A DNA stretch of 63,830 nt, the filler included, from Nitrospinota bacterium (GTDB taxonomy: Bacteria > JADFOP01), in the NCBI GenBank assembly GCA_022562795.1. It is 5 parts of 4 records of this genome, joined end to end, with 100 filler letters (N's around TTAATTAATTAA, not from the genome) between each part and the next. Parts side by side here need not be neighbours in the genome. Positions count along the whole stretch, not along the records: positions 58,386 to 63,830 come from JADFOP010000069.1; 4 more parts are not named here. One strand, 5' to 3'. The notes beneath the pieces were generated by a model, which saw only the letters and a list, made by a program, of their open reading frames with translations, was not told where the DNA came from and searched no databases. A program made the position numbers and the translations under genes. Positions 1 to 63,830 of the stretch are shown here, piece by piece; the first letter of the stretch is position 1, and every line of letters starts with the position of its first letter.

Positions 1-693
1 GAAGCCGGTCACGTCGGTCGCGGCCGATACCCCCTCCTCCACCATAGCTTCGCTCGCCCCCCTGTTGAGGGCTGTGGCCACCTGGACCATCCGCTCGACC
101 ACCTCGGGCGGGGCTTTGTCGGCCTTGATGGCGGAGCCGATTATGCCCGTGCCGATGGGCTTGGTGAGGACTAGGAGGTCGCCCGGCCTGAGCCCGGCGT
201 TGGTGACCACCCTGGCCGGGTCGATGAGGCCCGTGACCACGAGCCCGTACTTGGGTTCGTTGTCGTCAATGGTATGGCCTCCAACGATGGGGATGCCCGC
301 CTCGGCGGCCTTGTCCGCCCCGCCTCGTAGAATGGTCGAGAGGATCTCCAGTGGCAGGTCGGTGCGGGGGAAGGCGACGATGTTGAGCGCCAAGAGGGGA
401 CGGGCCCCCATGGCGTAGATGTCGCTCAGGGAGTTGGCGGCGGCAATCTGGCCGAAGTCGTAGGGGTCGTCGACGATGGGTGTAAAGAAGTCGAGCGACT
501 GCACCAGGGCCTGGCCGTCGTCGAGCCGGTAGACGGCGGCGTCGTCGGCTTTCGCCGTGCCCACGAGAACGGCGGGGTCGGTGATTGGCGGTAGGTGACG
601 CAGGACCTGCATCAGCTCGTCGGGTCCGAGCTTGCAGGCTCACCCGCCGCCGTGAGATAGCGCCGTAAGTTTGATCTTCGTCTCGTCGGTCAT
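1..693 (-). CDS. selD: Selenide,water dikinase SelD, selenocysteine form; 3' end runs off the window
   Basis: Manual translation from ATG 693: MTDETKIKLTALSHGGG-UGA(642-640)-ACKLGPDELMQVL...ADDAAVY...DFFTPIVDDPYDFGQIAAANSLSDIYAMG...ATDVTGF; SelD motifs on both sides of the UGA. Confidence 0.95.
605..638 (-). promoter_or_regulatory. Candidate SECIS hairpin of selD
   Basis: Immediately 3' of the UGA: CCTGCA-AGCTCG-[GACCCGA]-CGAGCT-GA-TGCAGG. Confidence 0.6.
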
Positions 694-833
694 CGCTTAA
701 ACCTTATGCCTCCATCAGCAAACCTTCGCCCTCATCAACTATAGAGGTCCACCGGGCCGAAGGCAAGGGGAGGGGATGTGGGCTAATACAGTTCCTTCTC
801 TCTCGCCAAGGGGCGACGCCCCCCGCTAGCAAT

Positions 834-2189
834 CTAGTCACCCCCCGGCGGGGAGAACCCGGAGGGCTCCTTACTGAGGAGGCGGCCCAGCCACTCGTCG
901 CCGTCAGCCCCGCTAATCGGATCAGCCGGTGGACGGGGGGCCATGAGGGAGATGGCCCGGCCGGAGACGACGGAGGCGTTCCCGTAGCGTGCCCTAAGGC
1001 GGTCGAGGCTCTCCGATAGCGCCCAGCGCCGCGCTGGTCCTGGGTCGAGGAGGTCGAACTGGCGGCGGGCTGGGCCGAGGCCCGTGAGCGTCACCCCCAC
1101 GAGCCTAACCCGCAGGCGGCGCACGTCGAGGGACCGAAGGAGACCTACCGCCTCGGCCTCGATGCGGGCTTCATCGCCGGTGGCCTCTGGCAAAGTGGTG
1201 CGACGGGTCGCCGTGGAGAAGTCGCTGTAGCGGAGCTTGACTACTACGGTTCGCGCCTCCAGGCCAAGAGCCCTCATGGAGGTGGCCGCCCTTTGAGCGA
1301 GGGCTGAGAGGGTCGCCTCGATCAGATCGCGGTTGAGGATGTCCTCGTCGAAAGTCCGCTCCCGTCCGATCGATTTTTGCCCATCTGGGTTAGGAGAGAC
1401 GTCCGAAGGAGGGTCGAGCCCACGGGCACACCGCCAAAGCCTTGAGGCGACCGCAGGGCCGAATTTCCGCTCCAGGACCGACCGGTCGAGGGCGGCGAGG
1501 TCGCCGACGGTCTTGAGTCCGAGCCCACGGAGCGATGCTACCGTGGCCGGCCCCACTCCGGGCAGCCGTGCGAGCGGCAGAGGTGATAAGAATGCCGCCT
1601 CCTCTCCGGGGATAATCCGCAAGATTCCCTGGGGCTTGGCGAGCCCCGAGGCCACCTTGGCCATCAGGCGGCCCGGGGCCACGCCAATGGAGCAGGGAAG
1701 GCCAGCCTCCTTAAGAATCTCGCCTTGCAGCCGGGAGGCGACAGACATTGGGTGGCCGAAGAGCCGCTCGCAGCCGGTGAGGTCGAGGTAGGCTTCGTCG
1801 AGCCCCAGGGGCTCGACTTCGGGCGTGTAACGCTCGAAACAGCGAAAGACCGTTCGGGAAGCCTCGCGGTAACGCTTGAAGTTTCCCCGAAGGAAGACGG
1901 CATGTGGGCATAGGCGCCGGGCACGGGAGATGGGCATGGCCGAGTGTATCCCGAAGCGGCGGGCCTCGTAGCTTGCGGCGGCCACTACCCCTCGGCCATT
2001 TGGCGCTCCGCCTACGATAACGGGGCGGCCTGCAAGACTTCGGTCGTAAAGCTCCTCCACGGATACGAAGAAGGCGTCCATATCGACGTGGAGGATGGTG
2101 CGGGGATGGCGCTTCAGGGGAGTCCCTCCATCGTCCCTGCGAGCGAGGTGCTGTGAGCTAACGGTACTTCCGCAAGACTCCGATAACAA
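834..2189 (-). CDS. dinB: DNA polymerase IV (Y family); true start probably near 2120-2165
   Basis: ILHVDMDAFFVSVE, AASYEARRFGIHSAMP, LGLDEAYLD, KPQG; clamp-motif-like RQFDLL. Confidence 0.95.
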   Translation of the reverse strand: MLSESCGSTVSSQHLARRDDGGTPLKRHPRTILHVDMDAFFVSVEELYDRSLAGRPVIVGGAPNGRGVVAAASYEARRFGIHSAMPISRARRLCPHAVFLRGNFKRYREASRTVFRCFERYTPEVEPLGLDEAYLDLTGCERLFGHPMSVASRLQGEILKEAGLPCSIGVAPGRLMAKVASGLAKPQGILRIIPGEEAAFLSPLPLARLPGVGPATVASLRGLGLKTVGDLAALDRSVLERKFGPAVASRLWRCARGLDPPSDVSPNPDGQKSIGRERTFDEDILNRDLIEATLSALAQRAATSMRALGLEARTVVVKLRYSDFSTATRRTTLPEATGDEARIEAEAVGLLRSLDVRRLRVRLVGVTLTGLGPARRQFDLLDPGPARRWALSESLDRLRARYGNASVVSGRAISLMAPRPPADPISGADGDEWLGRLLSKEPSGFSPPGGD

Positions 2190-2769
2190 CGCCCTGAATC
2201 TGGAGGTCCTCGGCCCGGACCCGTATGGGCGCCATCGCGGGATTGGCAGGCTGTAGGCGGATGTGGTCGATTTCGTGGAAGAGCCGCTTCAGGGTCGCCT
2301 CCTCGCCCTCCAGCAGGGCCACCACCACCTCGCCGTCGCGGGCCTCGCTCCGCTCCTCGACGATGACGTAGTCGCCGTCGAGGATGTGCTCGTCCATCAT
2401 GGAGCTCCCCCGGACGCGGAGCACAAAGGTTCGGCCCCGGCCGATAAGGTCGGGCGGCACGGCGATGGTCTCGGCCACTTCGACGGCCTCAAGCGGTTCG
2501 CCTGCGGCGATGAGGCCCACGAGGGGCACCTCCACCGCCTCGATCCTTGGTGTCAGCTCCTCAAGTACCTCGATGGCCCGGCTCCGGTGGGCGTAGCGTC
2601 GGATGAGCCCCTTGGCCTCGAGGTTGGTTAGGTGCTTGTGCACCGTGGCGGGCGAGGAGAGCCCGAAGGCGCGGCCGATTTCCTCTATGCTGGGGGCGTA
2701 GCCGTGGGCAGAGCGGAAGTCTGTGATGAAGTCGAGAATCTCCCGCTGGCGGCGGGTGAGCATTGACAT
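2158..2769 (-). CDS. lexA: SOS repressor LexA
   Basis: LTRRQREIL...PSIEEI wHTH, IAAG cleavage site, VRGSSM catalytic Ser, ATLKR Lys; AAGGAGG RBS before ATG 2769. Confidence 0.96.
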   Translation of the reverse strand: MSMLTRRQREILDFITDFRSAHGYAPSIEEIGRAFGLSSPATVHKHLTNLEAKGLIRRYAHRSRAIEVLEELTPRIEAVEVPLVGLIAAGEPLEAVEVAETIAVPPDLIGRGRTFVLRVRGSSMMDEHILDGDYVIVEERSEARDGEVVVALLEGEEATLKRLFHEIDHIRLQPANPAMAPIRVRAEDLQIQGVVIGVLRKYR

Positions 2770-2799
2770 CGTCGCACCTCCTTCTTGGTCGGCCATCTA

Positions 2800-2828
2800 A
2801 TAATAGGCGAAAATAATACGAAGGTCAA
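2800..2828 (-). promoter_or_regulatory. sigma70 promoter of lexA-dinB with TTCG-N7-TTCG direct repeat in the spacer
   Basis: TTGACC-ttcgtattattttcgcc(17)-TATTAT. Confidence 0.7.
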
Positions 2829-2887
2829 TGGGAAAATGAGAGCCCGAACGGGCAGAAATAGGCACCCGGACCCGGCTTAAGCTCCGA

Positions 2888-4366
2888 CTAAAAGAAAATC
2901 CAGGTGACCACGAAGAATAAGGGGAAGAGAATGACAGTCGAGTAGGCCATGTAGCCGAAGAAAGAGGGCATCTTTACACCGGCCTCCTCGGCGACCGACT
3001 TCACCATGAAGTTGGGGGCGTTGCCGATATAAGAGTTGGCCCCCATGAAGACTGCCCCCACGGAGATACCTTTGAGGATGGACGCGTTGACGGCGCTTCC
3101 GTCCAACAAGGGCACGAAGTCGCTCCCCGCCGGCAGAGCCTTGGCTAGGGAGAGGAAGGTTAGGTAGGTTGGCGCGTTATCGAGAAAGCTTGAAAGGATG
3201 CCCGTGACCCAGAAGAACTGCCACGGCTTGGTCACCCCTAGCTCCGCTCCGCGGGTCTGCAGCAGCAGGAGGGTCGGCATCATGGCGGCGAAGATGGCAG
3301 CGAAGAGGATGGCCACCTCCTTGACAGGGAACCAGGTAAATCCGTTCTCCTCTCGTATGCGCTTCGGGGTAATCCAGAGGCTTATGGCCGCCATTGCGAA
3401 CATGCCGCCGACCTGGAAAATATCCCCGGCATAGTGGAAGTTGGGAAAAGCCTGGCGGACGCTCTTGTATAAGAGTACGAAGCAGAGGATGCCGAGGAGA
3501 AACAGAAAGTTGATCTTGCCCTCTATGCCCAAGGGTTCTTTCACCCCATCAGGCTCGGGCTGAGGCTCCTCCCGGCGGTAGACGACGGTATCCCAAACGA
3601 AGTAGATGGCAAGCAAAACGAGGACGGCGAAGGCCCAGTGTGGCGTAAGCTGGAAGGTCCAGAAGAAGTCCACCCCCTGGAGGAAGCCCAGAAAGAGGGG
3701 CGGGTCGCCGAGCGGGGTCAAGCTGCCGCCGATGTTGGCCACCAAGAAGGTGAAGAATATGATGGTGTGGACCTTTTTGTCGCGCCGCTCGTTGGCCCGA
3801 AGTAGGGGCCTGATCAAGGTGAGGGCCGCACCCGTGGTGCCGATGAACGAGGCGAGCAGAGACCCGATGGCCATGATGACGGTGTTGGTCAGGGGTTTTC
3901 CCTGAATGGAGCCGCGAATGTAAATACCGCCGGAGACGACGTATAGGCTTCCGACCAGGGCGATGAAGCTTATGTACTCGATGGCCGTGTGCCCCAGAGC
4001 CGGTGCGTAGAGAAACAGGTCGTAGATGACCATGGGTGCGAAGAAGGCCAGGCTCACCTTGGTGAAGTGATGGTGCCACCAGGTGCCGCTGATGAGTGGG
4101 ATGAGGGCGATGCAGAGCAAGAGCCCCACGAAAGGGGCGACGCTCCATATGGGCACTACGATGTCGAGCTTGTGGTGGGCGACCTCGCCATGCTCGGCCC
4201 CATGGGGCGCGGTGTGTTCTCCTTCGTGGGCGGTTGTGGAGAGAGCTGTCAGGGTCTGGCCCTGGCGCCCCCCTTCGCCGCTGGCGCCGCCAGCCGGGGC
4301 GGCTAAGGCTCCCCAGGGCACAAGCAGGAAGGCGAGGCATGAAAGGATAATCAACGCTCGTGTCAT
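2888..4366 (-). CDS. Ion-transporter superfamily membrane protein (NhaD/CitMHS_2-like, putative Na+/H+ antiporter)
   Basis: Multiple TM helices; ANIGGSLTPLGDPPLFLG, LSSFLDNAPTYL, YIGNAPNFMVK; His-rich N-terminal segment. Confidence 0.8.
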   Translation of the reverse strand: MTRALIILSCLAFLLVPWGALAAPAGGASGEGGRQGQTLTALSTTAHEGEHTAPHGAEHGEVAHHKLDIVVPIWSVAPFVGLLLCIALIPLISGTWWHHHFTKVSLAFFAPMVIYDLFLYAPALGHTAIEYISFIALVGSLYVVSGGIYIRGSIQGKPLTNTVIMAIGSLLASFIGTTGAALTLIRPLLRANERRDKKVHTIIFFTFLVANIGGSLTPLGDPPLFLGFLQGVDFFWTFQLTPHWAFAVLVLLAIYFVWDTVVYRREEPQPEPDGVKEPLGIEGKINFLFLLGILCFVLLYKSVRQAFPNFHYAGDIFQVGGMFAMAAISLWITPKRIREENGFTWFPVKEVAILFAAIFAAMMPTLLLLQTRGAELGVTKPWQFFWVTGILSSFLDNAPTYLTFLSLAKALPAGSDFVPLLDGSAVNASILKGISVGAVFMGANSYIGNAPNFMVKSVAEEAGVKMPSFFGYMAYSTVILFPLFFVVTWIFF

Positions 4367-4415
4367 GGGTCAGCCGCATCCCCCCAGGAAAAGGCTCATC
4401 GGCTCTCCGGAGGGG

Positions 4416-5069
4416 TCAGAGGTACTCGTAGGTCACAGCCGCCCGGCCGATAATCCTTACAACCTTGAGCTTCAGTATTTGGCTTTCGTAGTGGACGACG
4501 TAGTCTTGGAGCTTCGCCCTGAGCTTGAGGAAGGTCGGGTTGTTGAGGACGGCGCTCGCCTCCTCCAGCGAGTTGGCCCGCCCTTCGAGCTTTTCGTGCG
4601 GCGCTGGGCCGATGAGGGTCTTCCAGTGTCCGCCTATAACGAGGCCCATCTCTTCGAGAGCGGGGACGAACTCCTCGGTGAGGAAAGGGCTGAAGCTCTC
4701 CTTTTGAACGTACCTGGTGTCCCAGAGCTGGTTGAGCTTGACGGCCTTGTGCTTGGGCTCCCCGATGAGGGTAGGAACTAGACCCGTTGGCACCATCACC
4801 CGGCTGGAGTAATGCTCCGCCCATCGGAAAAGCCCTTCGTTGAGCTGAGAGTGGCGCTCGTCCCCCAACGCATCCTTGAGCTGACTTATATCGTCGGAGA
4901 TCCCCTCGGAGACGAACCTCGGGCAGGTGCCGACGAGAACTTTCCAAACGGCCAGGATGGTGATGCCCAGCCCGTTCATCCCCGGAATCCACTCCCGGGT
5001 GAGGTATTTGGCGAACTTCTCCTCCACGAGGGGCTGCAGGTCCCAGTACTCGATGAATTTGACCGACAT
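4416..5069 (-). CDS. Hypothetical protein with two ~105-aa NIPSNAP-like repeats
   Basis: GGAGG RBS before ATG 5069; VKFIEYWD..EWIPGMNGLG..W..LVG vs VKLNQLWD..EFVPALEEMG..W..LIG. Confidence 0.65.
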   Translation of the reverse strand: MSVKFIEYWDLQPLVEEKFAKYLTREWIPGMNGLGITILAVWKVLVGTCPRFVSEGISDDISQLKDALGDERHSQLNEGLFRWAEHYSSRVMVPTGLVPTLIGEPKHKAVKLNQLWDTRYVQKESFSPFLTEEFVPALEEMGLVIGGHWKTLIGPAPHEKLEGRANSLEEASAVLNNPTFLKLRAKLQDYVVHYESQILKLKVVRIIGRAAVTYEYL

Positions 5070-5459
5070 CGTAACCTCCTCCCCCGGGCTGGCGGCGCTT
5101 CTCTCAACGCTAGAAACCCAACTCGCATCGAGAGACCACAGGCTCCCGAAGGCCGCATTAAAGCACAACCGGAAACCGAAGGGAAGCCTTATTAGCGGCT
5201 CCCGGCTGCCCCTCAACCGCCTCGGTCTTGGCAAGGGCGCCGGCCCGGGGAGGGAGGAGAACTTCCAACACTCAGCCCATTGAAATGGCAAACGGGACCA
5301 AGCCCGTAGAGCATGGAGGTTCGGTTTCAACGAACAGCCATTGACTCGTCTCGAACCCCACAATAATTATCGTGAAGTATCAGCGGGAGTTGAGAGATAA
5401 CTGGGAGCCGCCAATGATAGGACATAATGTCGTGGTTTGTAAAAAATCGCCAAATTTCC

Positions 5460-5490
5460 TTGACAAAAATGCAGTCCGGGTCTATATATT
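5460..5490 (+). promoter_or_regulatory. sigma70-like promoter of the beta-barrel gene
   Basis: TTGACA at 5460 followed by TATATA/TATATT at -10 spacing. Confidence 0.5.
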
Positions 5491-5532
5491 AATTATTAAG
5501 GGAAAAGTTTCTTTCAAAAAGGAGGGGGGTAA

Positions 5533-6192
5533 ATGGATACGGCAAAATCGCGTTCACTATGGTTGGCCATCTTGCTGGGGGCGCTCTTGATGCTCCCAAC
5601 CCAGAGCTTCGCACAAATCTACGTCGGAGGGTACGGAGGTGTCTCAATACCTCACGATGCCGATGCTGCAATCACGATCCCTGGATTTGTGGGCCTTACG
5701 GGGGAGTTCGAATTTGACCCCGCAGTGATTGCGGGCGCGCGAGTTGGTTACTGGATGGAATACTTCGACCTCCCATGGTTAGGCGTGGAATTTGACGCCT
5801 ACTGGACTAATCCCGAACTCGACCGCTTCAAGACTGCAGGGCTCAACATTGCGTTTGATGACGATCTCATCGTGCTATCCGGCGGTGTAAATGGTCTTGT
5901 CCGATACCCGTACGGCCCCATCCAGCCGTACGCCGGGGTTGGGGTAGGAGTGATTTACGCAGATCTCGATAGGCCTAACGATGAAGATGTCGTCGCTTCC
6001 CTCCAACTAATGGGTGGCGTGAGGGGATTCGTCAACGACAACCTTGCTCTATTCGCCGAGTACAAATGGGTCTTGACCGAGTTCGAGTTCAATGATTCAG
6101 GTGAATCGCTAGAGGTTGATTACACCGCAAGCAACATCTACGGCGGGATCGAGTGGCATTTCGGCACTGGCGGCGTTCATCAGCAGCCATGA
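5533..6192 (+). CDS. Outer-membrane 8-stranded beta-barrel protein (OmpA/OmpW-like)
   Basis: Signal peptide (SFA-Q), YVGGYGG, QPYAGVGVG, LFAEYK, terminal strand GGIEWHF; strong RBS. Confidence 0.8.
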   Translation: MDTAKSRSLWLAILLGALLMLPTQSFAQIYVGGYGGVSIPHDADAAITIPGFVGLTGEFEFDPAVIAGARVGYWMEYFDLPWLGVEFDAYWTNPELDRFKTAGLNIAFDDDLIVLSGGVNGLVRYPYGPIQPYAGVGVGVIYADLDRPNDEDVVASLQLMGGVRGFVNDNLALFAEYKWVLTEFEFNDSGESLEVDYTASNIYGGIEWHFGTGGVHQQP

Positions 6193-6409
6193 GCGGGGTG
6201 TAACAGACCAAGACCAGGCATAGACTCGTCTGCTCGGGTAACGGCGCCCGGAGGCGGGGTGCGTGACCCCAATGCCTCCCCGGGGCTGGCCGGGCAGTTC
6301 TTTTTTCCCCAAGAATCCGATTCCCCCATCCTCACACGCTCCTTCAACTATACCGTTGCTTGACAGGAAACGTCCCCTGCCGTAGGCTCGCCGTATGGGA
6401 GGAATCCTC

Positions 6410-6946
6410 GTGGCCACATCATTCAAGGCAGGTGATCGGCTTGTCGTTCCCCTCCACGGCCGTGGCGTGGTCCAGGCCGTCGAGCGAACATCCCTGCCCG
6501 ACGGCGGGGAAGAGTCGTGTTACGTCATCGCCCTGGAGGGGCGCCGGGGCGGGAAGGTCGTTATTCCAGCCGCAAGGGCGGTCGAGCACGGCCTGAGAAG
6601 ACCCATGAGCTCCAAGGAGGTGGAGGGGGTCATGGAGGTGCTGGCCGAGCCCCTGGCCGAGGACCCGGACGAGGAGGACTTCCCCTCGCAGACGGCCTTT
6701 TACGGGGAGCTGAAGGAGGAGTTGCGAACCGGCCAATCGGTGGCCCTGGCACGGGTCGTCCGCCGCGTGTACGTTTTCAGCCTCACCAATGCCATTACCG
6801 ATATCCATCTGAAGGAGCTCGATCGTTACGCAATGTCCGAGCTCGTCGATGAGCTTGCCGACGCCGATGAGACGACAAAGGCGGCGACCCTTCGCACAAT
6901 CCGCTCAACCCTGAAGCGAGCCACACCTCGGGATCTGCTCCGCTGA
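6410..6946 (+). CDS. CarD family transcriptional regulator (divergent)
   Basis: FKAGDRLVVPLHGRGVV, KVVIPA...GLR, EELRTG..LARVVR. Confidence 0.75.
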   Translation: MATSFKAGDRLVVPLHGRGVVQAVERTSLPDGGEESCYVIALEGRRGGKVVIPAARAVEHGLRRPMSSKEVEGVMEVLAEPLAEDPDEEDFPSQTAFYGELKEELRTGQSVALARVVRRVYVFSLTNAITDIHLKELDRYAMSELVDELADADETTKAATLRTIRSTLKRATPRDLLR

Positions 6947-7032
6947 ATGACCACCCTCACCTGAGCAAACCGACCTCAAGCAACCGCTCGGCGATGGACT
7001 AATAACCCGCCCTTGCGGGCTTGTCGTCCCTT

Positions 7033-7647
7033 TCACGGTATGGGAATCTCGAAGACGAGTATGCGGTCATCGGCCGCGTCGTGGACGGGTACGACGACCT
7101 GACCCGTCACAAGCCGGTCTTTGTTTAGGCCGAAGAAGACGAATCCGTTGGCACGGCTCTGAGGGCCCAGAAGGCGACCGGCGAGGGATACCTCCAGGTA
7201 GCTCTGGGCGACCTCAGGGCTCGCCCTGGTGCCAAAACCTATAATACCAACGCCCACCGAGGGAGTCCCCAAGCCGCCGGCGAAGCCCCGGCGCTCGATG
7301 CCCTCTGCCACCTGGGTGACCTGCAGTCGGGGGTGGCTTTCGCCATTGGCATCTTTGAAGGTAATCTGGTTGGTGTAGACAAAGAACTTCTTCGGCCCGT
7401 CGTTCTTGAAGATAAGGTTAACGGCCAACAGTCCTTTGCGGACGAGCTCCACGCCGAAGACGGCCTTGGACTTGTCCGGGTCGGCGTAGGGATCGGCGGC
7501 GACGGTCAGACCCGCCCGGCTGGCCTTGGCCGGGTAGGCTGATGCCTCCCGTACGGCCGGCGGCGAGATGGACGGTGGCGCGCAGCCAGCCCCAGCTAGA
7601 CTGACACCCAGCACGACTGCCGCGGCTCGCATCACCAGTTGTCTCAC
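7033..7647 (-). CDS. Hypothetical lipoprotein
   Basis: Hydrophobic signal ending GAGC; RBS before GTG 7647. Confidence 0.6.
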   Translation of the reverse strand: MRQLVMRAAAVVLGVSLAGAGCAPPSISPPAVREASAYPAKASRAGLTVAADPYADPDKSKAVFGVELVRKGLLAVNLIFKNDGPKKFFVYTNQITFKDANGESHPRLQVTQVAEGIERRGFAGGLGTPSVGVGIIGFGTRASPEVAQSYLEVSLAGRLLGPQSRANGFVFFGLNKDRLVTGQVVVPVHDAADDRILVFEIPIP

Positions 7648-7800
7648 GAAAGGACCTCCCTTTTCCAAGCCTACAGCCAGTATACCAGCCGCACCGCCCG
7701 GCAGGGAAGGAGGAGAGGTGAATCACGAATCGCTCAGGCGTTGGAAGGGCAGGCGCCTCTGGAAAAGGCGAGATTAAGAGGGGCCAAGGCCGACTGGCGG

Positions 7801-8349
7801 CTACTCCAGCCGCACGCTGGCCACGTGGGGGAGGTCTCGGTATTGCTCGCTGTAGTCCAACCCGTAGCCGACGACGAAGGCGTCGGGGATGGTGAAGCCA
7901 ACCCAGTCGGGCGTGAAATCCACCCGGCGCCGGGAAGGCTTATCCAGCATCACACAGGTATGTACGCTCTTGGGCCCCTTGCTCTGGATGTGCTTAAAGA
8001 GGTAGGAGAGGGTGTAGCCCGTATCGAAGATGTCGTCCACCAGGAGGACCCGCTCGCCCTCCAGGGACATGGTGATGTCTTTTAGCAGTTGGACGTCGCC
8101 GACCGAGGTGGTTTCGGCCCCGTAGGAAGCGGCGTGGACGAAGTCGAAAGTGCAGGGGATGGTGATGCGGCGCAGGAGGTCCACCGTAAAGATGACGCTT
8201 CCCTTGAGGACCCCGACGACCACGAGTCGGCCGTGGCGTTCGAACTTACGGGTTATCGCCTCCCCCAGCTCGGCAACCCGGCTGCGTAGCTGCTCCTCGG
8301 TCAGGAGGACGTCCTTCAAAGTGATTTTAGGCTGCTTGAGTGTCGTCAC
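7801..8349 (-). CDS. hpt: Hypoxanthine phosphoribosyltransferase
   Basis: VGVLKGS, VLLVDDIFDTGYTL PRPP motif, FVVGYGLDY..YRDLP. Confidence 0.95.
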   Translation of the reverse strand: MTTLKQPKITLKDVLLTEEQLRSRVAELGEAITRKFERHGRLVVVGVLKGSVIFTVDLLRRITIPCTFDFVHAASYGAETTSVGDVQLLKDITMSLEGERVLLVDDIFDTGYTLSYLFKHIQSKGPKSVHTCVMLDKPSRRRVDFTPDWVGFTIPDAFVVGYGLDYSEQYRDLPHVASVRLE

Positions 8350-8453
8350 GGCGATCCCTGCCCCTGAAAGAAGTAATCTCCCATTGGGATAAATTTAATA
8401 TAGAGCCCGCAGGTCGGATTCGTCAAGGCAGGGAGGGGAGCGGGACTTAAGGG

Positions 8454-9008
8454 TCAGGCCTGCCGGGCAGGCTCATCAGGCGGAGGGGCCGCCCAGTATT
8501 TAGCGAACTCCCGGGCGAAGGTGAGGGAGCGGAGATCCGGCATCCGGTCGAAGAAGAGGGTGGCCTGGAGGTGGTCGATCTCGTGCTGGAGCACCCTGGC
8601 AAAGAAATCCTCGGCCTTGACCGTGAGAGGCTGGCCGCCTCGGTCTAGTGCCTCGACGACGACGCTCCGGTTACGAGGCACCAGGCCTCGCAGCTCACCC
8701 GCCGAGAGGCAGCCCTCCCAGTCGGTGACCATCTCCTCGGAGGCCTCGACGATAGATGGGTTGAAGAGCACCGTTAGAGGGACCTCCCCCCGGTCTGCCC
8801 GCTCGCCGGCGGCCTCGACTACGATGAGTTGAATGGGATGGTGGACCTGGGGCGCGGCGAGCCCAACTCCTAAGTATTCCCGCATGGTCTCGACCATATC
8901 GGCGACGAGCCGCTCCATCTCAGCTCCGCCGATGAGCTCCCGTGGCACGGGCTCGGCTTCATGGCGGAGCACGGGGTGGCCTAGCTGGGCAACCTTCAGG
9001 AGAGCCAC
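8454..9008 (-). CDS. def: Peptide deformylase
   Basis: GVGLAAPQV, EGCLS, QHEIDHL. Confidence 0.96.
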   Translation of the reverse strand: MALLKVAQLGHPVLRHEAEPVPRELIGGAEMERLVADMVETMREYLGVGLAAPQVHHPIQLIVVEAAGERADRGEVPLTVLFNPSIVEASEEMVTDWEGCLSAGELRGLVPRNRSVVVEALDRGGQPLTVKAEDFFARVLQHEIDHLQATLFFDRMPDLRSLTFAREFAKYWAAPPPDEPARQA

Positions 9009-9037
9009 TGACTCCTCCTACCTGGTTTCGCGCTCCA

Positions 9038-23873: not shown

Positions 23874-24923
23874 ATGAAGCTCTCCGATTTCGACTACACC
23901 CTGCCGCCTGAGCTCATCGCCCAGAGGCCATTGGGGGAGCGGGACGCCTCCAGGCTGCTCGTGCTCGAGCGGACATCGGGCCGCATCACCCACGCCGGGT
24001 TTCTCGACCTTCCGCGCCTCCTCGAGCCCGGCGACCTCCTTGCGCTCAACGACACCCGGGTCTTCCCGGCCCGCATCTTTGGGCGAAAAGCGCCCACGGG
24101 CGGGCGGGTCGAGCTGTTGCTGCTCGAGGATTTGGGCCAGGAGAGGTGGAGGGCGCTCATCAAGCCCTATGGACGCGTCAGGGCCCCTCAGCGGCTCGCC
24201 TTCGCCGACGGGATGGAAGCCGTTGTGGAAGAGATGCTAGGCGATGGACAGGCGGTGGTCCGCCTCTTCGGCAGAGGGCCTCTCCCGGCGTGGCTCGAGG
24301 CCCACGGCCGCACCCCCCTGCCCCCCTACATCAAGCGTCGCACCGACGAGCCCCTTGAAGAGAAAGAGGACCGGGAGCGCTACCAGACGCTCTTCGCCGC
24401 CCGACGGGGAGCGGTGGCGGCCCCAACGGCGGGGCTTCACTTTACAGAGAGGGTCTTTGAGGGGTTGTCCGACCGAGGGATCGAGTGGGTCGCCATCACG
24501 CTCCACGTGGGGCTGGGGACCTTCCAGCCGGTGGGGGGTGAGAGGCTCGAAGACCACGTCATGGAGGCTGAGCGCTACGAGGTGGGGCGGGAGGCCGCTC
24601 AGGCGGTAAGGCGGGCCGCGGCCGAGGGCCGGAGGGTCATCGCCGTCGGCTCCACCGCCCTTCGCGCCCTGGAGAGCGCGGTGGCAGTTGGGGGGGAGAT
24701 ACGAGCTGAGGGGGTAAAGGGAAAGACGGCGCTTTACATCTATCCGGGCTACAAGTTCAGAATCGTCGGCGGGCTGCTGACCAACTTTCATCTGCCCCGC
24801 TCGACGCTGCTTCTGCTGGTCAGCGCCTTTGCGGGAAAAGACCGCCTCTTGGCCGCCTACCGGGAGGCTATCGCCCGCCGATACCGGTTCTACAGCTACG
24901 GCGATGCGATGCTCATTCTCTAG
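23874..24923 (+). CDS. queA: S-adenosylmethionine:tRNA ribosyltransferase-isomerase
   Basis: DFDYTLPPELIAQ, LPPYI, AAPTAGLHF, TLHVGLGTF, YRFYSYGDAM. Confidence 0.97.
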   Translation: MKLSDFDYTLPPELIAQRPLGERDASRLLVLERTSGRITHAGFLDLPRLLEPGDLLALNDTRVFPARIFGRKAPTGGRVELLLLEDLGQERWRALIKPYGRVRAPQRLAFADGMEAVVEEMLGDGQAVVRLFGRGPLPAWLEAHGRTPLPPYIKRRTDEPLEEKEDRERYQTLFAARRGAVAAPTAGLHFTERVFEGLSDRGIEWVAITLHVGLGTFQPVGGERLEDHVMEAERYEVGREAAQAVRRAAAEGRRVIAVGSTALRALESAVAVGGEIRAEGVKGKTALYIYPGYKFRIVGGLLTNFHLPRSTLLLLVSAFAGKDRLLAAYREAIARRYRFYSYGDAMLIL

Positions 24924-25225
24924 TCGGCCTCCTCGACCCCCGGTGTGCGGCCCGAGTTGACGGCCTCCTTGAAATACTTACCCGCCTTGAAGCGCACCAC
25001 CTTGCGGGCGGGAATCTCGGCCCCCTGACCCGTCTTCGGGTTCCGGCCGATGCGGGCCGACTTCTGGCGGACCTGGAAGGAACCAAACCGCCTGAGGATG
25101 ATGGAGTCTCCCTGAGCGAGGCATTGCTTCATCAGATGGAGAATGGACTCCACCGCCTCTTCGGCCTTTACCTTAGTCAACCCGGTCCTCTCTGCCACGG
25201 TGTTTACGATCTCGATTTTTGTCAT
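24920..25225 (-). CDS. HU/IHF family DNA-binding protein
   Basis: MTKIEIV, RFGSFQVR, RIGRNPKTG, IPARKVVRFKAG. Confidence 0.95.
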   Translation of the reverse strand: MTKIEIVNTVAERTGLTKVKAEEAVESILHLMKQCLAQGDSIILRRFGSFQVRQKSARIGRNPKTGQGAEIPARKVVRFKAGKYFKEAVNSGRTPGVEEAD

Positions 25226-25565
25226 CTCCCGCTCCCTCAAAAACGAAGTAGCCTGTAGCTAAATCACGCCACCTGAGTAGACAATAATCCCCGGTTCGAT
25301 ATGGCATCGCTGAAAATGAATAGCCTACCTTCAGCACATAAAGTTGCGCAGAAACGGTGCGATTTGTTTGTGGTCTGTGTCACTTGGAATAAAACAATCA
25401 AGGATTTATACCATGCCCTGGAATGAGTTGGCAACCTTTTTTATCGCCCTTTCATACTTTTCTTTTTTGTGAAAAAAAGCATCTTGCTGGAAGGCAACTA
25501 CCCTTGAGGGCACCTGAGGCCTTGTGGTACCATGGGTGTCCGACCACCCTATGGAGTCGGCTGAT

Positions 25566-26720
25566 ATGGAGCATTCTGTCTCGAGCAGGGCAAAGGCGAT
25601 CCCGCCCTTTTTGGCCATGGAGGTCTTGGAGCGGGCTCAGGCCCTGGAGCGTGCCGGTCGCTCCATTATCCATTTGTCGCTGGGCGAGCCAGACTTCCCA
25701 ACGCCTTCGGTCGTCGTCGAGGCCGCCTTTCAGGCGCTCCGGGAGCATAGAACCCGCTACACCCACTCCCTGGGATTGCTGGAGCTCAGGGAGGCCATCG
25801 CCGCTCATTACGGGGCCACCTACGGGGTGGACGTCTCCCCGGAGCAAATCATGGTCACCTGCGGAACCTCCCCGGCCATGCTCTTGCTCTTCGCGGCTCT
25901 CCTTGATCCCGGCGACGAGGTCATTCTCCCCAACCCACACTACGCCTGCTATCCCCAGATGATCGAGTTCGCCGGCGGCAGGCCGGTCTACGTGGAGGTG
26001 GACGAGGCCGACGGCTTCCAGCTTCGCGTAGAGGCCGTGGCTAAAAGCATCTCGCCGCGGACCAAGGCCATCTTCATCAACTCACCGGCCAACCCGACGG
26101 GGGCGGTGTTGGAGCCGTCCGTCCTGGAGGGCATCGCAGAGCTTGGCCCACCCGTCGTCTCCGACGAAATCTATCATGGGCTCGTCTATTCGGGGGCCGA
26201 GCACTCGCTCCTCCAGTACAACAGCAACGCTTTCGTTCTCAACGGGTTCTCCAAGGCCTACGCGATGACGGGCTGGAGAATAGGCTACCTCATCGCCCCG
26301 ATGGCCTTCATCCGGACGCTTCAGAAAATGCACCAGAATTTTTTCATCTCGGCCAGCGACTTCGTCCAGTGGGCCGCCATCTCTGCGCTCACCGAAGCGG
26401 GGGACGATGTGGCCCGTATGCGGGAGGCCTTCGACGAGCGCCGCCGCTACCTTGTGCCGGCGCTCCGCTCCCTCGGCTTCGGAATTCACGCCGAGCCCAC
26501 CGGGGCGTTCTACGTGCTGGCCAATGCCCGGCATTGGAGCGAGGATTCGATGAAGTTCGCTTTCGACATCCTGGAGCACGCCGGGGTGGCCGTTACACCT
26601 GGCATCGACTTCGGCTCGGCCGCTGAAGGCTACATCCGCTTCACCTACGCCAACAGCCTGGAGAACCTCCGTGAGGCCGTCGCTCGCCTGGGGCGATTTC
26701 TCGACGAGCGTGGGCCTTGA
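25566..26720 (+). CDS. PLP-dependent class I/II aminotransferase (aspartate aminotransferase-like)
   Basis: LGEPDF, NSPANPTG, SDEIY, GFSKAYAMTGWRIG. Confidence 0.93.
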   Translation: MEHSVSSRAKAIPPFLAMEVLERAQALERAGRSIIHLSLGEPDFPTPSVVVEAAFQALREHRTRYTHSLGLLELREAIAAHYGATYGVDVSPEQIMVTCGTSPAMLLLFAALLDPGDEVILPNPHYACYPQMIEFAGGRPVYVEVDEADGFQLRVEAVAKSISPRTKAIFINSPANPTGAVLEPSVLEGIAELGPPVVSDEIYHGLVYSGAEHSLLQYNSNAFVLNGFSKAYAMTGWRIGYLIAPMAFIRTLQKMHQNFFISASDFVQWAAISALTEAGDDVARMREAFDERRRYLVPALRSLGFGIHAEPTGAFYVLANARHWSEDSMKFAFDILEHAGVAVTPGIDFGSAAEGYIRFTYANSLENLREAVARLGRFLDERGP

Positions 26721-27322
26721 TCGCCCGGCCGTACGTGGCTCCCTCACCATCTGAGACCATCACCCATCATCAACGATTGCGTCTGGCCATCCACATTGGC
26801 CTCGGCTGCGTTCCGCTCCTCTACTGGGGGGCCAATCTCTCGCGCTGGGCCCTGCTGGCCTTATGCCTGCCGGGGCTCGTCGGGATCGCATTCGACCTCT
26901 ACCGTATCCGCTCGCCGGAGATGAATGAGTTCGCCTTCAGCATGTGGGGCGGTCTATTGAGAGAGAGCGAGCACGGGCGGCTGACAGGCGCCTCCCACTA
27001 CTTCCTGGGAATTTTGGGGGCTGCGCTTCTCTATTCGAAGTCTGTGGCGGTCTGCGCCTCGCTCTACATGACGTGGGCCGACCCGGCCGCCCACCTGGTA
27101 GGAAGAAGCGTCGGCCGACGAGCGGTGGGCAGGAAGAGCTGGGCGGGATTTGGCGCTTTCGTGGCGGTCGCCTTCGCGGTAGGGCTGGTCTTCTTTTCAT
27201 GGCCGACCGCCCTGTTTGGGGCGGTGGCGGCGGGAACGCTTGAGCTCTTCGCTCCCCGCTGGGCCAATGACAACTCTCTCATTCCCATCGGGGCCGGGCT
27301 AATTCTATCTCTGGTCACGTGA
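26717..27322 (+). CDS. SEC59/DGK1/VTE5 (dolichol/phytol kinase-like) membrane protein
   Basis: LTGASHY, ADPAAHLVGR, KSWAG, NDNSLIP. Confidence 0.7.
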   Translation: MIARPYVAPSPSETITHHQRLRLAIHIGLGCVPLLYWGANLSRWALLALCLPGLVGIAFDLYRIRSPEMNEFAFSMWGGLLRESEHGRLTGASHYFLGILGAALLYSKSVAVCASLYMTWADPAAHLVGRSVGRRAVGRKSWAGFGAFVAVAFAVGLVFFSWPTALFGAVAAGTLELFAPRWANDNSLIPIGAGLILSLVT

Positions 27323-27374
27323 GCCCTTCCACCACGGATGGCCGGATGGTTGTGTTCCTGCTAGGATAGCCGGC

Positions 27375-27721
27375 ATGTCGATTCACCTACTCATTGACGG
27401 CTACAACCTCCTCTTCTCCTCCGCTTTGGTGGAGGGCTCCGGCGAGCTGGAGGGGCTCCGCAAGGCGCTTCTTCAGAAGTTGGAGCGATATCAGGCGGCC
27501 CGAGGCCACCGCTTGACCGTGGTATTCGACGGAGCCCGCCAATGGCCCGACTCAACCGAGACCACCTACGGCGGGCCCCTGGGGGTCGTCTTCTCCGACC
27601 ATGGCGAGACGGCCGACGAGGCCATTCAGGTGTTACTCACCGAGACTAGCTCCGATACGGTCGTCGTCACCTCCGACCGTGCCCTACAGCGGTCCGCCTC
27701 TGGGCAAGGGGCCGGGGGCGT
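27375..27721 (+). CDS. NYN domain (YacP-like) protein, truncated at the contig end
   Basis: LLIDGYNL, VVFDG, ETADEAI, VVTSDR. Confidence 0.85.
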
Positions 27722-27821
27722 NNNNNNNNNNNNNNNNNNNNNNNNNNNNNNNNNNNNNNNNNNNNTTAATTAATTAANNNNNNNNNNNNNNNNNNNNNNN
27801 NNNNNNNNNNNNNNNNNNNNN
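27722..27821. other. Artificial contig linker
   Basis: N44-TTAATTAATTAA-N44 (stops in all frames). Confidence 0.97.
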
Positions 27822-27932
27822 GACCCCAAATTGTCTCCCGAAAAAGAGCGGCAGCTGAGGCGAGGATTGGTCGACCAGGCCCTCGAGGCCCTAACAACCC
27901 AACTCGAAGGACAAAAGATATTCGCGGCGTGA
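27822..27932 (+). CDS. 3' end of a GrdB-like (glycine/sarcosine/betaine reductase component B) gene at the contig start
   Basis: DPKLSPEKERQLRRGLVDQALEALTTQLEGQKIFAA* matches the GrdB C-terminal pattern PHPLG.P.L..E.E..LRR.LV..AL.AL.T....Q.VF. Confidence 0.7.
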   Translation, partial: DPKLSPEKERQLRRGLVDQALEALTTQLEGQKIFAA

Positions 27933-28104
27933 GGTGGCCTGAAGCCGGAGGGCGTTGACTCTGCCCCCTACTCAATCAAAGGGTCTAAGGCATCATCCTC
28001 TTGTAAGCTAGGTGCTGGTGATGGTCCGTTGGAGGGAAATTCCTGAAAAATATTGACTTTTACATAAGTTGGCCGGAGTTAAAATTTACTGGGATAATCG
28101 ACAC

Positions 28105-28944
28105 TCAAAAAATCATTGTAGAGAGCGGCGCACCCGCCAGGGCTAGTATCAGGCCCCCTGCGATCAGAAGCACCCCCACCGGGGCGCTCATCCGCTTGCC
28201 CCAGGACATGTTTTTTTCGATCGCCATGATCGTACCGAGAACAAGCATCCAGCCAAGATTTGCAACCCCGACAGCGAACATCAACATCATCAGCGCCCAG
28301 CAACAGCCGATGCAAAAGAGCCCATGATGTACTCCCAGCCAAAGAGCCTGACGCTTTTCATTCCTCCCCCCCCAGTGCCCCATGATGAAGCTCAGGGGTG
28401 AGCGGCATTTATCAAGGCAATAGTACTTGAGCGGAGTAAACTGAAAAATCCCTGCTACGATGAAGAGGCCCGATCCAATCACCCAGGGGTTGGATTCCAG
28501 CACCACACTACGCTCAAGGGCCTGGTGAAGGACCCAATCCCCGAAGTGCGCTACGACGCCAAACAGCGTCCAGGCACCGAGATAACCAACGATGAGCAGG
28601 GCCACCAGCGATCGGCGATCTTCACGCCGCCGGGTGAGGGCATGAAACAACCTCACAAGCGGCAGGGTGGCCGGCAGCATCATAGCGACTGTCATCAAGG
28701 TCCACCCCGCCACAAAGACAAGGAAGAAGAACGTGTCTCCGGGTAAGCTGATTCCTTCCAGTTCTCCGTGATCGAGAAACCGAGCGTATGGCGAGCGCCC
28801 CCACGCCCACAGGACCAGCCAGGCCAGGGCGATCAAAGTCCCTAGTAAACTCGCGAGCAGTTTTTGCTCGTCCACTCTCGCCAACATCGTTACCTCACCC
28901 TTAGAGGTGACCGTCATCTGGCTCGAGGGCGCGCGCTCAGTCAC
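28105..28944 (-). CDS. DUF2182 metal-binding integral membrane protein
   Basis: WTLMTVAMMLP, QFTPLKYYCLDKCRSP, GLFCIGCCWALM, EK. Confidence 0.88.
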   Translation of the reverse strand: MTERAPSSQMTVTSKGEVTMLARVDEQKLLASLLGTLIALAWLVLWAWGRSPYARFLDHGELEGISLPGDTFFFLVFVAGWTLMTVAMMLPATLPLVRLFHALTRRREDRRSLVALLIVGYLGAWTLFGVVAHFGDWVLHQALERSVVLESNPWVIGSGLFIVAGIFQFTPLKYYCLDKCRSPLSFIMGHWGGRNEKRQALWLGVHHGLFCIGCCWALMMLMFAVGVANLGWMLVLGTIMAIEKNMSWGKRMSAPVGVLLIAGGLILALAGAPLSTMIF

Positions 28945-28979
28945 TCCCTAGGAATGGCTGCGCCGGGCCTCAGTGCGGA

Positions 28980-29582
28980 TCACCCTTCGAAGCGGAAACT
29001 CCCCTGGATCGCATTGTGATTTTGCAGATCGATACTAAACCCGTGCTGTGGGGCGTTCACTCGATAGAATGGGGCCTTTGCTACGTAGGCGGGAGAACCG
29101 GGAATGCTTGTGAACGCGGTGTCGTGAAGCGCGGTAGTCTGACCCGTAGCCCCCGTGAAAGGCTCAATTTCGGCCTCGATTACCTGACCGATTTGGAGCG
29201 TCCCTTTTCCCCCTTCTACCTCGAAGGTGATCGAAGCCCGCTCCACGGCGACCACTTCACCGACCAACTGCGCCAGATCCGCGACGGGCCCGCCAAGCTC
29301 ACCGGTCCATACCTTCAGTAGCGCATCTTCCTGCTCGGGTGTGGCCTTGTCGTCTACGTAGACAATGGCCCTCCAGTTGCCCTTCAGGATGTTGCCGGGA
29401 ATATGGGCCAAGAGCGCCAGGGTGAGGCCTGAGACATCCAGGTCGTTGATCGTTCCATTATCGATATGCCAGGCCAGCACCCCTTCGCAGGTGCCGCCAT
29501 CCGGGTCCTCTCCGACCCAACAGGGACAGATGACATTACACGTACAGACTTCCAGCAATCGTCCTTCCAATTCGTATGCCAT
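28980..29582 (-). CDS. DUF1326 protein
   Basis: LEVCTCNVICPCW..EDPD.G.C, W....YVDD.AT.EQ..AL, GGP. Confidence 0.88.
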   Translation of the reverse strand: MAYELEGRLLEVCTCNVICPCWVGEDPDGGTCEGVLAWHIDNGTINDLDVSGLTLALLAHIPGNILKGNWRAIVYVDDKATPEQEDALLKVWTGELGGPVADLAQLVGEVVAVERASITFEVEGGKGTLQIGQVIEAEIEPFTGATGQTTALHDTAFTSIPGSPAYVAKAPFYRVNAPQHGFSIDLQNHNAIQGSFRFEG

Positions 29583-30017
29583 GTTGACCTCCTCATTGGC
29601 CTAGGGGCTGAGCGACTTCCACCGCAGCAGCCTCCTGGTCCGGTGAAAACTACGTTGTGTTCCTCTAGGAAGTAACCCCCCTCCGAGCACACTTGCTTAG
29701 GAGTGGATCTGAGAGTTTGGTGCGCCGTCTTTGGTGTCCAGGGCGGGCAAGCAATTACTATGCCTGCCCCAGTTCCAGTTTATATTGGCTCTAAGTACGA
29801 CAAGATAGTCAATTTAGGCCCGTGGGTCAAGCATTAAGCTCGACCGAACGCCCTGCCCGGAGGTCGTTTTAAAGTTGTTTGAGATAGGCGTTGAAGGGCA
29901 CGGCGTCCGTCACTAAATAAGGGCCTGAAGAAGCTCTTTGTGTCCAAAGAATAGCAATTAAGGGGGATGTAAATCAAGGGATGATGCCCCAAGCCCCCTC
30001 CAGGATAGGTTTTAAAC

Positions 30018-30143
30018 CCCCATCCGCTCGGCGACCCCAAATTGTCTCCCGAAAAAGAGCGGCAGCTGAGGCGAGGATTGGTCGACCAGGCCCTCGAGGC
30101 CCTAACAACCCAACTCGAAGGACAAAAGATATTCGCGGCGTGA
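30018..30143 (+). pseudogene. Orphan duplicate of the GrdB-like 3' end
   Basis: PHPLGDPKLSPEKERQLRR...IFAA*; in-frame TAG at 30006 and no start codon. Confidence 0.7.
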
Positions 30144-30260
30144 GGTGGCCTGAAGCCGGGATGCCTTGAATCCTACGTTTAAAGTATCTTGGAAATGGAT
30201 ATCCAGTAAATTATTGTAAATATTGTACATATTAGTGGTTTTTTAAAAGAGATAAATGTA

Positions 30261-30395
30261 ATGCGAGGACGGGGGAGCAGGGTGACCGATGTCTTGCTTG
30301 TGGGCGCGGGGCTGGCCGGGTATGTGGGCTTTCGCGGCGAGCCAGCCGACGAGGAAAGCCTTCATGAATACTTAAAAATAATTTTCTTGGAGTAG
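30261..30395 (+). pseudogene. 44-codon remnant of an FAD-dependent oxidoreductase N-terminus
   Basis: TDVLLVGAGLAG Rossmann GxGxxG motif followed by an early stop. Confidence 0.45.
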
Positions 30396-30474
30396 GACAG
30401 GGTATTTTGGATGTATTGGTTGTATGTTATAATAGGATGTGTGAGGATTAGGAATAATTGAAGGAGGTGGAAGA

Positions 30475-30903
30475 ATGAATCCATCCGAACCCCTTACGGC
30501 TACGGTCGTCAAAACCCTTTCCGGGGAGGTTTCTCTTCTCGAGGGGGAAGAAGTGCTGGTCCTTGGTGTCGACCAGGGTCCCACGTCTGAATTGTTGATC
30601 CGTGTGGCTGGAACGGATGGCCGGGAAGCGAAGGTTAGACCAAATCTCCTTGCGGTGAGTCGGACGTCGGAGATGCCAACGCTTTGTAAGCTTGACGATG
30701 TGAATTTGATGGTTCAGGAGCTGGACTTCTGGCGGCGCCTCTGGCTTGCGGCGAGCCCCCGAAAAGCCGTAGCGATGGAGCGGATGGCGGGCTGGGTCTC
30801 CAGGGCCTCGGAGGAGGAGAGCGGGACGTCGGTGCCACTTGCAGTCCTCCAAAACGCCAGGGCAAACTATGGTAAGAAGCTACGAATGGACTTCGAAAGC
30901 TAA
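30475..30903 (+). CDS. Hypothetical protein
   Basis: 142-aa ORF, AAGGAGGT RBS, AT-rich promoter region upstream. Confidence 0.6.
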   Translation: MNPSEPLTATVVKTLSGEVSLLEGEEVLVLGVDQGPTSELLIRVAGTDGREAKVRPNLLAVSRTSEMPTLCKLDDVNLMVQELDFWRRLWLAASPRKAVAMERMAGWVSRASEEESGTSVPLAVLQNARANYGKKLRMDFES

Positions 30904-31148
30904 GTTCCCTCTCCACACCAAGGCCTCCTCGCCCCGATTCCAAGATAAGCGAAAAACTACTTCAAAAGACCGCTAAATCCACATCATTCATCTGATCTAA
31001 ATTCGAAGAGGGGATTCCCTCCTGTCGGGGCGATTGTGCCCGAAATTGAACCCATTGCAACCAACTTGGCATAGAGGGGGTTATCTATTCTGAGTGAATA
31101 AAATCGTAGGGCTTCCGGTTCTGTAAGGTATGAAAACGGTATAAGGAA

Positions 31149-31244
31149 ATGAAGAAGGAGGAAGTCTTGAAGGCGAGATATTACATTATAGCCGTGCTCA
31201 TCCACGGGCTGGTGCTGCTGTTATTCTATGGCCTGAAACCCTGA
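31149..31244 (+). CDS. Candidate 25-31 aa single-TM microprotein
   Basis: MKKEEVLKARYYIIAVLIHGLVLLLFYGLKP*; AAGGA before the ATG and AAGGAGG before an internal TTG. Confidence 0.35.
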   Translation: MKKEEVLKARYYIIAVLIHGLVLLLFYGLKP

Positions 31245-31258
31245 AACTGTAATTAAGC

Positions 31259-31334
31259 TGGTGCCCCCACGGGGAGTCGAACCCCGGTTTCCGGCGTGAG
31301 AGGCCGGCGTCCTAGGCCTCTAGACGATGGGGGC
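31259..31334 (-). tRNA. tRNA-Glu(CTC)
   Basis: GCCCCCATCGTCTAGAGGCCTAGGACGCCGGCCT-CTC-ACGCCGG...GTTCGACTC...GGGGGCACCA. Confidence 0.97.
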
Positions 31335-31501
31335 ACGGCCCTCACTTCTAACACTCTAACCCCTAAGAGTCAACCAGCTAGCCTAGAGAAAGGACGAAGG
31401 GCGGAGGAGTATTAAGACTTCTCCGGCGCTGAACTGCGCGAGAGTTGCCCAGGTGAAGGTGTAGGCGGGAACCCTTTGCGATTAAAGGCTTTAGGAGGGC
31501 C

Positions 31502-31804
31502 TCAGAAGATGCCTAATTGGTCTCTGCCCTCTTCGCTCATCATGGTATCCGGGTCCCATGGGGGGGACCAGACCAGGTGGGCCTGCGCCTCCGTGATGCC
31601 TTCGACCTCCAACGGCACGGTCTCGACGCTATTGAGTATTTCGGGCCCGAAAGGGCAGCCGGGGCTGGTGAGGGTAATCGTGACATCGACTCGCTCTCCC
31701 TCGACGTGCACGTCGTAGATGAGCCCCATATCGACGATATTAAGCCCCACCTCGGGGTCGATCACCGTCTTTAGAGCCTCAAGGACTGCCTCCTTGTCAG
31801 CCAT
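31502..31804 (-). CDS. Metal-sulfur cluster assembly factor (DUF59/SufT-like)
   Basis: VIDPEVGLNIVDMGLIY, TLTSPGCP, VWSPPW. Confidence 0.93.
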   Translation of the reverse strand: MADKEAVLEALKTVIDPEVGLNIVDMGLIYDVHVEGERVDVTITLTSPGCPFGPEILNSVETVPLEVEGITEAQAHLVWSPPWDPDTMMSEEGRDQLGIF

Positions 31805-31860
31805 AAACTTTCCCTCCTCCTAACGTTCTCAAAATCGGTCTGCGCCCGCCCGGGTGGGCT

Positions 31861-32172
31861 TCAGTCGAGACTGATGAGGATGTCTTCACCCTCGACCTTG
31901 ACCGAATAGCTCTCTACCGCCCTGGGGGCGGGCGGGCCGGTAGCCTCTCCAGAGCGGACGTTGAAGCGACCCCCATGCCAGGGGCATTCTACCTCCTCAC
32001 CGTCCAGCTCTCCTTCGGACAGAGGCCCTCCGGCGTGAGTGCAGACGTCGCTTATTGCATAGTATTCGCCATTCAGGTTGAAGAGGGCCACCTCTTCGTC
32101 GTTTACCTCGACCTTCATCGCTTTGCCCGGTGAGAGGTCTCCCGTTGTGGCTACTTTAATAAAGTTTCCCAT
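31861..32172 (-). CDS. Rieske-type ferredoxin
   Basis: CTHAGGPLSEG ... CPWHGGRF. Confidence 0.93.
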   Translation of the reverse strand: MGNFIKVATTGDLSPGKAMKVEVNDEEVALFNLNGEYYAISDVCTHAGGPLSEGELDGEEVECPWHGGRFNVRSGEATGPPAPRAVESYSVKVEGEDILISLD

Positions 32173-32293
32173 TTTTTCTCGCTCCTTTAGCTAATAATAT
32201 CATGAACGTCGTTTGCACCGCAAGAGCCACCGTCATAGCTGGCCCAGGGTCACCCTGCATCCGCATCTCCTTGAGACCAACCAGGGCCCGCCT

Positions 32294-32854
32294 CTAGTAC
32301 CTTGTTCTTACATCCCGCTCTCTGAGAGCCTCACCGGTAAGCTTCACCACTATCCGGTCCCCGTCCCTGGTCATCTTAACCAGGTAGGGCGTGAGGATGA
32401 TGCCCACAGGCTCCTTTCGGTCCCCAATCCAGATGCGATACTGCATGAGGATGTCTCGCCGGGCCCGGTTGAATGCGGCATCGAGGTCTGTGACTGGATG
32501 AGGATCAGCGATATTCCCCTGGCCGAAACCATCGGGCGTTTTGAAATCCTCATTGCGAAAGTCTACCGTAAGCTCGTCGCCCTGGAGGTCAAAGACGTAT
32601 GCGGGCGTCTCGTCGGCGGGCGAGGACCCGATGTTTATCCTTTTGGCATCGTACTTCTCCCAGGCGACTGGCACTTTCCATGTCTGGTTGAATGTAAGCC
32701 TGCCATCGAGATTGAACTTTACCCCCACCAATTCGCTCGTCTTCGAGCTGTCCAGCGCGGAGCTTTTCTGCCTCTGTTCAGCCCACGCCGTTGAAGAGCA
32801 AAAGGCCGCGAGTAAGGCGAGAATCCCTAGGGTTTTCAAAGTTTCCTTCGTCAT
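32294..32854 (-). CDS. Hypothetical exported protein
   Basis: Signal peptide ending AWA; strong RBS. Confidence 0.6.
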   Translation of the reverse strand: MTKETLKTLGILALLAAFCSSTAWAEQRQKSSALDSSKTSELVGVKFNLDGRLTFNQTWKVPVAWEKYDAKRINIGSSPADETPAYVFDLQGDELTVDFRNEDFKTPDGFGQGNIADPHPVTDLDAAFNRARRDILMQYRIWIGDRKEPVGIILTPYLVKMTRDGDRIVVKLTGEALRERDVRTRY

Positions 32855-33203
32855 ATATCCTTTCTCCTTCGATGGGCCTACGGGCGCGGGACGGCCTAGG
32901 CCGAGCGGGCGCGTTTCGTCTCCGGACCGTCGTCCCGCACCTCAGGCCACCACTGGAGGTCCTTTATGTGGCAGGTCCCTCTGTTCACCTTCCTGCAATA
33001 ATAAAGAGTAAGGTCAACACGATATACTGGGGGAGGTTTATACTTTTCATGCGTTGGGGATTGTTCAGCATCAAAGACAATATAAGGTATTAAGAAACCC
33101 TGGGCCACTCTCCCGCGGGAGGTGGAGCTGTTCGGGGGGATAATCTCCCATGTAGCTTTGAGGGTTGCAAAGCCCTATTCTAAATGAACAGGGGATTAGT
33201 AAT

Positions 33204-33359
33204 GTGGATATTTGGGCTTGGGAAGAAGAGTGGTGCCGTAAGATGGAGCAGGCACGAGCCTCTCAGAGGCTCACAAAGGACGACGAAGAGTGCAAGTTTC
33301 CCGATAATTGCGGTTGCGAAATCTGCGGAGAGTACGTTGACATTGGAGGTGAAGGATAA
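33204..33359 (+). CDS. 51-aa Cys-rich microprotein ending YVDIGGEG
   Basis: AGGGGA RBS before GTG 33204; ECKFPDNCGCEICGEYVDIGGEG*. Confidence 0.55.
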   Translation: MDIWAWEEEWCRKMEQARASQRLTKDDEECKFPDNCGCEICGEYVDIGGEG

Positions 33360-33561
33360 GAAAGGATTTATTTATATATGGATTAAATATGTGGGAATTT
33401 ATGGCAATAGACTTGGGGATAAATTATATTTGTGTTTAATGGGGCAATCCTAATTCCCTGTATTTTGAAACTGGTGAAACTCCTGAAGCCAAATTAGAAA
33501 GACCATGATTGCCTACGGTAGTCTGGGAGATATTGAAGACACTAGATAGGAAGGATTGGAA

Positions 33562-33909
33562 ATGGAAGATTTAGTCCAAATGAAGTGTGTAGCATGCCGG
33601 AGAGACGCACCGTCCGTAACTGATGAGGAGATATTGGAATTCAGTCCGCAAGTCCCTCAATGGGAGGTAACGGAAAAAGATGGGATCAAAAGGTTGGGAC
33701 GTGCGTACGAGTTCAAGCATTTCTCCGATGCACTATCGTTCACTAACAAGGTGGGAGAATTAGCTGAGGAGGAGGGTCATCATCCCGCTCTCATAACCGA
33801 ATGGGGTAGGGTTGCAGTCGAATGGTGGACACACAAGATAAAGGGGTTGCATCGTAACGATTTCATCATGGCGGCAAAAACGGACGAGCTGTTTACAGTA
33901 TTCGAGTAA
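33562..33909 (+). CDS. phhB: Pterin-4-alpha-carbinolamine dehydratase
   Basis: CVAC, AEEEGHHP, WWTHKIKGLHRNDFIMAAK. Confidence 0.93.
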   Translation: MEDLVQMKCVACRRDAPSVTDEEILEFSPQVPQWEVTEKDGIKRLGRAYEFKHFSDALSFTNKVGELAEEEGHHPALITEWGRVAVEWWTHKIKGLHRNDFIMAAKTDELFTVFE

Positions 33910-34104
33910 CGTTTTTATTCCCGATAACGCTCCCCTAGGGCAACCCCATGAGACGTCTACCCAAACCATCACGGTTCTGCGTAAGGGGCAGCGTTCTTTT
34001 TGTTCTTGTCTCATAATGTGGTTTGCACCTGTTTCGAGAGGACTTGAACTTCCGAAGGCCATCGACCATCTTTTTGGGTAATCCACGACGTTAAGAGGGA
34101 AAAG

Positions 34105-34356
34105 ATGTCGGTGGCAACTGAAATCAAGACGACGCTTGAGTCTGCTCTACCCGATGCGACAGTAATTGTGGAAGACTTAACCGGCGGGGGAGACCATTTT
34201 CAAGCGGTGGTGGTTTCCTCCATTTTTGAGGGCAAAGGCTTGGTGGAGCAACACCAATTGGTGTATGGAGCCTTAAGCGAAGCCCTGGAAGCCGACCGCA
34301 TTCACGCCCTAGCCCTGAAAACATACACACCGGAAGAGTGGGATCGTCGCCAGTAG
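34105..34356 (+). CDS. BolA family protein
   Basis: [11 protein letters not shown]...[18 protein letters not shown]. Confidence 0.95.
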
Positions 34357-34415
34357 GAGGGATGCCCACCAGTTAAGAAGAAATGCAGGCTATTTGGAAA
34401 AAGGAGGAACGGTTA

Positions 34416-34739
34416 ATGACTGACGACCTTATGGCGCGTTTTAAGGATGAGACGGAGTCGAACGAAGTCATCATCTACATGAAGGGGAGCAAAGAGTTTC
34501 CCCAGTGCGGTTTTTCAGCCTCCACTGTACAGGTGTTTCAGTCCCTGGGACATCCGTTCGCCACCGTCAATGTTTTGGATGACCCCGCCGTTTGGGAAGG
34601 GATCAAGGTCTTCAGCGAATGGCCCACCATTCCTCAGGTCTTCATCGGAGGGAAATTCATCGGTGGGTGTGATATCGTCCACGAGCTTCATGAGCGAAAC
34701 GAACTCATGCCGATGGTGAAGGCCGCGTTCAAAGAGTAA
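34416..34739 (+). CDS. grxD: Monothiol glutaredoxin (Grx4)
   Basis: MKG...PQCGFS, WPTIPQ, GGCDI. Confidence 0.95.
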   Translation: MTDDLMARFKDETESNEVIIYMKGSKEFPQCGFSASTVQVFQSLGHPFATVNVLDDPAVWEGIKVFSEWPTIPQVFIGGKFIGGCDIVHELHERNELMPMVKAAFKE

Positions 34740-35257
34740 ACCGAGCCATCTTTTCATGCAGAAGTGCCTTTCGCCCACAAGGAGGCCCCGGCTGTAAGGG
34801 CTGTAATCTGTTCTACATCAATGATTATAGTCATCGATGGACATTCCAAGAGTAAAGTCTATCTAAAAAGAAAACTGGCCTCACCTCCAATGGGTAATCA
34901 TTTAATCCAGGGTTGATATTTCACGATTTAGTAGTCACCCATGACCGGTGGGGCTCAGGGTCAATTTCAGGTGAAATATGAACTTTTCGGCTGGGTGGCC
35001 AGAGTTAAGATTACTGGGATTATCGTAAATTCCGAGCGACTTCCTGTAGGCGCTACCTCCAATCGCTAATAGTCCCCAAGGCTAGGTGCTAGGACGAGTG
35101 ACCGCCTCGGGCAGGACGTTTCAAGGGCCCGGTAATCCCCTATTCTCATTATTCACACTGATTCATGTATGATGTTTTCATCAGATTTCGTTGATTTGCA
35201 ACACATTGAGCCAACCCAAGAAAACGCATCCTGCTGAAATAACTGGGCCTATGAAGA

Positions 35258-35273
35258 TGGCACATAATTTGCT
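35258..35273 (+). promoter_or_regulatory. sigma54 promoter upstream of the flp-like gene
   Basis: TGGCAC-ATAAT-TTGCT. Confidence 0.75.
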
Positions 35274-35310
35274 GTATTTATAATTGCGCTAGCCCTATGG
35301 GTCCGAACGA

Positions 35311-35511
35311 ATGCGACACATAAGGGAAAAGGAAGGGAAAAACCACCTCGCGAAGCTCATCCACGATTACGAGGGATTCTCGTCGATGGAGTACGGCATA
35401 CTCGTTGGCCTCATTGCGGCGGTCATCGTCGCCTCCGTCACGCTCTTTGGAGCCTCAACGGGAGACCTCTTTGGCAAAGCCGGAACTTCGATCGGTGGCA
35501 CGACGAAGTGA
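35311..35511 (+). CDS. Flp family type IVb pilin
   Basis: DYEG|FSSMEYGILVGLIAAVIVASVTLFG; Flp G|xxxxEY motif. Confidence 0.75.
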   Translation: MRHIREKEGKNHLAKLIHDYEGFSSMEYGILVGLIAAVIVASVTLFGASTGDLFGKAGTSIGGTTK

Positions 35512-35526
35512 TAGGGTGGAGGGTGC

Positions 35527-35907
35527 ATGATACCAAAGAAAGTCCTGATTGTTGACGACGAGCCTGATTTCTGCGATGCGCTTCGAGACTTTCTAAGGAG
35601 CAAGGGGTTCGAGGTGGCTATAGCCCTCAGCGGCGAGGAGGCTTTGCCGGCTTACATGCAGGAGAAACCCGACGTGGTGCTGCTGGACATCCGAATGCCG
35701 GGCATGGATGGCCTGGAGACACTGCGGGAGCTCAAGGTCCTCGACCCGGGGGCGAACGCCATCATGGTCACCGCCATCGAAGACGATGAGTTTGTCAAGC
35801 GTGCTATGGTTGAGGGGGCCCTTGACTACATCACCAAGCCTGTCGACCATGACTATCTAGTGCTAGCTCTCTTAACGAAAACCGGCCCTTGGGGAAGCGA
35901 TGAATAG
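35527..35907 (+). CDS. Single-domain response regulator
   Basis: VLIVDDE, LLDIRMPGMDG, MVTA, DYITKP. Confidence 0.92.
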   Translation: MIPKKVLIVDDEPDFCDALRDFLRSKGFEVAIALSGEEALPAYMQEKPDVVLLDIRMPGMDGLETLRELKVLDPGANAIMVTAIEDDEFVKRAMVEGALDYITKPVDHDYLVLALLTKTGPWGSDE

Positions 35908-36121
35908 TGCCGATAATGCGCCTCGATTCCAAGAAGCAGCCGATCGGGTGTAGCATCTTCAAGGCTTCAATTCGGTATCTGCCACCTGTCCAAAAGGCAG
36001 ACTTCACGATTTAGTTGCCCCTCATGCCCCTCTGCATCCAGGGGCAATAACTGATGAAATATTAACTATTCCGCCTTATAGCCTGAGTTAAGATTTCCTG
36101 GAAAAGTCTGCAAAAATGATT

Positions 36122-36195
36122 TGGCTGGGGAGGGAGGATTCGAACCTCCACAACCAGATCCAGAGTCTGGCGTCCTGCCATTAGACGACTCCCCA
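36122..36195 (-). tRNA. tRNA-Gln(CTG)
   Basis: TGGGGAGTCGTCTAATGGCAGGACGCCAGACT-CTG-GATCTGG...GTTCGAATCC...CCCCAGCCA; downstream of gltX. Confidence 0.97.
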
Positions 36196-36249
36196 GCCGT
36201 CGTGTCGAGGGCTTAGAATAGCGCAAAGAGAGAGCAGGTCAAGGATAAA

Positions 36250-37689
36250 TCAGGAAGGGGAGGCGGCCCGGCGCTCCTCCATCCACTCAACGGCCTCGCT
36301 CAGCCGGGCGAGAACGACCTCTCTGCCCAGGAGCGCCATGACCTCGAAGATGCCGGGGCTCACCGTTTTGCCCGTAAGCGCCACCCGACACGGCTGGGCC
36401 ACCTTTCCGAGCTTCAGGCCGCGCTCTTCTGCGACCGACATGATAATCTTTTCGATTGCCTCCTCCTCGAAGGACTTTAACGCTTCGAGCTTCCCGATGA
36501 GCTCCTCGAAGATCGGGATGAGGCCCGGGGTCAGAAATTTCCGCGCCGCATCCTCGTCGTAGAGCACCTCATCGGCGTAAAACATCGATACTCCCTGCGC
36601 CACCTCGACGAGGGTTCGGCTCCTCTCCTGCCAGGAGCGGACGGCCCCTAGCGCCTTTTTCTCGTCGGCGCGAAAGCGGTCCACCTCAACCCCCGCCGAG
36701 GGCAGAAAGGGTTCGATGAGCGTGCTCAAGCGATCTGGCTCCGCTTCTCTCAGGTAGTGGGTATTGAGCCAGAGCAGTTTATCGGGGTTATAGATGACGG
36801 GGGATTTGGTCATCCCCTCGAGGTTGAAATGCGTGACCATCTCTTCGCGGCTGAAAATCTCCTGGTCGCCGTGGGACCATCCGAGTCGAACCAGGTAGTT
36901 GATGAGCGCCTCGGGGAGGTATCCCATCTCCTTGTATTCTAAGACGCTTGCGGCCCCGTGCCGCTTGCTGAGCTTGCCCTTGTCAGGCCCCAGAATCAAG
37001 GACTGGTGGGCGAAGGTGGGAAGGGGGTAGCCGAGCATCTCGTAGATGTGGACCTGTTTCGGGGTGTTGGCCAGGTGGTCGTCGCCCCGGATGACGTGGG
37101 TAATCCCCATCGTGGCGTCATCTACGACGACGACGAAGTTGTAGGTCGGCGTGCCGTCCGAGCGGGCGACGATGAGGTCGTCGAGCTGGATGTTCTCAGT
37201 GGTTATGGCTCCGCGGATGAGGTCTTCAATGGTGGTCGCGCCCTGACGAGGCATACGAAGACGCCAGGCCGGCGGCCGCCCAGCCGGAGGGGGGCCTGTG
37301 CGGTCGCGGCAGCGGCCGTCGTAGCGGGGCGTCTCGCCCTTCTCCAGTGCTTTCTTGCGGCGGTCCTCCAGCTCCTCGGGGAGGCAGTAGCACGGATAGA
37401 GGTGGCCGGCCGCCTTAAGGCGCTCCATGTGCTCTGCGTATATGTGGCCTCGCTCGCTCTGGCGGTAGGGGCCTTCGTCCCAGGTGAGGCCGAGCCAGGA
37501 GAGGCTATCGAGGATCGATTGCTCGTGCTCCGCCGTGGAGCGCTCGACGTCGGTATCCTCGATTCTAAGGACGAAGACGCCCTCGTGGTGGCGGGCGAAG
37601 AGCCAGTTGAACAAGGCCGTCCGCGCGACACCTATGTGAAGGGCCCCCGTGGGGCTGGGGGCGAATCGTATCCGAACGGTATCATTCAT
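36250..37689 (-). CDS. gltX: Glutamate--tRNA ligase
   Basis: RFAPSPTGALHIG, RIEDTD, KLSKRHG. Confidence 0.98.
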   Translation of the reverse strand: MNDTVRIRFAPSPTGALHIGVARTALFNWLFARHHEGVFVLRIEDTDVERSTAEHEQSILDSLSWLGLTWDEGPYRQSERGHIYAEHMERLKAAGHLYPCYCLPEELEDRRKKALEKGETPRYDGRCRDRTGPPPAGRPPAWRLRMPRQGATTIEDLIRGAITTENIQLDDLIVARSDGTPTYNFVVVVDDATMGITHVIRGDDHLANTPKQVHIYEMLGYPLPTFAHQSLILGPDKGKLSKRHGAASVLEYKEMGYLPEALINYLVRLGWSHGDQEIFSREEMVTHFNLEGMTKSPVIYNPDKLLWLNTHYLREAEPDRLSTLIEPFLPSAGVEVDRFRADEKKALGAVRSWQERSRTLVEVAQGVSMFYADEVLYDEDAARKFLTPGLIPIFEELIGKLEALKSFEEEAIEKIIMSVAEERGLKLGKVAQPCRVALTGKTVSPGIFEVMALLGREVVLARLSEAVEWMEERRAASPS

Positions 37690-37737
37690 AAAAACAAAAT
37701 CTTAACTCTTAAATCATGAGATTATGGTTGATGTAAT

Positions 37738-38601
37738 TCATCGGATGAAGATGCCGGCGTACCCGACGACGTAGTCTGTCGAGCCGCTTACGGCGTACGA
37801 GTCTGAGTACTTCGCCAGAATTGCCTCACTCGCCCCCAAAAGGTTGGCGGCGACGAGGACGGCTGCCGTCGGGCCGTAGCCGCACATGGTTACCCGATGT
37901 TCCGCGACTTTCCGCAACAGACCATCGGGGTCGCGTGCCAGTATCCGCTCGATGACCATGGGATCGTTCGCCTTAAGGCGCTCGTAGTCACGCTCCTCGT
38001 GGCTTAGGTCGGTGCTGGCGACGAGAAGGGTCGGTTGACCCGCCTCCTCTATAGCTTCGGCGCAGGCAGAGCCCACATCGCGGCATACTTCCGCGTCGGC
38101 CCTGTGGAGGGCGATGGGGACGATCCGCAGATCCTTTTGAAAATGGTGGAGAAAGGGGATCTGCACTTCGAGCGAGTGCTCGTTTTGGTGCGCCCGGGGA
38201 TCGTCGCGGAGGGTGCGCGAGCGCTTCAGGATGGCTTTAGCGAGCGGCTCGTCGATGGGCACCTCCCCCATGGGCATGGACCACACTCCCTCCGTCATGA
38301 TGGCGGAATCGGCCCCGGCCCCCGCATGGTTGACCCCTACAACGACGACGCTCATTGGGATTCGGACGCGGCTGTAGACGGCCCCTTGGACGGCCCCGGA
38401 GTAGGCGTATCCCGCGTGGGGCGCGACGACCGCGATTGCCGGAACCGGCTCCGCGTCGGTCTCTACGCAGCGCGCAATCTCCAGCGCCAACGCCCCGGGA
38501 GAGTCGGAGTAGAATTGGCCGGCGACGGCGGGCTTCCGAATCAAAGCGTCCTCCTGATTATGTTCGGGGGCGGGTCCCTTTCCGCTTGGAGCGGGCTCCA
38601 T
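37738..38601 (-). CDS. AmmeMemoRadiSam system protein B (MEMO1 family); start may be TTG 38544
   Basis: RKPAVAGQFY, PHAGYAYSG, EHSLEVQIPFL, ASTDLSH, TMCG, VVGYA. Confidence 0.92.
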   Translation of the reverse strand: MEPAPSGKGPAPEHNQEDALIRKPAVAGQFYSDSPGALALEIARCVETDAEPVPAIAVVAPHAGYAYSGAVQGAVYSRVRIPMSVVVVGVNHAGAGADSAIMTEGVWSMPMGEVPIDEPLAKAILKRSRTLRDDPRAHQNEHSLEVQIPFLHHFQKDLRIVPIALHRADAEVCRDVGSACAEAIEEAGQPTLLVASTDLSHEERDYERLKANDPMVIERILARDPDGLLRKVAEHRVTMCGYGPTAAVLVAANLLGASEAILAKYSDSYAVSGSTDYVVGYAGIFIR

Positions 38602-38735
38602 TTCGCTTGGAGCGGGCTCGCCTCTGCATTTAACCTGAATATACCACGTCCGAACCCCGTTCCGAAGCCTCTTGACTCGCCTTAGTGCAGAGGTGTAGCA
38701 TTTTTCCGGGAATTTCCGATTTAGGTTTTTTCGAT

Positions 38736-39152
38736 ATGATCTACCTCTTGGCGATTTTCATCGGCATACCCCTTATTGAGCTGGCATTGCTCATCAAGCT
38801 GGGCGGGGCTATCGGTATGGCTAAAACCCTCCTCATTGTTGTGGGTACGGGGATTGCCGGCGCGGCCCTGGCCCGCTCGCAGGGCTTCGCCATTCTCAGC
38901 CGCATCCAGGTCGACCTCGAAGCCGGGCACTTGCCGACCGACGACCTCGCCAACGGGGCCTGCGTCCTGGCAGGCGGGCTTTTGCTCCTCACGCCCGGCC
39001 TCTTGACCGACACGGTTGGATTTGCCCTTCTCCTCCCCCCGACCCGCGAGATTATAAAAGAGGCCGCCAAGCGCTATGTCCAGGGAAAGCTCGATCGCGG
39101 GGAGGTCATTGTCGTTTCACCGCGTACTGGGCGTAGTGACAGGCTAAGGTAG
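38736..39152 (+). CDS. fxsA: FxsA family membrane protein
   Basis: FIGIPLIELALLI, ARSQG, LLLTPGLLTD..G..LL.P.TR. Confidence 0.9.
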   Translation: MIYLLAIFIGIPLIELALLIKLGGAIGMAKTLLIVVGTGIAGAALARSQGFAILSRIQVDLEAGHLPTDDLANGACVLAGGLLLLTPGLLTDTVGFALLLPPTREIIKEAAKRYVQGKLDRGEVIVVSPRTGRSDRLR

Positions 39153-40409
39153 GGCGAGGCGGGCCTTTACAGCTTCGACGAGGTTTTCCAGGGAAACCTC
39201 CTCCTGAGAGCCGGCGGCCATGTCGCGCAGCAGCGCCACTCCCCGGGAGAGCTCGTCGCCTCCAAGAATCAAGGTGTGGGTGGCTTGCGAGCGATCGGCC
39301 AGTTTCATCTGGGCCTTGAGGCTTCGGCCCTCATACTCTCTCTCCACCCTTATCGATGCGTTTCTTAGGGCGTGCATAATCTCGAAGGCCGCCTCCTCGG
39401 CCTCCCCCCCGACGGTGGCTATGAATAGGTGGGGTGTTCCTTCGTCCACTGGAAGGCTGGAGCGGTCGAGGAGGCTCACCAGCCTCTCGATGCCAATGGC
39501 AAACCCGATGGCCGGCGTGGGAGGCCCCCCCAGCTTCTCCACAAGCCCATCGTAGCGGCCTCCGCCGCAGACGGCGTTTTGCGCTCCCAGCCGAGAGCTC
39601 AGAACCTCAAACGTCGTGCGGGTGTAATAGTCGAGGCCGCGCACCAGGTGCGGGTCCAAGTTGTAGGAGATACCCACCTTGTCCAAGTTGGCCTGAACCT
39701 TATCGAAGTGGTCCCGACAGGCCTCGCAGAGGTATTGGTCGATGGTAGGGGCCGCCTCCTTAAGCTCCTGGCATCCGGGATTCTTACAGTCGAAGACCCG
39801 AAGCGGGGACTGCTCGACGCGCCGCTTGCAATCCTCGCAGAGGGCTTCTTGCCGGGGTCGGAGGAACTCCGTGAGCGCTTCTTTGTAGAGGGGCTGACAG
39901 TTCTCGTCCCCCAGAGAATTAAGGGCCACTTCCAGCCCGCCGACCTGAAGGCGCCTAAAGAGCGTATCGACCAGGACGAGCAACTCCGCGTCGACCGCCG
40001 GATTGGCCGAGCCGAAGGCCTCGGCGTTCATTTGGTAGAACTGCCTGAAGCGGCCCGCCTGGGGCCGCTCGTAGCGGAACATCGGGCCGATGGTAAAGAC
40101 CTTGAGGAGCCGGGGCGGATGAGACAGGTTATGTTCAATATAGGCTCGGACGACCGAAGCTGTGGCCTCCGGACGAAGGGTAATGGAATCGCCCCCCTTG
40201 TCCTCGAAGGTATACATCTCCTTTTGAACGATGTCGGTCGACTCGCCCAGGGAGCGGGCGAAGAGGCTAGTGTGCTCGAAGATGGGAATCTTGACCTCAG
40301 CGTATCCAAAGGCTTTGAACAGCCCGCGCGCTTCGGCCTCCACCACCTCCCACAGCTCTACCTCGCCCGGAAGGATATCTTTTACTCCCCGCACGGCTCG
40401 AAGGGTCAT
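39144..40409 (-). CDS. hisS: Histidine--tRNA ligase
   Basis: RGVKDILP, LRPEATA, FRYERPQAGR, LVRGLDYY, GGGRYD. Confidence 0.98.
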   Translation of the reverse strand: MTLRAVRGVKDILPGEVELWEVVEAEARGLFKAFGYAEVKIPIFEHTSLFARSLGESTDIVQKEMYTFEDKGGDSITLRPEATASVVRAYIEHNLSHPPRLLKVFTIGPMFRYERPQAGRFRQFYQMNAEAFGSANPAVDAELLVLVDTLFRRLQVGGLEVALNSLGDENCQPLYKEALTEFLRPRQEALCEDCKRRVEQSPLRVFDCKNPGCQELKEAAPTIDQYLCEACRDHFDKVQANLDKVGISYNLDPHLVRGLDYYTRTTFEVLSSRLGAQNAVCGGGRYDGLVEKLGGPPTPAIGFAIGIERLVSLLDRSSLPVDEGTPHLFIATVGGEAEEAAFEIMHALRNASIRVEREYEGRSLKAQMKLADRSQATHTLILGGDELSRGVALLRDMAAGSQEEVSLENLVEAVKARLALP

Positions 40410-40416
40410 CGGCGCC

Positions 40417-41157
40417 TCAGTCCAAGGACTCGAGGAGCTGCGGGAGAAGCTCCCCGGCCTTCCCAAAGAGTGAGGCATTGACGATGGAGGAGATGGGCGT
40501 CGGCTCCAAATTGACCTCAAGGACGGTGGCGCCCTGCTGAAGCGCCATGTCAGGGAAGCTGGCCGACGGCTGGACAACGGCGCTCGTTCCCACGACGAGG
40601 AGGAAATCGCAATCATCAATGGCCTGGAGGCTCTGATTGAGGATGTTCGGGTCGAGGGATTCGCCGAACCATACGATGTGGGGCCTGAGCATCGCGCCAC
40701 AGGAGCAGTAGGGCGGGATGGCCTGAATAGGGACCTCGCGGTTCTCGGCCACCGTGCCTTCAGCCAAGCAGCGCACATTCCAGATGTTGCCGTGGAGCTC
40801 GAGCATGCGCTGGCTTCCGGCCCTTTGGTGGAGGCCGTCGATGTTTTGAGTAATGAGGGTGAACGTCGGCGAGCGCTCCTCGAGGGCCACAATTGCCAGA
40901 TGGGCGGGGTTTGGCTCTAGGGGGGCGATGAGCCCGCGGCGCCAGTCGTACCACTCCCATACGAGGTTCGGGTCTTTGTTGAACGCCTCGGGGGTCGCCA
41001 ACTCCTGAGGGCTGTAGTTGCGCCAGAGGCCCTCTTTGCCTCGAAATGTTGGAACGCCGCTCTCGGCAGAGACCCCGGCCCCGGTGAGCACGACCACGGA
41101 GCGAGCATCCCTCAGGGCATGGATGGTATCGTGGGAGAGGTCCAAGGGGGTGGGCAT
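40417..41157 (-). CDS. cobB: NAD-dependent protein deacylase (Sir2 family)
   Basis: TGAGVSAESGVPTFRG, TQNIDGLH, HG, RPHIVWFGE, VGTS. Confidence 0.93.
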   Translation of the reverse strand: MPTPLDLSHDTIHALRDARSVVVLTGAGVSAESGVPTFRGKEGLWRNYSPQELATPEAFNKDPNLVWEWYDWRRGLIAPLEPNPAHLAIVALEERSPTFTLITQNIDGLHQRAGSQRMLELHGNIWNVRCLAEGTVAENREVPIQAIPPYCSCGAMLRPHIVWFGESLDPNILNQSLQAIDDCDFLLVVGTSAVVQPSASFPDMALQQGATVLEVNLEPTPISSIVNASLFGKAGELLPQLLESLD

Positions 41158-41252
41158 CGTCAACACTCCGTGAATATTGATGCAAACGGGGTGTGGCCCT
41201 TTGGTAGCATAAAGGCGGGGGCGATGTCAAATGAGCCGGCCTTATTGACGCT

Positions 41253-41352
41253 NNNNNNNNNNNNNNNNNNNNNNNNNNNNNNNNNNNNNNNNNNNNTTAA
41301 TTAATTAANNNNNNNNNNNNNNNNNNNNNNNNNNNNNNNNNNNNNNNNNNNN
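41253..41352. other. Artificial contig linker
   Basis: N-TTAATTAATTAA-N. Confidence 0.97.
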
Positions 41353-41550
41353 ATTTATCCATAATAAAATAAATCCTCTCGCCGAGCACATTATAGGCAC
41401 AAGTAGGTGACCGGTCAACGAGGTCGCCCGCATTAGGGTCAAAATACATTGAAAGATGATGTATCTTAGAGTAAGCTTGATTTTCTATATCCAAGGATTA
41501 TCGAAGGGTATGTTCGCCCTTTCTCGATGTTTGCTAGACAAGGAGGGCCC

Positions 41551-42384
41551 ATGAGAAGACATAAACGAGAGTGGTGCAGACCGGTAATTCTTCTTGCCCT
41601 TTTTCTCGGATGCCTGGCCATACCCCCTGCGGTTATGGCAGCAAGTGTGGACGATCTCATCTTGAGCCTCGAGCAAGGTGGTCAGGATCAGAAGCTCAAT
41701 TCTATCCGCCGTTTAGGCTCCCTTAGAGACGCCAGGGCGCTTAGACCCCTCTTGAATTCCCTCCAAGACCGTTCCGATGACCTAGTCCGCAGAGAGTCGG
41801 CCCGGGCTCTCGGACTGATAGGTGACAAACGGGCCGTTCCCGTTCTGGTGACCCGCCTAAAAGAAGAGCGGGTGGCGGTTGTCAGGGCCAATATCGCTGA
41901 AGCTCTCGGCAATCTGAAGGACCCCCGATCTGTCGAAGCCCTCGTTAAGGCAACGGAGGACTCCGACCTCCTCTGGATTCGCCTTTACGCCGCCTGGGCG
42001 CTGGGAGAGATAAGGGACGGCCGAGCCATTGCCCCCCTCCTGAATATGTTTGGCACTGCTGAGCATGTCTTTATCCACAACGAGGCCAAGATCGCTCTTA
42101 TCAAGAGCGCAGAAGTCTGGAAGAAAGTTGAGAAGGGAGATACGACACTCGTCTACGGCGCCATCAAGGCAAGGAAACGAATCAAAACCCTCAAGCGGTT
42201 TCTAATTGAAATGCTCACCGACCCCAATGACGGGATTCGCCTAATAGCTGTTAAGGCGTTGGGGAGGCATGCAGACGCTGAGGGGGTTGAGTACCTGAGG
42301 CGGGTTGCGGTGAGGGATACCTCCCGTAATGTCCGTAAGGCCGCTAAAATAGGACTGGCAAAGCTCGGCTACAAGCTAGATTGA
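41551..42384 (+). CDS. Exported HEAT-repeat (PBS lyase-like) protein
   Basis: Signal peptide; repeats VR..AA.ALG.IGD.RAV..L. Confidence 0.85.
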   Translation: MRRHKREWCRPVILLALFLGCLAIPPAVMAASVDDLILSLEQGGQDQKLNSIRRLGSLRDARALRPLLNSLQDRSDDLVRRESARALGLIGDKRAVPVLVTRLKEERVAVVRANIAEALGNLKDPRSVEALVKATEDSDLLWIRLYAAWALGEIRDGRAIAPLLNMFGTAEHVFIHNEAKIALIKSAEVWKKVEKGDTTLVYGAIKARKRIKTLKRFLIEMLTDPNDGIRLIAVKALGRHADAEGVEYLRRVAVRDTSRNVRKAAKIGLAKLGYKLD

Positions 42385-42480
42385 GAGAGCGCAAGCCTCT
42401 AAACACTCTCTGGATGCTATCCCTTTAGGGGGGGAATTTAGAGCCGGCTTGCTGTAACAAAAGCAGAGAGAAAGGACCCG

Positions 42481-43068
42481 TTGAGCGTGCGTCGACATTC
42501 AAGAGCCCTAGTGGTATGTGGTTTCATATGCCTGGCGATTCCGGCTCTAGGCTACGCTGGCGATCCATTGCCAGGACCCCAGGACCCATTGCCCTCACGC
42601 CTGCCTTTGTTGGATGAGTCGGCTCTGGAAAAGTTCGGCGGCTCCTTACAAAGCCAATCTACCGGGCCCGTCCTCGATGAAGAATATCCGCCGGGCACCC
42701 TCATTCCCCTCGAAACAAAGAACCTCAGATATTTTTCATACTTTGCAAGGATCCAACGCAGCATCAACCAGTCATACTATTATCCTAAAGAAGGCGCCAG
42801 CGAGCTTCAAAATGGGCTAGTATCGATTAGCTTTGAAATTAATCGGGATGGTAGCTTGGGGAAGCTAAAGGTTATAGGGTCTTCGAGAAAGGAAATCCTC
42901 GACAAGGCGGCCGTGACCATCCTCCAAAACGCCGCCCCCTTCTCCCAAATTCCGTCCAGAATTAACCATGCCCCCTTAAAAGTTGTGACCAATATACTCT
43001 TCATCCCTTCCCAGGAAGCGGTTCAACGACAACAAGGTTTAGATTTGCTTTCCATCCCCCTTGACTGA
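42481..43068 (+). CDS. TonB C-terminal domain protein
   Basis: YF.RI...I...YYYP, G.V.ISF.I.RDGSL, SS...ILDKAA, AAPF. Confidence 0.8.
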   Translation: MSVRRHSRALVVCGFICLAIPALGYAGDPLPGPQDPLPSRLPLLDESALEKFGGSLQSQSTGPVLDEEYPPGTLIPLETKNLRYFSYFARIQRSINQSYYYPKEGASELQNGLVSISFEINRDGSLGKLKVIGSSRKEILDKAAVTILQNAAPFSQIPSRINHAPLKVVTNILFIPSQEAVQRQQGLDLLSIPLD

Positions 43069-43183
43069 TGCTCAACTTCGCAGGGACTTGAGGTGTTCAC
43101 CCGAGCATGGTACACTTGTAACCAATACCGCTTAAATAATGCTCAATCGTTTTATCACAGGACGTCCGCCGGAGGATGACAGA

Positions 43184-43837
43184 ATGCGACAACTCGTTTT
43201 GGTATGGGGGTTGCTGGTAGCCCTGGCCACCCTACCTTTAGCGTGCAGAGCAATCCCGAAACTGGCCCGGGTTCCCAAGACGCCCGACATCGTCATTAAA
43301 GCGGACGAGGCGTATCTAGAAGGCGAAGAAGCGGAACGCGACCTCTCCAAGAAATATTACCAACCGCTGGAAGAAATCATTGCGGAGGTGCGAGAAGTCT
43401 TTCCAATTCAAGATTTCGAGTTTTTCGAACGCCAAGTAGGCTTTTTCCCTGCGCCGAAAGCAGAGCAAGGCAGTTATCTTGGGATCGGGGCCTTCACGGA
43501 TAAAACATTCGATACGGTCGTTACCAATCGGAATAAGCGGGTAGCAACCATCTTTGCCATGTATGGCAAGCCGCTCCTGGAGATCATGGCGGCCAAAGAA
43601 CAACCGATGGGGGACCCCAGCCTACAGGGCCTAAAACTCTACATAACGTATTGGAAGAAGGATGCGACCAGGCAACCTTACGCAAAGGGCGAGACTGAAT
43701 GGGTGGAGTTTTTCTTTAAGAAGAGGGACGTTCTAGAGTACCTTGACAGAAGAATCACGGACCAGGAACTGCTGGATAATAATTACGTCTTCATGGAGAG
43801 CGGCAAGGTTAAGATTCTCATGGGAGAGGCATTGTAA
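43184..43837 (+). CDS. Hypothetical lipoprotein
   Basis: GGAGG RBS; signal peptide with PLAC lipobox. Confidence 0.6.
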   Translation: MRQLVLVWGLLVALATLPLACRAIPKLARVPKTPDIVIKADEAYLEGEEAERDLSKKYYQPLEEIIAEVREVFPIQDFEFFERQVGFFPAPKAEQGSYLGIGAFTDKTFDTVVTNRNKRVATIFAMYGKPLLEIMAAKEQPMGDPSLQGLKLYITYWKKDATRQPYAKGETEWVEFFFKKRDVLEYLDRRITDQELLDNNYVFMESGKVKILMGEAL

Positions 43838-43866
43838 CCTCATACCCGAAAACCGTGGATAAGGGG

Positions 43867-43895
43867 TTGACAAAACAGTTACGTAATATTATATT
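43867..43895 (+). promoter_or_regulatory. sigma70 promoter of the RHH gene
   Basis: TTGACA-17-TATATT; TTACGTAA palindrome in the spacer. Confidence 0.65.
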
Positions 43896-43920
43896 GCCTA
43901 TGCGTTGACGGAGGTTAATT

Positions 43921-44091
43921 ATGTCCACGGTATCCGGTTCCTTCAAGATTACCAAGGATCAGCACGAGAAGCTTAAGAAAATTTCTGAGCTTACCGGGGT
44001 CAGCCAGGCCACAATTGTTCGTAGAGCCCTCGATGACTTCTTTAAGAAAAACGAGGACATTATTACCGACCAACGTTCACTATTTAAGTAA
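43921..44091 (+). CDS. 56-aa ribbon-helix-helix DNA-binding protein (not in ORF track)
   Basis: GGAGGT RBS; MSTVSGSFKITKDQHEKLKKISELTGVSQATIVRRALDDFFKKNEDIITDQRSLFK*. Confidence 0.85.
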   Translation: MSTVSGSFKITKDQHEKLKKISELTGVSQATIVRRALDDFFKKNEDIITDQRSLFK

Positions 44092-44144
44092 GTAAATTCA
44101 ATAGGAAACAAAGCAAACCATCAGAAAGTTTGTTAAAGATTATA

Positions 44145-45947
44145 TCAGGGTGTAGCGGGCTTGTGGAGGGCCCGCTTTTTGAATTTTGGGCCCTCGTCCT
44201 TAGCGGATGCTGGAAGGCGCTCAATCAGGTATACCCTGCCGATCACCGTCTCCTCTCTGTCGAGACCTGAGGCGCGTGGTTCTGCAACGGCGATCTCATC
44301 CCTTCCATCACCATCGAAGTCGCCGGCTGCTACGGCCGCCCCCAGGCGGTAGTTCTCTTTGCTGCCCATAACTTGATGTGACGAATATTTCGCCAGCCCT
44401 ACGGTGCCATGCAAGCGATCGGTGCCCAGGACGAGGTGGACCAATCCTACATCTTTCTCCCTTGGCCCGCTTCCTTCACCAAACGGCGATCCAACGATCA
44501 GGTCGTGCCGACCGTCACCATCGACGTCACCCATAGCTATTGAGTATCCAGTATCCCCGCCCCCCTTGGGTAGGAGCCATACCTCTTCGCCTATATCAAA
44601 GGGTGGACCGTAGAGAGTGGCGGCCGCTCCGTTGGCCAGGGAGATCTCCGCCGGCCAGTTGGGCTTGCCCCAGAGAAGATACACCTCCCCTTCGGCATGT
44701 CCGGCCACCCTGCTGCGGGTGACAGCCAAGCCGAGGTCAGATCGTGTGTTCCCTCCAATGAGATCATAAAGGTCCTCATTTCGACGGACGTTGCTGTGAC
44801 GAGCCAATGGAGCGCCGATAACCAAATCGGCCGTTCCGTCACCATTGAAATCTCCTGTGGCCAGCGACCACCCAGCGCCGTCGCCCTCTTCGGTACCGTA
44901 GATCTTGGTATCCGCCTCACTGGCGAGATCAATTTTCTCGGGGAGCTCCTCCCGACCTTTTAGAATGTAAACGGCTCCAGAATCTTTCTTATTTTGTTCC
45001 ACATCTACAAACCAATTGGCCAAGGGGGCCCCTACGATCACATCCGCCAAGCCATCGCCGGTTACATCGGATAGGGCCACCGCCGTACCCGTCCGATCAC
45101 CACTGTCCACGCCGAAAAAGGTTGCTGAGGCCTCTCGGGCGAGGTCCAAGGTTTTTGGCCATTGCCTTCGCCCCAAAACGAGGTAGGCTGCCCCTGCGTT
45201 GCCCCGCTCAAAGGTTCCCAGAGCGATGTCCAGCGGGGCTCCAATCAATAGGTCCTCCAGGCCATCCCCGTTGAAGTCGCCGGTCCCCAAAGCTGCGCCG
45301 GCGAAGTCGTTGGTATGAGCGCCGCTTAGGAGCACATCGGCCACCTGGCCTATCTTGTGAGTGCCGGCCAAATCTCGACGGCCGAAGATAACGGCGACGA
45401 CCCCCTCTCGATCCTTCCTGAACGGCATGAAGCCAGCCCCCCATGGCGCGCCTATGACAAGGTCTTCCAGGCCGTCTCCATTTAGATCCCCAAACTCAAC
45501 CGCGTAGCCTGCGCTGGCCGTCTCGGCCACAAGGACGACGTCCGAAAGGGTTGGGAGCTCGTTGAGGGTGGGGAGCGATGTGCGGCCAAAAATGAGATAG
45601 ACCCCACCAGGCCCGGAGGGGGCTTCCCCCTCGGCGTGGAGCCCGGGGAGGGCCGGAGAGCCGATAGCCAAATCATCATTCCCGTCGCCATTAAAATCTC
45701 CAAAAGCCAAACTGACACCGACCATTCCTCCTGCGGGGCCGGGGGCGTCTTCGGAGACTCCGAACAGACGCACCCCATCGGAGACGGCTTTCAGGTCGAT
45801 CGTTCCAGGAGGGGCTTTCATTAAAGCGACTCTGGCGTCGGGCGCCACATCTTTCACTCCTGGTGTTGCCGAGCACCCGGCGCAGAACCAGGCGAGCAAG
45901 CTTATCACAGCCCAATGACGAAGGACCCTGACTTCCATTGAGGCCAT
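44145..45947 (-). CDS. FG-GAP/integrin-alpha beta-propeller lipoprotein
   Basis: Seven GD(F)NGDG..DL.IGAP repeats; CAGC lipobox. Confidence 0.9.
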   Translation of the reverse strand: MASMEVRVLRHWAVISLLAWFCAGCSATPGVKDVAPDARVALMKAPPGTIDLKAVSDGVRLFGVSEDAPGPAGGMVGVSLAFGDFNGDGNDDLAIGSPALPGLHAEGEAPSGPGGVYLIFGRTSLPTLNELPTLSDVVLVAETASAGYAVEFGDLNGDGLEDLVIGAPWGAGFMPFRKDREGVVAVIFGRRDLAGTHKIGQVADVLLSGAHTNDFAGAALGTGDFNGDGLEDLLIGAPLDIALGTFERGNAGAAYLVLGRRQWPKTLDLAREASATFFGVDSGDRTGTAVALSDVTGDGLADVIVGAPLANWFVDVEQNKKDSGAVYILKGREELPEKIDLASEADTKIYGTEEGDGAGWSLATGDFNGDGTADLVIGAPLARHSNVRRNEDLYDLIGGNTRSDLGLAVTRSRVAGHAEGEVYLLWGKPNWPAEISLANGAAATLYGPPFDIGEEVWLLPKGGGDTGYSIAMGDVDGDGRHDLIVGSPFGEGSGPREKDVGLVHLVLGTDRLHGTVGLAKYSSHQVMGSKENYRLGAAVAAGDFDGDGRDEIAVAEPRASGLDREETVIGRVYLIERLPASAKDEGPKFKKRALHKPATP

Positions 45948-46105
45948 CCTCTAAACGGTGGTATGGGCGGAGGATTTTTCCGGCGACGCGCCCCCTCGCC
46001 TCCAATTCAGTCGCTTAACGCTAAGGCGTTTTTCAATACGGGGACGTTGGGCGCACTTCCAATGGCTTGGAACAAGATTGCAATAAAACGGCCACCGAGG
46101 AGCGA

Positions 46106-46594
46106 CTACATCTCATACTTCCCGAAGTCTTCAGGACGGAGGTCCTCAAGCCACTCCTTCCACTTCTCCTTGTCGTCCGCAAGCTCCGGGTCGGTGAGAT
46201 CGATCGAACGCGCCTCATCGAGAACCTTCTTGGCAACGAAAATTGGCGCGTCGACCCTGAGGGCCAGGGCGATAGCATCCGAGGGCCTCGCGTCGATTGC
46301 GACTTCGTTTCCATTTAAGGATAAATAGATTTCGGCGTAGAAGGTGTTGTCCTTAAGGTCATTGACAACGATACGGAGGACCGTGGCCTCGGTCTCTTCG
46401 AGAATATTCTTGATGAGGTCGTGGGTCATGGGACGAGGAGTAGGCACGCTTTCCATCTCCAGAGCAATGGCGTTGGCCTCGAAGATACCGACCCAGATGG
46501 GCAGCGCTCGCTCTTCCTCCAGGTCTTTAAGTATAACGATGGGCATGTTCGTCGATGGGTCTATCGCCAGGCCATTGACTTTCATCTCCAGCAT
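46106..46594 (-). CDS. Bifunctional nuclease family protein (DUF151)
   Basis: [32 protein letters not shown]. Confidence 0.92.
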
Positions 46595-46730
46595 GAATTT
46601 CTCCTCCCGGTCATCGAAAATCCTTCGGGGACCTACGTGGCACGCTATAGATCAGATAGTATCACAGTGACAGCCCTATATCCACTGTATCGAGATGAAT
46701 CCATAAAAAATACGGCCCGGGGTCCGCAAG

Positions 46731-48242
46731 CTATTCAACCCAGCCGAAGGTCCTCTCGACCGCCTTGAGCCAGCCCGCATACAGCTTCTGGCGGGTCTCT
46801 TCGTCCATCTGAGGCTCCCAGGTCTTGTCCACCCGCCAGTTGGCCCTAAGCTCCTCCAGGTCGCTCCAGAACCCGACGGCCAGGCCCGCCGCGTAGGCCG
46901 CACCTAGAGCCGTCGTCTCAGCCACGACGGGCCTGACGACCGGCACGCCAAGAATGTCAGACTGGAACTGCATGAGAAGCTCGTTGTAGACCATCCCGCC
47001 GTCAACTTTCAGCGCCTTAAGCTCCACGCCGGAGTCTTTGTTCATCGCCTCCATCACCTCGCGGGTCTGATAGGCGGTCGCCTCCAGCGCAGCGCGGGCG
47101 ATGTGATTCTTGTTGATGTAGCGGGTTAGGCCCACGATGACGCCCCGGGCGTCGGAGCGCCAGTAAGGGGCGAAGAGGCCGGAAAACGCGGGGACGAAGT
47201 AAATTCCGCCGCTGTCCTCCACTTCCCTTGCAAATTGCTCGATCTGCTTCGAGTGCTCGAAGAGCTCGAGATTATCCCTGAGCCATTGGACCAGGGCGCC
47301 GGCGATGGCGATTGAGCCCTCCAGCCCATAGACGGCCGGCCGATCGCCGAGCTTGTAGCAGACCGTGGTAAGAAGACCGCTCGCCGAGGGAACTATCTCG
47401 GCGCCGGTGTTGAGCACCATAAAGCAGCCGGTGCCGTATGTGTTTTTGGCCTCTCCCGGGTTGTAGCAAGCCTGACCTACGGTGGCCGCCTGCTGATCGC
47501 CGAGGTTACCGCAGACGGGAATGGCGTCGCCGAATGGGCCGTCCTTGGCTGTAGCGCCCCATGGATTCGGGTCGCTCGAAGGAGAGATGCGAGGCAGCAT
47601 CTGACGGGGTATGCCCATAATGCCGAGAATCTCGTCGTCCCACTCCAAACTCTTCAGGTCCATGAGCATTGTCCGGCTGGCGTTGGTCACGTCTGTCACG
47701 TGGGCGCCGCCCGAGGGGCCGCCTGTCAGCCACCATATCTCCCAGGTATCGATGGTGCCGAAAAGGGCCTCGCCCCTCTCGGCCGCGTCGCGGACCCCGG
47801 CGACGTTGTCCAGAATCCACTTAATCTTGGGCCCGGAGAAGTATGTGGCCAGCGGGAGGCCGACCTTGGGCCGGAAGCGGTCCTGGCCGCCGTCGGCTGC
47901 GAGCTCATCGCAGATCTCCTTCGTTCGGGTGTCTTGCCAGACGATGGCGTTGTAGTAAGGCTCGCCGGTCTGTTTGTTCCAAACGACGGTCGTCTCGCGC
48001 TGGTTGGTCACCCCCAAAGCGGCGATATCGCCCGCCCTGAGGCCTGCCTCGGCGACCGTCGCCTCGACCACCTCCTGGGTCCTCTTCCAAATCTCCATCG
48101 GGTCGTGCTCGACCCAGCCAGGCCGGGGATAAATCTGCGCGTGCTCTTTCTGATCGACGCCGATGACCGCTCCGGTGCGATCGAATATCATGCAGCGGGT
48201 GCTCGTCGTCCCCTGGTCTACGGCTGCTACGTACTTTCCCAT
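46731..48242 (-). CDS. glpK: Glycerol kinase
   Basis: [40 protein letters not shown]. Confidence 0.97.
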
Positions 48243-48281
48243 CCGGCTTTCCCCCTGCCCTCACCTCGATTCCCAGTCACC

Positions 48282-48788
48282 TCAAATAACCTCTTTGGTC
48301 ACTCCGCTCTCCAGGCGCGGGATTATCTCGGCCATGGCCTCACCGAGGCGCTCGGGATCGCGGAGCTCCAGGTGCAAAATGCGGACGAGGTTCGCAAGGT
48401 ACTCCCCCAAATCGAAGCTGCCGCGGAGGATATCGCGGACGCATCCCTCCGAGTGGCGGTTGGTGTAGAGGGTCCGCTGCTCGCCCTCAACCTCGTATGG
48501 GATGACTTCGTAATCGGCCCCCCGCCAGCGGGCCTCCTCAAGGGGTGTGTCGCTAAGGAGGTAATCGATTGTCGAGGCCACGTCGCCCGGCGAATATTTC
48601 GAGAGCATGGAGCGCCAGACGACGTCCGGCAGAGGCTCGCCCAATTCATCCGGGCTTATGGGCCGGCCTTTGATGGTCCGTTTGTCCTTCATGAGGTCGC
48701 GCCCGCGCATGACGGCAAGCTGTAGGCCCATCAAGGTATGAGTTTTATGCCTTGTATGTAGTCTACCAGCGAGGGGGTGGCGCATCAA
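48282..48788 (-). CDS. Hypothetical protein; start uncertain
   Basis: ORF with host-like codon use directly upstream of glpK; no recognised family. Confidence 0.45.
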   Translation of the reverse strand: MMRHPLAGRLHTRHKTHTLMGLQLAVMRGRDLMKDKRTIKGRPISPDELGEPLPDVVWRSMLSKYSPGDVASTIDYLLSDTPLEEARWRGADYEVIPYEVEGEQRTLYTNRHSEGCVRDILRGSFDLGEYLANLVRILHLELRDPERLGEAMAEIIPRLESGVTKEVI

Positions 48789-48869
48789 CTGAGGATGGGG
48801 GGTTGTCCGCCTGAGGTCCGCCTTAGGTGGGTATGGAGCCGGGGGAAACTTCGTTAGCCCCCATTAAGG

Positions 48870-48900
48870 GTAGTCGGGCGACCAAAGGTCGCTTGCGACC
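48870..48900 (+). repeat. GTAG-type REP-like hairpin, family B (second copy inverted at 63002-63033)
   Basis: GTAGTCGG-GCGACC-AAA-GGTCGC-TTGCGAC. Confidence 0.7.
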
Positions 48901-48918
48901 CCCTGACCCCGACTCCTT

Positions 48919-49035
48919 TTAATCCCAAAGGTCTTGGGCACAGCTATGGTCACGAAAGAAGGGTTGCCTCTTATAGGTCGTGCTCGTTACGTGGTAGCAA
49001 ACCCCCTCTTCGCGTGGATGCATCAGTCGTCCCAT
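48919..49035 (-). pseudogene. N-terminal remnant of a REP-associated tyrosine transposase (RAYT, IS200-like Y1)
   Basis: MGRLMHPREEGVCYHVTSTTYKRQPFFRD...LWD*; matches the RAYT G..Y.VT..T..R.P.F.D pattern and stops before the HUH motif. Confidence 0.65.
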
Positions 49036-49148
49036 TACGTTCGAGTGGTGTCGGGGNNNNNNNNNGCCTCAGGCGGATGGGTGTCCGGCCTTTAGAGCTG
49101 CCCATATATAAACCTCCTCCGTATACACGACCCGCCCTTCATACCCGC

Positions 49149-49274
49149 GGACAGGGTAAACCCTGTCCCTACATGGGATTCGTCCCCAAACCATCGAATT
49201 CTGGTTATGTAGGGACAGCCTTTAGGCTGTCCGGCCTTTACCAGGGATACGGACAGGGTAAACCCTGTCCCTAC
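49149..49274. repeat. Array of three GTAG-type REP hairpins (family A)
   Basis: GGACAGGGTAAACCCTGTCCCTAC (49149, 49251) and GTAGGGACAGCCTTTAGGCTGTCC (49209). Confidence 0.85.
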
Positions 49275-49309
49275 AAAGAATTAAGCAAAAAAAGGAGGAG
49301 GAAGAAGGA

Positions 49310-51022
49310 ATGAAAACATTGATGAATGAAACGGGAAAAATCGCTAATTTGAACCTCGTCGCCCTGGCGGCGGCCATTGCTCTCGCTCTCGCCTTCGGGC
49401 CGGTGCTGGCTGCGACTATCGTCGTCCCCAGCGGCTCGAATCCCGAGATCCAGGACGGGATCGACGCGGCGAGCCCCGGCGACACGGTCTCGCTCAAGAA
49501 AAGCTGTGGGACCGGGTCCACCTGCGGATTCGGCGGGCTCTACCACCAGGGAGTGGAGATCGACAAGAAGCTCACCCTCAACTGCAACGGCGCTATCCTC
49601 GACGGCGACGTTCCGAGCGGCAAGAGTGGAAGCATTGAGGGCGGCGCCCCAATCGCCGGCCCCATCCAGCTGGGGGGGGACGGGATCGAGGTCGATGGGG
49701 ACGGGGCCACCATCGTCAACTGCACGGTAAGGAATTTCAATAGTGACGGCATCGATGTGGATGCGGACAGCGTCACCATCAGGAACAACACGCTCATCAA
49801 CAACGGAAATGGCCAGGGTGACGGCTTGGAGCTGGACGGGAAAGATTTCCTCATCGAGCGCAACACGGCCAGTGGGAATCTAGACTCCGGGTTCGATGTC
49901 GATGGCAACGACGGCATCGTCAGGCGCAACCACTCCACCGCCAACGAAGATGGGTTCCATATCCAAGGCAACCGGGTCCTAGTCCTGAACAACAGAGCGT
50001 TCCGAAACAATGAAGAAGGCTTCGAGGTCGACGGCGACGACGACGGCCTTATCGACGTCATTAACAACAGGGCCGAGACCAATGATAGGGTGGGCTTCAA
50101 AATCGATGAGGTCAAAAAGAGCACCATCTCTAGGAACTTCTCCCGGGGCAATGAAGAGGAGGGCTTCGATATCGACGCCGACGACACCACCATAGAGAGG
50201 AACGTGGCCATGTTCAACGGCGACGATGACGGCGAAGAAGGCTTCGATATCGACGGCGACGACTTAACTATCAACAGGAATGTCGCCATCGGAGGTTCAG
50301 AGGACGGGTTTGACATCGACGGCGAGGACAATGTGATAACTCGCAACCGGGCGATGTTCAACCGGGAAGACGGGTTTGACATCAGGTGCGGCTCTGGCAA
50401 CCCGCCGCCTCCTGGCTGCGGCCCGATAATGCACAACCGCGCCATCGGAAACACTGACGAGGGCTTCGAGCTGAGTGACATCGACGAAACCACCGTCTCA
50501 CACAATGTGTCCAAAAGGAACGAAGATGAAGGCTTCGAAATTGATGATGCCGACACGACTACGTTCATACACAACCTTGCCATGGACAACGGCGAACAGG
50601 GTTTCAGGATTTTCGACGGGACCAAAAACACATTCGAAAGGAACAGGAGCTTCGGGAACGCCGGGGACGGATTTAAGATAACCTCTGAATCCACCCTGAC
50701 GATGATTAAGAACACGGCCAAGAAAAACAAAGAGGATGGGTTCGACATCGATAACGATACCGATACAGTCATCATGGACCGCAACAAGGCGATCCGCAAC
50801 ACTAATACGGGCATTGAGAACGACGGCGGACCTGATACGACCCTTACGGACAACACCATGAAGGGTAACGGGCTTGACCTCGCCGGCAAGGGCGATGAAA
50901 CTACCGAAACCGGCACCTGTGACGGTGACGCCGGCGACGCCGCGACGGACGGCGGCGGCAACGTCTTCGCCAACGCCGGCGGGTTTGACACCTGCGTCCC
51001 GGACAAGAGTGATAGTGATTAA
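49310..51022 (+). CDS. Secreted acidic right-handed parallel beta-helix (PbH1/NosD-like) repeat protein
   Basis: Signal peptide (VLA-A), IQDGIDAASPGDTV cap, more than 15 repeats of I.RN.A..N.EDGFDID. Confidence 0.85.
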   Translation: MKTLMNETGKIANLNLVALAAAIALALAFGPVLAATIVVPSGSNPEIQDGIDAASPGDTVSLKKSCGTGSTCGFGGLYHQGVEIDKKLTLNCNGAILDGDVPSGKSGSIEGGAPIAGPIQLGGDGIEVDGDGATIVNCTVRNFNSDGIDVDADSVTIRNNTLINNGNGQGDGLELDGKDFLIERNTASGNLDSGFDVDGNDGIVRRNHSTANEDGFHIQGNRVLVLNNRAFRNNEEGFEVDGDDDGLIDVINNRAETNDRVGFKIDEVKKSTISRNFSRGNEEEGFDIDADDTTIERNVAMFNGDDDGEEGFDIDGDDLTINRNVAIGGSEDGFDIDGEDNVITRNRAMFNREDGFDIRCGSGNPPPPGCGPIMHNRAIGNTDEGFELSDIDETTVSHNVSKRNEDEGFEIDDADTTTFIHNLAMDNGEQGFRIFDGTKNTFERNRSFGNAGDGFKITSESTLTMIKNTAKKNKEDGFDIDNDTDTVIMDRNKAIRNTNTGIENDGGPDTTLTDNTMKGNGLDLAGKGDETTETGTCDGDAGDAATDGGGNVFANAGGFDTCVPDKSDSD

Positions 51023-51033
51023 AGTTTTTTAAT

Positions 51034-51073
51034 GGGCGGCGGGGGGCTACAATCCCCCCCCGCCCCTTTTTTT
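51034..51073 (+). terminator. Rho-independent terminator
   Basis: GGGCGGCGGGGGG...CCCCCCCGCCCC-TTTTTTT. Confidence 0.7.
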
Positions 51074-51126
51074 AGCCCACCCTATATAAACCCTCTCCGT
51101 TTACACGACCCGCCCTCCATACGCAC

Positions 51127-51296
51127 GGACAGGGTAAACCCTGTCCCTACAGTAAGGCCCCAATGTAGGGACAGCCTTTAGGCTGTCCGGCCTTTTGGCC
51201 TTTCGAACAGCGTCCCGCCCTTCATACACACGGACAGGGACAAGCCCTGTCCCTACACGGGCACAAGACCATGTAGGGACAGCCTTTAGGCTGTCC
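51127..51296. repeat. Array of four GTAG-type REP hairpins in two inverted pairs
   Basis: Copies at 51127-51150, 51165-51188, 51232-51256 and 51273-51296. Confidence 0.85.
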
Positions 51297-51374
51297 GGCC
51301 TTTAGGGCAGCGACCTGCCCGTCTAACCCACGGACAGAGATGAACCCCCTCCGCATACACGGTTCGCCCTTCAT

Positions 51375-51474
51375 NNNNNNNNNNNNNNNNNNNNNNNNNN
51401 NNNNNNNNNNNNNNNNNNTTAATTAATTAANNNNNNNNNNNNNNNNNNNNNNNNNNNNNNNNNNNNNNNNNNNN
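51375..51474. other. Artificial contig linker
   Basis: N-TTAATTAATTAA-N. Confidence 0.97.
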
Positions 51475-51756
51475 GATGTCGCCTTCTACGGTGGTCTTGA
51501 GCTTGTCCGGTTGAGACGGGATTCCGCGCACCTCCAGTGCGCCTGCTAGGGTCCCGACCAGTCACCCGGCGACGGCGGCCACGATGTGGTCGAGGGTCGA
51601 GGGCACATCTTCCTCTGGCTCTAGACCATAGAATTCCTTAATGCGGCCGTGGACGCCGTATGGGACCGCCTCTTCGAAGTCCTCGATGTATGCATGGCGG
51701 AGCGGCGGCTTTAGCTGCTCGATGCGAACCTGTGTGGTGTGGATGAGTTCACTCAC
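51475..51756 (-). CDS. OsmC-like selenoprotein (UGA at 51564-51562 read as Sec); 3' end lost at the contig edge
   Basis: ...PSTLDHIVAAVAG-U-LVGTLAGALEVRGIPSQPDKLKTTVEGDI; the UGA occupies the OsmC catalytic Cys position and the frame stays open. Confidence 0.8.
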
Positions 51757-53654
51757 GTTTCATCTCCTTTATGTCAGGTGGGTGGATTGGCCCGACGCTG
51801 AGCGCCTTGTGGAGCGCTTCGGCCAACTTTCGTGGGATGGCGGCGCGGCGGGCGACCTCTTCTGGCGTGGCTTCGCGCAGCCGCTTGAGAGACCGGAAGG
51901 CCCTGAAAATCTGCTGCTTGCGTTTGGCGCCGATGCCTGGCACCTCGTCCAAGACGCTCCGGAGTGTCTGTTTTTTACCCAGGGTTGCGTGATAGGCCCG
52001 CGCGAACCTGTGGGCCTCATCGCGGATGCGCTGGAGGAGGAAGAGCGCGCCTGAGCTTCGGGAGAATAGCACCGGGTTTTTCCGCTCCGGCAGGTAGACC
52101 CTTTCAGAGGCCCAGCGGGCCGAGCCCTGCGGGCGGTCCGGCTCCTTGGCCAGGGCGGCCACGGCGAGGCTCCACACAAAGGTCCCTCATGGCCGCCAGA
52201 GCGATATTGAGCTGTCCCTTGCCGCCGTCCACAAGGAGAAGGTCCGGAAGGTCCCCATCCTCCAGGCCCCGGCGAAAACGACGGGCGAGAACCTCGGCCA
52301 TCATGCCGTAGTCGTCGGGGCCCTCGACCGTCCGGATGCGGTACTTGCGGTAGCCCCGCTTGGCGGGCTTGCCCTCGACGAAGCGCACGATGCTTCCGGC
52401 GGCCAGGGTGCCGCCTAGGGCGGAGATGTCCACGCACTCGATGGTCGAGGGCGCGCGGCTCAGCCGGAGCTTGGAGGCCAACTCTTCCCGGACATCCTCC
52501 AGGGCCTCGCTCTCGTCGTCCCGTCGTCGGAAAGCCTGCTCGGCGTTCCGGCAGGCCAGGACCACAAGCTGGCGAGCTTCGCCTCGTTTAGGCGCCCGGA
52601 GCCGCACGGGACGGCCCCTGCGCTCCGAGAGCACCGCCTCCAGGGCCTCGGCCTCAGGAACCTCGATGGGCAAGAGCACCTCCTCCGGCAAGACCTCCTC
52701 GTTTAGGTAAAAGCGCGCCAGGAAGTCGGCCAGTACCGCCTCGTCGGGCAGGTGCATCCGGCCGAAGTGGTGCGCCTCGCCGCCTACGAGATTGCCGCCT
52801 CGGACCGTGAGCCGCTGGACGGTCAGCCGCTCACCCTCGCGGTAGAGGCCCAAGAGGTCCTGGTTACGCTTGAGCGCCTGCCGGGCCACCTTCTGGCGCT
52901 CTACGGTCCGCTCGATTGCCTGGAGCCGACGCCAGATGCGGCCCGCTTCCTCGAAGCGGAGCCCGTCGCTGGCCCGCCTCATCTCGGCGGTGAGCGTGCG
53001 GATGAGCTCGTCGCTTCGGCCCTCCAGGTGGAGAATCACCTGGCGGACCAGCCCGTCGTATTCCTCACGGGTCGTATAGCCCTCCACGCAGGGACCCACG
53101 CACTGCTTGATATCGTAATAGAGGCACGGTCGGCTGCGTCCGCGAAAGACGGTGTCAGAGCAGGAGCGTATGGGGAAGATCTTGAAGAGCTCCCGAACGG
53201 TGGAGCGGGTCTCAGCGGCCGAGGCGTAGGGGCCGAAATAGCGGGCGCCGTCGGTTGGCGGCCCATGGGGCAGGCGCACCACCTCGAGCCTCGGCCAGAG
53301 GTGCGCGGTGTCGAGCTTGAGGGAGACCAGGGTCTTGTCGTCCTTGAGGTCAACGTTGAACAGCGGCCTGTGCTCCTTGATGAGAACGTCCTCCAGCAGC
53401 ACCGCCTCCTTTTCCGTGTCGGTCACCAGAACGTCGATGTCTTTCAGGCGGGCCAGAAGAAATGGAATCTGGTGGCGGGCGTCGGCCCCTGCCCGGAAGT
53501 AGCTTCTGACCCGGCTTCGTAAGTCCTTGGCCTTGCCCACGTAGAGGACCTCGCCCTTCCCTCCTTTGAAGAGGTAGACGCCAGAAGAGGCGGGGAGCTC
53601 CTCGATGATTGCCTCGAGGCGTTCCGATGAGGAGGTCTTCCTTGCGGTCGTCAT
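51749..53654 (-). CDS. uvrC: Excinuclease ABC subunit C, frameshifted near 52170
   Basis: GVYLF..YVGKAK.LR.RV GIY-YIG, ECVDIS, PDLLLVDGGKGQL (52104-53654); AALAK, LQRIRDEAHRFA and HhH VPGIG in another frame (51749-52177). Confidence 0.9.
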
Positions 53655-53664
53655 GTGTCGAACC

Positions 53665-55653
53665 TTACCTGATCTGAAGCTCCATTCCCTCGAGCTCAAA
53701 GACGCGGTCTCGAAGCTCTGCGGCCCTCTCGAACTCGTAGGCCTCGGCCGCCCGTCGCATCTCCTTCTTTAGGTCGGCCACCAGCCGCGGCACCTCTTCG
53801 GGCGGCACGTCACCGAAAGGATCGTCGGCCGGCACGGTGACATAGTCGGCTTCGTAAACACTCTTGATGAGCTCGTGGATGTCTTTGACGATGGTTTCCG
53901 GCGTGATGCCGTGTTCGGCGTTGTAGGCGAGCTGCAGCTCGCGTCGGCGCCGGGTCTCATCCACGGCCCGACTCAGGCTCTTCGTCATGGTGTCGGCGTA
54001 CATGATGACGGTGCCGTGGACGTTTCGGGCCGCCCGCCCGATAGTCTGAATGAGGCTCCTTGCGCTTCGCAGAAACCCTTCCTTATCAGCGTCCAGAATT
54101 GCCACGAGGGAGACCTCGGGAAGATCGAGCCCCTCCCGAAGCAGGTTGATGCCGATCAAGACGTCGAAGACCCCGAGCCTGAGGTCGCGGATGATCTCCG
54201 TTCGGGCCAGGGTGTGGATGTCGCTGTGGAGGTAACGTACCTTCACACCGAGGTCAGCGTAGTAGTTGGTGAGCTCTTCGGCCATGCGTTTGGTAAGGGT
54301 GGTGACCAGGCTCCGCTCGCCCCTCTCCACCCGCCGGGTAATCTCCTCCAATAGGTCGTCCACTTGGCCCCGGGCGGGCTTGACAACGACCTCGGGGTCC
54401 ATGAGGCCCGTGGGCCGGATAATTTGCTCCACCACCACGCCCTGGCTGGCTCTAAGCTCGTAGTCGGCAGGTGTGGCCGAGACGTAAACGACCTGGCCGA
54501 CCTTAGCGCTGAACTCCTCAAAGTTGAGAGGCCGGTTATCGAGTGCCGAAGGAAGACGGAAGCCGTACTCCACGAGGGTCTCTTTGCGGGAGCGGTCGCC
54601 GTGGTACATGCCTCCTAGCTGGGGGATGGTGGCGTGGCTCTCGTCTATGATGCAGAGGAAGTCTTCGGGGAAGTAATCAAGAAGGACGTGGGGCGGCTCG
54701 CCGGGCCCTCTGCCGTCGATGTGCATCGAGTAGTTCTCGATGCCCTGGCAGTGGCCGAGCTCGCGGAGCATCTCCAGGTCGAAGCGGGTCCGCTGCTCGA
54801 TCCTCTGGGCCTCGAGGAGCTTATCCTGGGCACGAAGCTCGCCCAGGCGCTCCTCCAGCTCCCGCTCAATATCGCGGCTGGCCCGGGCCAGGTTGTCCGC
54901 CGAGGTGACGTAGTGGCTGCCTGGGTAGAGGCGCACCTTCTGGCGGCGCCCCAAGGCCTCTCCCCGCAAGGGGTCGATCTCGTAGATGGCGTCCACGTAG
55001 TCGCCGAAAAACTCTACCCGCACGGCGCGGTCCTCCTCGTAGGCCGGGAAGATGTCCACAACGTCGCCCCTAACACGGAAGCTGCCCCGGTGGAAGTCCA
55101 CGTCGTTGCGGCTGTACTGGATCTCCACGAGCCGCTCCATGAGGGCGTCGCGGCCGAGCTCGCGCTGGTCCTCGAAGAGGATGAGCATGTTGCGGTAGTC
55201 CGCCGGCGATCCTATGCCGTAGATGCACGAGACACTGGCAACGATTACGACGTCACGTCGCTCCAGGAGGCTTCGGGTCGCCGAGTGGCGCATCTTGTCG
55301 ATTTGGTCGTTGATGGAGGCATCCTTCTCGATGTAGGTGTCGGTGCGGGGCACGTAGGCTTCGGGCTGGTAGTAGTCGTAGTAGGAGACGAAAAACTCGA
55401 CGGCGTTGTCCGGAAAGAGCTCGCGAAACTCTGTGTAGAGCTGGGCGGCGAGGGTCTTGTTGTGGGCGATGACCAGGGTGGGGCGGCCCCACCGCTCGAT
55501 GACATTGGCCATGGTGAAGGTCTTGCCGCTGCCTGTGACCCCCAGAAGCACCTGGTGGGACAGCCCCTGATTGAGGCCGTCGGCCAGCGCCTCGATCGCC
55601 TTTGGCTGGTCGCCCTTGGGGGTAAAATCGCTAACGAGCTTGAACGGTCCCAT
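53665..55653 (-). CDS. uvrB: Excinuclease ABC subunit B
   Basis: [51 protein letters not shown]. Confidence 0.98.
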
Positions 55654-55861
55654 ATAGCAAATGATATCGTAGGGAGTGAGAAGCGGCAAGGTGGGGTGGC
55701 TGCGTCTTAGCCGGCGGGGTGGGGAAAGTCCTTGCGCCAGCCTCGCCTTGAGGTATAATGACGGTTGCGCCCCCTCCGGGGGCGTTACCTGCGCCAGACC
55801 ACCAGTCGGATGGATCGAGGGAGGGGAAGATTCCGCCCGAAGGGGTGACGGAGATACCTCT

Positions 55862-57019
55862 ATGCGATCACGCTCCTTGTGCCCAGCCGTCGTACTCCTC
55901 CTGACCGCAACCCTCCATTTGGGCCTTTTTGACCCGTCTTCTGCCGCCGAGCGCCGGAAGTTCGTCAAACCACCCACGTACCAGACCGCTGTCCTCATGG
56001 AGCCCGAGACGGGCCAGTACCTCATCGAAGATGAACCCCACAAGCTCTGGCCCCCGGCTAGCCTCACCAAGATAATGACCATGCTCATAGTGATGGAGAA
56101 GCTCAAGGAGGGGACCATCAAGCTTACCGATCCCGTTCAAGCAAGTGCCAAGGCCTCAAGGATGGGTGGTTCCCAGATTTACCTCAAGCACCGGGAGGTC
56201 TTCTCTGTCGAGGACCTCATGCGGGCGGTGGTCATTGCCAGCGCGAACGACGCCACCATGGCGCTGGCCGAGCACATTGGGGGAAGCGAAGCCGGTTTCA
56301 TCGAGTTGATGAACATCCGGGCCGAGGAGCTGGGAATGCACGATAGCCGCTTTTACTCCGTCCACGGCCTGCCACCAGACCCCGGAGAAAGGGAAGACGT
56401 TACCACCGCACACGACATGGCGTTGCTCGCCCGCGAGCTGGTGAAATACCCCAATATTCTCGAGTGGGGCTCCGTTCGTCGGGCGACCATTCGGAACGGC
56501 AAGTTCGTACTTCGCAATCTCAACACGCTCATCAAGACCTTCCGGGGAGCCGACGGGCTAAAGACGGGCCACTACGCCAAGGCGGGCTTCAACGTGGTGG
56601 CCACCGCCAAGCGGAGGGGGACGCGCTTCGTCGCCGTCGTCTTGGGGGCCCCCACAGACAGGGAACGATTCAGCGAGGCGGCCCGACTCCTCGCCCTCGG
56701 CTTCAACCTCTACCGCAGGGTCGAGGCCATCAAGGCCGGAGAGCCGGCGGGCAAGAAGGTGATCGTCTACTCCAGCCTCGCGAGCGAGGTGGAGCCCGTG
56801 GCTGCCCACGACGTCGTTCTATTGCTGAGCCGTGCGGAGGTCAAGAAGCTGGTCAAGACGGTGAACGTCAGCGAGGCAGTCACCGCACCGGTGGAGAAAG
56901 GCCAGCGGATGGGCGAAATCATCTGGATTGTGGACGGAGCGGTGAAAGGCTCAACACCCCTAGTGGCGGCCAAACGGGTGGAATATGCCAGCTGGCTCCG
57001 TCGGCTCCTCCCTTATTGA
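55862..57019 (+). CDS. D-alanyl-D-alanine carboxypeptidase (PBP5/6, peptidase S11)
   Basis: PASLTK (SxxK), SAND (SxN), KTG; signal peptide. Confidence 0.93.
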
Positions 57020-57034
57020 GCGAGGCGCCTGGTC

Positions 57035-57754
57035 ATGAGGCCGTCCGACCTTTCCTCGAGCCAATCCCTCCGCTCCCAGCTCCAGACCGATGAGCTCCAA
57101 CCGGCTGAAGCCATTGGCCCGGTGTTGGCTATTCTCACCGAAGCGGCCCGTCGTTGGCAGGTGCCCGTCGTCACCGAGATGGCTCGAACCCGGCGAGACC
57201 CCTTCCGGGTGCTGATCGCCTGTGTTCTGAGCTCGCGCACTAAGGACGAGGTAACTGGTGAGGCCGCCCAACGCCTCTTCGCCGCCGCCGACGGGCCCGA
57301 ATCCCTCGAAGCCCTAGGACAGCGGCGAATCGCCAAGCTAATCTACCCCGTGGGCTTCTACAACACCAAGGCCCGCCATATCGTGTTGATTTGCCGAGAG
57401 CTCCGAAGACGGTGGGAGGGCCGCGTTCCCGAGGAGATGGAGGAGCTCCTCTCGTTGCCTGGCGTGGGCCGCAAGACGGCGAATCTGGTTCTCACCCAAG
57501 GTTTTGGCGCCCCGGGCATATGTGTCGATACCCACGTTCACCGCATCACGAATCGCTTGGGCTACGTACGGACCTCCACACCTGAGCAGACGGAGTTCGC
57601 CCTCAGAGAGAAGTTGCCGCCCGAATACTGGATCGTCATCAACGACCTTCTGGTTGCCTTCGGGCAGCACTGTTGCACGCCCATTTCACCCCACTGCTCC
57701 ACCTGCCCGGTGTCGGCCCGCTGCTGGAGGGTGGGGGTGGAGCGCTCGCGCTAG
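57035..57754 (+). CDS. nth: Endonuclease III
   Basis: LPGVGRKTANLV HhH, VDTHVHR, C-x6-C-x2-C-x5-C Fe-S motif. Confidence 0.95.
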   Translation: MRPSDLSSSQSLRSQLQTDELQPAEAIGPVLAILTEAARRWQVPVVTEMARTRRDPFRVLIACVLSSRTKDEVTGEAAQRLFAAADGPESLEALGQRRIAKLIYPVGFYNTKARHIVLICRELRRRWEGRVPEEMEELLSLPGVGRKTANLVLTQGFGAPGICVDTHVHRITNRLGYVRTSTPEQTEFALREKLPPEYWIVINDLLVAFGQHCCTPISPHCSTCPVSARCWRVGVERSR

Positions 57755-57768
57755 AAGGAGGTCGGCCC

Positions 57769-58275
57769 GTGCTGCATCGCTACGTATTCTCGCTGCTGGG
57801 GATGGTCCTTCTGCTCCTGGGGGCTGGATCGAGCCGGGCCCAGGAGGGATGGGTCTCCTTGGTGCCGGGCCTGGAGTACCGGGTGGTGGCCTGGGAGCTT
57901 CCCGAGACAGGCTTCGGAGCGGACCTCCAGGTGCTGCGGGCCGACCCTGAGGTGGTGCGGCTAAAGGTGCTTGACGCGAGGGACTTCGGCGGCGCCCGAC
58001 TGACGGTCAGGGAATTCGCCAACCGAACAGGGGCCCTGGCGGTGATCAACGGCGGCTTCACGACGGCGCAAGAGAGCGGTACGTTTGCGTCACAAGGTTT
58101 TCCCGAGATTGCCTATGAAAGAATTCGCACTGACGTGATCGCTCAGGGCGGCATCCCGAATCTGTTGATGGTGATCACCGTTCGGGTTTGGGCCGACGAC
58201 AACGGCAACGTTCTCCTCGATGCCGGCGAATCGGTGGTTGAGCTTCATACCAAGATGGCCAGGAGCATCGAATAG
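57769..58275 (+). CDS. Phosphodiester glycosidase (NAGPA)-like N-terminus joined to an unrelated C-terminus
   Basis: W..L.PGLEY...LR.DP...A...GALAVINGGF, then an abrupt change at ~58060. Confidence 0.55.
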   Translation: MLHRYVFSLLGMVLLLLGAGSSRAQEGWVSLVPGLEYRVVAWELPETGFGADLQVLRADPEVVRLKVLDARDFGGARLTVREFANRTGALAVINGGFTTAQESGTFASQGFPEIAYERIRTDVIAQGGIPNLLMVITVRVWADDNGNVLLDAGESVVELHTKMARSIE

Positions 58276-58285
58276 TGACGCCCCC

Positions 58286-58385
58286 NNNNNNNNNNNNNNN
58301 NNNNNNNNNNNNNNNNNNNNNNNNNNNNNTTAATTAATTAANNNNNNNNNNNNNNNNNNNNNNNNNNNNNNNNNNNNNNNNNNNN
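58286..58385. other. Artificial contig linker
   Basis: N-TTAATTAATTAA-N. Confidence 0.97.
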
Positions 58386-60491
58386 AAAACCAAGGTCATC
58401 ACCCACCGGATCGCCCGGCTCATCGCCGAGGGCATCTGTAAGCCCTGGGAGCTGCTGGCGGTGACCTTCACCAACAAGGCCGCCGAGGAGATGCGGAGCC
58501 GGGTCGCCGCGCTGCTTGGGGCCGAGGCCGACCGCCTCTGGATCTCGACCTTCCACTCGGCATGCGTCCGCATCCTCAGGCGAGAGATCGGCGCTCTCGG
58601 CTTCCACCCCCAGTTCGTCATCTACGACGAGGCCGACTCGACCGCGTGCCTTAAGGAGGTGGCGCGGGCGATGAACATCTCCGAGAAGGTCACCCCGGCC
58701 CGCCTGCTGAAGCACCACATAAGCTCCTTTAAGAACCTATGCCTCACCCCGGAGGAGGTTTCCGCCGAGGCCGAGGCCGCAGAGTTCGGGCCGGCCGCGG
58801 TGGCCGCCCGCCTCTACCCCCGCTACCAGGCGGCGCTCAAGGCCAACGTGGCCCTCGACTTCGACGACCTCCTCATGGTCACCGTGCTGCTGTTCGAGCA
58901 GTTCCCGGAGGTCTTAGGGCGCTACCAGGAGCGCCTCCGCCACATCCTGGTGGACGAGTACCAGGACACGAACCACACCCAGTACAGGCTGCTCCGTCTT
59001 CTGGCCGCCGGCCACCAAAACCTCTGTGTCGTAGGAGACGATGATCAGTCGATCTACCACTGGCGGGGCGCCAATATCGAGAACATCCTCAACTTCGATG
59101 CCGACTACCCCGATGCCCGGGTCGTGACGCTGGAGGAGAACTACCGCTCGACCCAGACCATTCTCGATGCCGCCTCGGCCGTCGTGGCGTTCAACAAGGG
59201 CCGTCGCCCAAAGACCCTTTTTACGAGCCGTGAGGGCGGCGAGCCCCTGGTCGTCTTCCGGGCCGACGACGAGCGGCAGGAGGCGGAGTTCGTCTCAGCC
59301 ACCATCCGGGCTCTTAGCGAGGAGGGCTCGGCGTGGAGTGGCGCGGCCGTCTTTTACAGGACCAACGCCCAGAGCCGCGTGCTGGAGGAGGCTCTGACCC
59401 GCCACGCCATCCCCTACCAGATCGTCCGGGGTTTTCGCTTCTACGACCGTAAAGAGATCAAGGACCTGGTGGGCTATCTCCGGGTGGCGGTCAACCCCGA
59501 GGACTCGGTGAGCCTCAGGCGCATCATCAACGTCCCGCCCAGGGGCATCGGTGCCAGGACCATCGAGGTCATCGAGGGGGCTGCGGCCGAGCGTGGGGTC
59601 TCCCTCGTCCGGGCCGCCCGGGAGCTCGTGGCGTCGGGGGGGCTTCCGGCGGCCACCGCTCCTAAGGTGGAGGCCTTCGTCCATCTGGTCGATCGGCTCG
59701 GCGAGCTAGCGGCCTCGGCCACGGTGAGCGAGCTGCTCGTCGCGGCGCTGGAGGCCACCGATATGATTGAGCACTACCGCCGGGATTCAAGCCCCGAGGC
59801 CACCACGCGCCTGGAGCACATCCGGGAGCTGATGGGCGCCGTCGAGGAGTTCGAGGAGCGGGTAGAGTCTGACTCAGGCGCTTCGACCGTCGCCTTCCTC
59901 GACCAGGCGGCTCTAAGCAGCCAGGAGGACGACCTCGACGAGGGCGCCGGGGCGGTCTCGCTCATGACGCTCCACGCCAGCAAGGGCCTGGAGTTCGCCG
60001 TCGTCTTCCTGACGGGCATGGAGAACCGAATTTTCCCGCACGCCCGCGCCCTCGACGACCACCAGGACCTGGAGGAGGAGAGGCGGCTCTGCTACGTGGG
60101 GATGACCCGGGCCAAGGAGCGGCTCTTTTTAACCTACGCGGAGCGCCGCCGCCTCCACGGCCACACACAGTTTTACCCGCCGAGCCTCTTTCTGGCCGAG
60201 ATTCCACCGGAAGCGATTCACGACGCGACACCGTCCGCCCGAGGTGGGGCGCATCCGTCCCATCCCCCTGAGGCGGAGCCGGAGCTGGCTCACACGGCCG
60301 TAGAGGATTCCTTCGAAGAGGTGTTCGACCCGGAGCTCATGGTTGGCCGGCGGGTCCACCACCCCTCATTCGGGCAAGGCCAGATTCTGGCCACCGAGGG
60401 AGTGGGAGCCATGATGAAGGTCACCGTGCTCTTCGAGACGGTGGGTCGCAAAAAGCTCATGGCGGCCTACGCCAACCTGCGACCCGCCTGA
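58386..60491 (+). CDS. pcrA: UvrD/PcrA DNA helicase, 5' truncated
   Basis: KTKVITHRIA, TFTNKAA, DEYQD, GDDDQSIY, NYRS, TLHASKGLEF, EEERRL; C-terminal RVHHPSFGQG tudor-like domain. Confidence 0.95.
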   Translation, partial: KTKVITHRIARLIAEGICKPWELLAVTFTNKAAEEMRSRVAALLGAEADRLWISTFHSACVRILRREIGALGFHPQFVIYDEADSTACLKEVARAMNISEKVTPARLLKHHISSFKNLCLTPEEVSAEAEAAEFGPAAVAARLYPRYQAALKANVALDFDDLLMVTVLLFEQFPEVLGRYQERLRHILVDEYQDTNHTQYRLLRLLAAGHQNLCVVGDDDQSIYHWRGANIENILNFDADYPDARVVTLEENYRSTQTILDAASAVVAFNKGRRPKTLFTSREGGEPLVVFRADDERQEAEFVSATIRALSEEGSAWSGAAVFYRTNAQSRVLEEALTRHAIPYQIVRGFRFYDRKEIKDLVGYLRVAVNPEDSVSLRRIINVPPRGIGARTIEVIEGAAAERGVSLVRAARELVASGGLPAATAPKVEAFVHLVDRLGELAASATVSELLVAALEATDMIEHYRRDSSPEATTRLEHIRELMGAVEEFEERVESDSGASTVAFLDQAALSSQEDDLDEGAGAVSLMTLHASKGLEFAVVFLTGMENRIFPHARALDDHQDLEEERRLCYVGMTRAKERLFLTYAERRRLHGHTQFYPPSLFLAEIPPEAIHDATPSARGGAHPSHPPEAEPELAHTAVEDSFEEVFDPELMVGRRVHHPSFGQGQILATEGVGAMMKVTVLFETVGRKKLMAAYANLRPA

Positions 60492-60572
60492 TTAGGGCAT
60501 CCCCGGCTAGCGGATCCTGGAATGGGTCGGCCCATGACCCCTTTTGTGGCTTGACCTTACAGCAGATTGCGC

Positions 60573-60601
60573 TTGAAAAAGGTCCAAAAAAATCGTATAA
60601 A
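60573..60601 (+). promoter_or_regulatory. sigma70 promoter
   Basis: TTGAAA-17-TATAAT. Confidence 0.65.
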
Positions 60602-60692
60602 TAATAGGGAAGCGTTGTAGTTTCAACCCTCCAGGTTTCCATCCTGTTTCGGATGGACCATGGGGGGGATCGAGAAGGCGGGGGATAATCAA

Positions 60693-61088
60693 ATGCCCCA
60701 ATCATATCGAACCTATCGCAAACGCATGGTCGCTCAACAAAGACGCATGCTCCGGCGCCGCGTCCTGGTCGTCCTCTGCCTGACCCTCTTTTTGGCCTGG
60801 GCCCTGCCTTCCGTCATCGCCGGCTGGAATATAATGGGCAACAACGTGGTCGATTCCATGCGGGGTTGGACACCCTATGATTTTGAGCGCCGGGCCAAGC
60901 TGGCCGGCGAGAGGCTGGGCGAATCAGCGCAGAAGGACCTCTCAAAATCTCAGTTTCGGAATCTCTTCAATAGGGAGCTCAAAGGAGCCGGCTCCAAGGA
61001 CATTAAAGAGTTGTTTAAAGACAACGACTTCGCATTTGAAGACGGCTACAAAAAGACCTCCAACTACAAAAAGCGCTATCGCCGATAG
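60693..61088 (+). CDS. Hypothetical basic single-TM protein
   Basis: Arg-rich N-terminus, one TM helix, own promoter. Confidence 0.6.
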   Translation: MPQSYRTYRKRMVAQQRRMLRRRVLVVLCLTLFLAWALPSVIAGWNIMGNNVVDSMRGWTPYDFERRAKLAGERLGESAQKDLSKSQFRNLFNRELKGAGSKDIKELFKDNDFAFEDGYKKTSNYKKRYRR

Positions 61089-61186
61089 ACCCCGCCATCC
61101 CGCCTGATTCCTCATCCGTCAATCCACTTGCCTCCCCTCAAGAGCCTGGGCTATGATGTAGTCCCGCTCCATGCCTGGAGGGCCCG

Positions 61187-61480
61187 ATGCCTGAGAAGAT
61201 TTCCCGCGACGAGGTCTTGCACGTCGCCCGGCTGGCGAGGCTCACCTTCTCCGAGGCCGAGGTGGACCGTCTTGCCGAGCAGCTCTCGGCGATCCTCGCC
61301 TACATAGAGAAGCTCGACGAGCTCGACACCACGGGCGTGGAGCCGACGAGCCACATCCTACCCCTGACAAACGTCTTTAAGGACGATGAAGCCCGTCCCT
61401 CAGCGAAGCGCGAGCAAATTATGGCCGGCGGCCCCAGCACCGAGCACGGCCATTACAAAGTGCCGAAGATCGTCGAGTGA
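61187..61480 (+). CDS. gatC: Asp/Glu-tRNA amidotransferase subunit C
   Basis: [31 protein letters not shown]. Confidence 0.96.
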
Positions 61481-61494
61481 GGCCCAACCCCTCC

Positions 61495-62961
61495 ATGAGC
61501 CTGGCCCACCTGACCATCCGCGAGCTTCGAGATAAGCTGCTCGACGGCGAATGCACGGCCCTTCAGGCCACCGAGGCCTGCCTGGAGCGCATCGCCCAGG
61601 TGGAAGACTCCGTTCGCGCCTTCATCGTCGTCACCAACGATAGAGCCTTAGACGAAGCCCGGGCCGCCGACGAGGTGCTGCGCCGGAGGGGAGCGGAAGC
61701 TCCCCTGCTGACCGGCATCCCCCTTGCCATCAAGGACCTCATAGCGGTCGAGGGTGTGCCGTGCACCTGTGGATCGAAAATTCTCTCAAACTTCGTGCCC
61801 CCGTACGATGCGACCGTCATCGAACGGCTCAAGGCAGCCGGAGCGGTCGTTCTCGGCAAGCTCAACATGGACGAGTTCGCCATGGGCTCCTCAACCGAGA
61901 CCTCTTACTCCGGGCCGACCCACAACCCTTGGGACCTGACGAAAATCCCTGGTGGCTCCTCAGGTGGGAGCGCGGCGGCCGTGGCGGCCGACGAGTGCAT
62001 CGCGGCCCTGGGCAGCGACACCGGAGGATCTGTGAGGCAGCCGGCCTCTTACTGCGGCGTGGTGGGCTTGAAGCCGACCTACGGGCGTGTGAGCCGCTAC
62101 GGGCTCGTGGCCTACGCCTCGAGCCTCGACCAGATCGGGCCCGTCACGAAAGACGTTGCCGACTGCGCGACTCTCATGAACCTCATCGCCGGGCACGACC
62201 CCCTCGACTCGACGAGCGCTACCGTAGAGGCGCCCGACTTTTCCGAATCTCTGGTGGAAGACGTAGAGGGAATTACCATCGGTATGCCCCGAGAATACTT
62301 CATCGATGGTGTGGACCCGGAGGTCGATGCCGCGGTTAGGGAAGCCGTCGGGCAGCTCGAATCATGGGGCGCGCGCGTCGAGGAGATCAGTCTGCCCCAC
62401 ACCGAGTACGCCGTAGCCTGCTACTACATCATCGCCCCGGCGGAGGCCTCGAGCAATCTGGCACGCTACGATGGGGTGAAATACGGCCACCGGGCGGAGG
62501 AGCCGGCCGACCTCATGGAGATGTACTGCCGCACCCGGGCCGAAGGCTTCGGCGAGGAGGTCAAACGGAGGATAATGCTCGGCACCTATGCGCTCTCGGC
62601 CGGCTACTACGAGGCCTACTACCGAAAGGCCCAGCAGGTCCGCACCCTTATCCGCGCCGACTTCGATGAGGCCTTCGAGCGGGTGGACCTCATCGCCACC
62701 CCCGTGGCTCCCACAGCCGCCTTCGGCCTCGGAGAGAAGCTCGGCGATCCCCTCCAGATGTATCTCTCGGACATCTTCACCATCAGCGTGAACCTCGCCG
62801 GCGTGCCGGGCCTCTCCATCCCCTGCGGCTTTTCCTCCTCCGGGCTCCCCATCGGGCTCCAGCTCATAGGCCGCCCCTTCGATGAGGCCACCCTCTTTCG
62901 GGCCGCCTACACCTTCGAGCAACGGACCGACCATCACAAGAAGAAGCCCTCCCTGGGTTGA
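61495..62961 (+). CDS. gatA: Asp/Glu-tRNA amidotransferase subunit A
   Basis: [42 protein letters not shown]. Confidence 0.98.
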
Positions 62962-63001
62962 AGGAACGAAGGGACCTGTCCCTCAAATTCTCGGACAGGG
63001 A

Positions 63002-63033
63002 GTCGCAAGCGACCTTTGGTCGGCCCGATTACC
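63002..63033 (-). repeat. REP-like hairpin, family B, second copy
   Basis: GGTAATCGGGCCGACCAAAGGTCGCTTGCGAC on the - strand, near-identical to 48869-48899. Confidence 0.7.
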
Positions 63034-63244
63034 TGTTTGTTGAGAGATGGCCTTTCCGCAAGCTTCATCGCTCAAATCATACATCAGGTTTGGGATATCA
63101 GCAGATGGCGCTCGACGCTCGTCCTTACCATGAGACGCGCGTGAGACGAAGCCCAGCCACCTGTGAGCTATCAATTCCTTTCTTTCCAGACAGTTCCATA
63201 CCACAGCCACGACCGGGTGCGGGTGTAAAAGCGCCGTTCCACGG

Positions 63245-63260
63245 TGGCACCGAATTTGCT
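63245..63260 (+). promoter_or_regulatory. sigma54 promoter
   Basis: TGGCAC-CGAAT-TTGCT. Confidence 0.75.
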
Positions 63261-63270
63261 TTGTATACAA

Positions 63271-63382
63271 GACAGGACAACGCGGAGGAAGGTTGTCATA
63301 TAACGAACGATCGCCCCGCCGGGGGGAAGGGGCGCGCCGTGGGGTGGGATTCTCCTTGAATCCCGCCTCCCGGCATTTTTTT
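63271..63382 (+). ncRNA. Candidate sigma54-dependent sRNA (~110 nt)
   Basis: Promoter, two hairpins with GGA-containing loops, then a terminator hairpin and T7. Confidence 0.55.
63336..63382 (+). terminator. Rho-independent terminator
   Basis: GCCG-T-GGGGTGGGATTC-TCCTT-GAATCCCGCCTC-C-CGGC-A-TTTTTTT. Confidence 0.8.
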
Positions 63383-63633
63383 ATTGGCGATTATGCAGAT
63401 GAGTCAGCAAATCGCCCATTCAATTTCGTCACGCATCCTTCCAGAACTCTCTCAACGAAGTCTCCATTCTCAAGGTGTCGTGCATTTACTGTCATATCTG
63501 GCCCTCCTTAGCCTTGACGAGAGAGCCAGTTCTGAGTATCCTTGGAATTGCAACGGCCAAGTCTCTTGCTTGCTCAGGGCTTGGTCTTGGCCTCAATGAG
63601 ATTGCGGTCCCATTGGGGCCTTTTTATAGCCTC

Positions 63634-63662
63634 TTGAATTGGTATAACATGTATGTTATAAT
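63634..63662 (+). promoter_or_regulatory. sigma70 promoter with a perfect palindromic operator
   Basis: TTGAAT-17-TATAAT overlapped by TATAACAT-GT-ATGTTATA. Confidence 0.65.
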
Positions 63663-63709
63663 ATTATCAACAGAAAAACTGGACAATAGAACAAAAATGT
63701 GATACTTTA

Positions 63710-63830
63710 ATGACTAGGAAGCTTTGGAGTATTGAAGAGTATTCAAGTGCATGGAGTTCTCTTTATGATAGATGTGACCAGGATACGAAAGAAATTCTTG
63801 ACCGCAAATGTGACCAGTTGCGGGAAAAGG
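63710..63830 (+). CDS. Partial ORF, possibly a RelE/HigB-type toxin N-terminus
   Basis: MTRKLWSIEEYSSAWSSLYDRCDQDTKEILDRKCDQLREK... open to the window end. Confidence 0.4.
   Translation, partial: MTRKLWSIEEYSSAWSSLYDRCDQDTKEILDRKCDQLREK

What the first reader, a model, noticed from the sequence alone, without database searches (positions are those of the whole stretch)
63245..63382. Candidate novel sigma54-dependent sRNA with GGA loops
Seen: a consensus TGGCAC-N5-TTGCT promoter with predicted +1 near 63271; then ACAGGA, hairpin GACAAC-[GCGGAGGAAG]-GTTGTC, hairpin CGCCCC-[GCCGGGGGGAA]-GGGGCG, and a strong terminator with T7. There is no ATG inside. A TGAGACG direct repeat at ~63131-63148 lies where an enhancer-binding protein site would be expected. 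Known: CsrB/RsmYZ titrate CsrA through GGA loops, and Qrr, CrcZ and NrsZ are sigma54 sRNAs. Inference: a self-contained sRNA gene, either a CsrA sponge or a base-pairing RNA with exposed purine loops.
Basis: partly seen in the sequence, partly recalled or inferred. Interest (0 to 1): 0.7.

Follow-up and report, generated by a model that had tools for sequence, protein, structure and literature searches.

The report
Sigma-54 small RNA gene family
This is very probably a real small non-coding RNA gene switched on by the alternative sigma factor sigma-54, one of four related copies in two sister species of an uncultured marine-sediment bacterium, but it is not a CsrA-binding sponge and nothing yet shows what it regulates.

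Summary
An exact TGGCAC-N5-TTGCT promoter lies at 63245-63260. It is followed by an ORF-free, three-hairpin stretch of about 110 nt that ends in a 16-pair stem and T7.

- **Homologues.** Rfam has no match. A covariance model built from this one sequence found homologues: a paralogue in the same genome (C6) and one copy in the only same-genus genome, G001. A second model found another G001 copy. No match was found in the other 149 of 151 genomes searched.
- **Conserved parts.** The promoter, a small GC hairpin and the terminator hairpin are conserved. The terminator hairpin is 96% paired, with two compensatory pairs.
- **Variable parts.** The 5' hairpin and its GGA loop are not conserved, and neither is the TGAGACG repeat.
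- **Protein partners.** rpoN and about nine activator genes are present. csrA, hfq and proQ were not found in this 97%-complete genome.
- **Link to pili.** The promoter shares two positioned upstream blocks with the sigma-54 promoters of Flp pilin genes, and the paralogue sits before tadE/tadG.

Best reading: a genus-specific sigma-54 riboregulator, possibly co-regulated with Tad pili. No expression data exist.

The parts
63072..63084 (+). Far-upstream block TCAAATCATACAT, about 173 nt before the -24 element. Candidate activator (UAS) site.
   Evidence: The same 13-mer lies at -167 in the C6 paralogue. TCAAATCAT lies at -174 in the flp C83 promoter. It is collinear with TTGATCAAATC(A/C)TC of four flp promoters. 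Its function is inferred.
63131..63148 (+). Probably not a functional site.
   Evidence: One of 4 such 7-nt direct repeats in 439 nt. Not conserved in the homologues.
63176..63197 (+). Conserved upstream block TCCTTTCTTTCCAGACAGTTCC. IHF-like site, judged against the WATCAANNNNTTR consensus recalled from memory.
   Evidence: Conserved in 3 of 3 copies that have upstream sequence. The motif lies 60-63 nt before the -24 element in 4 promoters: this one, C6, flp C28 and flp C46. Those are 4 of only 12 occurrences genome-wide.
63239..63247 (.). Palindrome CCACNGTGG overlapping the -24 element.
   Evidence: Present in all 3 sRNA promoters that have this region, and absent from the flp promoters. 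Its meaning is unknown.
63245..63260 (+). Sigma-54 promoter TGGCAC-N5-TTGCT (-24/-12). Predicted +1 about 63271.
   Evidence: Conserved as TGGCACCAAATTTGC(T/G) in G001 C157 and G000 C6.
63271..63382 (+). Predicted non-coding transcript of about 110 nt.
   Evidence: Fold. No ATG and no Pfam-supported ORF. Covariance-model homologues.
63276..63297 (+). Hairpin 1, GACAAC / GTTGTC, with the GGA-rich loop GCGGAGGAAG. This is the variable 5' domain.
   Evidence: Only 62% of cells are paired across the four copies, and the loop sequence is not conserved.
63312..63334 (+). Hairpin 2. The conserved CCC(G)...(C)GGG core is extended in this copy.
   Evidence: The core pairs are invariant in 4 of 4 copies. 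It forms GUCCCG-CCGG-CGGGAC in C6 and G001 C66.
63336..63382 (+). Hairpin 3 plus the T7 run: an intrinsic terminator.
   Evidence: Arms listed and folded. Across the four copies 96% of cells are paired, 2 pairs change on both sides and 2 on one side.
63384..63830 (.). Strain-variable, lower-GC DNA after the terminator. It runs to the contig end and is context, not part of the RNA.
   Evidence: Contigs from X2 and X4 match up to 63383 and then run on unlike the window. GC falls from 0.58 to 0.345. No similarity to the other copies beyond the T run.

Best explanation
63245-63382 is a stand-alone gene for a non-coding RNA of about 110 nt. Sigma-54 RNA polymerase, helped by an enhancer-binding activator, starts transcription near 63271. 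Transcription stops at a strong intrinsic terminator.

The gene belongs to a small family confined, as far as searched, to one genus: two copies here and two in the sister species. The family has three parts:
- a conserved sigma-54 promoter region;
- a variable 5' domain, which here carries the purine-rich loop;
- a conserved 3' scaffold made of a small GC hairpin and the terminator hairpin.

Most likely the RNA acts in trans as a riboregulator. Its variable 5' domain would pair with target mRNAs, and the 3' scaffold would give stability or a protein handle. It would be switched on together with the Flp/Tad pilin genes, whose sigma-54 promoters share its upstream layout.

What is shown: the promoter match, the fold, the homologues, the conserved pairing, rpoN and activator genes present, and no csrA, hfq or proQ found. 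What is inferred: transcription itself, action in trans by base pairing, and co-regulation with the pilin genes.
For: **Promoter**
- The exact -24/-12 consensus occurs 2 times in the window against 0.04 expected.
- It occurs 15 times genome-wide against about 2 expected from base composition.
- Five of the 15 sit before Flp pilin genes, four of them above Pfam's cut-off, so the motif marks working promoters in this organism.
- Among the 15, this is the only one followed by a T run preceded by a strong hairpin (-30.6 kcal/mol; the only other T run found has a -6.3 kcal/mol hairpin), and none of its downstream ORFs matches Pfam.
- rpoN is present, with about 9 strong Sigma54_activat genes.

**Homologues**
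- The single-sequence model R1 found G001:C157 (63.4 bits, E 8.6e-15) and G000:C6 (34.6 bits, E 1.8e-6), both full length.
- Model R2 found a further copy not used to build it, G001:C66 (59.6 bits, E 9.1e-11), even though its promoter is cut off by the contig end.

**Conserved structure**
- Terminator helix: 96% of cells paired, 2 pairs changed on both sides and 2 on one side.
- Whole structure: 87.6% paired against 82.2% in shuffles, with 0 of 500 shuffles as high. Sliding the partners drops pairing to 39-56%.
- All four copies fold into hairpin 2 plus hairpin 3.

**Gene boundary**
- Contigs from two other strains (X2 with 2 differences, X4 with 0) match up to 63383 and then diverge.

**Link to Flp/Tad pili**
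- Two positioned upstream blocks are shared with flp promoters.
- The C6 paralogue lies upstream of TadE (66.9 bits) and TadE/G-like genes.
Against: - **No expression evidence.** No RNA holder was listed.
- **Thin covariation.** Only four sequences from two species are available. The shuffle control for pairs changed on both sides was reached in 23 of 500 shuffles.
- **One weak fold.** The G001 C157 copy folds no better than shuffles (z -0.67; 47 of 200 shuffles fold as well).
- **Weaker terminators elsewhere.** The U tract is poor in C6 (AAUUUAUAU) and in C157 (AUCCUUU, then the contig ends). Those copies may read through, so a leader role is possible for them.
- **No canonical chaperone.** No Hfq, ProQ or CsrA domain was found.
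- **No target.** My crude duplex scan was uninformative.
- **The link to flp promoters is modest.** An nhmmer profile of flp upstream regions hit the C6 copy only at E 0.24 and did not hit this copy. The flp leader profile hit neither. The positioned motif was also defined after seeing these sequences.
Confidence: 0.55

Rival explanations
1. It is a cis-acting leader or attenuator. The sigma-54 promoter drives downstream genes, and the hairpins with the terminator throttle read-through. In this copy the regulated genes have been displaced by inserted DNA.
For: - In the C6 paralogue and in G001 C66 the unit lies upstream of protein genes: tadE/tadG in C6, and a 105-aa ORF followed by a PqqD-like gene in C66.
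- The C6 terminator has a weak U tract.
Against: - In C6 and G001 C66 a conserved TTGACA-17-TATATT sigma-70 promoter and a second terminated short RNA lie between the unit and the genes. The genes therefore have their own promoter.
- The downstream genes differ between copies.
- This copy has a 16-pair stem plus U7, and strains diverge immediately after it.
- No alternative anti-terminator pairing with the 5' arm of the terminator was seen. The only alternative pairing listed involves the 3' arm.
Confidence: 0.2
2. It is an evolutionary relic. A duplicated Flp-pilin-type promoter region lost its gene, leaving a promoter and a terminator hairpin with no function of their own.
For: - The upstream layout is collinear with flp promoters.
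- The paralogue sits where a pilin gene would be expected, before tadE/tadG.
- The 5' half of the RNA varies freely between copies.
Against: - The promoter is conserved to the exact consensus in 3 of 3 copies where it is visible.
- Hairpins 2 and 3 are kept across two species whose copies are only 59-71% identical overall, with compensatory changes.
- No residual similarity to flp leaders or coding sequence was found.
Confidence: 0.12
3. It is a protein-titrating sponge of the CsrB/RsmY/RsmZ type that sequesters CsrA through GGA loops.
For: This copy has GGA in ACAGGAC, GCGGAGGAAG and GGGGGGAAGG.
Against: - No CsrA domain was found in a 97.1%-complete genome, while the control search found it in 3 named genomes.
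- The GGA loops are absent from the three homologues.
- No Rfam match to any Csr/Rsm family, even at E up to 10.
- It has only 3-4 GGA motifs.
Confidence: 0.03
4. It encodes a small protein. GGAGGA would serve as the ribosome-binding site for the TTG ORF 63293-63511.
For: GGAGG lies 4 nt before TTG 63293, and the frame stays open for 72 codons.
Against: - No Pfam match.
- The TTG lies in the 3' arm of hairpin 1, and the frame runs through the terminator.
- Other strains diverge at 63383, inside the frame.
- The homologues have neither the GGAGG nor the TTG, and no ORF is shared.
Confidence: 0.02

Closest known systems
Qrr1-5 of Vibrio. These are sigma-54/LuxO-dependent multi-copy sRNAs. I saw only the abstracts of PMC3730234 and bioRxiv 10.1101/2021.07.01.450815.
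   Same: - Short RNAs of about 100 nt transcribed from -24/-12 promoters that need an enhancer-binding activator.
- Several paralogous copies per genome, each with its own terminator.
   Different: - No Rfam match to any family, Qrr included.
- Qrr copies share a conserved seed and need Hfq (recalled). Here the 5' domain is the variable part and no Hfq was found.
- The lineage is unrelated.
The RpoN-dependent sRNA of the Campylobacter jejuni flagellar hierarchy. I saw only the abstract of PMC11187230.
   Same: An sRNA wired by sigma-54 into the expression programme of a surface appendage. That is the role I infer here for Flp/Tad pili.
   Different: - No sequence or Rfam relationship.
- The appendage is the flagellum, not a pilus.
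- Co-regulation here is inferred only from shared upstream promoter blocks.
CrcZ, NrsZ, GlmY and Pxr, other sigma-54-dependent sRNAs.
   Same: Sigma-54 promoter plus a stand-alone structured RNA. Pxr is also a three-stem-loop RNA with paralogues (recalled).
   Different: - No Rfam match.
- CrcZ works by titrating a protein through repeated A-rich motifs, and GlmY by protein mimicry (recalled). No repeated conserved motif is seen here.
CsrB/RsmY/RsmZ sponges
   Same: This copy has a few GGA motifs in predicted loops.
   Different: CsrA was not found, the GGA motifs are not conserved, and the promoter type differs.

Membership tests
Sigma-54-dependent stand-alone sRNA (functional class) | -24 GG / -12 GC promoter with canonical spacing | tested here: met
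   TGGCAC-N5-TTGCT at 63245-63260. Conserved in 3 of 3 copies where the region is present.
Sigma-54-dependent stand-alone sRNA (functional class) | rpoN and enhancer-binding activators encoded in the genome | tested here: met
   Sigma54_DBD at 204.6 bits. There are 14 Sigma54_activat matches, 9 of them above 100 bits.
Sigma-54-dependent stand-alone sRNA (functional class) | Own terminator and no coding potential | tested here: met
   16-pair stem plus T7. No ATG, no Pfam-supported ORF and no ORF shared between copies.
Sigma-54-dependent stand-alone sRNA (functional class) | A discrete transcript that depends on sigma-54 | not testable with these tools
   No RNA run was listed as holding the stretch.
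CsrB/RsmY/RsmZ (CsrA sponge) | CsrA/RsmA protein present | tested here: not met
   PF02599 gave 0 matches in the 97.1%-complete genome, while the control search found it in 3 named genomes.
CsrB/RsmY/RsmZ (CsrA sponge) | Many conserved GGA motifs in loops | tested here: not met
   3-4 GGA motifs in this copy only. They are not conserved in the three homologues.
CsrB/RsmY/RsmZ (CsrA sponge) | Match to an Rfam Csr/Rsm model | tested here: not met
   No such match at E up to 10.
Qrr | Match to the Rfam Qrr model or its conserved seed | tested here: not met
   No Rfam match on this copy or on the three homologues.
Qrr | Hfq dependence | tested here: not met
   PF17209 gave 0 matches in the genome. 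Dependence itself cannot be tested here.
Terminator-type leader or attenuator | Conserved linkage to a regulated downstream gene | tested here: not met
   The downstream genes differ between copies. A separate sigma-70 promoter intervenes in two copies. Here the downstream DNA varies between strains.
Terminator-type leader or attenuator | Alternative anti-terminator fold | tested here: inconclusive
   The only alternative pairing listed (63318-63326 with 63366-63374) involves the 3' arm of the terminator. No ligand- or protein-dependent switch could be tested.

The most novel reading that the evidence does not exclude
The family was born from duplicated Flp-pilin promoter regions in which the pilin gene was replaced by an RNA scaffold. 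It now forms the RNA arm of a sigma-54 Tad-pilus (surface attachment) regulon. The activator could be the REC-PAS-GGDEF-AAA+ enhancer-binding protein encoded next to one pilin gene. This bacterium has no detectable Hfq, ProQ or CsrA, so the invariant palindromic hairpin GUCCCG-CCGG-CGGGAC would be the handle for an RNA-binding partner not yet described. The 3' end of the gene would also mark a hotspot for the insertion of foreign DNA.
Probability: 0.12. Interest if true: 0.6.

Novelty: new member of a known kind. Interest (0 to 1): 0.4.

Why it matters
Sigma-54-dependent sRNAs are known from a few proteobacteria, where they tie signal-dependent activators to post-transcriptional control. This would be a first candidate in a deep, uncultured marine-sediment lineage. 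Earlier notes of this scan, and the record title of the sister genome, label that lineage Nitrospinota/Nitrospinae, and it has only three species in the genome collection searched.

It gives a concrete, conserved RNA with a defined promoter to look for in sediment metatranscriptomes. It also hints that pilus expression and an RNA regulator share one control region. The practical value is modest until expression or a target is shown.

Tried and rejected
**Searches that found nothing**
- Rfam 15 at E up to 10 on 62900-63830 gave only sub-threshold chance hits; the best was asX2 on the opposite strand, 21.9 bits against a gathering score of 70. The three homologous loci likewise gave nothing.
- BLAST of 63200-63400 against 61 genomes (relatives plus G000) matched only the window's own genome, 1 of 61. 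The homologues needed a covariance model.
- BLAST-short within the genome found no second copy either.
- An exact 24-mer from hairpin 1 had 0 hits in metagenome contigs.
- GatA-based loci from metagenome contigs: 80 kept, best identity 66%. They are too distant, and I did not examine them further.
- A degenerate pattern for hairpins 2-3 in genome contigs gave 3 loci: the two G001 copies and one that I read as a chance hit, in Nonomuraea.

**Sequencing runs (no weight for or against)**
- No RNA holder was listed for the stretch.
- The run guessed to be RNA (X20) and the DNA run X1 had no cover over 63118-63299.

**Synteny**
- In G001 the DNA downstream of gatA is unrelated.
- In G002 gatB follows gatA.

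**Other tests**
- Target prediction with RNAduplex, using the first 48 nt against 6699 crude ORF starts. The top hit was the RNA's own antisense strand, inside a spurious ORF. The rest were long, loopy duplexes of -40 to -44 kcal/mol. No shuffle control was run, so I treat the scan as uninformative.
- Common descent from flp genes. The nhmmer profile of flp upstream regions hit C6 only at E 0.24 and did not hit C63, and the flp leader/CDS profile hit neither. The MAFFT alignment of the transcribed regions therefore shows no demonstrable homology.
- 9-mers shared among the upstream regions of sigma-54 promoters looked to me no more frequent than chance (not tested), apart from the two positioned blocks.
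- The sigma-70 cassette that follows the C6 copy is single-copy in this genome and absent after this copy.
- Pfam on seven local ORFs found nothing above cut-off.
- Notes of this scan: no note near this place or matching this sequence.

Full report
**Where it lies**

The window is a chain of contigs from one metagenome-assembled genome, G000: 2.15 Mb, 84 contigs, 97.1% complete, GC 0.60. The finding sits on the 5445-bp contig C63, which is window 58386-63830.

On that contig the order of features is:
- a helicase-like ORF and a small ORF;
- the ORFs I read as gatC (61187-61480) and gatA (61477-61961 to 62961, i.e. 61477-62961);
- a REP-like dispersed repeat at about 62970-63035, with 29 hits to its 20-nt core (up to 2 mismatches) in the genome, one of which looks spurious;
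- about 210 nt of non-coding DNA;
- the candidate itself;
- lower-GC DNA running to the contig end.

- TGGCACCGAATTTGCT lies at 63245-63260, which puts +1 near 63271.
- 63271-63382 folds into three hairpins at -52.3 kcal/mol, z -2.71; 3 of 200 shuffles fold as well.
- The last hairpin has 16 pairs and is followed by T7.
- There is no ATG in the stretch.

The promoter pattern is far commoner than chance. It occurs 2 times in the window against 0.04 expected. It occurs 15 times in the genome against about 2 expected from base composition (my arithmetic). Five of the 15 precede Flp pilin genes. By my reading of the sequences, others precede glnB-like and glmU-like starts. Exact matches therefore mark real promoters in this organism. 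The genome encodes rpoN and about nine strong enhancer-binding activators. Among the 15, this is the only promoter followed by a T run preceded by a strong hairpin, and none of the ORFs after it matches Pfam.

BLAST found nothing beyond the window's own genome in 61 genomes, and Rfam has no match. A covariance model built from this single sequence (R1) found two full-length homologues:
- G001:C157, in the only same-genus genome: 63.4 bits, E 8.6e-15;
- G000:C6:722-853, a paralogue in the same genome: 34.6 bits, E 1.8e-6.

A model built from those three (R2) found a fourth copy that was not used to build it. This is G001:C66, at 59.6 bits and E 9.1e-11, although its promoter is cut off by the contig end. 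The third genome of the phylum (G002) had no match. Across 151 genomes searched with R2, only G000 and G001 matched, 2 of 151. A pattern scan of the whole species-representative collection returned only the two G001 copies and one hit that I read as chance. The copies are 59-71% identical in the RNA region.

**What is conserved and what is not**

Conserved:
- the promoter, TGGCACC-AATTTGC;
- an upstream block, CCTTTCTT(A/T)(T/C)CAGA(C/T)AGTTCC;
- a palindrome, CCACNGTGG, overlapping the -24 element;
- a small GC hairpin, GUCCCG-CCGG-CGGGAC in two copies, with its core pairs invariant in 4 of 4;
- the terminator hairpin.

Terminator hairpin:

| Measure | Value |
|---|---|
| Cells paired | 96% |
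| Pairs changed on both sides | 2 (G-C to A-U; C-G to U-A) |
| Pairs changed on one side | 2 |

Whole structure:

| Measure | Value |
|---|---|
| Cells paired, observed | 87.6% |
| Cells paired, shuffled | 82.2% (0 of 500 shuffles as high) |
| Cells paired, partners slid | 39-56% |

With four sequences this is supportive, not conclusive. The count of pairs changed on both sides was reached in 23 of 500 shuffles.

Not conserved:
- Hairpin 1 is only 62% paired across the copies.
- Its GGA-rich loop is specific to this copy.
- The TGAGACG repeat is specific to this copy, and is one of four equal 7-nt repeats in 439 nt.

The CsrA-sponge idea fails on two tested points. No CsrA domain was found, and the GGA motifs are not conserved. 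Hfq and ProQ domains were not found either. If the RNA acts by pairing, it does so without the canonical chaperones or with an unknown one.

The TTG ORF 63293-63511 has no Pfam match. It runs through the terminator, has no counterpart in the homologues, and is cut by a strain-level break (next section).

**Boundary**

Contigs from two marine-sediment DNA runs cover the element:
- X2: a 396-nt record, laid from 62997 to 63383, with 2 differences;
- X4: a 239-nt record, laid from 63185 to 63383, with 0 differences.

Both stop matching at 63383, one base after the T run, with 9 and 40 further letters that do not fit the window. Similarity to the paralogues also ends at the T run. GC falls to 0.345-0.44 towards the contig end. 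The terminator is therefore the edge of the conserved unit, and strain-variable DNA follows it. This argues against a leader for a fixed downstream gene. It also resembles the known tendency of small RNA genes to flank inserted DNA, which I recall from memory and did not test.

**Regulatory context**

Aligned on the -24 element, this promoter and the C6 paralogue share two positioned blocks with the Flp pilin promoters on C28, C46, C83 and C3:
- TCAAATC(A/C)T at about -172;
- TTATCA(A/G)N(C/T)AGTTCC at about -60. This resembles an IHF site, judged against a consensus recalled from memory.

The second motif occurs 12 times genome-wide, close to the 11.6 expected. Four of those 12 lie 60-63 nt before a sigma-54 -24 element. 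The motif was defined after I had seen these sequences, so the count is partly circular.

An nhmmer profile of flp upstream regions gave the C6 copy as its best non-flp hit, but only at E 0.24. It did not hit this copy. The flp leader profile hit neither. I therefore treat shared cis elements as likely and common descent as unproven.

Two further facts point the same way:
- The C6 paralogue lies just upstream of tadE and tadE/G-like genes.
- One pilin gene is preceded by a 768-aa REC-PAS-GGDEF-AAA+-HTH_8 activator, an obvious candidate regulator.

**Mechanism**

My best reading, at 0.55, is a stand-alone sigma-54 riboregulator. It would have a variable 5' recognition domain and a conserved 3' scaffold, and it would be induced together with Tad pili.

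Rivals:

| Reading | Confidence | Main point |
|---|---|---|
| Cis leader or attenuator | 0.2 | Plausible mainly for the copies with weak U tracts |
| Functionless relic of a duplicated pilin promoter | 0.12 | Opposed by the conservation between species |
| CsrA sponge | 0.03 | No CsrA found; GGA motifs not conserved |
| Small protein | 0.02 | No Pfam match; no ORF shared between copies |

**Compared with what is known**

It works like the sigma-54-dependent sRNAs:
- Qrr (abstracts of PMC3730234 and bioRxiv 10.1101/2021.07.01.450815);
- the RpoN-dependent flagellar sRNA of Campylobacter jejuni (abstract of PMC11187230);
- CrcZ, NrsZ, GlmY and Pxr (recalled from memory).

It is a member of none of these families, because no Rfam family matches. 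I found no description of such an RNA in this lineage. Two literature searches were run. Of the 10 papers listed, none contained the word Nitrospinae. That is only a partial check.

**Verdict**

This is a real, conserved and previously uncatalogued member of a known kind of regulator. It is of moderate interest, and both expression and targets remain open.

Noticed in passing
window 62970-63035: A REP-like palindromic element lies directly after the gatA stop codon. Its 20-nt core (up to 2 mismatches) has 29 hits in the genome, one of which looks spurious, often in clusters of related hairpin units.
   Followed up: partly
window 35258-35273 and about 35362-35490: The second exact sigma-54 promoter of the window precedes a small Flp-like pilin ORF. 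Its Flp_Fap score is 25.8 bits, below the 32.2 cut-off.
   Followed up: partly
L103:254-2560 (-) = G000:C28: A 768-aa enhancer-binding protein with REC-PAS-GGDEF-AAA+-HTH_8 architecture. It ends about 200 nt upstream of a sigma-54 Flp pilin promoter. A diguanylate-cyclase domain fused to a sigma-54 activator seems unusual to me (not checked).
   Followed up: partly
L087:855-946 and L089 (minus strand) about 1420-1495: Directly after the C6 and G001 C66 copies lies a conserved perfect sigma-70 promoter, TTGACA-17-TATATT. It is followed by a short RNA of about 55-60 nt with its own strong terminator. The promoter is conserved between the species, but the transcript sequence is not.
   Followed up: partly
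L089 (minus strand) 1-1383: Downstream of the G001 C66 copy lie a 105-aa ORF with no Pfam match and a leader-like charged N-terminus, then a PqqD-like/HExxH membrane protein, with two near-identical intergenic repeats. This looks like a peptide-maturation (RiPP-like) cluster.
   Followed up: no
window 61187-62961; L003; L004: gatB follows gatA in the same-class genome G002, but not in G000 or G001. In those two genomes unrelated, variable DNA follows gatA.
   Followed up: no
window 63500-63830: A low-GC stretch (0.345-0.44) with a sigma-70-like TTGAAT-17-TATAAT at 63634-63662. An ORF starts at 63710 and is cut by the contig end; it has no Pfam match. The stretch is probably part of a strain-variable island.
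   Followed up: partly
L086 about 590-650 and L003 about 1370-1400 (minus strands): Iteron-like TTAGACAC(T/A)TT repeats occur in G001, both upstream of its C157 copy and downstream of its gatA.
   Followed up: no
window 63239-63247; L087 about 716-724; L086 about 131-139: The palindrome CCACNGTGG overlaps the -24 element in all three sRNA promoters and is absent from the flp promoters. It could be an operator.
   Followed up: no
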